Part shown: positions 1 through 35,076 of the stretch, piece after piece | Numbering within the stretch: position 1 is the stretch's first letter | How the letters are laid out: every line of letters starts with the position of its first letter | IMG/VR virus record: IMGVR_UViG_3300045988_128571 | Span: 1-35,076 of that record | Origin: a virus | Direction: 5' to 3' (one strand) | Length of the DNA stretch: 35,076 nucleotides | Notes under the pieces: generated by a model | What the model was told of the DNA's origin: nothing | What the model saw: the letters and a program-made list of their open reading frames with translations, nothing else | Database searches by the model: none | Program-made: the position numbers and the translations under genes

Positions 1-55
1 CAAATCTAATTTATTAACCTTACGTTTTAACAGTGACCTTGCAACCCTTATAGGC
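1..55. repeat. Terminal direct repeat, copy 1 (identical to 35022-35076)
   Basis: caaatctaatttattaaccttacgttttaacagtgaccttgcaacccttataggc occurs at 1-55 and again at 35022-35076. Confidence 0.95.
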
Positions 56-192
56 GACCCACTATAAACAATGTGGTTCCCCTGTATAATTATCAGCGGT
101 ATAAACATCGACGGCTCAAGCAGGCCAAATTTAAATTTCCTCATAGGAACAGGATGCACAATTACCCGTAATAATTTATATAATTTCATCAT
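1..192 (-). CDS. Hypothetical protein, N-terminal part of an ORF that spans the circular junction and continues at 35021 down to 34905. About 102 aa when joined.
   Basis: ATGATG at 192-187 preceded by gggaaaggaaaag (GGA-type RBS). The frame stays open to base 1, which is a codon boundary, and continues in frame from 35021. The joined stop TGA (34905-34907) overlaps the ATG (34906-34908) of the next gene. The ORF track misses it because the window is linearised inside it. Confidence 0.4.
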   Translation of the reverse strand, partial: MMKLYKLLRVIVHPVPMRKFKFGLLEPSMFIPLIIIQGNHIVYSGSPIRVARSLLKRKVNKLDL

Positions 193-277
193 CTTTTCCT
201 TTCCCTGCCGTTATACACAAAGCACAAAGCAGTAATCCTACACATGCACCGAACATACAGCCTAATATGAACATCAT
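176..277 (-). CDS. Small Cys-rich hydrophobic peptide, 33 aa (MMFILGCMFGACVGLLLCALCITAGKGKDDEII)
   Basis: Its ATG (275-277) overlaps the RusA stop TGA (274-276) as ATGA. It has one predicted TM helix. It is below the ORF-track length cutoff. Confidence 0.35.
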   Translation of the reverse strand: MMFILGCMFGACVGLLLCALCITAGKGKDDEII

Positions 278-675
278 TTCATGCCAATCTCCTTTGCACA
301 AATCAAAATTCCCTCTATATCGTTATATCGCTTGGTAATAAGCTCTACAGCCACCTGCGCATCATCTTTCCAGAATCCGCACTGCGTCATGCAGTCTTTA
401 AGCATTTTCACCAGATTGTCAGTATCCGGTTTCGTTGTTTTATAGTTTCCATTTGTGTGATGTTTATCCGCCGGGAAACACCATATCGTAGACAATTGCA
501 CAGCACCCTCCAATGGTTTTTCCGGTGCATGTTTAGATAAATACGCAATATACTTACTCTGAATTTCTTTGAGTTCCGGCGGTGTGTAAATAACAGCCTT
601 GCCATTTCGTACCGTAATTTTCTTTGCCTGAAATGTTTTTGTCGGAAGCTTCATGTGAATAAAAAACCGAATCAT
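274..675 (-). CDS. rusA: RusA-family Holliday junction resolvase
   Basis: 133 aa with a KPDTDNLVKMLKDCM...FWKDDAQV motif typical of RusA. ATGA overlap with the upstream YopX gene. Confidence 0.85.
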   Translation of the reverse strand: MIRFFIHMKLPTKTFQAKKITVRNGKAVIYTPPELKEIQSKYIAYLSKHAPEKPLEGAVQLSTIWCFPADKHHTNGNYKTTKPDTDNLVKMLKDCMTQCGFWKDDAQVAVELITKRYNDIEGILICAKEIGMK

Positions 676-1064
676 GCTATTACCTCTTTGTATAAATCCG
701 GATTGTTGTATTTATTATTTATGACTGCAATTATCCTGATATCGTTAAATTCAAAATAATCGTCAGATGGCAATAACACAAATGCTTTTTGTTTCGAATC
801 CCATTCAGCGACAACCAGTCCATAAATATCGCCAAACTCGCATTTTGATTTTCTTGAAACCTTGATAATATCTCCCTCAAAAATCCGATTTCCATCAAAA
901 TCTTTAAGGCCGATATACTGCCCAATGGTTTCTTCTCTCACAGGAATAGAATACGCTTTTCCTTCTTCATAGATTGAATAATCATTTTCTCCATGCTTTA
1001 GCAAGTCACCATAAATCCATCTTCCTGACTTTCTACATTTCCCTCGAAATAATATTTCTCTCAT
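672..1064 (-). CDS. YopX-family phage protein
   Basis: MREILFRGK...WIYGDL...ETIGQYIGLKDFDGNRIFEGDII matches the YopX pattern. The ATG at 1064 is preferred over the TTG at 1070 used by the ORF track. Confidence 0.8.
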   Translation of the reverse strand: MREILFRGKCRKSGRWIYGDLLKHGENDYSIYEEGKAYSIPVREETIGQYIGLKDFDGNRIFEGDIIKVSRKSKCEFGDIYGLVVAEWDSKQKAFVLLPSDDYFEFNDIRIIAVINNKYNNPDLYKEVIA

Positions 1065-1165
1065 TTTCAATCACATGCCTTTCTATTTTCACGACGGACA
1101 TAACAAGGACAAACCTTTTCTCTTTTCAGAGACAATCCAGTTCCAGGAAAGGAAGTAATAAGGAA

Positions 1166-1195
1166 GGGTGTGTGGCGCAGCTTCTCGCCACACCC
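1166..1195 (-). terminator. GC-rich hairpin (possible intrinsic terminator or attenuator) in a 200-nt non-coding gap
   Basis: gggtgtgtggcg / cgccacaccc forms a 10-bp stem with a 2-nt bulge and an 8-nt loop. T-rich sequence follows on both strands. It lies between the primase gene end (1273) and the yopX start (1064). Confidence 0.45.
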
Positions 1196-1272
1196 TTTCT
1201 TACTTACTTTCCTATAGGGACAAACCTATATATATAAACTGGAATGTCCAAGTATTAGACGAATATTAAAAC

Positions 1273-3369
1273 CTATTTTTTAGGGTAAATTTTACCCTCT
1301 CCGAGCTCATAATTTCCGTTTGCAAGAATATCTCTTCGTACTGTTTTTTCGGAAACATCTAAATATGCTGCCATATCTTTTATCGTAACGATTTCCTTGC
1401 CGCCCATACTCAAGTTTTCATAAGCAGTATCCACCTGTGAGATGCGGTCTTCTTTCTGTCTCGCTTTCGCTTTGTTTCCTGCCTCACGGCCCTTAGCGCG
1501 TACATCTTCAAGACTGCCTTCTTCAGCTGCCATTGCCAGTACTCCGGTGTCATCCAGTCTGTGAATCGGATACGTAAACCACATATTAACAGGCTCAAAC
1601 ATCGGGAATTCGCGAAGTGTCCCTGCAATACGCCATGCCGTAGGCTTGACTGTTATCCCTGCAGCCTTGTCTGCTTCCCTGTCATAATCTGCCCGCCGGC
1701 TGTCGTTATTGACACAGAGCTGAATCATATCGAGGATTGCGTCAGGGTCGCGGGCAAATACGCCGGAGCCGGACGCACGATCCATCGACCGCTTCATTCC
1801 CTGTCCGCCCTTCGAGTGATGGTGACAGTAAATTACCGCAGCCGATAATTCCGTACAGACCTTATCAAACTGGTTACAGAACCGCGCCATTTGGTCAGCA
1901 CTGTTTTCATCGCCCGTAATAATCTTGTAAATCGGGTCGATAACAATAGCGATATAATTTTTCTTTTGCGCGCGGCGGATAAGTTTCGGTGCAAGCTGAT
2001 CCATCGGTAGTGATTTTCCGCGCAGATTCCATATATCAATATTAGAAATGTAATCGGGACGTAAATTCAGCGCGGTATAGACGTCTTTAAACCGATGCAG
2101 GCAGCTTGCCCTGTCCAATTCCAAATTGACATATAATACGCGTCCCTGCGTGCATTGAAAACCGCACCATTGCGTACCTTCTGCAATAGCGATACAAAGT
2201 TCAATCAGTGTGAAAGACTTACCTGCTTTTGACGGTCCGGAAATAAGCATTTTATGTCCCTGCCGAAGCACGCCATCAATCAATGATGGGGATAAATCGG
2301 GCATGTTATTCCACACATCAGACAGATCTTCCGGATCGGGCAGATCATCATTAACAGTCTCAATCCATTCTTTCCAGCTATCGAAATCTTCCTTCCCGAT
2401 ATGTGTGGCCATGAGAAACTGCTTTTTACCATTTCTCATGATGCCAGGCAATCGTGATAAACGGGACGGGTTTCTGTCCGCGCCATCGACCGGCAACCCG
2501 TTTTTCCGGCATACTTTGTACAGATAATCTACACGGCGTCGGTATTCTTCCTGTGACGCTGCGTCGATATGTACGATGGCATGAATGCTTTTGTTCCCGG
2601 AATACACCAATGCCGCGACCGGAAGTTCCAATTCCTCTATAATAGATTTCTGCTTCCCCGGCGGGAGCGTGTCTGATTCTACAAGAGCATATTTGTAATT
2701 GGATACATTTTCATTTTTAATACCCTTGCCGTCTAAAGGATTGAAACGGATCCATGCACCTGCTTTTTCATCGTAATCCGCAAGAGCATATCCGATGATA
2801 TCTTTTATACTGTAGCCGTTTCTCTGGTACTTTTTAATACGGGAAATATATTCTCCCGCTGTCAAAGAGTATGTACCCGTTCCGGACGGGGAATATTTTC
2901 CATCATCACGCCTGAAAGAAGACATAACAATACCGACTTTGTCGGATCTGTCAAAAAGCGCTTCCAGATATCGGATAATCTCATCGGCCGGATTCCATTG
3001 TGCCGGTTCTTTGATTTCTGATTCTTGTACATAGTGCTGATCAACGATAATGACATTGTCTGTTACCGTATCATCCCAGTCCATTACTTTGTTGCCGTCT
3101 TCTTTTGTATGCGGCTGCCATCCATAATCTTTTGCCATCTGAGTAATCGTCGCTCCTGTAACCGGATTCGGATTCCCCTTGAATGACTGCCATTTTTTAT
3201 GACATTCACCATCATGGTAACGTTCCGGGTCCTTTTGGCTCCAGTCATCCCACACATCAACGCTGTAGCCCTCATGACATAACGCCATGCCTACATCGAT
3301 CCATTCTTCATAGCTGCAGGCCGCGGGCGGTATATACTCCAGCAATGGCCGTAAATCTATCTTCGACAT
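1273..3369 (-). CDS. Replication protein: PriCT-like N-terminus, AEP-type primase/polymerase region, RepA/DnaB-like (AAA_25-type) ATPase and a C-terminal HTH
   Basis: 698 aa. The N-terminus EEWIDVGMALCHEG...WDDWSQKD...KKW is PriCT-like. LVYSGNKSIHAIVHID is an AEP-like motif. Walker A ISGPSKAGKSFTLIELCIAIAEG, then VLYVNLELD. C-terminal TIKDMAAYLDVSEKTVRRDI looks like an HTH. GGAG RBS. Confidence 0.8.
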   Translation of the reverse strand: MSKIDLRPLLEYIPPAACSYEEWIDVGMALCHEGYSVDVWDDWSQKDPERYHDGECHKKWQSFKGNPNPVTGATITQMAKDYGWQPHTKEDGNKVMDWDDTVTDNVIIVDQHYVQESEIKEPAQWNPADEIIRYLEALFDRSDKVGIVMSSFRRDDGKYSPSGTGTYSLTAGEYISRIKKYQRNGYSIKDIIGYALADYDEKAGAWIRFNPLDGKGIKNENVSNYKYALVESDTLPPGKQKSIIEELELPVAALVYSGNKSIHAIVHIDAASQEEYRRRVDYLYKVCRKNGLPVDGADRNPSRLSRLPGIMRNGKKQFLMATHIGKEDFDSWKEWIETVNDDLPDPEDLSDVWNNMPDLSPSLIDGVLRQGHKMLISGPSKAGKSFTLIELCIAIAEGTQWCGFQCTQGRVLYVNLELDRASCLHRFKDVYTALNLRPDYISNIDIWNLRGKSLPMDQLAPKLIRRAQKKNYIAIVIDPIYKIITGDENSADQMARFCNQFDKVCTELSAAVIYCHHHSKGGQGMKRSMDRASGSGVFARDPDAILDMIQLCVNNDSRRADYDREADKAAGITVKPTAWRIAGTLREFPMFEPVNMWFTYPIHRLDDTGVLAMAAEEGSLEDVRAKGREAGNKAKARQKEDRISQVDTAYENLSMGGKEIVTIKDMAAYLDVSEKTVRRDILANGNYELGEGKIYPKK

Positions 3370-3372
3370 AGG

Positions 3373-4983
3373 TTATGCTCCAAAATTCAATTCTTGATTA
3401 GGGACATATAAAGCCGGCTTGATACCGCGGGGAATTGTCCAGTGATGATTAGCAATCTGGGAAATCATGTTGTTTGCGTCGTTAAACGTCCAGATCCCCA
3501 CATGCTGAAAACCGCGGCTTTCTAAAAAGCGGATCTGTTTTGGGGTGGACAGTCCGTTTTCCCGCCGTTTATTCAGACGGTCGAGTAAAAGACTGGCCTT
3601 TCCTGCGTTGTCGATTTCGTCAGGGAATATGCCGAATTTCTCCAATGCTTTGAGCTGTTTGTCGCTTGCAGGTGCCATTTCCCAGCCGAAAGACGGGACG
3701 TAATCAGATAAATCTTCTGCTTGTATAGACATTTCAAACTGCAATGGATCTACTAACTGGCGTTTCCGTTTTTTCATCGCTGATAATTCTTTTGCAAGAG
3801 CTTCCTCCCGCTCAAGAATGGTTTCCTCCGCTGCCCGCTTGTAAGCGTCCTCTATGTCAACAGCGGCCCCGGACTGGTCCAAGTCCTTCGTCATTCTTTT
3901 TGCGATATCATCTGTCTTGCAGATAAGCGATGCCGGGCGGCATAATTCATGCCGCGCCGTATTCCACAAAAAATCTAATACCAATAAATCCTTTTTGCCC
4001 GTTTCCGGAGAAAGTCTTGTTCCCCGCCCTATACATTGGCAATATAAACTTCTGATTTTCGTTGCCCGAAGCATGATTACGCAATCCACTGACGGACAGT
4101 CCCAACCTTCCGTCAGTAACATAGCATTACAGAGTACGTTATACTCTCCTGCCTCAAATTTCTTTAGTGTTTCTTCTCTGTTCTGACTGTTTCCATTCAC
4201 CTCCGCTGCTTTCATCCCAAAATGGTTTAAAATAGCTTTAAACTTTTTAGCCGTGGCGACTAAAGGTAAGAAGACTACAGTCTTCTTACCGGCGCAATAT
4301 GTAACCATTTCTTTTGCAATTTGTTCAAGATACGGGTCAAGGGCTGTTCCTAAGGCTCCTGCCGCGTAATCTCCGGCAGACATACCAACGCCTGTGATAT
4401 CAATCTTGAGCGGTATCGTCTGCGCCTTGATTTTGCACAAATAGCCATCCTTGATAGCCTGCGTCAAAGAATATTCATAAGCTAAGCTGTCGAAATAATT
4501 TCCCAGACACTGCAGATTATTTCGTTCCGGTGTGGCGGTTACGCCTAATACATTTGCCGTCGGGAAATGCTGCAGCACTTGTTGATAACTATCGGCCAGT
4601 GCGTGATGGGCTTCATCTACAATAATGGTGCCAAATTCATCTTCCGGAAACTGCCGGAGCCGTTTTTTACGCATGAGTGTCTGCACGGACCCCACAACAA
4701 TTCTGTACCAGCTGGCAAGACTTGTTTCTTCCGCTTTTTCTTTAGCACATAAGAGACCTGTTGCGGTCTTGATTTTTTCCTGCGCCTGATTCAAAAGTTC
4801 TTCTCTATGGGCAAGAATCAAGACTTTTCTCCCCTCACGAACACAGTTTTCTGCGATTTTAGCAAAGGCAATCGTTTTGCCTGTGCCTGTGGGAAGAACC
4901 AAAAGCGTCTTCCTGTGACCGTTCGCCCATTCGCGCATAACAGCTGTAACCGCTTCCTGTTGGTAGGGTCTTAGTTCCATCAT
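3373..4983 (-). CDS. Superfamily-2 DEAD/DEAH-box helicase
   Basis: LRPYQQEA, LPTGTGKT (motif I), IIVDEAHH (motif II), GVTATP (motif III), GRGTR (motif VI). The C-terminus has a repeated SDKQLKALEKFGI / TPKQIRFLESRGF motif. Confidence 0.85.
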   Translation of the reverse strand: MMELRPYQQEAVTAVMREWANGHRKTLLVLPTGTGKTIAFAKIAENCVREGRKVLILAHREELLNQAQEKIKTATGLLCAKEKAEETSLASWYRIVVGSVQTLMRKKRLRQFPEDEFGTIIVDEAHHALADSYQQVLQHFPTANVLGVTATPERNNLQCLGNYFDSLAYEYSLTQAIKDGYLCKIKAQTIPLKIDITGVGMSAGDYAAGALGTALDPYLEQIAKEMVTYCAGKKTVVFLPLVATAKKFKAILNHFGMKAAEVNGNSQNREETLKKFEAGEYNVLCNAMLLTEGWDCPSVDCVIMLRATKIRSLYCQCIGRGTRLSPETGKKDLLVLDFLWNTARHELCRPASLICKTDDIAKRMTKDLDQSGAAVDIEDAYKRAAEETILEREEALAKELSAMKKRKRQLVDPLQFEMSIQAEDLSDYVPSFGWEMAPASDKQLKALEKFGIFPDEIDNAGKASLLLDRLNKRRENGLSTPKQIRFLESRGFQHVGIWTFNDANNMISQIANHHWTIPRGIKPALYVPNQELNFGA

Positions 4984-5474
4984 CAGAATGTCCCGGCTGT
5001 GTAACCGCCCTGTGTTTTCGGAATTTTCTTATCATCCGGGGCAAGGAATTTCTTCGCTTCGTTGTAAGGCTGATCTTTGTAAATCCGGTGAACGATTTCT
5101 ACATAACCTGATGCACCGATAACTTTATTCCATGGCATTTTCTCTGTCCCGCCCTTTTCCATTAATCCCAAGGAAATAAAGAATTGGGCAATTAACCATT
5201 GCTGCTTTGAAACTAAGAATAAATTTCTGAATACAAGCGCGTCACCATATTCTCCGCCATGCACGCGAAGCTTTAGTGCGGCTTGCGGGCATCGCGGTAT
5301 TTTAGCTCCACCTTCGTAAATCTTTCGTTCAAAGCTTTCCACCGTAAACGGATAAACTCCTTCCGGTAATAAGACAAATTCATGATCTTTGCCGTCATCA
5401 GTGACAGTTTCGTCCCAGTCTAATACCTTGTCTTCTGCAGATGTTGTTCCGAACTGTTCAAAATTTGTACTCAT
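4983..5474 (-). CDS. DUF669-like phage protein, usual partner of Sak4-type recombinases
   Basis: 163 aa. FVLLPEGVYPFTVESFERK...AALKLRVHGGEYGD pattern, positioned directly downstream of the AAA_24-like ATPase. Family name is from memory. Confidence 0.65.
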   Translation of the reverse strand: MSTNFEQFGTTSAEDKVLDWDETVTDDGKDHEFVLLPEGVYPFTVESFERKIYEGGAKIPRCPQAALKLRVHGGEYGDALVFRNLFLVSKQQWLIAQFFISLGLMEKGGTEKMPWNKVIGASGYVEIVHRIYKDQPYNEAKKFLAPDDKKIPKTQGGYTAGTF

Positions 5475-5494
5475 GTTCTTCTCCTTTATGTAAA

Positions 5495-6571
5495 TTAATT
5501 AAATGGAACACTGATATTGTTTAAAATAAATGCTTTAATCTGTTCCCACGCACCGATGAGCACACCGTCTATAAAATCAGACGGATAATTTTTCATCGGC
5601 ATATCTTCTGGGAAATATCCTTTCATAGCTACTGCTTTACGAATCTGTTCTTCTGTGATATTTTCTTGTTTCATTAAGTCATAGACTTTCTGTAAAGTAG
5701 CATTTACGGTAGACGTCGCAGGGGCAGCCGTGTCTTGAATCTGGACAGTTGGTTTCTTTATCGGGACAGTCGATTCAGGTTCTGATTTTTTTACCGTTTT
5801 CTGTTTTGCATCCTGTTTCTTTTCTTGCATAGGTTTTACGCTCGGAGCAGCTCCATTTGGTATCAGTCGTGCAATTTCGTTATAGTCAAATGGCAACTCT
5901 TCTGCTAAAGAAAATCGGTTCTTCGCGTCCGCAAAAGTTGTATGCGTGGTATACATGATTCGTTTTCCGCCTGCAGCTTTTTTTCGTGTTCCGTCTTCAA
6001 TTAGGATTGTTTTATAATTCGCGAAAAGCAGTAAATCTGCCCATTCTTTTACAAGCGGCGCGACTTTATTTGTCGTTTTAGATGATAGTTTCAGTTCCCA
6101 GTGGTCATACGTTCCCATTTCCTCCGGGAGCGTTACTGTTTTTAAAACGGCATGAGCAAGAACAACTACATTGACCCCCTGCCCAATGCAAGCGTCGAGC
6201 TGCACAAGGAATCGGGCAAATTCTTCTGTTAAATATGTATAGCCGGCACCATAACCGAAATCTTCAATTCCCTTTTTATTGAATTTCCCGCAAATATAAT
6301 CAATGCACATACGCTCTGCCGCGTCCGCTGTGTCAATAACCAGCGTCTTACAGATAGTCGGATCATCATAGACCTCTTTGATGTTGCTCATCAGCAACGG
6401 CCATGATGTAATGTCTGTTACACGGCTGACATCAAGCTGTGCAGAACCTTTATCTAAGTCGAAAAAGAGCGGTTCCGGGAACTGGCTGGCAAAAGTCGTT
6501 TTTCCGATACCTTCGACACCGTATACGCAAACCTTAACCGGCTTACTGATAATTCCTTTCGTAATGTTCAT
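5495..6571 (-). CDS. AAA_24 / Sak4-like RecA-fold ATPase (putative recombinase)
   Basis: N-terminal Walker A VCVYGVEGIGKTTFAS followed by LFFDLDKGS, then VVVLAH. AAGGAG RBS. Confidence 0.75.
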   Translation of the reverse strand: MNITKGIISKPVKVCVYGVEGIGKTTFASQFPEPLFFDLDKGSAQLDVSRVTDITSWPLLMSNIKEVYDDPTICKTLVIDTADAAERMCIDYICGKFNKKGIEDFGYGAGYTYLTEEFARFLVQLDACIGQGVNVVVLAHAVLKTVTLPEEMGTYDHWELKLSSKTTNKVAPLVKEWADLLLFANYKTILIEDGTRKKAAGGKRIMYTTHTTFADAKNRFSLAEELPFDYNEIARLIPNGAAPSVKPMQEKKQDAKQKTVKKSEPESTVPIKKPTVQIQDTAAPATSTVNATLQKVYDLMKQENITEEQIRKAVAMKGYFPEDMPMKNYPSDFIDGVLIGAWEQIKAFILNNISVPFN

Positions 6572-6586
6572 TCTTATCTCCTTTCT

Positions 6587-7864
6587 TTAAAACACACCTT
6601 TGACATATTTCGGTGCTTTTTCTTTAACCGCTTCCGTATCGCCTTTCACCATGCCATCTTCAATAATGATGGAGCATTCATCACCGGTTGAAACCCTTGT
6701 TGCAATAACCTGCAATCCTTCCTGTTTGAGCCATACACCAAACTCCTGCAGGGTTTCCAAGTCCATCTGCTCCAGCTTGTCCATCAAAACAAAGCCACAT
6801 TGCGGGTTTAATTTACGTACAATAGCCGTTGCTACTTTGAGCTGATCAGAACCGCTCATGCCATCCCATGGCATATTGTTATAAATCAGCTTGCCGTCTT
6901 TGACGGACAATCCCGGCAGCGGCAGTTCCGCAGAATCAAGAAGTTTATTTCTTTCTTCCCGGACGGATTCAATCTGTTCCGTCAGTCCGTCATATTCCTG
7001 CTGCAGATTATTAGCTTCTATTTCGGCGGCTTCTTTAGTAGAATTAGCCCTGATTTTGATATTCAATGCTTCAATTTCTGCCAGGTTCTTTTCCAATTCA
7101 GCCGTGCTTTCATCATGAAGATCTTCTGCCGACTTCCGGGCAGTTAAACAATCCTGTTCTGCTTTCTGCAGTACTGCTTTAGCTTCATCAAAAGCGATTT
7201 GAGCCTCTGCCAGCATTCGTTCATAGCGGGCAGCATTCTGACGTTTCTGCTCATTTTCTCCATTCCGCGCAAGAATTTCCTGCTGTTGTTTAATGAGTTC
7301 TGTCGCACTGACGGGTTCTTTCGGCACATTCGGGTACATCGGCATTTCGTCAGCCGCCTTTTTCTTGCGGTCTGCAATGCGGCCGACTTCTGTGCGCTGT
7401 GCATACAGCTGATTTTCTTTTGTGTCCAGCTGCGCCAGCACATCACCAATTCCTAAAATTTTCAGAAGAGAATCCGCCTTGTCCTTATCGCTTCCGTTAA
7501 TAAACTTCGGGAGATCCAATGCCAGCGTGGATACAAATTCATTTAAAAGCTGCTGTCCGGATTTATTCCCATTCGGGTCTGTTACTTTTAATGTGCTGTT
7601 TTTCCCTTTTCGTTCCACAATCAGACCATTTGATAACTCGATATGCAGGTTCGGCGGCACCAGTGCGCCGTCCCGTTCCGGTACAGACGGTTTATAATTA
7701 TTGCCGCCCAATGCCCATGCAATAGCGTCTAATACAGAAGTTTTTCCCTGTCCGTTTCGCCCACCAATGATTGTCAGTCCATCGGCGGACGGTTCAAACT
7801 GTACTGCTTTTACTCGTTTCACGTTTTCAATTAATAGTTCATTGATTTTTACTGGTTCTGTCAT
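6587..7864 (-). CDS. SMC/RecF/SbcC-like ATPase with a central coiled coil
   Basis: N-terminal IIGGRNGQGKTSVLDAIAWALGG (Walker A), a long E/K/Q/A-rich coiled coil, and C-terminal MSGSDQLKVATAI...FVLMDKLEQMD (signature and Walker B-like). Confidence 0.7.
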   Translation of the reverse strand: MTEPVKINELLIENVKRVKAVQFEPSADGLTIIGGRNGQGKTSVLDAIAWALGGNNYKPSVPERDGALVPPNLHIELSNGLIVERKGKNSTLKVTDPNGNKSGQQLLNEFVSTLALDLPKFINGSDKDKADSLLKILGIGDVLAQLDTKENQLYAQRTEVGRIADRKKKAADEMPMYPNVPKEPVSATELIKQQQEILARNGENEQKRQNAARYERMLAEAQIAFDEAKAVLQKAEQDCLTARKSAEDLHDESTAELEKNLAEIEALNIKIRANSTKEAAEIEANNLQQEYDGLTEQIESVREERNKLLDSAELPLPGLSVKDGKLIYNNMPWDGMSGSDQLKVATAIVRKLNPQCGFVLMDKLEQMDLETLQEFGVWLKQEGLQVIATRVSTGDECSIIIEDGMVKGDTEAVKEKAPKYVKGVF

Positions 7865-7879
7865 TGTTTATCGCTCCTG

Positions 7880-8146
7880 TTATCTCAACCACTCAATTTG
7901 TCTAAATATGTCATAGATCATCGCCGGAACACTGTCACCACTTATGTTCGCTCGGCGTTTTTCTTCTCTGTGAAATGTAACATCTACAAAATCACCGTTA
8001 GGCGTTTCTACAAGCTCAATGTCCGTTACACCGCATTCAGAATAATCCAATGCTTTCTTCAGGTGCATGAGCGCATTCTGCCTTTTGCTCTGTTCGATGA
8101 GTGCTAAAAATGCAAGATGTTCATTCTTTTCTTCAATTTCTGTCAT
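7880..8146 (-). CDS. Hypothetical early protein (88 aa)
   Basis: ATG preceded by an AGGAGG RBS. Co-oriented in the early operon. No recognisable motif. Confidence 0.5.
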   Translation of the reverse strand: MTEIEEKNEHLAFLALIEQSKRQNALMHLKKALDYSECGVTDIELVETPNGDFVDVTFHREEKRRANISGDSVPAMIYDIFRQIEWLR

Positions 8147-8173
8147 TATTTATTCCTCCTGTGATATAATAGA

Positions 8174-8203
8174 GGCGGAAAGTCTTAGCGATTCTTTTCC
8201 GCC
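8174..8203 (-). promoter_or_regulatory. Hairpin in an intergenic spacer of the early operon
   Basis: ggcggaaa / tttccgcc forms an 8-bp stem with a 14-nt loop. On the minus strand it is followed by ctctattatat. It lies between the genes ending at 8225 and starting at 8146. Confidence 0.3.
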
Positions 8204-8224
8204 TGCCGATTGACGCTGCAAACA

Positions 8225-8455
8225 TCAGTCGGCTTTTTCAATTTCATTGTTTAGCCAATCTATGGCTTCCTGTCGAGTTTCAAAAAACTCCGTCCAGCAA
8301 TCATTTGCACTATTATCTAATGCACACCACTTCTTTAAGGTGGTGTCAAACGCTAACAATTTGCATTTTTTACACTTTTTCTTATTTATCCAATCTGCGA
8401 TATACCAGCTGAGAGTATGAATAGATACTTCCCTGATTTTTTCTTCTGTATTCAC
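8225..8455 (-). CDS. Hypothetical early protein (76 aa)
   Basis: The GTG start overlaps the upstream stop (GTGA). WCALDNSANDCWTEFFETRQEAIDWL resembles a recurrent small phage protein motif of unknown function. Confidence 0.5.
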   Translation of the reverse strand: MNTEEKIREVSIHTLSWYIADWINKKKCKKCKLLAFDTTLKKWCALDNSANDCWTEFFETRQEAIDWLNNEIEKAD

Positions 8456-8751
8456 TGATTTCTTGCCTCCTCAACTCTGACTACAATCAACATCCCCGGC
8501 TGCAGGTTTCCTACGTCCTTTATCCTGTTATCTTTTTTCGCCTGCCAAACTAATTTTCTTAAATCCTCTTTGTCGGTGGCGATTTCTCCACAAATTGTCC
8601 AGAGCGTATCGCCTGTTCTTACCTCCCGGCGGTATTCGACAATCTTTGTTTCCGGAAAGAACCGGTGATAGATGTTGTCCGCGTCAACCGCGGCGCCGGC
8701 TATCAGTGCGGCTGACATGAGGACGGTCGTAAATACTAAAGGTTTATTCAT
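8452..8751 (-). CDS. Membrane-anchored LysM-domain protein (YneA-like architecture)
   Basis: 99 aa. N-terminal hydrophobic helix PLVFTTVLMSAALIAGAAV, then a LysM-like segment EVRTGDTLWTICGEIA...NLQPGMLIVV. ATGA overlap with the upstream gene. Confidence 0.65.
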   Translation of the reverse strand: MNKPLVFTTVLMSAALIAGAAVDADNIYHRFFPETKIVEYRREVRTGDTLWTICGEIATDKEDLRKLVWQAKKDNRIKDVGNLQPGMLIVVRVEEARNQ

Positions 8752-9050
8752 AATTTCTCCTGCACTGCTGCCGTATTAGCAGCTATACAAATCTGGCGAA
8801 TAACGCCTCGCAGTCGCGCATTCTCCTGCTTCGCAAGAGATAGTTCACTCTGCAGTCTTCGGACTGCGGACGGACGAAAATCATCCGGTTTTTCTCCGAC
8901 CATCGCGAGCACGTCCCGTTTCAGAAAACGGATGGCCGATAGATTTTTTACCGCCGGGAGGATGCCGTCATTTTTCATGCGGTAGACGACATCCGTCGAT
9001 ACCCCTAAGATTTCAGCGGTTTCAGCGACGGTGTACGTTCTTCGTTCCAT
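8748..9050 (-). CDS. Excisionase/MerR-like (HTH_17-type) DNA-binding protein
   Basis: YTVAETAEILGVSTDVVYRMKNDGILPAVK helix-turn-helix with a C-terminal coiled segment. GGAG RBS. Confidence 0.7.
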   Translation of the reverse strand: MERRTYTVAETAEILGVSTDVVYRMKNDGILPAVKNLSAIRFLKRDVLAMVGEKPDDFRPSAVRRLQSELSLAKQENARLRGVIRQICIAANTAAVQEKL

Positions 9051-9085
9051 TTTTCACTCCTTTCTATGTTTTCTGTGGTAGGTTG

Positions 9086-9094
9086 TGTTACAAT
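9086..9094 (+). promoter_or_regulatory. Candidate extended -10 promoter for the plus-strand moron
   Basis: TGtTACAAT at 9086-9094, about 40 nt upstream of the ATG at 9136. No good -35 element. Confidence 0.35.
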
Positions 9095-9135
9095 TTGGTT
9101 AATGTGTCAGCGGTAGTACAAGAAAGAAGGCCTTT

Positions 9136-9348
9136 ATGAAAAAACTCATCTTATGCATCTTTGCTATTTCTGCATTTGTTTTATCTGCAAGTACAGCTAA
9201 CGCTGCCTATGTTCGCGGGCATTATCGCTCAGATGGTACTTATGTACAGCCTCATTACAGAAGCAATCCGGATGGTAATCCAAACAATAATTACAGCCAT
9301 AAAGGAAATGTAAATCCATATACAGGAAAACGCGGAACACAGCGCTGA
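9136..9348 (+). CDS. Small secreted protein (70 aa) with tandem HYRS repeats; a moron
   Basis: Signal peptide MKKLILCIFAISAFVLSASTANA|AY. Mature part has GHYRSDGTYVQPHYRSNPDGNPNNNY...NPYTGKRG. It has its own RBS (gaaagaagg) and terminator, and is antisense to the surrounding early operon. Confidence 0.6.
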   Translation: MKKLILCIFAISAFVLSASTANAAYVRGHYRSDGTYVQPHYRSNPDGNPNNNYSHKGNVNPYTGKRGTQR

Positions 9349-9370
9349 AAAGAAAAACATGCTGACACAT

Positions 9371-9395
9371 GAGCCCCTTCGGGGGCTTTTATTTT
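9371..9395 (+). terminator. Rho-independent terminator of the moron
   Basis: gagcccc-ttcg-ggggctt hairpin followed by ttattttt. Confidence 0.7.
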
Positions 9396-9404
9396 ACGCC
9401 ATTT

Positions 9405-9418
9405 AACGAAATATCGTT
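9405..9418. promoter_or_regulatory. 14-bp palindromic operator candidate (distal copy)
   Basis: aacgaaatatcgtt (AACGA-N4-TCGTT) is the exact reverse complement of the 14-mer at 9638-9651. It lies immediately downstream of the cro-like stop. Confidence 0.45.
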
Positions 9419-9419
9419 T

Positions 9420-9617
9420 TTATTGGTGTAAAAAAAGGACTTCTAAGGGGATCTTACAACCCATAGCTTTTTTTATCGCTAAACATTCATCAAATTTAAA
9501 TTCTGAATTTCCTTTCATTTTGGTAACCAACGTTTGATATTTGATCCCCGTTTCCTCTGACAACCTGATTATATTCCATCCCAGCCGTGCGAGCTCTACA
9601 TTTAAATTTTTATACAT
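9420..9617 (-). CDS. cro: Cro-like XRE-family HTH regulator
   Basis: 65 aa. ELARLGWNIIRLSEETGIKYQTLVTKMKG helix-turn-helix. Divergent from the CI-like repressor and first gene of the minus-strand early operon. Confidence 0.75.
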   Translation of the reverse strand: MYKNLNVELARLGWNIIRLSEETGIKYQTLVTKMKGNSEFKFDECLAIKKAMGCKIPLEVLFLHQ

Positions 9618-9637
9618 TAGATCACCCCCTTTCTTGT

Positions 9638-9651
9638 AACGATATTTCGTT
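9638..9651. promoter_or_regulatory. 14-bp palindromic operator candidate (proximal copy)
   Basis: aacgatatttcgtt lies between the -10 element and the RBS of the cro-like gene. The 10-mer atttcgtttt recurs at 9644, 9676 and 9717. Confidence 0.45.
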
Positions 9652-9662
9652 TTCTGAATTTT

Positions 9663-9691
9663 ATGATATGCTATTATTTCGTTTTTGTCAA
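9663..9691 (-). promoter_or_regulatory. PR-like sigma-70 promoter for the cro/early operon
   Basis: The minus strand reads TTGACA-(17 nt)-TATCAT. The -35 is at 9686-9691 and the -10 at 9663-9668. One atttcgtttt repeat sits in the spacer. Confidence 0.6.
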
Positions 9692-9763
9692 CACTAATTT
9701 CATAAAATTTGTTGAAATTTCGTTTTTTATATGATATCCTACTTTCAAGTAGGAGGAATAATT

Positions 9764-10375
9764 ATGACGCGAGAGCAATACTTAAGAGCAAAAATTGAAG
9801 AACAAGGCACATTAAAATGGTTTTCTGATAAGATTGATATGCCATATAGCACCCTACTTTCAATTTTAAAAAATGTAGGCGGAGCCTCTATGGATAACAT
9901 TAATAAAATTTGCCATGGCCTAAATATCTTGTCTGATGATCTTAATTATTTAGCGGAGTCCGCATCTTCACTAACAAAAGGCGTACGCATTCCCATACTG
10001 GGGAAAGTTGTTGCTGGTATCCCAGTAGAAGCTATTACCGATATTGAAGGATGGGAAGAACTTCCCACTAAGATGGCTGCCGGTGGAGAATACTTCGCCT
10101 TGCGAATCAAAGGCTCCTCTATGGAGCCAAAACTACTGGAAGGTGATATTGTCATTGTCCGTAAGCAGAATGATGTAGATAATGGCGATACGGCAATTGT
10201 ACTTGTAAATGGTGATGAAGCTACCGTAAAACAAATAAAAAAGACCGATACGGGGATTATGCTTGTCGGTCTGAATGTAGAAGTATATCAGCCACATTTC
10301 TATACCAATAAAGAAATAGAACAACTGCCGGTACAAATCATAGGTAAAGTTATTGAATCACGGCACACGTGGTAA
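9764..10375 (+). CDS. CI/LexA-like repressor: N-terminal HTH and C-terminal S24 autopeptidase
   Basis: The AGGAGG RBS at 9751-9756 supports the ATG at 9764 (MTREQYL). VVAGIP is an Ala-Gly cleavage-site-like motif. GSSMEP holds the catalytic Ser and ATVKQI the Lys. GDIVIV is also present. Confidence 0.9.
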   Translation: MTREQYLRAKIEEQGTLKWFSDKIDMPYSTLLSILKNVGGASMDNINKICHGLNILSDDLNYLAESASSLTKGVRIPILGKVVAGIPVEAITDIEGWEELPTKMAAGGEYFALRIKGSSMEPKLLEGDIVIVRKQNDVDNGDTAIVLVNGDEATVKQIKKTDTGIMLVGLNVEVYQPHFYTNKEIEQLPVQIIGKVIESRHTW

Positions 10376-10394
10376 ATTGCAAAGGATTAATGAC

Positions 10395-10952
10395 ATGAGA
10401 CATCCCATATTTAAAAAAGCGGTACGGATTATCCTTTTGATTTTATTGATTATTTGTTCACACCCCAGTAATGCAGATGAATGGACTTTCATAAAAAATA
10501 CAAATGATAGGCAAATATATATTAAAAATGATGAGATTATACGGCTTAATGATGAAGTAACCGTTTGGATTGACATGAGATATCCCGATGATAGCTCCAA
10601 TTTATTGAAAGTAAGATTTAAGAAGAATAAACAGCATTTTGCCGTAATGCAAATATTCTCATTTTATCCCAATGGGCATATAGAAGATTCTGGAGACATG
10701 GGACTCCCAAAAGTATTAAATAAGGATAAAATTGACCAAAAAATAAAAATTGCTGCTGGGGAAACATTTGTAACTTCAGTTAAATCTGGATTTTCACATG
10801 AAGAAGCTCTTGCAATTGCAAATACAAAATTAGAAGAAGATCGGCAATATTTATACTCTCAAAATACTACCATGGTATATACTGAAATTCCTATTCTCCC
10901 AAACTCATGGCCTGAAGAAGTATATAATTATTTATTCAACCAAGGGATTTAA
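10395..10952 (+). CDS. Secreted protein or possible lipoprotein (186 aa); lysogeny-module moron and superinfection-exclusion candidate
   Basis: ATG at 10395 with an aaagga RBS. Signal sequence MRHPIFKKAVRIILLILLIICSHPSNA with a possible lipobox LIIC. The mature part begins DEWTFIKNTNDRQIYIKNDEIIRLNDEVTVWIDMRY. The stretch is visibly more AT-rich than its neighbours. Confidence 0.65.
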   Translation: MRHPIFKKAVRIILLILLIICSHPSNADEWTFIKNTNDRQIYIKNDEIIRLNDEVTVWIDMRYPDDSSNLLKVRFKKNKQHFAVMQIFSFYPNGHIEDSGDMGLPKVLNKDKIDQKIKIAAGETFVTSVKSGFSHEEALAIANTKLEEDRQYLYSQNTTMVYTEIPILPNSWPEEVYNYLFNQGI

Positions 10953-10993
10953 TCATGTCTCGTTAATTAGAATCACAGAAAGAAGGTATCCCA

Positions 10994-11185
10994 ATGCCAA
11001 AACATGACCCCAGACTTGATGATCTGGACTATATCATGAAAAATATGACAGGCTTCATGTGTAATCCTTTAGATCCCAATGCTCCGCCACCGACAAAAGA
11101 AGAACGCCGCGAACTTGCTAAAATAGTTCAAAAACAACTGATAGAAGATTCAGAAAAGGGAAATGGTAAAAATCCATTAGAATAA
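10994..11185 (+). CDS. Hypothetical small protein (63 aa)
   Basis: ATG with a gaaagaagg RBS. Follows the secreted-protein gene and precedes tandem terminators. Confidence 0.45.
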   Translation: MPKHDPRLDDLDYIMKNMTGFMCNPLDPNAPPPTKEERRELAKIVQKQLIEDSEKGNGKNPLE

Positions 11186-11239
11186 TCTTCAAATGCCTTT
11201 ACAAAGCACTTCATTATTTCTATAATGATTCCAGAACAA

Positions 11240-11297
11240 AAAACGGTTTTCCGTTTTGCGGGGATGGTTTCGTTATAGATACCATCCCTATTTTTTA
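11240..11297 (+). terminator. Tandem hairpins ending the repressor/moron transcription unit
   Basis: Hairpin 1 is aaaacgg-tttt-ccgtttt (11240-11257). Hairpin 2 is gggatggt...accatccc (11261-11288), followed by tattttttat. Confidence 0.55.
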
Positions 11298-11455
11298 TTC
11301 AATTATAAAATCCCGCCGCCATACCGCAAATATGACGACGGGAACCGGAACGATAGGGGTATCCTTCCGGTAGTTGTAACAACCCTACCACAGGCTGGTT
11401 ACGCATATATTATAGCACAATCAGCCCTATTTCAGAAAAGGAGCTGATTTTTATT

Positions 11456-12526
11456 ATGGAATATTCTTTTTCGACGCGTGAGAAGAACGGTAGTATCTGC
11501 CTCATTTTATCCTACAAGGTAAATAGTAAATGGAAGCAGAAAACCAAACAAGGATTTAAAACGCTGCGGGAAGCCAAACAATACCAAGATAAATTATTAG
11601 CTGCCGCAAAAGAAGATGCCGCCTGCGGAGCCGATCCGGAATTAGCGGACATTACCTTTGAAAGTTTCACACAGAATATATACTTGCGGGATAAAGAATC
11701 CTCTTTAGAATATAGCACAAAAAGGAACTATTTCTTTATGCTCCGTAGTATTCCTACCCTGTGCGATAAGCCCATACGGGAAATTACCGCCGGGGATGTG
11801 ATTAATGTCTATCAGGATATGGGACGATTCAGCGAAGGCACAAGAAAGAATCGTTTCGCCCAGATTCGTGCCATCTTTAACTATGCCATCAATCCGTATA
11901 AAATTATTACCGTCAATCCTGCAGACAGCGTCACACAGGTGAAAGATAAGACGCCCCGCCGGGTAAAAGCACTGACAGAAAAAGAATCATTGCAACTGCT
12001 TGACGCATTAAGTGATACATCCATTTTTTACATGATCGCTTTCATTGCTCTGAATACCGGCATGAGATACGGAGAAATAGCCGGATTGACATGGAACAGT
12101 ATCAATTTTGCCAGACAAACAATCACCATAGATAAACAGTATAACTGGATATCTCCCGAAAAACGGGGATTTAAAGCCGTAAAATCACGAAACGGAAACC
12201 GAACCATACATATGAATACGAAACTGGCAGCCAGATTAAATACGTGGAAACAGACCGTTCCCATATCTATTGACGGACGCGTTATCCCGACAACACCAAG
12301 TACACATGCCCTCATGAATAGGCAGCTGCGTAAATTAAAACAGGGAATTTCCGTTCATACCCTGCGACACACCTTTGCCACCATGCTTTTATCGAAATCC
12401 AAAGACATTAATCTCGTTGCAGCCGTTTTGGGGGACAATGTAGCCACTGTTGCGGCCACTTATATCCACTATACTGATGATATTCGCAAAGAAGCAGACC
12501 AATATATAGAAACCATGTACAAATGA
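11456..12526 (+). CDS. int: Tyrosine recombinase (phage integrase)
   Basis: 356 aa. TGMRYGEIAGLTW (catalytic Arg box) and HTLRHTFATMLL...AAVLGDNVATVAATYIHY (H-x-x-R ... H/Y) are typical of the phage integrase family. Confidence 0.92.
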   Translation: MEYSFSTREKNGSICLILSYKVNSKWKQKTKQGFKTLREAKQYQDKLLAAAKEDAACGADPELADITFESFTQNIYLRDKESSLEYSTKRNYFFMLRSIPTLCDKPIREITAGDVINVYQDMGRFSEGTRKNRFAQIRAIFNYAINPYKIITVNPADSVTQVKDKTPRRVKALTEKESLQLLDALSDTSIFYMIAFIALNTGMRYGEIAGLTWNSINFARQTITIDKQYNWISPEKRGFKAVKSRNGNRTIHMNTKLAARLNTWKQTVPISIDGRVIPTTPSTHALMNRQLRKLKQGISVHTLRHTFATMLLSKSKDINLVAAVLGDNVATVAATYIHYTDDIRKEADQYIETMYK

Positions 12527-12554
12527 ATTTTTGCCGTTTGTCTGCCGTCTACAT

Positions 12555-12586
12555 AAAAAATCCCTAAATTGCGGGGATTTTTTAGC
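12555..12586 (+). terminator. Hairpin plus T-run after int
   Basis: aaaaaatccc-taaattgc-ggggatttttt. Confidence 0.55.
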
Positions 12587-12744
12587 TTATACTTTTTCAT
12601 AGCATAAGCCTTATTAAGATATGTTGAGAATCGTTGTGTTTGTGTTTTGTCGATTTTACCGAGTGGCCAAGAAATAATGATAAAAACAATAACCGTTAAA
12701 ATGCGGTATTTTAGCTAAAATTTTTGCCGTATTTTTGCCGCCCA
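12587..12744. other. Candidate attP region
   Basis: Non-coding stretch bounded by convergent terminators, next to the int 3' end. ATTTTTGCCG occurs at 12527, 12720 and 12731, the last two in tandem 11 bp apart. Confidence 0.35.
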
Positions 12745-12774
12745 AAGAAAAAAAGAGCAGGGATTTCTCCCCGC
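12745..12774 (-). terminator. Rho-independent terminator at the end of the minus-strand late operon
   Basis: The minus strand reads gcgggga-gaaa-tccctgc followed by tcttttttt. It starts 8 nt after the stop at 12782. Confidence 0.6.
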
Positions 12775-12781
12775 CCGTCTT

Positions 12782-13380
12782 TTAATTTGCTTTGCAGAAC
12801 CACATTCGGAGTGCCAGCATTGCTCTATGTATACTTTGCACGTTATGAATTTTCCATCCTAAATATATTTTCCATCGGTAATTCGTGTTCAGGATCCGCA
12901 TGGAATTATATACTTTCCAATGTTTCAGATCCCGCGTAACAAGTATATTCCTCTCAAATTCTCCCGCCTTATAGTCATCAATAACAACAATATCGTCCGG
13001 ATTAATTGTCGCTCCGAACCAGTCAATTGCAAAACCATATGCACAGTTTCTTGACAGCCAGAAAACACGGCAGCAATACCGCTTAATCTGTCAATTAGCG
13101 GCAACGGTGCAATGTTGATTGACCGTTTTATTATTCGTCCGTAGTCCGGATCATATCGCTTTTCTGTCCGGTAATATTTATAGAAATCATACCGCATCCA
13201 GTCTGGAACATACTTTGTCACACAATCTTCGCTGTCACAAGAATCGTCCCATGTTTGCCAAAGACAAAACAATCCAGGGAGCTCACCGTTTTCATCGGCA
13301 AACAATACTACAATCGGATTGGTGATATAGCAGATTATCATAATGAGTAATTGTAACGGTGCATATAAAAACCATCTCAT
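12782..13380 (-). pseudogene. Membrane protein gene split by a single -1 frame change near 13081-13092. Either a pseudogene or a 1-nt sequence error. About 199 aa if repaired.
   Basis: ATG at 13380 with an AAGGAGG RBS gives MRWFLYAPLQLLIMIICYITNPIVVLFADENGELPGLFCLWQTWDD...APLPLIDRL. The protein-like continuation (Q)IKRYCCRVFWLSRNCAYGFAIDWFGATINPDD...NYRWKIYLGWK...MWFCKAN* lies in the -1 frame (12782-13090). The ORF-track continuation in the original frame looks like non-protein read-through. Confidence 0.6.
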
Positions 13381-13406
13381 ATAATCCTCCTTGAGTAGTA
13401 ATAAAA

Positions 13407-13889
13407 CTAATTTCTCGCAACAAGGAATCCTGCTATAAATGCCAATGGTGTTCCTATTGCCCATGCGTCACGTTGTCTTTTTGCCAGTCTCAATTTGTGC
13501 TTCAACTCGTCGATTTCTTTCTTCAACAATTCTAATTCTTTCTTGCACTCGTTGATTTCTTTCTTCGCTTCTGCCAATGAGATCTTCGCACTGTTTAATG
13601 ATATCTTGATTCTGCCCAATTCCATTTCTAAGCTGTTGCATTTCTTGAGTAACCTCTCGGCTTGTTCCCGTTGCTCGTTCGAGTTCAGCGTCAACATGCT
13701 CAAGTTCTGTTTCAGCATCGCTAATTCTGTCATCTGCTCTGTCCAGTCCGTTTTGAAGTCGTTCCATTCTTGGACTGTCATTGTGATGTATTCCGTAGTC
13801 TCCTCGGCTTGCAATAAAAACGATGGAGAAAATAACAAGAATGCACAAAATAATACTTTTGTAATGTATTTTGACAAAATTGTACACAT
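13407..13889 (-). CDS. Lysis-cassette membrane protein: N-terminal signal/TM, long coiled coil, C-terminal TM (XhlA-like or spanin-like)
   Basis: ATG at 13889 (MCTILSKY...) with a GGAGGA RBS, 2 nt after the upstream stop. Has LFCAFLLFSPSFLLQA|EE, the heptad-like AKKEINECKKELELLKKEIDELKHKLRLAKRQ, and a C-terminal AWAIGTPLAFIAGFLVARN. Confidence 0.55.
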   Translation of the reverse strand: MCTILSKYITKVLFCAFLLFSPSFLLQAEETTEYITMTVQEWNDFKTDWTEQMTELAMLKQNLSMLTLNSNEQREQAERLLKKCNSLEMELGRIKISLNSAKISLAEAKKEINECKKELELLKKEIDELKHKLRLAKRQRDAWAIGTPLAFIAGFLVARN

Positions 13890-13891
13890 TA

Positions 13892-14155
13892 TCAGTCCTC
13901 CACATTTTTTACACAAACGTTTTCCCATTTTTTATATGCATCAAGATATGTTTCTTTTTTGTCACCATTGTATGTGACTTCGTAGTACATTCCATCGGAT
14001 ATTGTCGTGCTTATCAACGCTTTCCAGTTCTGCAATGTTTTACTAAACCATACGATAAAAACTTCACTTTCTTTCAGTTTTTTATTATCTGTTATCTCTA
14101 CATGTTCATTGTAGTAATCGATAACGATCTGTTTTGCTTTTTCCTGATAGTTCAT
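13892..14155 (-). CDS. Small conserved-looking phage protein (87 aa) next to the endolysin
   Basis: VFIVWFSKTLQNWKALISTTISDGMYYEVTYNGDKKETYLDAYKK resembles a small family often seen in lysis regions of Firmicute phages. The family number is not asserted. Confidence 0.6.
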   Translation of the reverse strand: MNYQEKAKQIVIDYYNEHVEITDNKKLKESEVFIVWFSKTLQNWKALISTTISDGMYYEVTYNGDKKETYLDAYKKWENVCVKNVED

Positions 14156-14157
14156 TT

Positions 14158-14748
14158 TTAACCCTCCATCACGACATCCGCATCAAACAATTTTCCCTCG
14201 ATATTTTCGGATTTCGTATACTGCCAGATATGGGCACCCGGATAATCACATTTCGAATCAAACTGTGCACACCATATTGCACAGCCGCCCAGCTGATCAA
14301 CATCCAGAATATTCACCAGCCAATCATAACAAGAATACAGTCCCACATATTTATAGCCCGCATCCCACAAGCGATTAATGAAGACGTTGCAGATGTTTGT
14401 CAGTTCCTGATTATCCGGCATGCCATGACGTTCTTTGTAACCATCCCCATCTTCCATGTCGAACCATACGCCCATCGGCAATTTATCTGTAGTCAATCCG
14501 CACTCTTCAAGCGTCTGAATAACAAAATCCGCCTCGATACCTGCCACATCGTCAGATAATGCATAAGAATAATGGTAAATGCCGATTTTCATTCCTGCTT
14601 TTAACGCGCCGTTTACATTGTCATAAAATTGGCTGTCAAGATGTCCTTTCCCGTAACCAATACGGATGATGGCAAATTCAAAGCCTGCCGCTTTTACAGC
14701 ACCCCAATCCACCACTCCATTGTTTTCAGATACGTCTATTCCCTTCAT
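14158..14748 (-). CDS. GH25 muramidase endolysin, catalytic domain only
   Basis: MKGIDVSENNGVVDWGAVKAAGFEFAIIRIGYG...DSQFYDNVNGALKAGMKIGIYHYSYA is a GH25 signature. The ATG at 14748 with an AAAGGAG RBS is preferred over 14784. At 196 aa there is no room for a wall-binding domain. Confidence 0.9.
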   Translation of the reverse strand: MKGIDVSENNGVVDWGAVKAAGFEFAIIRIGYGKGHLDSQFYDNVNGALKAGMKIGIYHYSYALSDDVAGIEADFVIQTLEECGLTTDKLPMGVWFDMEDGDGYKERHGMPDNQELTNICNVFINRLWDAGYKYVGLYSCYDWLVNILDVDQLGGCAIWCAQFDSKCDYPGAHIWQYTKSENIEGKLFDADVVMEG

Positions 14749-15052
14749 TATTTGCCGCTCCTTTCTCTGCTGCATCGGAATCACCGTTCCGATTTTTGTT
14801 GACAGAAAATACTGATATAAAAGTAACAGCCCCGACTACTGCCGGAGCTGCATACTCTTTGAAAAATGTAATCAACTGTGCCGTATTAGCTGTTCCTGTT
14901 CGATAAAAATCATGAAGCCACGAAAAGAGAACCATGAAAAACAGAATCAGAAGTCCGGCCCCGTAGAGATACACTACTTTTAACGATGTGTTCGCACGTC
15001 TTGAAATACGTGGCACATACCGCGTCCACAGTTTTTTGATTTTCTCCATCAT
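14726..15052 (-). CDS. Putative holin (2 TM helices, charged C-terminus)
   Basis: 108 aa starting MMEKIKK. TM1 VVYLYGAGLLILFFMVLFSWL and TM2 YAAPAVVGAVTFISVFSV, with a basic/acidic tail. Its 3' end overlaps the endolysin start. Confidence 0.6.
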   Translation of the reverse strand: MMEKIKKLWTRYVPRISRRANTSLKVVYLYGAGLLILFFMVLFSWLHDFYRTGTANTAQLITFFKEYAAPAVVGAVTFISVFSVNKNRNGDSDAAEKGAANNEGNRRI

Positions 15053-15054
15053 GA

Positions 15055-15378
15055 TTAGTCATCCCTTTGAATATGAAGATGCTTGAGTTCTTCCATAATC
15101 GCCGTTCCCGTACCATTGCCGCCCAACCCATGATAAGCTTCATACATTGTTGATGCACGCTCCATTTCTGTGTAAGTGATATACTGCTTTTTCATAGCGT
15201 TGCTGTGGATCCCGATTAAACGGTCTTTGAGCAATGCCCGCACGCCATCTTCTGTTTTTTCTCTGTTTTCCTGTAGCCCCTTGGCTTTATTCCAAAGAAA
15301 ACCTACAGCCATTGATAAAACAACATATACAATATTACTGGCAATTGGCAGTAATGCATGAAAAAATTCCTGTTCCAA
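15055..15378 (-). CDS. Single-TM membrane protein (holin, antiholin or lysis accessory candidate)
   Basis: 107 aa with a TTG start after an AAAGGAG RBS. N-terminal TM ALLPIASNIVYVVLSMAVGFLW, then a soluble domain with HGLGGNGTG. Confidence 0.5.
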   Translation of the reverse strand: MEQEFFHALLPIASNIVYVVLSMAVGFLWNKAKGLQENREKTEDGVRALLKDRLIGIHSNAMKKQYITYTEMERASTMYEAYHGLGGNGTGTAIMEELKHLHIQRDD

Positions 15379-18300
15379 TTATTTGATATCTCCTTTCCCT
15401 AATGCCTTTCTTGCAATTCTAACTTGTGACATTTGTATTTCATCCAGCCTCTTTCGTTTAGCCTCACTGGATAAATCACTTTTCATGACTGCCTTTTTTG
15501 CTTGATTAATATTCTGAAAAGCTTTCACGGCATTCTTCATCTGTTCAAATTCTCGCGGATCGAATCCGTCCATCCGCCTATGTAGTTCCCGCCCCGCATT
15601 GAATAGTTTCAGTTGCCTGTCATAGGCATCATAAACTTCCTGTACGCTTTCACTGCTTGCGTATGGCGTGGCGGTAAATCCACGAATCCCCGGCTGTTCA
15701 GAAAATCGTTTTGCCGGACGCGTTTCATCCAGTCCGACCATCTGATCAGTAAGTGTTAATCCCAATCCGGCAAGGCTGCCGCCGTATCCTCGGATAGTAT
15801 TATCTACCTTGCGGGGAGAAACACCGAACGTTTCACCTATTTTACGGCCTACCGCTGACGTGTAAGGTCCATACTGCAATTCAGGAATTGTATTCTGCTG
15901 GCTTTGCGGTACAATATCGCGCCCCATAAAGATTGAATGATTGGTCATCGCTTCAATAGCCGGCACTAATGCAGTCGGCAGGAAGGATGGAGCCATAGAA
16001 TCAAGTACAGAGCCGGCAAGGCCTTTGAATCCCACTCCCTTTTGTTTTCTTTTTTTGTCATAATCCCACTGCAACATACGTTCCGGAACGGTACCGAAAA
16101 GAATTCCCAGTTCAAAGGGTTTGGGAATTTTAATCAGAGTGTCTTTCGTCGGAATAATCCAGAAAATATCTTTCTGCCACTGCGGCAGTTCCTGATACCG
16201 GGGATCGTCCTTGTTGAGTTCCCAAAGCAATACTGACGGCAAGGTAATCCACATAGCCGTTTTTACTGTCATATCCATCGGATTCGCTTTCCATTCACGA
16301 AACATCTTATCCGTTCCCTGAATAGCCGCATTGAAAAAGGCAATCGTCTTATTCAGTGATTTTGTGTGAGAACCTATTCGTGAAAAGTCCAGCGTCACAT
16401 CACGACTTTCAAGCGCCGCTTCCTGAATACTGCCCGGATTTCGCTTTCTGCTGAACAGCCGATTTCCGATGCCCGTATACCCTTTTCGCACATTATGAAA
16501 TTCTGCCAAGCGTGTAGCCATTTCTGTGGCTTCGGATAATCCACGTAAAACTTCAATCGGATTGGTAGTAATCATCTTCTTGACGCTTGGCCGCTGCAAG
16601 AGCTCTCTCATTTGTCCGGAAAGGTAATTCCTATCCAGAGAAACAAGATTAGCCTGTGCCGCACCCGACCGCATGTATTCCCAATACGTATTGCCCTTTT
16701 GCAGATACAGCCCCAATCCTTTAAGAGTGTCTACAACGGGGATAAATCCATATTTAGAGTAGATCGTAGCGGAAATCATGTCGCGTACGGGGTTACGCAG
16801 AATAAATTCCGGCCCCAACGTCGCCCCGGCACGAAGCCATTTTGCCGGATAAGAAAGAAGCTTCGTAAACATGTTTGCACCTTCCGGATTCAACATTTTA
16901 AATGCCTGATACAATTCCGGTGTCGTGTTATAAACGACTTTCTTTCCGTTTCTCCACACACTGAAACTATGATCCGTCACCTTTGCCGCACCGGACACTT
17001 TTTCAATCAATGCTCCCATGCCATCAACATTGGCCAGTTTCACGATAGATTGTCCGACTTTATTCCGTTCGATGGCACTCATTATTGAGAAAGTATTCCG
17101 GATTATTCCTTCCAGTGGGTCTACTACATCTAAAGTGCTGCCGCGCATTTTCTTTGTGACAGCCCCCACATTAGCAAATCCTTTTCCTGTTCCATTCCTT
17201 TGTGCTTCTGCAGCTTCATAAAATTCACGGAAGAACGGTACATAATGAGGATATTTATTCTTCATGGCCATTGCAGCCTTTACCGATAACATACCGGCAT
17301 CTACAGCATTTGCAAGCAGGAAATCATTATATCTGTGGATTTCCGTAGCGGCTTTCGCGAAAACAGGATTCTTCTCATAATGCTTGATGACGTCAAAACA
17401 TTCCGATTTTGTAAATCTCGTAATCAGCGGTGTCTCATCCCTTGGCAGGAATGTGTTCCAGTGGTTCATATCAAGTTCGCGCAATGCGGTCAGATACGTA
17501 GAAAAATCTTTCAGCTGATTATCCGGGATTTTTCGGATAATCTCTTTAAAAGCAGGTATTTTATGCTTGGGCGAACCATTCTGCAGAAGTGCTTCTGCTT
17601 TACCTGCCCAACCGCGCGCAAGCCACGCCTGCTTAAATGCGTTTTCTTCTACTCTCAACTTTCTTCCTGCGCGTTTTTCCACTTCACTGATAAGTTCCTC
17701 TAACGGATGAAGCTCATCCACCAGTGTACTATACGGTTCATGATAAACTTTCCGTGCGACTTTCTTAGAATCCTTAAAGAATTTCAACGTTTTCTGCAAT
17801 AGATTTTCTTTACCGCCAAAAGAAACAGAACCTTTCATCCGTTCCCACACAGGCTGCGCATACCATTGATGGCCGACATAAGACAATTTGTCTACTGCAG
17901 CATGCAGGTCTTTATCACCTTTCAGTATTTGTTTAAATTCCTTATAAAACAGCGGGAAATCAGAGGCCGCTTTCTTTCGACTGGTAACGTAATCATGGAA
18001 AAATTCAGCAATCCCTTCCTTTCGGATGGTTTTTATACCACCTTTGTTATAGGCATTTCCGAAACGTTTATGGATAACATTAGAAAATTCTGTATCAAAA
18101 CCAGGACGGTTGCTGAATTTAAACCTTGCATCCACATAGTGGCCAAGTTCATGCATAACAGTTCGAGGATCCCCGAATGTTCTTGTTCGTATAATGTCCG
18201 TTTTAGGGTTATACCATCCGCTTGTACCTTTCTTGCCAACACGTCCTTTCTTGATGGTGGCACCGAAAATACTATTTACATCGTCAAGAATCTGCTTGCG

Positions 18301-20532
18301 TGAAATCGTCTCTCCCTGCCAAGTGGTCAAGTCATTACCGGCCGCCTCCTCAAGCGGTCTTGCCATAAATGATCGTTCATCACCCGGCAATTTTACTTTT
18401 CCTGCTTCTTCTGCTACAATAGAGTTGCCAGATGGGTGGAGCTGGGTATCCAGCGTTGAAACCCTATCACTGGAGGGTTGCAGAGGATACCCTGACTGAC
18501 GACCTCGAATATTTTCGCCGACGTAAATTAATTCGTCGGCGTTTTTTATATCCCTTGAAAGCTGGTTAATAGCATTGTTGCGATGTCTTGGCTTATCCAT
18601 AGCCGTACTTGAAGAGATAATTTTCCCTTTATCGGTTTCATCCATGCTGACCGCTATTTGATGTAACAAATTATCTTTCCCGCGCCATAGATTCACATAG
18701 AGTTTTCTTCCGTTCTTTTGCTTAAGAATAAAATCCGGATTTTGAACAGTATCTTTTATCAACCCAGTTGCAAATGCACGGCTATCAGAAATAGACATAT
18801 TTTCGCCATGTCCGGAAGTGAAAGCTTTAACTGCGTCATCTACTGCATTTTTGTTTTCTTTGTCAAAAATAACTCTTACTTTTTCTCCCATCGGATCGTC
18901 TATTCCGTCAGCAAGTTTAAGCGTTTCCTGACGTGCATATTCAAACTTCTGTTTTTCCGGTAAATCTTTGAATGCGCTATATTCCGTTTCGTCATATGTA
19001 CGGAATACTTCCTTAGGAATAGTTCCATCTTTGATACGATTGGACAATTCTTCCGGCGTAATATCTTTCACCGGATCCTTCATGAAATTTAAATTTGCTT
19101 CTTCCGGCGCGGCTTGTTTCACATCTTCCGCAAAATCATTGAGCCCGTTCTGCATGGGACGCTGCATCGGACGGACACTGCGGCCATCATAGACTTCTCT
19201 GGCCACCTGCTGGCGGTATGCGTCATTGGCCACTGCCGGATCCGGACGTTCATACTGTTCGCGGACAATATGCGCCGCTTCTTCCGGAGTGATATTCGGA
19301 TTTTTGCGGAGTGCTTCAAAAGCCGCCCGTTCTGTAGTATTCATCTCTTCGGAGATAAAATCTACCTGTGTACACCAATCTTTGGGATCCAGTCCGTGTT
19401 CCCGGGCAAATTGCTCTAAATGTGCCTTTCTATCGCCCGTCCACTGCACCAGCCCGCGGGAATTATATCCATCTTTTGAAAGCGCTTCTGTATCAAACAT
19501 GGATTCTTGCGCAATGTTTCCGGTAATCCCCGCCGCTTCGGAATCAGTAAATCCGTTCTGGCGGAGACGGTTGTAAACATCTGTTTTTATATCTCCTGTC
19601 TCGCCGTATTCGGGCGGCAGGTTTGTTTCTTTAAGTGACTGCGTGCCCATCTCTGTATCACGGGCTAAATCGTCAAAACCTGTCTCCCCGCCACGTTTAA
19701 AAGAATCAAAAAAGCGACCTTTCGCATTGGCAAGGCCGCTCTTTACCGGATCAATAACATGTTCATTAAACGGTTCCGTCACATGCTCGCGGATAGGCTC
19801 GCTGATACTTTTCGGCGTTGCTTTTTTTATGCCTTTTGCCGCTCCGTGAATGACCGCGCCCGGTAAGAACACTTTATCCCACAATTCGGTCGGATTATCC
19901 ACAAGACTCTGTGCATATGCTCCCGGATGTGTAACCGCTTCTTTAACCGGATTAATAACAGGATCTAAAAGTGCCTCTTTTGCCGTGCTAATAACAGGCG
20001 TACCGTCATCATTGGCGATGTTCTGATCATAAGTCTGCATCGTAGAATCAAGCAATGTAGGGGTTGCCAATGCTGCACCTGCCATACGGACAATGCCGGG
20101 CATACCGGGCGTAATGGCGGTGTACCCGGCAGGTTTGCCTACCAGCTCATTGTAGACATTCATTTTTGCCCGGTTGTAATTTTCGCCCTCAAAGCCTTGC
20201 GTTGGGTCTTCCATGTTGATGGATTCTCCATTGTTGTAGGCTTCTAAAGCACGCTCTCCGGCAGCCGTAATTTCATTGCCATAATTTTCTATGGCTTTGC
20301 CGGCATTAGCCGCGTAATCAGAAAGAGTATTCCATACATTGGCTTTCGTCTTCTCCCACTGCGCTTTGCGCGCTGCACGCCCTTCTTCATAAGCGTCATC
20401 GATGCTGTTCAAAAAGCCTTTGGCCTTATCAAGCAAAGACGAATCCTGCGGCGGCTGATTCTTGAATTCATCAAAATATCTTTCACCGCCAGTATTACCG
20501 CCAGCACGCTGAAATTCATCAAAATAACCCAT
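15379..20532 (-). CDS. Giant polyvalent virion or ejection protein (1717 aa) with a phage-tail-lysozyme-type domain and an HExxH metallopeptidase-like motif
   Basis: aa ~318-430 (DNA 19243-19581): NGFTDSEAAGITGNIAQESMFDTEA...GLVQWTGDRKAHLEQFA, a tail-lysozyme-type motif. aa 794-798 is HELGH (DNA 18139-18153) in the context GWYNPKTDIIRTRTFGDPRTVMHELGHYVD. A roughly 800-aa C-terminal region has unknown function. It is the last virion gene before lysis. Confidence 0.8.
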   Translation of the reverse strand: MGYFDEFQRAGGNTGGERYFDEFKNQPPQDSSLLDKAKGFLNSIDDAYEEGRAARKAQWEKTKANVWNTLSDYAANAGKAIENYGNEITAAGERALEAYNNGESINMEDPTQGFEGENYNRAKMNVYNELVGKPAGYTAITPGMPGIVRMAGAALATPTLLDSTMQTYDQNIANDDGTPVISTAKEALLDPVINPVKEAVTHPGAYAQSLVDNPTELWDKVFLPGAVIHGAAKGIKKATPKSISEPIREHVTEPFNEHVIDPVKSGLANAKGRFFDSFKRGGETGFDDLARDTEMGTQSLKETNLPPEYGETGDIKTDVYNRLRQNGFTDSEAAGITGNIAQESMFDTEALSKDGYNSRGLVQWTGDRKAHLEQFAREHGLDPKDWCTQVDFISEEMNTTERAAFEALRKNPNITPEEAAHIVREQYERPDPAVANDAYRQQVAREVYDGRSVRPMQRPMQNGLNDFAEDVKQAAPEEANLNFMKDPVKDITPEELSNRIKDGTIPKEVFRTYDETEYSAFKDLPEKQKFEYARQETLKLADGIDDPMGEKVRVIFDKENKNAVDDAVKAFTSGHGENMSISDSRAFATGLIKDTVQNPDFILKQKNGRKLYVNLWRGKDNLLHQIAVSMDETDKGKIISSSTAMDKPRHRNNAINQLSRDIKNADELIYVGENIRGRQSGYPLQPSSDRVSTLDTQLHPSGNSIVAEEAGKVKLPGDERSFMARPLEEAAGNDLTTWQGETISRKQILDDVNSIFGATIKKGRVGKKGTSGWYNPKTDIIRTRTFGDPRTVMHELGHYVDARFKFSNRPGFDTEFSNVIHKRFGNAYNKGGIKTIRKEGIAEFFHDYVTSRKKAASDFPLFYKEFKQILKGDKDLHAAVDKLSYVGHQWYAQPVWERMKGSVSFGGKENLLQKTLKFFKDSKKVARKVYHEPYSTLVDELHPLEELISEVEKRAGRKLRVEENAFKQAWLARGWAGKAEALLQNGSPKHKIPAFKEIIRKIPDNQLKDFSTYLTALRELDMNHWNTFLPRDETPLITRFTKSECFDVIKHYEKNPVFAKAATEIHRYNDFLLANAVDAGMLSVKAAMAMKNKYPHYVPFFREFYEAAEAQRNGTGKGFANVGAVTKKMRGSTLDVVDPLEGIIRNTFSIMSAIERNKVGQSIVKLANVDGMGALIEKVSGAAKVTDHSFSVWRNGKKVVYNTTPELYQAFKMLNPEGANMFTKLLSYPAKWLRAGATLGPEFILRNPVRDMISATIYSKYGFIPVVDTLKGLGLYLQKGNTYWEYMRSGAAQANLVSLDRNYLSGQMRELLQRPSVKKMITTNPIEVLRGLSEATEMATRLAEFHNVRKGYTGIGNRLFSRKRNPGSIQEAALESRDVTLDFSRIGSHTKSLNKTIAFFNAAIQGTDKMFREWKANPMDMTVKTAMWITLPSVLLWELNKDDPRYQELPQWQKDIFWIIPTKDTLIKIPKPFELGILFGTVPERMLQWDYDKKRKQKGVGFKGLAGSVLDSMAPSFLPTALVPAIEAMTNHSIFMGRDIVPQSQQNTIPELQYGPYTSAVGRKIGETFGVSPRKVDNTIRGYGGSLAGLGLTLTDQMVGLDETRPAKRFSEQPGIRGFTATPYASSESVQEVYDAYDRQLKLFNAGRELHRRMDGFDPREFEQMKNAVKAFQNINQAKKAVMKSDLSSEAKRKRLDEIQMSQVRIARKALGKGDIK

Positions 20533-20543
20533 ATTTTACCTCT

Positions 20544-21812
20544 TTACGGTACCCATGCTGCATAGAAACCGAGTCCTTCGTTTCGTAATGCCTGCTGTAC
20601 TTCTTCTTTGGACATATGCTGCCGCATTTCCATGATTTTATTACTGAGACCTTGCTCATCATTCACAAGCTGTTTCTGCCCGCCTGTTACATCTCCCGGC
20701 TGTCCGGGCTGCTGCAAGCCTAAAACCTGTTGCAGTTGTGCATAATAAGGAGATTTTGCGGGATCAAAATCATCATCATACATATGTTGCTTCTCGTACA
20801 TCTGCTGCAAGTGACTTAGCTGTGAAATAATCTGCGAATTGTACCCGCTCGTTCCGGGCCCTTGTACTTCTCTTGCTGTACCAGGAATAACCTGCCCGCT
20901 TCTGACATCAAATAATCCGCCGCCGGTATTCACATAAAAACGTCGCGGATCTTGCGGCGGTGCATAATTCCCCATCTGCTGGACAGCTCCTGTATCGCCA
21001 TTGATTCCTACAAGCTGGCCATTTGGCATTGTCTTATAAGAAATATTCGGCTTATCCAACGCGTTGATGTTATTCAGCATATTCATATCAATCTGTGGAA
21101 GCCCCAGCTGCTGAGCACGGTAATTATAAGCGGCAATCCGCGGCGCCATTGCCTTAAGTTTTTTCGGATCATAACCGCTGACTGCCGCATTCCCGTCTTT
21201 ATCCGTAGTATAGACGAGCTGATTTAGGATATCCTGCCGTGCCGGCTCAAGAACACTGTCCTGATAGGCATTAAGCTGCTTACCATATTCTTCTGCTGTA
21301 TCATTTTCAAGCATTTCCTTTGCCATGCGCGCTGCTTCCTGTTGTCCATAGCCACTCTTGATGAAGCTGACATACGCCGCCCCGGCTTTATTTCTAAGCG
21401 ACTGCTTAATTTGGCTCCTGTCAGGCGCACCCGGCTGCGTTTGTACTTGCGGCTGTCCCTGCTGCGTATTTAATTGATAATGAGGGACGGCCTGTTCCAA
21501 TGCGTCCTGCCCCGCCGTAGTTGAAGACTGCAAAGGCTGTGTGCCGGCAGTGTTGATCTTGAAATGAGGCATTGCTTTTTCAAGACCGTCCTGCGCAAAA
21601 AGACCGTTGCCCATATGCGGGGTCTGCGGCTGTGTCAATTGAGCCAAAAGGCCCGGGGACTGTTCATCTTGATAGCCCCCAAATACTCTTGTTGCATAAT
21701 CTTTAGCATTGCGGGTATCCTGTATCTTCTGCAGACGGTTTGCCGCCCACAGTCCCGCCAGATTCCCAATCTGATCCCATGGTGATTTATCCTGTACATA
21801 GATAACACTCAT
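20544..21812 (-). CDS. Q-rich putative internal virion or ejection protein (422 aa)
   Basis: Low-complexity Q/G/P-rich protein between the Hint protein and the giant protein. AAGAGG-type coupling to its neighbours. Confidence 0.55.
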   Translation of the reverse strand: MSVIYVQDKSPWDQIGNLAGLWAANRLQKIQDTRNAKDYATRVFGGYQDEQSPGLLAQLTQPQTPHMGNGLFAQDGLEKAMPHFKINTAGTQPLQSSTTAGQDALEQAVPHYQLNTQQGQPQVQTQPGAPDRSQIKQSLRNKAGAAYVSFIKSGYGQQEAARMAKEMLENDTAEEYGKQLNAYQDSVLEPARQDILNQLVYTTDKDGNAAVSGYDPKKLKAMAPRIAAYNYRAQQLGLPQIDMNMLNNINALDKPNISYKTMPNGQLVGINGDTGAVQQMGNYAPPQDPRRFYVNTGGGLFDVRSGQVIPGTAREVQGPGTSGYNSQIISQLSHLQQMYEKQHMYDDDFDPAKSPYYAQLQQVLGLQQPGQPGDVTGGQKQLVNDEQGLSNKIMEMRQHMSKEEVQQALRNEGLGFYAAWVP

Positions 21813-21814
21813 GA

Positions 21815-23467
21815 TTATTTACCCGCTTTCTTAGCAACCGTCTTTCTTCTTGTTGCCGGCTTCTTAGCTGCCGGCTTTTTCTCTGTTTCATCCGTTGTTT
21901 CTTCTGCAGATGTTTCCATTTCCTGCATAGGTTCTTCTGCAGAATCTTCTGTTTTCTGTTCTGCAGGAACAACGTCAACCGCTTCTGCAGGAATAATGTC
22001 TCCATCCGGGGCATTACCCGCTTTGTCAGCTTCTGTCAAGCCTTCCGCCAAGATACCGTTTGCATAGAACATATTGTCACCGGTCAATTCCAGTTCATAA
22101 ACCTTTTCTTTTCGACCGGTTTCTACAATTGATGTAATCGGTTCAAATCCGTTTACTGTCATGACACTCTCACCTTCGGAAAGTTCGGTTAAAGGTTTCT
22201 TTCCATCAGGCGTCATGAATACTTCCGTCTGTGTGGTTTCTACCGTGCAGGATGGCGTGCGCAGTTCATAAATATCCGCCTCGCCCATATCATGAAGTTC
22301 TGTAACCTCATTCACTGCGCCAAGAGAAACAACCTGATCACCAAATGTCATCTGTTCAATGGCAACTGCACCTTCCGGTGTTGAAATTTCTGTTCCTGCT
22401 GTAAAGCATGCAAAATAACTTCCTAATCCGCTCATAAGACCTCCAAAGAATCCGCCGCTCCCTTGACGTACAACCGTCTGTGCAGGAGAAGCTACTGAAT
22501 ACCGCTGTTGTGATAACTGAGATAATAAACCTTGCGTTGGTGCGTTCTGGCCTGTCGCCATCGCCAAGTATTTCATTGGCGTATTAATGGACGCTTCCTG
22601 CGCCGTTGCTGCCGTTTTAATCGGATCTGTCGTCATCTGTTGCGACTGATTCGCCAGCTGTGACAGCGTTGAAATACCTTGCTGTCTGTTGTTGAAATTC
22701 GTATTTGCCAAGTCAGCCTGCTGCCCGTAGCCGGAAAGCTGGTTCCTGAATATATCACCCAATAGCCCCGCCTTACCGTTAATGCCCGCCAATTGACTGT
22801 TATAAGCTTGTCCGGCAAGCCCCGCGGCTGTCTGCATATCATTTCCGTACTGTGCAGCCAGCGTATTAGATGCATTTCGGGAAATATCATTGAATGCGCT
22901 GTCCGCTTGTGAAGAATTGATAATTCCCCGGCTGGCCAGTCCGGACAATGTACTCCCGACTGTATTCGTTAAATCAGCTTGTAATGCCTTTTGTCGATTC
23001 TCCGCATAAGAAGATGGCAGCACACCGTTTAACAATCCTTGCATAGCAGTATTATTATTCTGCATGGCCGTATTGTATTCGGACGCCAGTTCTTTATTCC
23101 CCTGTGTCATAGACTGAATAGCATTCCCCAGCAGCCCAGAGAAACGGTTGTTAGCCGCTGCATTAGCGTCTGTATTTGCATTTACCTGCGGAATCAGTCC
23201 CTGTACCAGCTGATTATTGGCTGCCGTCTGATTCTGCGCCCGGTCATACAATGTCTGCCAGTTGGGATTCGGCGTAACTTGCTGGCTGCTTAATGCTTGA
23301 TTAGCCATATTCAGCAGGTTTTGTGCCACCGGCTGTGTAGTCTGTGCCCATTTCAGCTGTTCGCCAAGCAGCCCTTTTTCCTCATCGGACATCTGTGGCA
23401 CTTGCGCCGGTGTTGTCGTTATCTTTGTCCCCTTTTTCCCGAACAGCTGTAAATCAAATAATAGCAT
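21815..23467 (-). CDS. Q/N-rich virion protein (550 aa) with an L27-like N-terminal Prp-cleavage motif, an internal Hint (bacterial intein-like) domain and an acidic-then-basic C-terminal tail
   Basis: N-terminus MLLFDLQLFGKKG. Hint domain at aa 354-476 (DNA 22040-22408): CFTAGTEISTPEGAVAIEQMTFGDQVV...VYELELTGDNMFYANGILAEG. Tail: ...EEPMQEMETSAEETTDETEKKPAAKKPATRRKTVAKKAGK. AAAGGAG RBS. Confidence 0.8.
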   Translation of the reverse strand: MLLFDLQLFGKKGTKITTTPAQVPQMSDEEKGLLGEQLKWAQTTQPVAQNLLNMANQALSSQQVTPNPNWQTLYDRAQNQTAANNQLVQGLIPQVNANTDANAAANNRFSGLLGNAIQSMTQGNKELASEYNTAMQNNNTAMQGLLNGVLPSSYAENRQKALQADLTNTVGSTLSGLASRGIINSSQADSAFNDISRNASNTLAAQYGNDMQTAAGLAGQAYNSQLAGINGKAGLLGDIFRNQLSGYGQQADLANTNFNNRQQGISTLSQLANQSQQMTTDPIKTAATAQEASINTPMKYLAMATGQNAPTQGLLSQLSQQRYSVASPAQTVVRQGSGGFFGGLMSGLGSYFACFTAGTEISTPEGAVAIEQMTFGDQVVSLGAVNEVTELHDMGEADIYELRTPSCTVETTQTEVFMTPDGKKPLTELSEGESVMTVNGFEPITSIVETGRKEKVYELELTGDNMFYANGILAEGLTEADKAGNAPDGDIIPAEAVDVVPAEQKTEDSAEEPMQEMETSAEETTDETEKKPAAKKPATRRKTVAKKAGK

Positions 23468-23479
23468 GCAATCTCCTTT

Positions 23480-23881
23480 CTAATGTAAATTCTCAATTGT
23501 GCCAGTCAGCACATAGTAATGCCTTCCTTCGTAGTCATAATCTTGTTCCGGATGGTGAATCATCTTCCATCGGCGTATATGTGCTTTCGGATTGCGCGTC
23601 GTCATTGTCACGATATCTTTTACTTCGTTAAGCGCCATCACCTCTCTGATGTAGTCAACCATTTTGTGAAACTTGCCGTATGTTTCAAGAATCTGGAAAT
23701 AAACGATTCCCTCATACTTAATCAATTGCCAGAAAAGAAATCCGGCATTCGGAAAAAACTTGAAATGCGTTCCCTGTTTATCATGAAGATCATCATCAAA
23801 AGAGAACCCATCAAAACTGACGGATTCGCCAGTGATACGTTCATAATCTTTTATCATTTCCTGTAAACTTGATAATTTCAA
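23480..23881 (-). CDS. Hypothetical protein (133 aa; start uncertain, TTG at 23881 or ATG at 23857)
   Basis: Co-oriented ORF between the fibre-associated gene and the ejection proteins. No confident motif. Confidence 0.45.
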   Translation of the reverse strand: MKLSSLQEMIKDYERITGESVSFDGFSFDDDLHDKQGTHFKFFPNAGFLFWQLIKYEGIVYFQILETYGKFHKMVDYIREVMALNEVKDIVTMTTRNPKAHIRRWKMIHHPEQDYDYEGRHYYVLTGTIENLH

Positions 23882-23904
23882 TTCATCTCATCACCCTATC
23901 TTGT

Positions 23905-24399
23905 TCATGAATTATTGATCTCTTGTGACCACCAAACGATAAGCGGGTCATTTCCGCCAAACAAAGAAACAAAAGCATTCCCCCCAACGTATATCACCCA
24001 TTTATATTTACTGAAACTTTTAACACACATAAACGTGTAAACTGTTCCCGGGGTGACATTTACATATTTATCCCATTCTCCCGCCGAGGTACATTTTATT
24101 TTCGTAATCAATCGAGGACATGTCCAGTCATAAGACGCACCATCATAATTTTGTACTGTAAAGCTGCCAGTTGGGATTGCTACTTTTAAAATCGCAAATT
24201 CCCGTCTTGCACTGGCTACATAACACCGCAAAGGACTTGCCTGCGGGTCATTAAACTCCCCCAGTTTTACATAGCCATCTCTTCCGTCTACGTTGACATA
24301 CGTTCGCGGGTCTGGACATTCGTTCAGGTCATCATACACATCACAATGTCCTGTTTCCCCGTTCTCTTTCTGATAACATAAATGTTTAAAAACACTCAT
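23905..24399 (-). CDS. Cys-rich hypothetical protein (164 aa), possibly fibre-associated or receptor-binding
   Basis: The ATG at 24399 with a GAGGTGG RBS is preferred over 24438. It lies immediately downstream of the fibre-like gene. Confidence 0.5.
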   Translation of the reverse strand: MSVFKHLCYQKENGETGHCDVYDDLNECPDPRTYVNVDGRDGYVKLGEFNDPQASPLRCYVASARREFAILKVAIPTGSFTVQNYDGASYDWTCPRLITKIKCTSAGEWDKYVNVTPGTVYTFMCVKSFSKYKWVIYVGGNAFVSLFGGNDPLIVWWSQEINNS

Positions 24400-24409
24400 G
24401 AACACCACC

Positions 24410-25774
24410 TCACGCAAACCATATGTAATTATTACCAATTTTTAGCTTATTCTCATTGTTTGTGCCCACAACCTGATACCAATTATTTGTATTATCTATC
24501 TCATCTGGTGTATTCAAATAGCGATAAAACAAGCCGTTAGAATTAGCAAAAAACAGTTGCATTGTTAATGCGCGTCCGTCATGTACTGGATAAGCACTTA
24601 TTAAAACAGTTCCCCAGTGCTTATTGCCGTTAATCACAATTTCATTGGCGCGGTATACACGACAAGCATAAACGTTCTCGTCTTCATAGTGCTGACGCAA
24701 CCAGTCATTCATTTGTTGTGTATTATTAAAAGAACCGGAACACAAATTACCACCAAGCGCCTTCGCGGTGATATCGGCTAATCCGCCTTGCGTGCCGTTG
24801 CCAAACCGATATGTGTTAATATTGTGGTCACGAAAGCCGAACTGTATGGTTTCTGCATTTCCAGCAAAATTAACTTCGTTACTATAAGCTACCGGCAAAG
24901 GTACATCTTCATGATAATAACGTTCGTCTGCCTTGTCCTTAGTGTAGTAATTATCGGGATCAAATATTTCTTTTTTGTTTGCTATATCTATCGTTATTTT
25001 CGAACCATCTGCATCCGGAGTAATTTTAATGTTATCCCCGGCGATTAATTCAAGAACAGCCTGTTTTACTGCCGCAACAAGTTCTTTGTCACCGATTTTT
25101 ACTTTAGAAAATGCGTTTTGATTAACTTCTGCTTTATCTTCAATGCCAGATAGCTTTTCTTTTTCAGCATCCGTCATTTCTACCGCTGCCGCATTATTCA
25201 TATATTCAATCTTTGTTACGCTGGTTGCATTCGTCGTTACCGCTGCAGCAAAAACTCTTACGACATTTTTCCATTCTGTACCGTTATACATGTACATCTT
25301 CTGCTCAAGTGTGTTGAACACATGAGTATTTGTTGCGACGCCGGATGGCAAAGAAGTAGAAAATACTGGTTTTGTTGTTACGCTTCCGTAAGACAAAGCA
25401 CCCGCGTTATTTCGTTCTACAAACAGATAGCTTATTGCGTTAATTGGCAGCGTCCATGCGCTGATTTTCTTGTTAATTGTTTCTACGTAATCTTTCGCGC
25501 CGTTTTCATCAAAACCATCTGCCAGCGTTAAAACAACAGGTATCACACTTCCGTCAATAATGACCGACAATCCATCGCCGGAAAGAAAACTGTACTTCCC
25601 GCCGCTGTTTTTTCCGTATAAAATGCGCTGCCGAAGACCGTTCCCGCCGCCTTTTGATTGTGCGGAAAGCGCATTCCCAATCGTCTTGATTTCTTCCCGG
25701 TTTTTCAGTACAGCGTCTTTCGTGCTGTCTCCCTGCGGCGTCGGGTTCAAAGGATATTTTTCCGTATAAGGCAT
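24410..25774 (-). CDS. Tail fibre or tail spike-like protein (454 aa)
   Basis: The N-terminus MPYTEKYPLNPTPQGDSTKDAVLKNREEIKTIGNAL is fibre-like. The middle region is T/A/V-rich and the C-terminal domain is distinct. GAGGAGG RBS. Confidence 0.55.
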   Translation of the reverse strand: MPYTEKYPLNPTPQGDSTKDAVLKNREEIKTIGNALSAQSKGGGNGLRQRILYGKNSGGKYSFLSGDGLSVIIDGSVIPVVLTLADGFDENGAKDYVETINKKISAWTLPINAISYLFVERNNAGALSYGSVTTKPVFSTSLPSGVATNTHVFNTLEQKMYMYNGTEWKNVVRVFAAAVTTNATSVTKIEYMNNAAAVEMTDAEKEKLSGIEDKAEVNQNAFSKVKIGDKELVAAVKQAVLELIAGDNIKITPDADGSKITIDIANKKEIFDPDNYYTKDKADERYYHEDVPLPVAYSNEVNFAGNAETIQFGFRDHNINTYRFGNGTQGGLADITAKALGGNLCSGSFNNTQQMNDWLRQHYEDENVYACRVYRANEIVINGNKHWGTVLISAYPVHDGRALTMQLFFANSNGLFYRYLNTPDEIDNTNNWYQVVGTNNENKLKIGNNYIWFA

Positions 25775-27199
25775 TTAAACCTCCTCGTAAGTATAATCAA
25801 ACTGCCGCAAAGCGATAGCGCCCTTGGCGACAAATATTTTTATCTGCAGATGTCGGTTTGCTCCACCGCCAATCTTATTTACTTTTGTATACTCATTGCT
25901 ATTCAACCTGCCGGTTGCGTTAATCAATTTTTCATTCGCATAGTATAACTTTGTACCAGCCGCTTTGAATGTAACAGGTTTTGCCCGTTTATCGCTGATT
26001 GTAATGCTGCCATAACCTTCAATGCGGTTACTTGATACAAAATTATATGAAAACAGCAGCAAGAACAGTCTTTGCGCCAATCTGTTCCCTGAAACAATAG
26101 ATGTCGTAATCTGTTCTCCGTCGTCAGTATCGATTCCAGAATCCAACTTTCCTATCTTGTTGCCATATGCAATGTAAATCTCTTTACCGACTGTCAGGAC
26201 ATCATGCAGATCATGAACGAAAGACCTTGACGTGAAAACACCGCGTCCGTCCTCGTACCGCGGCAAGTAATGATAGATAAATATATCCTGATTTTCCCCG
26301 GGTTTAATCCACAGCTGTTTCCGGCTGGGAATATGCCACATCCGGGCTTGTTCCGATGTAATCGTTGTCAGCTGCGCATTGATATTAAGACCCACTTCGG
26401 ACGGCTGAATATTCGCATACGTATTTGTCGGAACAAAACTCATCAGCCCCGCATCGCCTAAATAATAACTTTGATCATCAATGCTGATTGAACTGCCGCA
26501 GCACAAAGCCGTTTCGGAAAGAGGATAAACAGCAAGTGTCTTCTCGTGTGGATTACCAACAACTTGATACGCCCGCCCATATTCTTTGTATACAATGATA
26601 GCCTTTGACAAGAAATCTATAGATACGATACAGCCGGGATCTTTATAGCCCACTTCTACATATTGCGCAGAAGAAGCATCATTTGTATTCGTTTTCCACG
26701 ATTTATAATCGCCAACAGCTGACCACGTGATACGGTGTCCATAAATTGACGCTACCATGACGGAGCCGGAATGGCTGCTCACAAATTCGCAAGTCGGACT
26801 TTCGTCCACAGTAGACAATATGCCTGCACCAGAAATAGCCTGCAGCTTATCGCCGGAAGCAATCAATATATCATGGTCAAAAGCATGATACTTCGGAATG
26901 CTGTTACCCGTCAGAGTTCCAAGTTTTGAGACCGTTACAAAATCGACTGTTTTGTACAGGTCGCGCCCGCAAGAAAAGTAATACTGATGGCGGTAATTGT
27001 CGTAATACAAACTTTCAATATTCGCCGTTCCCGTATAAATTATTTTCACGCCCGGCACTGTTTGAAGCGCGCCGTCCGTCGGGCTGTATTCGCAGTTAAT
27101 CGCCTGCGTTAAACTCTGTATATCAATGCTTTCTGCAGGCTTGCTCCAGTCCAGACCTAATTTGAAACCGTTTGTCGAAGCAAAGAAACGCTCACCCAT
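25775..27199 (-). CDS. Tail hub or nozzle candidate (474 aa)
   Basis: Position and size are analogous to the roughly 470-aa tail hub of P22-like podoviruses (from memory). No motif-level support. Confidence 0.4.
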   Translation of the reverse strand: MGERFFASTNGFKLGLDWSKPAESIDIQSLTQAINCEYSPTDGALQTVPGVKIIYTGTANIESLYYDNYRHQYYFSCGRDLYKTVDFVTVSKLGTLTGNSIPKYHAFDHDILIASGDKLQAISGAGILSTVDESPTCEFVSSHSGSVMVASIYGHRITWSAVGDYKSWKTNTNDASSAQYVEVGYKDPGCIVSIDFLSKAIIVYKEYGRAYQVVGNPHEKTLAVYPLSETALCCGSSISIDDQSYYLGDAGLMSFVPTNTYANIQPSEVGLNINAQLTTITSEQARMWHIPSRKQLWIKPGENQDIFIYHYLPRYEDGRGVFTSRSFVHDLHDVLTVGKEIYIAYGNKIGKLDSGIDTDDGEQITTSIVSGNRLAQRLFLLLFSYNFVSSNRIEGYGSITISDKRAKPVTFKAAGTKLYYANEKLINATGRLNSNEYTKVNKIGGGANRHLQIKIFVAKGAIALRQFDYTYEEV

Positions 27200-27200
27200 A

Positions 27201-27671
27201 TTATCGCCCTCTTGCCGCTTGGATTGCCGTTGTTAAATCAGCAATAAACGCTTTATCTGCACTGGCATAATCCAGCATTAAAGATTTCTTTTTGACAAGA
27301 AATGAGACCAGCTGCACAAGCACGAAATGAAAGATTTCGCTGAATGGAATCGAATCAGTTTCATCCGATATATGCGGCTTTTTCACAGCGTAGAATACAT
27401 CACTGACAGTCTTTCCACCGTACGTCTGAAAAGACCCGTTCACAATGCGCACGGGATAACCCGTCGCCGGAACAAACGCTGTAAAATCACCGGGTATCGG
27501 ATTATTGTTGCTAATGTCCATACTTTTTACAACTTCCCTGTCTTTCATCGGGACCAAAATCATCACGAGATAGTCAATAGCTGCATTAATATAAGGGATA
27601 TATTCCGTGCTATCATCCAGTATTTCATTCGTGTCCAGATTAATCATCGTAATCAGTTCGCCTGCTGTCAT
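27201..27671 (-). CDS. Head-tail adaptor candidate (156 aa)
   Basis: The ATG at 27671 (MTAGELITMINL...) is preferred. Call is by position, downstream of the capsid gene. Confidence 0.4.
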   Translation of the reverse strand: MTAGELITMINLDTNEILDDSTEYIPYINAAIDYLVMILVPMKDREVVKSMDISNNNPIPGDFTAFVPATGYPVRIVNGSFQTYGGKTVSDVFYAVKKPHISDETDSIPFSEIFHFVLVQLVSFLVKKKSLMLDYASADKAFIADLTTAIQAARGR

Positions 27672-28191
27672 ACGGCCAATACCCCCTTGCAATAAAACCG
27701 CTTTCATCGTCCATTTGACGTGCCATTTCTGAAATCGTATCTTCCCATCCGGGAACAAACGATAAGTCCGCTTTCAGGATCCGCGCTACCATGTAATTTA
27801 CAAGAAGACTTTCTATTTCTGCCGGATAACCGCTTTCATTATCCATTTCTTTATAATCTGCAGACGGGATATATACGACGGTTAGCCCTCGTTGCAGCGT
27901 ATTTTTCGCAGTAATGATTTTGTGGTCTTCCATCGTGTAATCAGCGGGATGACCATACATATCCTTTACTGATACAATCCGCAGTGCGAAAGAAGAAAGC
28001 CCAATCGTCGGCCTGTTCGGAACTCCCGTCTCCGTTACACGTAAAATATCCGGAATATACCGCAGTACAATCTTATGCAGAATATGATTTCCTTCGTTAT
28101 AAAACTCCAGAAACTGATACGGCGTATAGTTCACCTGCGACGTATCGCCCACCTGCATATACGCACGGTTAATCAAGTCTTTAATTATCAT
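27640..28191 (-). CDS. Head-tail connector or adaptor candidate (183 aa)
   Basis: First gene after the capsid terminator. Call is by position only. Confidence 0.45.
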   Translation of the reverse strand: MIIKDLINRAYMQVGDTSQVNYTPYQFLEFYNEGNHILHKIVLRYIPDILRVTETGVPNRPTIGLSSFALRIVSVKDMYGHPADYTMEDHKIITAKNTLQRGLTVVYIPSADYKEMDNESGYPAEIESLLVNYMVARILKADLSFVPGWEDTISEMARQMDDESGFIARGYWPYDSRRTDYDD

Positions 28192-28199
28192 GGTTACTC

Positions 28200-28232
28200 C
28201 TTAAGAAAGGAAAGAGGGCTTTTTACAGCCCT
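28200..28232 (-). terminator. Leaky terminator after the major capsid gene
   Basis: The minus strand reads gagggct-gtaaaa-agccctc followed by tttcctttctt. Confidence 0.55.
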
Positions 28233-28251
28233 CACCTTATCTCCATTGAAA

Positions 28252-29220
28252 TTACTCTACAGCACCGCCGGTCATGACCTGCATCACGCCGTAGTCCTTG
28301 CTGTTGTAGATGGATTTTTCAATGCCGCCGAAGAACGCGATACCGTTCCCCTGTACATTGCCGTAATCATCCTCATCCTTAATGAATCGAGCTTCACGAG
28401 CCACAGCGAAGCATGCCGCCTGCTGCCCTAAAAGCAAATTATGAACAACATTTGCGGAAGACGCACCGGTTTTCGTATTTATGATACGTTCATATTCATA
28501 CAGAACGACGCCGTCATATTCGCCGAGCGCTCCAGTGAAAATCGGGTTTTTGCTGCCGCGGATTGCCGCGTTCTGCTGTGCCGCCTGCCATACCGGATCT
28601 GCTTTCAAGTCACGCGCTGCCCATGTGCCGACAAGCATGATGTATTTCTCCTGTCCGTCAATCTTAAGCGGTTTCACTGTCGGTTCATGCATTTTAGCCT
28701 TGCGTTTCGCCTTTGCAATCAGCGCACAGGTCAGCTTGTCATTAGCCGTTAAAGAAACCTCTGTTCCTGCAGCAGACGCAAACATTCTCTCGCCGGTTGT
28801 CGGATTAGCCGTCAGTGCGGAAATTAGTTTGTTGTCTTTCCAGTCGGACAGCCACTGCACCAACACCCCCTTGATAAGAGGCAAATTTTCATACGGAGAT
28901 TTCTGGTCATCCGCCTCAAAGCGCGTAACTGCGTTTCTGACCAAAGTAGTCTTTACGCTGAAATCATACATCTGCATTTCTTCTTCATTACCTTTGAGTG
29001 TGTTATTCCCAGAAACGCCGTTACCTTTAAGATTCATTGCCAGTCCAAAGTTTACTTCATCGCCTTTAGCCTGTTTTAGATCTTTATTCGTATGAACAAC
29101 ATTACTCCCATTAGTAGACGTAAACTTATCAAAATAAGAAGCTTTTAAACCTTCTCTCCATACCTTTTTCGTCCAGAGTTTAGGAACCAATTTTTCAGGA
29201 ATTTTAAATTCATGTGCCAT
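28252..29220 (-). CDS. Major capsid protein (HK97 fold; resembles the N4 gp56-type family from memory)
   Basis: 322 aa. KLWTKKVWREGLKASYFDKF...KGDEVNFGLAMNLKGNGVSGNNTLKGNEEEM pattern. Follows the scaffold gene. Strong AAGGAG RBS and its own terminator. Confidence 0.8.
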   Translation of the reverse strand: MAHEFKIPEKLVPKLWTKKVWREGLKASYFDKFTSTNGSNVVHTNKDLKQAKGDEVNFGLAMNLKGNGVSGNNTLKGNEEEMQMYDFSVKTTLVRNAVTRFEADDQKSPYENLPLIKGVLVQWLSDWKDNKLISALTANPTTGERMFASAAGTEVSLTANDKLTCALIAKAKRKAKMHEPTVKPLKIDGQEKYIMLVGTWAARDLKADPVWQAAQQNAAIRGSKNPIFTGALGEYDGVVLYEYERIINTKTGASSANVVHNLLLGQQAACFAVAREARFIKDEDDYGNVQGNGIAFFGGIEKSIYNSKDYGVMQVMTGGAVE

Positions 29221-29246
29221 ATTTCATTCTCCTTTTTGTAAAATAA

Positions 29247-30155
29247 TTAATCACCGCAGAGGTCATCAATCTGCTTTCTGATTTCCGCCGGAAGTTCATT
29301 CTCCCGGCCTTCATCGACATACCGCAGGATTTCTTCTTCGGACAGTTTTGCGCCAGTTAGAGTACCGCCGTTTAATGCACTTGCTTTCGGCAGCGTTTTA
29401 GCCGTTTCGAGCGGATTTTGTGCAGGCGTGGTCATTGCTGATTTTACCTTTTCAGCAAAATCACGAATAACTTTAAAGTCTGCATCAGTGCCTATCCCCT
29501 GATCAATACGTGAAAATGCCGCATCAATCGGAGCAGCGTCTTTTCGCGTCATGCCATCCAGCATTTCAGTGCCCTTCTGCCACAGCTCGCCGATATTCGG
29601 AATAGCCTTAAGCTCGCCAATAAACGCTACATTTTTCTGATAGGTTTCCTGCCGCTCTTCCTGCTGGCGTGTCATCTGATATTCAATCCGTGCTTGTTCA
29701 TGAAGAAGTTCCTGATACTTTTGTGCATCGGTGAACATTAAATCAGATGCGTCATCAATCTTGAGCCGACGTGCGGCTTCCTGCTGCGCATAACTGCGAA
29801 TTTGATTCAAATCTTCCGGAGATAATACCGGTTTCTGTGATATGCTCATCTGTGAACGCAAAGTATTAGCCGCTTCTTCGGCCGCTTTTCTGCGAGCCCT
29901 TTCTTCCGCTAACGCTTTCTTTAAATCGCCGCCTGCCGGATTGTCTTCCGGTTCCTTTGCCGGTTCAATTTTCGTTTTAGGTTCCGATTCAGAATCAGGG
30001 TCAGTTTTCGGCTGTCCGTCTGCAGAATTATCTTCCGGTTTCTTTGGATCATTACCAGCTGAAGTTGCCGGTTCCGGCTTATCAAGACCTGCTTCTTCCA
30101 AATCTTCCGCGTCAAAGCCTAAATCTTCTGCGTTAAGCATTGCTTCATTTTCCAT
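29247..30155 (-). CDS. Scaffolding protein
   Basis: 302 aa with a highly acidic, P/E/K-rich N-terminus and helical coiled regions. Located between the portal and capsid genes. Confidence 0.7.
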   Translation of the reverse strand: MENEAMLNAEDLGFDAEDLEEAGLDKPEPATSAGNDPKKPEDNSADGQPKTDPDSESEPKTKIEPAKEPEDNPAGGDLKKALAEERARRKAAEEAANTLRSQMSISQKPVLSPEDLNQIRSYAQQEAARRLKIDDASDLMFTDAQKYQELLHEQARIEYQMTRQQEERQETYQKNVAFIGELKAIPNIGELWQKGTEMLDGMTRKDAAPIDAAFSRIDQGIGTDADFKVIRDFAEKVKSAMTTPAQNPLETAKTLPKASALNGGTLTGAKLSEEEILRYVDEGRENELPAEIRKQIDDLCGD

Positions 30156-30281
30156 GATTATCTCCTTCTGCCGGTTTAACGACGTCGGCGGTCGAATGAT
30201 TTTTGTAGTAGTTTACCGTCTCTTTTCGGACGAAAGAAAAAAGCCTTTTAACGTCGTTGCTTAGGACGATATATCAAGGCA

Positions 30282-32243
30282 TTACTGCCCTAATAGCTGT
30301 GGTTGTTGTATCGGAATTTGCGGTTGCACCGGCGGAGCGATTGCACGCCCTTTCAGTGCTAATCTTTCCTGCATAATTTGATCAGGCGAAATATTTACCC
30401 CGATAGACTGCAGCGCCGTTGACAGTGCTTCCGCCGGTAAATCTTCAATACTTGCGCTGACTTTAAGGTCCGGTATTTTCGGCTGTTCGGAAGCCTGCTG
30501 CATACGCTTCTTGACCGTTTCTTTTTCCGGGAAATCCATGAAGTCAAGAATGATATCCATCGGAATATCAACACCTGCCTTCTTCGCTTCCAGCAACTGA
30601 TACAAATTCGCCCGCCGTGCGGTAGCGCTTGCCTGCGACGTTGTGATTACAATGTCGAAATCGAAAGCGGATAAATCATACAGTACTTTCGTTACCGGGT
30701 CACCGTTTTCATCCGTCACCGGCATACCGTTCTGATCTACCGTCTGCTGTTCTTGCATTGCTTGTCCCAGTCTTGGCTGTATCTGCACAAATTCTTTCTT
30801 GCCGTCTTCACCGAGAATCCGCATAACTTTATCTTTGTTATAAAACTGCGGGATTAGTCCCGGCGTGTATGTGTCTCCCCACAAGAGTTTTACAATCTGC
30901 AGTTCAGCTTCTTTTGCTTTGTCGAATATTTCCGCTGTCTGCACTGTGGTAACGGATTGCCGAAGGTCGATTGCCTTTCCGCTCATTGCCCCAATACTGC
31001 CTGACAGGCTCTCCGGAGTAATGCCTGAAATCGTGTAGAAATCACTGCTTGAGCGGTTTTCAAGCTCTATATTATTGACAGACTGCGCAGACGGAAGCCC
31101 GTCGGTAAATGTCACACCCGGCTTTAAGAAAATATTCGCACCCGGAGTTGTAGACAGATTCCGAATTTCCTGTTTTTCTTTTTCGTCAAACTGCGGTCCA
31201 GTCCAGAACCGGACGCCAAGCGACTGCTGATTAACAATGTGCATGCGCTGACTGCGGTTCTTGTTGAGTTCGCGCTGTGCGTCTTTTAGATCCCGCACAA
31301 TGCCCGCCGGTTCCAATCCGTCATCTAAGTCCTCGCCGTAACCGGATAAGTAGCAATACTGCCGCACAAGTGGGAATTGATTGTGTTTATAAGGACTTTC
31401 TCCCTCTTCGAGTAATACATCTCCGCAGAACGTTGCGTATCTGATTTTCGTAACTGGTATTTCTTCCGGTTCCGCTCCAGACATTAAAAAAGCCGAATAT
31501 AAATCCGGCTGCGATTCATCGACGATCATTCCGTCTGCAGAAAACACTTTCTTCCGTGTGTATTCTTTATACCAGTACTGCACCACACGAAGCTTTTTTA
31601 AATCCCGCGAATACCAGAGCGGCTCCGTATCGACCGTCTCCAATTCGCTGTCATCGTATTTATGCGTGAGCATGGCAATTTCATCTGCTTTGTCCGCATA
31701 TATTTGCTTCAATTTATCCGGACTTTCCCAGCTGTAACGCCCGCAGTAGAAAGCGTCTGATAAATCATCTTCTTTGCATTCCGGATCAACGAATACATCA
31801 AAAGGGCTGACGTTTTTGATCTGTATCCGACCATCCATGCGGGCGTAATCAAATTCATAACTGACCCAGTAGTTTCCGACACCACAAATGATAGCGTCTT
31901 TGAATGCCTTTTTCTTAACGCTCTGATAATTCGTCTTGTCGAAAGTGTACTTCGTGATACCTTTGGCTACTCGTGCTACGCGATCATCTTCTTCTGACCG
32001 CGGCAGGAAATCAGGTTCCGTCTCATTCTGCGCCGCATAGCCGGAAAGAAGATTAATAACCGGACGGATACGGTTAATTGTAATAACCGGACGGGATTTC
32101 TGTTTCATTACTTTTAAATCCGCGTCCGTCCACTGTTTACCGCGCATGAAATCATAATCTTCTTTTGCAATTTTGCGCCATTCGCTTGTTAGCTGCAGCG
32201 CCCTTTTTACATTATTTCGCGCTTCGGATAAATCAAAACTCAT
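30282..32243 (-). CDS. Portal protein
   Basis: 653 aa. EDYDFMRGKQWTDADLKVMKQKSRPVITINRIRPVINLLSGY portal-type motif. Located after terL. Confidence 0.8.
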   Translation of the reverse strand: MSFDLSEARNNVKRALQLTSEWRKIAKEDYDFMRGKQWTDADLKVMKQKSRPVITINRIRPVINLLSGYAAQNETEPDFLPRSEEDDRVARVAKGITKYTFDKTNYQSVKKKAFKDAIICGVGNYWVSYEFDYARMDGRIQIKNVSPFDVFVDPECKEDDLSDAFYCGRYSWESPDKLKQIYADKADEIAMLTHKYDDSELETVDTEPLWYSRDLKKLRVVQYWYKEYTRKKVFSADGMIVDESQPDLYSAFLMSGAEPEEIPVTKIRYATFCGDVLLEEGESPYKHNQFPLVRQYCYLSGYGEDLDDGLEPAGIVRDLKDAQRELNKNRSQRMHIVNQQSLGVRFWTGPQFDEKEKQEIRNLSTTPGANIFLKPGVTFTDGLPSAQSVNNIELENRSSSDFYTISGITPESLSGSIGAMSGKAIDLRQSVTTVQTAEIFDKAKEAELQIVKLLWGDTYTPGLIPQFYNKDKVMRILGEDGKKEFVQIQPRLGQAMQEQQTVDQNGMPVTDENGDPVTKVLYDLSAFDFDIVITTSQASATARRANLYQLLEAKKAGVDIPMDIILDFMDFPEKETVKKRMQQASEQPKIPDLKVSASIEDLPAEALSTALQSIGVNISPDQIMQERLALKGRAIAPPVQPQIPIQQPQLLGQ

Positions 32244-32431
32244 TCGACAAGTTCTCCTTTAAACATCATTCTATACATCTGCCTAAGCTGCCATTCTGGC
32301 ATCTGCGCTGCGAACGCCGCCAGCTCTTCATCGCTTTTCTTTGCCGGAATTAAAATCCCGTTCTCCATATGTTCACCGTACTCTGATTTGAGCACTCTAT
32401 AAGCATAATCTCTAAGCGCTCTGTCACTCAT
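32240..32431 (-). CDS. Small hypothetical protein (63 aa) between terL and the portal gene
   Basis: The ATG at 32431 shares a base with the terL stop (TAATG). Its own stop overlaps the portal ATG (ATGA). Confidence 0.5.
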   Translation of the reverse strand: MSDRALRDYAYRVLKSEYGEHMENGILIPAKKSDEELAAFAAQMPEWQLRQMYRMMFKGELVE

Positions 32432-33795
32432 TACACGCCCCACGCCGTTGATTCATCTCCTTCCGTATCTTCATATCTGTATCCATCATTGAATGGCTTT
32501 TCTACTTTTACCGGCTGAATCGGACGGCTCATCAGGTAATATCTGACGCTGTCGTAACTATGGTCTTCTTGCTGTGTATCCACGTCCTCGACTTTGTGCT
32601 TATCGTATGTCAATGCCGGCAGCGTCCGTATCAAGTGATAACACGTTTTGAATATCTTGAGCTTTCGTTCTTTCAGCCTTAGATGTACCTGCATTTTCCC
32701 TGCCAATCTGTCATTATCCGCCGGATACCACGGTACGCCTTCCGCCGCGAAAACTTCTGCGATTGACGGCCCGTCATGACCTGTTTTCTGCCAAATTGCC
32801 GGATCCGCAATACCGAACTCACTGCCCAAATGTTTAATCTTCTGCGCTACTTCCCGCGCCGTTTCCTGCGTACCCGTGTTAACTGTTCCCGGCTTGCAGC
32901 CGTACCATTCGTTAATTACATAGACAATACCGTCATAATCTACTGCATATTCGTAAATCGCGTACGGTTTGCTATATCCCCAGTCCATTGACCTTCCGCG
33001 CTGCCAGCTTGGTGGTACTTCAAATGGTTCAACAACGTGTATATCCGTCCTGAACTCTTCAAAAACTTGTCCCTCAAATATATTCCAGTCGCCCTCACGA
33101 TATGCCTTTCTAAGTTTATCCGGCAGCGTATCAAGCGCGTCACTGTATCCCGCTGGCAAGTATGGATTATCATCAATCCGTGCCTGTACAAAAGCAATTT
33201 TATTTGCGAAATCCCGCATTTCCGGCGGAATATTTCTGTCAATGAATAGGTTTCTGACCCACATATGACCCTTACCGCCGGGATTCGTCCCTGCAATCAG
33301 CTTAGGGTCCTCAACGCCAACCCAGCGAAGCCGCATGCGGAGAAAATCAAAAACAGTCTGTTCATTCAGCGTCAATTCGTCAATCGCGATTGCCGCAAAT
33401 TCTGATGATAAATATTTTGACGGATTATCCAGATTACGGAAACATATTACCCCGCTGCCGAATGCCGGATTTAGTGTAAATTCATGCGTCGCTTCTTTGT
33501 AGCTGCCGAGCCAGTCAGGAAACTCCATTTTGATTTTCGACAACTGTCTATCACGCAGTGCCGGATAATCTTCGCAAAACAGCCCAACGCGGATATCTTT
33601 TAATTTCAGATGCTTGTACCAGCTGATTAGGAGATAAACCAGTTCCCAGCGCAAAATATACGATTTCCCGCCACCTGCTGCACCGCCATAAAGAATGTAT
33701 GTATTATCCTTGACCGTCCGCATAAATTCCCGTTGTTTTGCCGTCGGGTGAATGATATCATTAACAAGATTAATCGTCTGTGCTGATGTCATCAT
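32431..33795 (-). CDS. terL: Terminase large subunit
   Basis: Walker A YGGAAGGGKSY, IAIDELT (Walker B-like), and a C-terminal nuclease region with SMDWGYSKP...DHSYDSVRY. Confidence 0.92.
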   Translation of the reverse strand: MMTSAQTINLVNDIIHPTAKQREFMRTVKDNTYILYGGAAGGGKSYILRWELVYLLISWYKHLKLKDIRVGLFCEDYPALRDRQLSKIKMEFPDWLGSYKEATHEFTLNPAFGSGVICFRNLDNPSKYLSSEFAAIAIDELTLNEQTVFDFLRMRLRWVGVEDPKLIAGTNPGGKGHMWVRNLFIDRNIPPEMRDFANKIAFVQARIDDNPYLPAGYSDALDTLPDKLRKAYREGDWNIFEGQVFEEFRTDIHVVEPFEVPPSWQRGRSMDWGYSKPYAIYEYAVDYDGIVYVINEWYGCKPGTVNTGTQETAREVAQKIKHLGSEFGIADPAIWQKTGHDGPSIAEVFAAEGVPWYPADNDRLAGKMQVHLRLKERKLKIFKTCYHLIRTLPALTYDKHKVEDVDTQQEDHSYDSVRYYLMSRPIQPVKVEKPFNDGYRYEDTEGDESTAWGV

Positions 33796-34258
33796 CTACC
33801 ACCAGATTAATTCCGATATTGCCGGATAATTCTTTTTCCTGCTTGTCTCTCCATTCCGATTTCCGATTCGTCAGCCAAAAAATAAGTGCTTTCACGTCCG
33901 GCGGTACATAAACCTCTTCCGGAACCATCTTGATATATTCTTTTTCAGATATACGTTTTCCATTTTTGTATAAAATCTGTTTCAGTTTTATCGGTTTCAT
34001 TATAGTTTCTTTGATTCCGATAGCTTTTTGATACAATGCATTTTCAGCAACAATATCAGTTACTTCTTTCCCGCGCGATAAAGCCTCGGAAAATTCGGGG
34101 TACTTCTTAATCCATGTATACAATGTATCTTGATTAATTCCGATATTATGTGCAATTTGCTCATTACTTAATCCGTCTCGCGCCCATGCCTGCAGGCGCA
34201 GAAGATTATCCGGAAGAAGCCACTTTGCATACTTGCCTTTTGCGCCCACAGTAATCAC
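33770..34258 (-). CDS. terS: Terminase small subunit (HTH N-terminus)
   Basis: LQAWARDGLSNEQIAHNIGINQDTLYTWIKKYPEFSEAL helix-turn-helix. Overlaps the terL start. The GTG start at 34258 is uncertain. Confidence 0.75.
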   Translation of the reverse strand: MITVGAKGKYAKWLLPDNLLRLQAWARDGLSNEQIAHNIGINQDTLYTWIKKYPEFSEALSRGKEVTDIVAENALYQKAIGIKETIMKPIKLKQILYKNGKRISEKEYIKMVPEEVYVPPDVKALIFWLTNRKSEWRDKQEKELSGNIGINLVVDDDISTDD

Positions 34259-34265
34259 CGCCTTT

Positions 34266-34312
34266 TAGATAAACAAACGAAAAGCACGCACTTTGGTAGA
34301 GTACGTGCTTTT
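34266..34312 (-). terminator. Hairpin plus U-rich tract between the late activator and terS (terminator or attenuator candidate)
   Basis: aaaagcacg(cac) / (gta)cgtgctttt stem at 34280-34312. On the minus strand it is followed by tcgtttgtttatc. Confidence 0.45.
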
Positions 34313-34377
34313 CTAAAATTGAGGAGGAAAGTATCTCTCGATATTTTCACACTATCATAATACCACTTTTAAATGTC

Positions 34378-34908
34378 TCATAATGTCTCATGTTTCATTT
34401 TTCGCGAAATTTCTTTTATCGCTTCATCTTTCAATCGATAACAATGACTTCTCACATAATGATGTTCTAACGCAATTTTCTCCCACAAAACATTCATAAA
34501 ATACCTGTCAATCATAATGGACTTCTGCTCCGGGTCAGATAACAAAGCAAGCAGCCTAAATCCCTTTGTAATCATGTCACCGTATCTGTTGAGCTCTTTT
34601 ATCCGCAGTTCTTCTGCCTGCGCCATTTTTTGTTCAAAAGCGATAACGATATCCGATAAATCAGAAGACGTTCCGCCGTCGACAGGCTCCTTGTCATACC
34701 TGCAGCCTTTAAGAGAAAATAAATCCATCTCGTACTGCTGGCGGTATTGATTCAGAGAGTCAATGTGCTTTCTGCAGCGCCGAATCTCTTCAAAAAATCT
34801 CTCTACTTCGCCACGTCCGCGCTTAGATTCACGATTTAAATTTGTTTTTGTCTTTTCATAAGTCGGATCCGGATTATGAAAAATGCCCGGTTTCATTCCG
34901 TTATTCAT
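34378..34908 (-). CDS. Putative late-gene transcriptional activator (RinA/ArpU/DUF1492-like position, sigma region-4-like C-terminus)
   Basis: 176 aa from the ATG at 34908, which overlaps the junction ORF stop. C-terminal IMIDRYFMNVLWEKIALEHHYVRSHCYRLKDEAIKEI. Located immediately upstream of terS. Confidence 0.5.
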   Translation of the reverse strand: MNNGMKPGIFHNPDPTYEKTKTNLNRESKRGRGEVERFFEEIRRCRKHIDSLNQYRQQYEMDLFSLKGCRYDKEPVDGGTSSDLSDIVIAFEQKMAQAEELRIKELNRYGDMITKGFRLLALLSDPEQKSIMIDRYFMNVLWEKIALEHHYVRSHCYRLKDEAIKEISRKMKHETL

Positions 34909-35076
34909 AATCTCGCACCATCCCCGCCATTGCAATCCTTATACTTTCGTGAAATTTTTCCGGCAAGCTCTATCTTCCAGTAAACTTGCATTTCACTAAT
35001 CTGTTCGTTAGTAGTTGTTAACAAATCTAATTTATTAACCTTACGTTTTAACAGTGACCTTGCAACCCTTATAGGC
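34905..35076 (-). CDS. C-terminal part of the junction-spanning ORF (bases 35022-35076 duplicate 1-55)
   Basis: In-frame continuation ...LLTTTNEQISEMQVYWKIELAGKISRKYKDCNGGDGARL*. The stop TGA (34905-34907) overlaps the next ATG. Confidence 0.4.
   Translation of the reverse strand, partial: PIRVARSLLKRKVNKLDLLTTTNEQISEMQVYWKIELAGKISRKYKDCNGGDGARL
35022..35076. repeat. Terminal direct repeat, copy 2
   Basis: Identical to 1-55. Confidence 0.95.

Follow-up and report, generated by a model that had tools for sequence, protein, structure and literature searches.

The capsid (gp47) and scaffolding (gp46) proteins of the S. aureus phage 80alpha are cleaved by the host protease Prp (PMC5744158). The leaders of these proteins copy the propeptide of the host ribosomal protein L27 (…LNLQ[FH]F|A), and the phage, which has no prohead protease, borrows the essential cysteine protease that processes L27 in its host. 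So far, hijacking of Prp has been described for S. aureus phages and is limited to capsid and scaffold proteins. L27-like motifs were also noted on the capsid protein of phage 80 and on the major tail protein of phi13 (PMC5744158), and the N-terminus of FlhB was proposed to be a Prp substrate (PMC9405229). The latter three proteins are non-homologous to the proven substrates, as is the protein described here, but they are single observations without a family-level analysis, and none of them is about an ejection protein or a phage of Negativicutes or Synergistetes.

The non-prime side of Prp substrates follows the consensus ML-x-x-(D/N)-L-Q-(F/L)-F (PMC9405229). The S. aureus enzyme has pockets for P1, P2, P4, and P6, P5 is held by a hydrogen bond, and the Gln at P3 is essential; the ligand in the crystal structure comprises non-prime residues only (PMC9261936). 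Prps are reported to be very specific, e.g. a S. aureus-type substrate is not cut by the C. difficile Prp (PMC9261936). Another case of host-dependent trimming is found in P22, in which the host enzyme OpdA removes 20 N-terminal residues from gp7, leaving KGGKG (PMC8402733). Both P22 gp7 (PMC8402733) and the 80alpha capsid protein (PMC5744158) can largely do without the leader or its cleavage, which makes the functional importance of the leader described below uncertain.

The window, i.e. the whole stretch of 35,076 nt (35 kb) that was analysed, represents the complete genome of a temperate, P22-like podovirus with Dialister as the host. The designation as P22-like is based on the P22-type portal of the near-identical prophage L003 (PF16510, P22_portal); the portal gene of the window is located at 30282..32243 on the minus strand (phrog_156). 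The scaffold protein (MENEAMLN...) is encoded at 29247..30155, and the major capsid protein (MAHEFKIP..., PF13252) at 28252..29220 on the minus strand. An ORF of 550 aa (21815..23467, minus strand) lies between a gene-14-like head-completion gene and the genes at the positions of P22 gp20 and gp16. The former encodes 133 aa directly upstream (23480..23881, minus strand) and was assigned to the P22 gene 14 position by synteny; it has no family matches, and in the examined prophages that are related, the family gene is likewise preceded by a small gene of this kind. The gene at the gp20 position, likewise assigned by synteny, encodes a Q-rich protein of 422 aa without family matches, the putative second ejection protein (20544..21812, minus strand). 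The putative third ejection protein, at the gp16 position, has 1717 aa (15379..20532, minus strand; phrog_9854) and contains a phage tail lysozyme domain (PF18013, 2e-30) as well as an LPD38 domain (PF18857, 6e-47). Pfam and NCBIfam scans, together with precomputed Pfam results for scaffold bases 1-20326, revealed no phage-encoded Prp, prohead protease, or Rrp-like enzyme.

The 550-aa protein is probably the first ejection protein, at the P22 gene 7 position. The P22-type synteny and the parallel with gp7 support the term “putative ejection protein”, which had been proposed in an earlier, sequence-only reading of the locus. Both proteins have the same genome position in phages with a P22-type portal, and both have an N-terminal leader, the removal of which by a host enzyme is predicted here. 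Mature gp7 starts with |KGGKGG, compared to GG(G)KGG or KGGKG in the family and GKKG in the window protein, which is a short motif of low complexity. Both proteins are Q/N/A-rich and have a Gly-rich hydrophobic C-terminal tail, and the gp7 tail (…GGGIGLLGSLF) resembles the end of the window-protein body. In contrast, gp7 has another leader sequence, is cut by another protease (OpdA), and lacks a Hint module, and its body comprises 209 aa instead of 344 aa. Sequence homology of the family to gp7 was not detected with hhalign (probability <1%) or with phmmer against 200+ family members, both methods were also negative for gp20, and a profile search against PDB sequences yielded nothing relevant. 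P22 gp7 belongs to phrog_598, which is not matched by any family member; one member matches phrog_4287, “DNA ejection protein”.

The N-terminus of the 550-aa protein reads MLLFDLQLFGKKG, and codons 1-13 correspond exactly to positions 23429-23467. No other start codon lies between the ATG at 23467-23465 and the preceding in-frame stop, and this ATG is preceded, with a spacer of 5 nt, by a ribosome-binding site that was read from the sequence and graded good (AAAGGAG, 23473..23479, minus strand). Residues M1-F9 (MLLFDLQLF; 23441..23467, minus strand) form an L27-type leader at the extreme N-terminus, with a predicted Prp site after F9, and they agree with the Prp-substrate consensus at every defined position. 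The strict pattern [LFIMV][NDSTKE][LFIMV]Q[FLHY][FL][AGS] has a single match in the six frames of the window, at the N-terminus of this protein. The sequence-only reading had claimed an L27 pro-peptide-like start for the 550-aa protein and the lack of the motif in capsid and scaffold; both claims were confirmed, the former by the ORF itself and the latter by the six-frame scan.

The resemblance is closest to the L27 of the host genus. Dialister invisus L27 (EEW96200.1) starts with MLLFDLQLF|AHKKG, so that an alignment with host L27, which the sequence-only reading had proposed as a check, reveals identity of the phage leader at nine of nine residues. The L27 proteins of B. subtilis and S. aureus, with which the leader had originally been compared, were thus the less apt references, and the Dialister protein is a far better match. 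The leader-coding DNA of the phage and D. invisus rpmA share only 19 of 27 bases, and all Leu and Asp codons differ, suggesting that the peptide itself is under selection. In D. invisus, prp (Peptidase_Prp, PF04327, E = 1e-21) is located directly upstream of the L27 gene in an operon rplU-prp-rpmA, on the contig that carries the exact L27 sequence; the anticipated host with both Prp and an extended L27 was therefore borne out. The peptide spanning the leader and the predicted cut is MLLFDLQLFGKKGTK in the phage and MLLFDLQLFAHKKGV in pre-L27. The P1′ residue is Gly in the phage protein, in contrast to Ala or Ser in L27 and the 80alpha substrates.

Conservation of the motif in homologues, another expectation of the sequence-only reading, was found at two levels. 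Among 170 close homologues that were collected, 154 start with MLLFDLQLFGKKG and 16 with MLQFDLQLFGGGK; the leader of the latter group, MLQFDLQLF, is also that of L27 in Allisonella histaminiformans and Dialister pneumosintes. At the level of distant relatives (~25-30% identity), 76 of 150 representatives have a leader of the type x(0-11)-F-[DN]-L-Q-x-F|[GK]G; in the family, the leader has a length of 6-18 aa (median 9). In the 76 members, P6 is F in 63, P5 is D in 58, P4 is L in 70, and P1 is F in 70 cases, and the conserved positions (P6, P5 D/N, P4, P3 Q, and P1) are those that contact the S. aureus Prp. The P1′ residue is G in 64, K in 10, and N and C in one member each, but never Ala or Ser. 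Arg at P2, present in 23 of the 76 members, is absent from the published L27 table.

Behind the cut, the family has the consensus GG(G)KGGSTT, and at least 16 leaderless homologues begin with M-GGKGG or M-GKKGG, i.e. exactly at the predicted P1′, indicating that the body of the family works without the leader. Many relatives have a second, unrelated leader type at the same position (…RYFRHCRF|KGG), and evidently another protease is able to serve the same purpose. The idea that this basic/aromatic leader is the version for Prp-free hosts was rejected, because in L048, L065, and L104 it is accompanied by Prp-type leaders on further proteins encoded by that phage, and because it is present in a Selenomonas MAG.

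In related Selenomonas-type phages the leader is not confined to the family protein. The prophage L018 of Selenomonas sp. AE3005 encodes MDIQFDLQLF|GGGG at the start of the family protein, MFEFDLQMF|ADEE at the start of the ORF in scaffold position, and MKFKFDLQRF|ADTT at the start of the capsid protein (PF13252), which is 35% identical to the window capsid; prophage L079 has the same arrangement of capsid, scaffold, and family-protein leaders. The capsid and scaffold leaders end in the canonical F|A site, and the capsid-plus-scaffold arrangement is the same as that of 80alpha. The window capsid has no leader, and its start is no more than one residue away from the point at which these leader-bearing capsids are predicted to be cut.

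The predicted mature N-terminus of the window protein, G10-S27 (GKKGTKITTTPAQVPQMS; 23387..23440, minus strand), is G/K/T-rich and disordered (pLDDT <50). According to the AlphaFold model and alignments, the Q/N/A-rich core of the body, residues 28-325 (22493..23386, minus strand), forms four very long alpha-helices; it includes the most conserved block of the family, L..T.G...LA.RG[IV].NSS, and a fold search with the body yielded generic coiled-coil matches only. The body ends in a Gly-rich hydrophobic stretch, residues 326-353 (…QGSGGFFGGLMSGLGSYFA; 22409..22492, minus strand), which is disordered in the model and directly precedes the Hint Cys. Homologues without a Hint module end here, i.e. 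at the second predicted cut site.

A Hint domain, which had been recognised in the sequence-only reading, was verified by Pfam, the AlphaFold model, and a fold match. The intein-like module C354-G476 (22040..22408, minus strand) scores 40.6 bits with Hint_2 (cut-off 28.4 bits), residues 354-488 are modelled with a pLDDT of ~97, and the fold matches the gp41-1 mini-intein with a TM of 0.91 and an rmsd of 1.2 Å; BIL domains were also matched. Across the family, matches to Hint_2, Hint, PT-HINT, and Hom_end_hint were found. Cys354, the Hint Cys1, is invariant in 66 of 66 Hint-bearing members, and the family has the Hint blocks TTxxQ and VYD..N.FFANG. In block B, T412 is conserved in 64 of the 66, and the His position is occupied by Gln in 59 and by Glu in seven members, including the window protein. 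The module ends with …FFANG..(A/V)-E-G, without a terminal His-Asn and without a +1 nucleophile; it is thus not a splicing intein, and only N-terminal cleavage is plausible. As judged from sequence and model, the module probably cuts itself off at A353|C354. Asn-Gly cleavage at FYAN|G was considered and rejected, because ANG corresponds to residues within intein block G and there is no terminal His-Asn. The window module shares the mini-intein/BIL fold, the first Cys, and blocks F/G with BIL, Hedgehog-type, and pretoxin-HINT domains; it differs from BIL-type domains in its fusion to a putative phage ejection protein and in the replacement of the block-B His by Gln or Glu. The C-terminal tail, residues 477-550 (21818..22039, minus strand), is acidic, then basic, and disordered (pLDDT ~40). 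Its length varies among close homologues (proteins of 539-620 aa), and most family members have only ~7-10 residues past the Hint module.

We consider it likely that the 550-aa protein is made as a precursor of three parts, i.e. the leader, the body (residues 10-353), and the Hint module. The leader MLLFDLQLF would mimic the propeptide that Prp normally removes from L27, and we infer that it is cleaved and that the host Prp is the enzyme. Trimming after Phe9 is predicted from the sequence and would expose Gly10 (GKKG…) at the flexible G/K/T-rich start of the body, which is followed by the four helices and the Gly-rich hydrophobic tail. The Hint module, if active, would excise itself with Cys354 at Ala353|Cys354, and the C-terminal tail would stay attached to it. 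The mature body would then be packaged into the virion and later ejected, as is gp7 in P22.

Several alternative explanations of the leader were weighed. The leader might truly be removed, but by another protease, such as a host oligopeptidase like OpdA, an Rrp-type enzyme, or an unrecognised phage protein. The P22 precedent operates without a dedicated protease, several ORFs of the window belong to no recognisable family, the second leader class of the family must be handled by a non-Prp enzyme, and Gly or Lys at P1′ is unlike every known Prp substrate. Rrp, a proteasome-like Ntn-hydrolase encoded on a phage-like element, can also trim the L27 leader, but it is described as non-specific and without a unique cut site (bioRxiv 10.64898/2026.08.10.744006). 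Moreover, the complete identity with the leader of the host's own Prp substrate in spite of synonymous divergence is hard to explain without an L27-specific enzyme, the conserved leader positions are the Prp contacts, and the same leader, with F|A, is found on the capsid and scaffold of related phages, which are proven classes of Prp substrates. We therefore regard another protease as unlikely. It is quite improbable that the leader is retained and serves as a binding tag for Prp or another factor. Such a tag could be a folding or assembly chaperone signal for entry into procapsids, or a decoy that occupies Prp and disturbs host ribosome maturation late in infection. In 80alpha, the scaffold leader is needed for assembly while its cleavage is not, and leader-coordinated folding via a common chaperone and association of Prp with large assemblies were proposed (PMC5744158); in addition, procapsid binding by gp7 maps to its N-terminal region (PMC8402733). 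However, a retained tag is difficult to reconcile with the at least 16 homologues that start exactly at P1′ and with the exchange of unrelated leaders at one junction, which is typical of disposable propeptides, and all characterised carriers of the L27-type motif are cleaved.

The F|GG junction of most family members might suggest a double-glycine leader, of the kind that a C39 peptidase/ABC transporter cleaves behind Gly-Gly for export. This was rejected as highly improbable: only one Gly follows the leader of the window protein (LFGKKG), ten members carry Lys instead, leaderless members start with MGGK or MGKK rather than past a Gly-Gly, and the window encodes neither a transporter nor a C39 peptidase. 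Typical double-glycine leaders are also longer than the family median of 9 aa. That a hydrophobic N-terminus resembles an L27 leader by chance is conceivable for a short motif of common residues, yet this is effectively refuted by the rough expectation of 3e-4 for F[DN]LQxF to occur close to the beginning of any one of the ~55 genes of this genome, the exact identity with the host leader, and its presence in 76 of 150 homologues with ~30%-identical bodies.

A more speculative extension of the three-part precursor, which we deem very unlikely, is that its two removable ends cooperate. Prp would expose an oligo-glycine or lysine-rich amino terminus (GG(G)K…), the Hint module would convert the C-terminal residue of the body into a thioester, and the thioester would be resolved by an amine instead of water. 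The amine could be the exposed N-terminus of a neighbouring subunit, with a use of oligo-glycine as by sortase, or an amine of peptidoglycan or lipid. If true, ejection proteins would be covalently chained, cyclised, or anchored in the envelope, and the choice of the leader (Prp-type, basic/aromatic, or none) would time the reaction, link it to the protease of a particular host, and become a determinant of host range.

Hijacking of Prp by trimming of the precursor is the common feature proposed for the window phage and 80alpha, and both lack a phage prohead protease. The differences are that the carrier is a putative ejection protein rather than capsid or scaffold, that the window phage is P22-like, a podovirus with a diderm Firmicute as host (Dialister, Negativicutes), and 80alpha a siphovirus of a monoderm, that the leader is identical to the host L27 leader at 9/9 residues and not merely similar, that P1′ is Gly or Lys in the family and not Ala, and that a C-terminal Hint module is present. 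The leader sequences support an interpretation as Prp hijacking that involves virion proteins of a new class, in phages of diderm Firmicutes. The extension to another virion class, as proposed in the sequence-only reading, is thus supported for the ejection protein, but it is only partly new, because a non-capsid motif had already been noted on the phi13 major tail protein (PMC5744158). The same strategy appears to be used on the ejection-protein family across phages of Negativicutes, Synergistetes, and some Clostridia and Bacilli. Known only from P22 gp7 and OpdA, processing of this kind by a host protease looks general for the first ejection protein of P22-like phages, and the leader appears to be swapped to suit the available host protease. 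The doubly capped precursor, with a leader and a predicted self-cleaving Hint module, offers an easily testable system in which to study how ejection proteins are held inactive up to assembly. Prp is being explored as a target for narrow-spectrum antibiotics, and its inhibition might therefore also interfere with the maturation of phages in anaerobes of the gut and the mouth.

In a search of the literature, nothing relevant was found on LQLFG/LQRFG leaders, on Negativicutes Prp, or on ejection proteins with Hint domains, and tblastn searches of 50,697 genomes of isolated phages with the window protein and a central family member revealed no family member. Among the family members, the leader type was not associated with the presence of the Hint module. 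Leader-bearing members have as named hosts Dialister and Veillonella, the latter being the one name obtained from cluster look-ups of 10 representatives, as well as Selenomonadales, Synergistales, Lachnospiraceae, and Bacilli; the wider list is biased, because the genome scan with alignment was limited to members sharing RGVLNSSVT. A long L27 is reported for the phyla of all these hosts (PMC9405229). The leader could aid the assignment of hosts in metagenomes, with MLLFDLQLF pointing to Dialister and MLQFDLQLF to Allisonella or D. pneumosintes. A profile search with the N-domain added hardly any named members, as its matches were dominated by near-identical Dialister-phage variants.

The 550-aa protein is encoded by a minus-strand ORF (21815..23467) and begins with MLLFDLQLFGKKG. 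Its codons 1-13 coincide exactly with 23429-23467, the span in which the sequence-only reading had recognised an L27-type propeptide, and that observation was correct in every detail. The ATG is preceded by AAAGGAG and a 5-nt spacer; an in-frame stop lies four codons 5′ of it, with no other start codon in between. The strict leader pattern, applied to a six-frame translation of the entire window, matched only the N-terminus of this protein, and by a rough, composition-based estimate, chance would place F[DN]LQxF close to the start of one of ~55 genes with an expectation of 3e-4. The window capsid (MAHEFKIP…) and scaffold (MENEAMLN…) proteins had been described as lacking the motif, and neither matched the pattern.

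The decisive test was the comparison with host L27. Metagenome contigs were scanned for F-D-L-Q-[LF]-F-A-x-K-K-G, and L27s were named by exact-sequence look-up. Nearly all of the 120 stretches found were L27 genes; 11 started with MLLFDLQLF/AHKKG and three with MLQFDLQLF/AHKKG (the slash denotes the predicted cut), each with a Prp-like gene directly upstream. The leader MLLFDLQLF belongs to "MULTISPECIES: 50S ribosomal protein L27 [Dialister]"/Dialister invisus (EEW96200.1), Dialister sp., D. micraerophilus, and Veillonellaceae bacterium DNF00626, while MLQFDLQLF is found in Allisonella histaminiformans and D. pneumosintes, MLKFDLQLF in Anaeroglobus geminatus, and MFKFDLQLF in Megasphaera micronuciformis. 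The phage leader is identical to that of D. invisus L27 at 9/9 positions. The contig with the exact D. invisus L27 carries the operon rplU-prp-rpmA (Peptidase_Prp PF04327, E = 1e-21), i.e. a host with an extended L27 and Prp, as had been anticipated. The leader DNAs share only 19/27 bases, with different codons at all four Leu and at the Asp; therefore, identity has been kept at the peptide level and does not reflect recent DNA transfer.

Public assemblies contain close homologues (>90% identity) of the 550-aa protein in great abundance. One of these homologues carries the label Dialister invisus, and several reside on contigs of 0.3-0.6 Mb, i.e. in prophages. Sixteen close phage homologues have MLQFDLQLF/GGGKG instead of MLLFDLQLF, which equals the L27 leader of Allisonella and D. 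pneumosintes, although this co-variation is only suggestive. L27 leaders of Veillonellaceae follow the pattern M-[LF]-x-F-D-L-Q-L-F, which is the consensus leader of the phage protein family and differs from the ML[KN][LM]NLQ[FL]F of Bacilli and Clostridia. Long L27s with MF[TRH]FDLQLF/ASKKGAGSTRNGRDS leaders were also seen on many high-GC metagenome contigs (GC 0.65-0.71; L117, L120, L129, L138, L143, L153, L157, L200, L224, and L226), showing that L27 leaders of the F-D-L-Q-L-F type are widespread beyond Veillonellaceae.

An exhaustive search of 1.84 billion cluster representatives with residues 1-345 (E ≤ 0.001) yielded 183 relatives, and the N-termini of the best 150 were classified. The leader proved to be conserved among homologues: in 76 of these 150, the protein starts with x(0-11)-F-[DN]-L-Q-x-F, and the next residue is G or K. 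With P3 Gln imposed by the search pattern, the 76 leaders have P6=F in 63, P5=D in 58 (N in 11), P4=L in 70, and P1=F in 70; at P2, 47 have L and 23 have R, and at P1′, 64 have G and 10 have K, with the C-terminal side of the cut continuing from G/K into S/T-rich sequence. No other segment is conserved nearly as well as the leader, given that the bodies share only ~25-35% identity with the window protein. Its conserved positions match the recognition determinants seen when S. aureus Prp was crystallised with Ac-KLNLQFF-CMK, a ligand of non-prime residues only, in which P1, P2, and the essential P3 Gln are buried, P4 and P6 lie in hydrophobic environments, and P5 forms a side-chain hydrogen bond (PMC9261936).

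At least 16 of the best 150 relatives begin precisely at the predicted P1′ residue, as M-GGKGG or M-GKKGG. A further 28 have an unrelated basic/aromatic leader of ~20-45 aa that ends in …[HR]-[FY]/K-G-G, e.g. RRYFRHCRF/KGG or LGHCHF/KGG. This second type (20-45 aa, ending in …RRYFRHCRF/KGG, …LGHCHF/KGG or …YGRMVRY/KGG) is located at the same junction in the loci L005 (6274-7887), L013 (9950-10810), L034-L048, L090-L101, and others, as well as in the representatives P0132-P0221. L048, L065, and L104 combine it with Prp-type leaders on an upstream scaffold/capsid-position ORF.

A Veillonella sp. relative shares 41% identity with the window protein. When the genome collection was scanned with RGVLNSSVT as the seed, which is biased and misses the Dialister and Veillonella subtypes, 24 family loci were recovered. 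Selenomonadales accounted for 15 of them and Synergistales for 5, while MAGs labelled Collinsella, Bacilli, Lachnospiraceae, and Ruminococcus contributed one each. Prp-type leaders occur in Selenomonadales, Bacilli, Lachnospiraceae, and Synergistales, while the Collinsella-labelled locus has the second leader type. Long L27 has been reported in phyla including Firmicutes and Synergistetes (PMC9405229), and the sole leader-bearing Synergistales member has NLQFF/GG, in agreement with the LQFF of published Synergistetes L27. Some Selenomonadales prophages encode much larger, leader-bearing proteins of 1130-1859 aa that have the family domain at their N-terminal end (L009 8420-12841, L011 1889-5281, L012 7700-13279), which suggests a gp7-like protein fused with downstream ejection proteins.

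Related phages carry the same leader on additional virion proteins. In the Selenomonas sp. AE3005 prophage (L018), the acidic scaffold-position ORF starts with MFEFDLQMF/ADEE, the major capsid protein (PF13252, phrog_334; 1570-2622) with MKFKFDLQRF/ADTTIPQEL, and the family protein with MDIQFDLQLF/GGGGGG. An IMG/VR phage (L079) has the same pattern (MRKDFDLQLF/AEDM, MRKNFDLQLF/ADTT, MIRRSFDLQMF/KGKG). Phage 80alpha likewise has leaders on capsid and scaffold (PMC5744158, PMC9405229); in L018 and L079, the ejection protein is a third bearer. We compared the leader-bearing capsids (L018 1570-2622, L079 1403-2416) with the window capsid (28252-29220), which is 35% identical to that of L018. The window capsid (M-AHEFKIPEKL) starts at most one residue from the predicted cut in the L018 capsid and is thus the leaderless version; therefore, the capsid, scaffold, and ejection leaders are gained and lost independently in this phage group.

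The window is an entire metagenome scaffold of 35,076 bp, and its ends are identical over 55 bp (1-55 = 35022-35076), so that it is probably a complete circular assembly. The terminal repeat indicates that the phage genome is complete and was captured either as DNA outside the chromosome or from a population with circularly permuted ends. The window contains an integrase, an S24 repressor, a replication module, a GH25 endolysin (14158-14784), and a virion module with small and large terminase, portal, scaffold, Phage_capsid_3 coat, and tail genes, followed by ORFs of 133, 550, 422, and 1717 aa. The near-identical prophage L003 (343-kb contig) has a P22-type portal (PF16510). The order matches that of P22, i.e. 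terminase, portal, scaffold, coat, head-completion genes, gene 14, and injection proteins 7, 20, and 16, with the 550-aa gene at the position of gene 7. The 1717-aa protein (15379-20532), at the gp16 position, has phage tail lysozyme and LPD38 domains and a weak PBECR2 nuclease-like match; its counterpart in L003 has 1540 aa, and the ORFs at this position reach at least 2,286-2,578 aa in L005 (10521-17381), L006 (6570-14306), L013 (13717-20736), and L016 (13922-20884).

The GenBank entry of P22 gene 7 reads [quoted passage not shown]. Its N-terminus is MLYAFTLGRKLRGEEPSYPE/KGGKGGADKS…, and Edman sequencing gave the mature end Lys-Gly-Gly-Lys-Gly (PMC8402733). P22 gp7 and the window protein share the genome position, a leader removed by a host enzyme (predicted for the window protein), a Q/N/A-rich composition, and a hydrophobic, Gly-rich tail at the C-terminus (…GGGIGLLGSLF in gp7, …GGFFGGLMSGLGSYFA in the window body, …GLLGGVGSYYGAKG in relatives lacking Hint). 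The mature end of gp7 may also resemble the (K)GGKGG-type end predicted for the family. Sequence homology of the family to gp7 was not detectable, and no family member matched phrog_598, the PHROG of gp7. Therefore, we call the window protein a positional and functional analogue, not a demonstrated homologue, of gp7. We infer purely from synteny that it is packaged and ejected.

The leader is almost certainly a conserved, functional, host-matched propeptide. Its removal at F9/G10 is very probable, as strongly suggested by the leaderless homologues and the gp7 precedent. Overall, Prp is the probable enzyme, based on the identity with the host substrate, the conserved Prp contacts, and the capsid and scaffold leaders of relatives. 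The main objections are that P1′ is Gly or Lys and not Ala, that Prps are reported to be highly specific, and that the second leader class needs some other enzyme. Furthermore, Rrp (SP_1145), a proteasome-like Ntn hydrolase of a phage-like element in S. pneumoniae TIGR4, has been reported to trim the leader of L27 in the absence of Prp (2026 preprint, bioRxiv 10.64898/2026.08.10.744006), and thus Prp is not the sole enzyme able to remove such leaders. No Rrp-like gene was recognised in the window, nor does it encode Prp, a prohead protease, or any other protease family. If L27, 80alpha, and P22 are taken as models, the leader could keep the protein inactive, or aid folding or assembly, until incorporation. 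It may be only modestly important; leader-deleted gp7 retains ~60% of the burst (PMC8402733).

An AlphaFold model (120-sequence alignment, mean pLDDT 80) comprises a disordered N-terminus (residues 1-27), four very long helices (28-325), a disordered, Gly-rich, hydrophobic segment (326-353, …QGSGGFFGGLMSGLGSYFA), a beta-rich Hint domain (354-488, pLDDT ~97), and a disordered acidic-then-basic tail (489-550). The body belongs to no Pfam or NCBIfam family, has only a weak PHROG match (phrog_30808, function unknown, E = 6e-5), and retrieved only generic coiled coils in a fold search of its helical part. The Hint domain that had been assigned to the motif-bearing protein was borne out, as it superposes on mini-inteins (gp41-1: TM 0.91, rmsd 1.2 Å) and bacterial intein-like domains. 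It is an optional C-terminal module of the family (window 22040-22408): ~130 aa follow the body in 65 of the 119 representatives in the family alignment (A2), starting at an invariant Cys (CF.xGT), while the 54 without it end at or within a few residues of the junction. Hint presence and leader type are independent. The module keeps T-T-x-x-Q/E, with Gln/Glu replacing the block-B His, and VYD…N.FFANG, and ends with (A/V)-E-G; since the terminal His-Asn and the +1 nucleophile are absent, it cannot splice. Instead, it resembles a Hint that only cleaves, here joined to a phage ejection protein, and it has the residues that an N-S acyl shift with release of the preceding body would require. Naturally pre-trimmed homologues exist for either end, and the mature product is likely to be residues 10-353, trimmed at both ends.

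Prp cleavage of the 80alpha capsid and scaffold proteins is established, and the motif had already been pointed out in the capsid protein of phage 80 and the major tail protein of phi13 (PMC5744158). We found no literature report of it on ejection proteins or in Negativicutes/Synergistetes phages, of the G/K P1′ variant, of interchangeable leaders, of the parallel with P22 gp7 and OpdA, or of a Hint module on an ejection protein. An L27-type leader on an ejection protein is of solid interest for phage-assembly and Prp specialists, and it is directly testable.

Overlapping long ORFs are present in two minus-strand frames (13407-13928 and 13468-13905), 3′ of the endolysin and two small membrane-protein genes. 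One of them has an N-terminal hydrophobic segment followed by a coiled coil and is a possible spanin-like lysis component, which a phage of a diderm host would be expected to have.

Follow-up and report, generated by a model that had tools for sequence, protein, structure and literature searches.

A histidine-less Hint domain in a putative ejection protein of a Negativicutes phage, and its possible role in trimming that protein

The locus and its gene module

The window, a stretch of viral DNA of 35,076 nucleotides analysed here as a whole, carries on its minus strand an open reading frame of 550 amino acids plus stop (21815–23467, from the list of open reading frames), whose product is a putative first ejection protein in the gp7/gp14 position with a C-terminal Hint domain; the coordinates of Cys354, of the Hint domain and of the tail that follows agree with the translation. 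The 3′ neighbour on the same strand (20544–21812) is a conserved gene for a 422-aa protein, the putative second ejection protein (gp20/gp15 position), for which family searches in Pfam and PHROGs returned no match. Beyond it lies, again on the minus strand, a gene for a 1717-aa polyvalent protein (15379–20532), also conserved as a neighbour in relatives and the putative third ejection protein (gp16 position), in which Pfam recognises LPD38 (E = 5.8e-47) and Phage_lysozyme2 (E = 2e-30); a peptidoglycan hydrolase domain is also present in T7 gp16 (PMC8954989). Following the tail genes, the Hint gene is the first of these three in a module of podovirus type, and the order g133, Hint gene, g422 and LPD38 giant (that is, a small protein, the Hint protein, a protein of about 400 aa and a giant lysozyme/LPD38 protein) is kept in relatives at 42–46% identity as well as in more distant ones. 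The window further encodes a P22-like portal (P22_portal, E = 7e-113) and a major capsid protein; no gene for a tape measure was found. The reading made earlier from the sequence alone (hereafter the sequence-only reading) had called the 550-aa product a putative ejection protein; the position of its gene, the podovirus-type module, the P22-like portal and the lack of a tape measure all support this, and on the strength of synteny the identification is likely. Among PHROGs families, phrog_4287 ('DNA ejection protein') is matched by 5 of 35 relatives through their N-terminal parts (best E = 2.2e-8); the 550-aa protein itself matches a family of unknown function only, and not phrog_4287.

The source is a temperate podovirus-like phage or prophage of Negativicutes, of Dialister-type bacteria of gut and mouth, and the hosts of its relatives are Negativicutes (scan of genome collections, alignment of eight sequences). 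Related phages, infecting Dialister and Veillonella, are common in samples from the human mouth and gut. Among 50,697 phage genomes, cultured or deposited, BLAST matched neither the protein nor 21 kb of the window, and an NCBIfam search with the 550-aa protein returned nothing. With three diverse relatives as queries, tblastn recovered only inteins of helicase and portal genes together with two unrelated hypothetical proteins; a tblastn match in a Ruminococcus phage was dropped because its gene context differs.

Layout of the protein

The first nine residues, MLLFDLQLF (23441–23467, minus strand), form an N-terminal extension of the L27 type. With the residues that follow (MLLFDLQLF'GKKG) they match the L27 cleavage motif recognised by the host protease Prp, MLxx(D/N)LQ(F/L)F'A(S/H)KK (PMC9405229), except for Gly instead of Ala at +1, and a Prp cut after Phe9, before GKKG, is predicted. 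A Prp-type motif occurs only once in the whole window, at this very N-terminus, N-termini of the type FDLQLFGG are seen repeatedly among relatives, and the long form of L27 is reported generally for Firmicutes (PMC9405229). Residues 10–335 (22463–23440, minus strand) are the conserved core of the family, an all-helical domain in which AF2 places long helices at low confidence. Gln and Asn make up 25% of these residues, as expected from the Q/N-rich upstream region of the sequence-only reading; G148 and G181 are invariant, an RG(I/V)(I/V)NSS motif is conserved, and dN/dS is 0.057. The domain also holds 36-aa repeats whose copy number varies by strain, with duplications in the relatives P0062 and P0119.

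The core gives way to a hydrophobic glycine-zipper linker (residues 336–353, GSGGFFGGLMSGLGSYFA; 22409–22462, minus strand) with the spacing G339xxxG343xxxG347. That this linker is Gly-rich and hydrophobic had been noted before, and the figures agree: 39% of its residues are Gly, none is charged, and the hydropathy maximum of the whole protein falls here. A comparable segment was found in all relatives examined. The predicted scissile bond, between Ala353 and Cys354, lies at the end of the linker, and the −1 residue is usually small across the family (Ala in 43%). An internal lipoprotein lipobox at the same place (...YFA before Cys) was considered and rejected, the site being 350 residues from the N-terminus.

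Orthologues that have no Hint domain occur in the same gene order, and their C-termini fall inside or at the end of the linker. One of them (L093) aligns to residues 4–348 and ends ...GLLSGLMGGLL, another (L094) ends ...GLAGNSGFWNFL, and in both the next gene follows directly; with lengths of 251–274 aa, these orthologues are near the size of gp14-like proteins (196–240 aa; PMC8954989). Their existence shows that the Hint domain is dispensable for the core function, which fits a removable module without proving removal.

At the other end of the Hint domain, the translation continues into a tail (residues 477–550; 21818–22039, minus strand). A short conserved LTEADK helix leads into a disordered acidic stretch, as judged from AF2 and charge (residues 477–529; 21881–22039, minus strand; net charge −16), and then into a basic tip of H1-like composition (residues 530–550, KKPAAKKPATRRKTVAKKAGK; 21818–21880, minus strand; net charge +10), the same succession of an acidic patch and a basic tail that had been described from the sequence. 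AF2 gives a helix at 479–483 and pLDDT below 40 beyond it, and the tail is fast evolving, with indels between close strains and a dN/dS of 0.52. Prophage relatives from Dialister and Veillonella have comparable K/R-rich tips, which are absent from most of the family; in P0122, a HeH/Rho_N-like motif below the Pfam thresholds stands where the basic tip would be. Because most relatives terminate 2–6 residues past the Hint domain (e.g., ...ANGFAVEGGF), the acidic/basic tail is, by this comparison of sequences, a trait of the Dialister/Veillonella branch. The DNA-binding-like fragment of the sequence-only reading is therefore not a general feature, the tail being predicted disordered, fast evolving and confined to one branch.

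A Hint fold with an altered active site

Residues 354–476 (22040–22408, minus strand) are a genuine Hint domain, and the earlier assignment of this fold was confirmed by profile searches and structure prediction alike. Pfam Hint_2 (PF13403) matches at E = 4.3e-10 with 40.6 bits against a gathering threshold of 28.4, in an alignment that covers residues 354–382 only (profile positions 2–30 of 147); Hint (PF01079) reaches 14 bits, below its cut-off of 29.7, and PT-HINT (PF07591) has no match to the 550-aa protein at E ≤ 1. A phmmer search of PDB sequences aligned residues 358–474 with the gp41-1 intein (E = 8e-5) and also found DnaE and DnaB inteins, and residues 340–490 had 696 matches at E ≤ 1e-3 among 1.84 billion representative proteins. 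AF2 modelled residues 351–480 with pLDDT 80–94 from a shallow alignment of 13 rows, both large protein searches having been swamped by near-identical Dialister-phage proteins; the second, with a profile of short relatives, gave only about 8 usable diverse sequences. Foldseek returned 54 PDB matches at E ≤ 1e-3, the best 50 of which are all inteins or bacterial intein-like (BIL) domains, among them the gp41-1 intein (6riz; TM 0.91, rmsd 1.2 Å), the Ssp DnaB mini-intein (E = 2e-11) and BIL domains (2lwy and 6y75; E = 3e-11 to 3e-10). The domain is strongly acidic (net charge −17), and its dN/dS is 0.12.

As had been read from the sequence, the domain starts with a cysteine: Cys354 (codon at 22406–22408, minus strand), the position 1 nucleophile, is invariant in the relatives. 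A cut at the predicted junction would leave an upstream piece ending ...SGLGSYFA and a downstream piece beginning CFTAGTEISTPEGAVAIEQMTFGDQ... (CFTAGTE...). Much of the remaining catalytic apparatus of an intein is altered. In block B, T412-Q-T-E415 (22223–22234, minus strand) aligns with SEEH, TKDH and TANH of the gp41-1, DnaE and DnaB inteins, so that the Thr (B:7) is retained and the His (B:10) becomes Glu. In blocks F and G, E458...N465...E475-G476 (22040–22096, minus strand) was aligned to Ssp DnaB, where VYELELTGDNMFYANGILAEG followed by Leu corresponds without gaps to VFDLTVPGPHNFVANDIIVHN followed by Ser, and the changes are F:4 Asp to Glu458, F:13 His to Asn465, G:6 His to Glu475 and G:7 Asn to Gly476. 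A block-G-like strand, FYANGILAEG, is thus kept minus its catalytic residues, all three catalytic histidines are replaced (by Glu415, Asn465 and Glu475), and +1 is Leu477 rather than Cys, Ser or Thr. With neither a terminal Asn nor a +1 nucleophile, splicing is excluded for the 550-aa protein, as the sequence-only reading had maintained. That reading had named Ala-Glu-Gly as the substitute for His, Asn and nucleophile; the replacement is real, but its identity was off by one, the aligned triplet being Glu475-Gly476-Leu477.

[quoted passage not shown] The block B His is described as the most conserved intein residue, and many inteins are said to need it for the acyl shift, although some inteins function without it (PMC6333167). 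With this residue missing, autocleavage is not simply predicted: the invariance of Cys1, Phe2 and the block B Thr speaks for it, and the absence of the block B, F:13 and G:6 histidines against it.

The same combination of kept and lost residues characterises a family of about 50 sequence clusters of Negativicutes prophage proteins, in each of which a glycine-zipper linker joins a helical domain at the N-terminus to a Hint domain at the C-terminus. In a diverse set of 35 relatives at 21–57% identity, 32 of which match Hint_2, only five columns are invariant, Cys354, Phe355 and Thr412 among them; each of the 53 aligned type-A Hint domains has Cys1, and across 35 close loci the Cys354 codon alternates synonymously between TGC and TGT with the amino acid unchanged. 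B:10 is Gln in 68% of the family and Glu in 32%, never His (block B consensus T-x-[TS]-[QE], where canonical relatives have T-x-E-H), G:6 can be Glu, Arg, Lys or Asp, and G:7 is Gly in about 80%. The invariant residues, the conserved Cys1 and the low dN/dS of the Hint domain fit a working nucleophile better than a relic, so far as conservation can indicate. As most relatives end so soon after the domain, the N-terminal junction is the only one that can matter. This histidine-less variant of the Hint also closes Nif11-domain proteins, with nothing after it. Some relatives score above the PT-HINT cut-off. Short 'Hint-only' proteins such as P0121 and P0124, which might have suggested gene fission, were judged to be truncated gene calls that begin at internal Met residues.

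Self-cleavage, its alternatives and known systems

We put at slightly better than even the chance that the 550-aa protein is a precursor which undergoes Hedgehog-like N-terminal self-cleavage between Ala353 and Cys354, yielding a gp14/gp7-like ejection protein; the Hint domain would probably trim the ejection protein to its working form instead of splicing it. All steps of the scheme are drawn from homology. The product, putatively the first among three ejection (internal virion) proteins, would be synthesised as a precursor that joins an N-terminal working domain to a C-terminal self-processing Hint domain, and host Prp would take off its MLLFDLQLF. The Hint domain would then fold and Cys354 attack the carbonyl of Ala353 (an N–S acyl shift), helped by Thr412, with Glu415 and Glu458 standing in for the usual His and Asp, and the thioester would be resolved, most simply by water. 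This would release a fragment of about 36 kDa (residues 10–353), with the glycine-zipper hydrophobic segment as its new C-terminus, as the functional, membrane-active ejection protein; until cleavage, the Hint domain would mask that segment and keep it soluble. Because Gly476 cannot cyclise, neither splicing nor a C-terminal cut could follow, and the Hint and tail would therefore remain one uncut piece of 197 residues (net charge about −23, with the +10 tip), which in the Dialister/Veillonella branch may be tethered by its basic tip to DNA or to the capsid interior. What counts against cleavage is that the F:13, G:6 and block B histidines are all absent, the last being essential in many inteins. 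The alternation of Gln and Glu at B:10 argues against a specific acid/base role for that position, and with a −1 residue that is mostly small, there is no evident sign of the steric compensation reported for mutants that lack the His.

These same observations could mean that the Hint domain has no catalytic activity and acts as a structural or docking module (a compact acidic knob at the portal or within the capsid, or a plug of a channel) in a protein that stays uncut, a reading that we regard as rather unlikely. It would accommodate the replacement of three histidines and the terminal Asn, the free variation at B:10 and G:6, an acidity that could suit an interaction role, and a core that works without Hint in the Hint-less orthologues. 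However, a dead domain has no obvious need for an invariant Cys1, Phe2 and block B Thr over 21–57% identity, the Hint-less orthologues stop in or at the end of the linker, at the domain boundary, and unrelated Nif11 proteins end in the same variant.

If the acyl shift does occur, water need not be the acceptor. The Ala353 thioester might be passed to a lipid head group, to an amine of the cell wall or peptidoglycan, or to a lysine or N-terminus of a virion protein, giving covalent anchoring or cross-linking. The Hedgehog-like layout, in which a terminal Hint comes after an N-terminal domain, is compatible with such a transfer, as is the hydrophobic glycine-zipper segment right at the C-terminus that would be modified; in type A BILs a free amino group reportedly attacks and so resolves the thioester (PMC4031507), and the unusual active site might be tuned to a particular acceptor. 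Yet no extension resembling a sterol-recognition region follows the domain, most relatives ending 2–6 residues past it, Hint-less orthologues manage with a plain C-terminus, and no acceptor is supported by evidence, so we hold this to be improbable. The allied notion that the terminal histidine-less Hint is a ligase-like device, covalently anchoring or polymerising the DNA-delivery channel, is similarly a long shot; if true, Hedgehog cholesteroylation would have a viral counterpart, and Nif11-Hint proteins might use the same chemistry.

Far less credible still is a releasing peptidase in the style of polymorphic toxins that frees the acidic/basic tail as an effector or DNA-binding peptide. A Hint peptidase directly before a C-terminal payload is a known theme (PMC3482391), PT-HINT is matched by 7 of the 35 relatives, and the H1-like tip and the HeH/Rho_N-like motif of P0122 might be taken for payloads; but the reaction demands a cyclising Asn, Gln or Asp at G:7, which is Gly here and in most of the family, most relatives are tail-less, the tail is disordered and fast evolving, and the 550-aa protein has no PT-HINT match, and a toxin-release role was rejected. 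An intein in decay, a selfish element whose splicing residues are gone, can practically be dismissed, for although the nearest solved structures are mini-inteins of phage and cyanobacterial genes, most relatives have no C-extein, the domain always sits at the same C-terminal place in about 50 clusters under purifying selection, no homing endonuclease is present, and no intein-free allele was seen with conserved sequence running across the insertion point.

Ejection proteins of short-tailed phages have to remain soluble in the producing cell and in the capsid, yet form membrane channels within seconds once infection begins. The control of this switch is poorly understood, and a built-in, single-use self-cleaving domain that exposes a hydrophobic end would, if true, be a new answer and the first case of a Hint domain serving a virus particle in Hedgehog style. 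In the literature searched, we found no link of Hint domains to phage ejection proteins, in keeping with the remark of the sequence-only reading that self-processing is not a standard annotated feature of such proteins. Natural and large, a family in which Cys1 and the block B Thr persist while Gln/Glu, Asn and Glu stand in place of the histidines also tests the need for histidine, and could yield a cleavage-only tag for protein engineering.

Among known ejection proteins, T7 gp14 and P22 gp7 are outer-membrane pore formers. None is known with a Hint domain, and the likeness of the 550-aa protein to them is one of gene position: its gene opens a set of three that comes after the tail genes and continues with those for a protein of about 420 aa and for a giant that includes a peptidoglycan hydrolase. 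Helical structure and two-membrane hosts are also shared, as is approximate size in the Hint-less orthologues (251–274 aa against 196–240 aa). At its N-terminus, the protein carries the same cleavage motif as the Prp-processed capsid and scaffold proteins of phage 80alpha and ribosomal protein L27, with the difference that +1 is Gly rather than Ala and that the substrate would be an ejection protein.

With class 1 mini-inteins (gp41-1, Ssp and Npu DnaB, Npu DnaE) the Hint domain shares Cys1, the block B Thr, an acidic F:4 and a fold with TM up to 0.91, but the B:10, F:13 and G:6 His, the G:7 Asn and the +1 nucleophile are all absent, there is no extein to rejoin, and the domain is not inserted in a conserved host protein. 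The BIL types A and B are reportedly those of Amitai (2003) and Dassa (2004). BIL domains are non-mobile Hint domains of bacterial and phage proteins that have no +1 nucleophile and cleave rather than splice, cleavage without splicing being described for type B (PMC4031507). They resemble our domain in the missing +1 nucleophile, in Hint_2 scores above threshold and in structure (Foldseek E = 3e-11 to 3e-10); however, type A retains the C-terminal His-Asn where we find Glu-Gly, type B is said to have no block G similarity whereas the 550-aa protein keeps the FYANGILAEG strand, and the present domain lacks the block B His and is the terminal one of a putative phage ejection protein. Acyl shifts without that His are known from the Tko CDC21-1 group, which lacks it naturally, and from engineered H73A DnaB inteins, through compensating residues or strain (PMC6333167), but these inteins splice and have a bulky −1 residue or a compensating Lys, where the present protein has Ala at −1 and the family Gln or Glu as the replacement. 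PT-HINT (PF07591) shares the theme of a releasing peptidase built into a delivered protein (PMC3482391), but precedes a toxin domain, whereas here nothing or a short disordered tail with no domain in it follows. The Hedgehog HhC domain (PF01079) belongs to animals rather than to a bacterial virus, has the His of TxxH where the 550-aa protein has Glu (profile score 14 bits against 29.7), and is followed by a sterol-recognition region, in place of which AF2 shows no folded region past the Hint, only the 74-residue disordered tail. In both, nevertheless, a Hint fold beginning with Cys1 stands at or near the end of the chain behind an N-terminal functional domain, only the N-terminal junction can react, and the released fragment meets membranes with its new C-terminus, or here is predicted to do so.

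The phage and its putative ejection genes

With an integrase (11456-12526, + strand), a CI-like repressor (9731-10375, +) and replication genes, the window appears to be the nearly complete genome, about 34 kb long, of a temperate phage. The structural module opens with TerS, TerL, a P22-like portal (E=7e-113), a scaffold-like protein and the major capsid protein, and continues through two small proteins, a 474-aa protein, a fibre-like protein and two further small proteins to the Hint protein (a single 550-aa ORF, 21815-23467, − strand), a 422-aa protein, a 1717-aa protein and the lysis genes; neither a tape measure nor a tail tube appears in the window's gene content. The 1717-aa polyvalent protein (15379-20532, −), which takes the place of gp16 in the ejection module, carries Phage_lysozyme2 (residues 317-449) and LPD38 (1443-1615), with a weak PBECR2 nuclease-like match (563-658). 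T7 gp14/15/16 and P22 gp7/20/16 are likewise three genes past the tail genes, the last encoding a giant peptidoglycan-hydrolase protein, and it is chiefly size and synteny that identify their homologues (PMC8954989). Viral contigs with just 42-46% identity in the Hint protein keep this gene order, as do two distant phages from metagenomes that have SU10-type capsid and adaptor genes and, in one of them, an SU10-type portal too. In 5 of 35 relatives the part outside the Hint matches the 'DNA ejection protein' family phrog_4287, which gave no match to the window's own Hint protein. The Hint protein gene sits in the ejection-gene slot.

Prophage copies occur in Dialister, Veillonella, Megasphaera, Selenomonadaceae and Phascolarctobacterium, with distant ones in Synergistaceae; these hosts have an outer membrane, which fits the need for a trans-envelope ejection apparatus. 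Hundreds of metagenomic copies share 93-98% identity, some on contigs as long as 0.2-0.6 Mb, a sign of integrated prophages. The Hint protein of a second IMG/VR contig (UViG_3300045988_112581, locus L033) is 100% identical.

A Hint fold in a six-part protein

Translation of the ORF reproduced every sequence string quoted in the sequence-only reading and placed the Cys354 codon, its proposed Hint start, at 22406-22408 (−). By composition and translation the protein has six parts, all encoded on the − strand: an N-terminal extension, MLLFDLQLF (residues 1-9, 23441-23467); a Gln/Asn-rich (25%) region modelled as long helices (10-335); a linker, GSGGFFGGLMSGLGSYFA (336-353), 39% Gly and uncharged, with a GxxxGxxxG glycine zipper and the hydropathy maximum of the whole protein; the Hint domain (354-476, net charge −17); an acidic stretch (477-529, −16); and a C-terminal tip, KKPAAKKPATRRKTVAKKAGK (530-550, +10). 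The length of the helical part differs among phages otherwise 81-94% identical. Two 36-residue units of this domain (residues 103-225, about 22790-23160, −) are tandemly duplicated in some strains (proteins P0062 and P0119, loci L016 and L028), giving proteins of 620-623 aa.

Residues 354-476 are indeed a Hint domain. Pfam Hint_2 scored 40.6 bits (gathering score 28.4, E=4.3e-10), the aligned part covering the first 29 residues only; a PDB sequence search matched residues 358-474 to the gp41-1 intein (E=8e-5) and also found DnaE and DnaB inteins. AlphaFold2, run on an alignment of 13 sequences, modelled residues 351-480 at pLDDT 80-94, the N-terminal part as low-confidence helix and residues 482-550 as disordered, and Foldseek placed the model closest to mini-inteins and BIL domains (gp41-1, TM 0.91, rmsd 1.2 A; Ssp DnaB, E=2e-11; also the Tetrahymena BIL2 domain and a C. 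thermocellum BIL).

Active-site residues and the wider family

The register against solved inteins is free of gaps, Ssp DnaB VFDLTVPGPHNFVANDIIVHN followed by S corresponding to VYELELTGDNMFYANGILAEG followed by L, and the block B motif TQTE aligns with TANH, TKDH or SEEH. Cys1 (Cys354) and the block B Thr (Thr412) are kept, whereas Glu415 stands in for the His of B:10, Glu458 for the Asp of F:4, Asn465 for the His of F:13, Glu475 for the His of G:6, Gly476 for the Asn of G:7 and Leu477 for the +1 nucleophile. The Ala-Glu-Gly earlier said to replace the terminal His-Asn and nucleophile was thus one residue out of intein register; the accompanying prediction of no splicing stands, because Gly cannot cyclise and the +1 nucleophile is absent, which excludes C-terminal cleavage as well.

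Further evidence for the Hint came from searching 1.84 billion representative proteins exhaustively with HMMER: residues 340-490 gave 696 matches at E<=1e-3. The search separated two kinds of relatives. Type B relatives are cellular proteins with 2-7 canonical Hints in tandem (C...TAEHPF...VHNKGG, then CF), and the two examples scanned also contain Tim44-like domains. In P0123, P0131, P0134, P0137, P0139, P0142 and others, 3-7 canonical Hints adjoin, VHNKGG leading into the next CF; if self-cleaving, they would cut the chain into Hint-sized pieces. Type A relatives (about 50 clusters at 50% identity, 350-550 aa) share this protein's helical N-terminal domain, a Gly-rich hydrophobic linker right before CF, and one Hint. 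Across 35 of them, aligned at 21-57% identity, only Gly148, Gly181, Cys354, Phe355 and Thr412 are invariant. At B:10, type A Hints have Gln (68%) or Glu (32%) and nothing else; they have Asn at F:13, Asp/Glu at F:4, Glu/Arg/Lys/Asp at G:6 and Gly (81%) at G:7. Among 35 close loci the Cys354 codon varies only synonymously, and dN/dS rises from 0.057 in the N-terminal domain to 0.12 in the Hint and 0.52 in the tail. The domain is a genuine Hint fold whose retained nucleophile and block B Thr are under selection.

The Hint is terminal in the family. Most type A chains end 2-6 residues past it (...ANGFAVEGGF), so the acidic-then-basic tail is not a family feature but is confined to the Dialister/Veillonella branch. 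In a 57% identical Veillonellaceae relative (P0122, locus L084) a HeH/Rho_N-like (SAP-type) helix-hairpin motif (residues 496-530, below Pfam thresholds) replaces the basic tip, a hint that in this branch the tail may serve to bind nucleic acid. The histidine-less Hint (C...TT[TS]Q...AEG[FL]) also ends small proteins of 176-297 aa (P0211, P0247; also P0222, P0268, P0184, P0210), with nothing after it; two of these begin with a Nif11 domain, whose fold is known from peptide-precursor leaders.

Hint-less orthologues, possible cleavage and known systems

Four genome matches are orthologues lacking a Hint (no Pfam match). The Selenomonadaceae protein (L093, 1135-1959, +; 274 aa) aligns to residues 4-348 and ends in SGGGGLLSGLMGGLL, and that of Phascolarctobacterium (L094, 2761-3516, +; 251 aa) in GLAGNSGFWNFL; in both, the next gene begins immediately and a small upstream gene lies in the position of g133, the small gene upstream of the Hint protein gene. 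The two Synergistaceae orthologues of the N-terminal domain (L098, 2065-3624, +; L099, 2335-3810, +) end in TIVSQGK, equivalent to VVRQGS336. All stop inside the Gly-rich linker or just ahead of it, so proteins ending at or beside the predicted cut site occur in nature, and the Hint is a module that the protein family can lack. The 251-274 aa of the shorter two are near the 196-240 aa of gp14-like proteins (PMC8954989).

We lean modestly towards N-terminal self-cleavage at the Ala353-Cys354 junction. Cys354 would attack the Ala353-Cys354 bond and the thioester would then hydrolyse, releasing a fragment of about 36 kDa whose glycine-zipper end, covered by the Hint during synthesis and packaging, would be set free to work in the envelope; the Hint-tail piece would remain whole and in this branch may bind DNA or capsid via its basic tip. 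The autocleavage or thioester chemistry of the sequence-only reading is possible, but B:10 His is missing, described as the single most conserved intein residue and essential in many inteins, although a small natural intein group and some engineered mutants are active without it (PMC6333167). An inactive Hint serving as a structural knob is the main rival, possible though doubtful: the absent catalytic histidines and the Gln/Glu variation at B:10 speak for it, the unvarying Cys1, Phe2 and Thr B:7 against it. Hedgehog-style thioester transfer to a specific acceptor seems improbable, and toxin-like tail release and a decaying intein are both unlikely.

The N-terminus, MLLFDLQLF then GKKG, resembles the ribosomal protein L27 extension cut off by the host Prp protease in Firmicutes. 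The L27-type motif, MLxx(D/N)LQ(F/L)F'A(S/H)KK, occurs in the window only at residues 1-9 of the Hint protein, and many relatives start with FDLQLFGG, which makes it probable that the putative ejection protein loses a piece at either end.

An intein and a type A BIL were both rejected because their defining residues, when tested for, were absent; the Hedgehog C-terminal domain is the nearest likeness in layout. A homologue was found in none of the cultured phages searched, and the literature searched gave no report combining Hint domains with phage ejection proteins. The protein passes the Hint_2 Pfam threshold. Some full-length relatives are already labelled 'Hint [Caudoviricetes sp.]' in databases, so the domain's presence had been auto-annotated.
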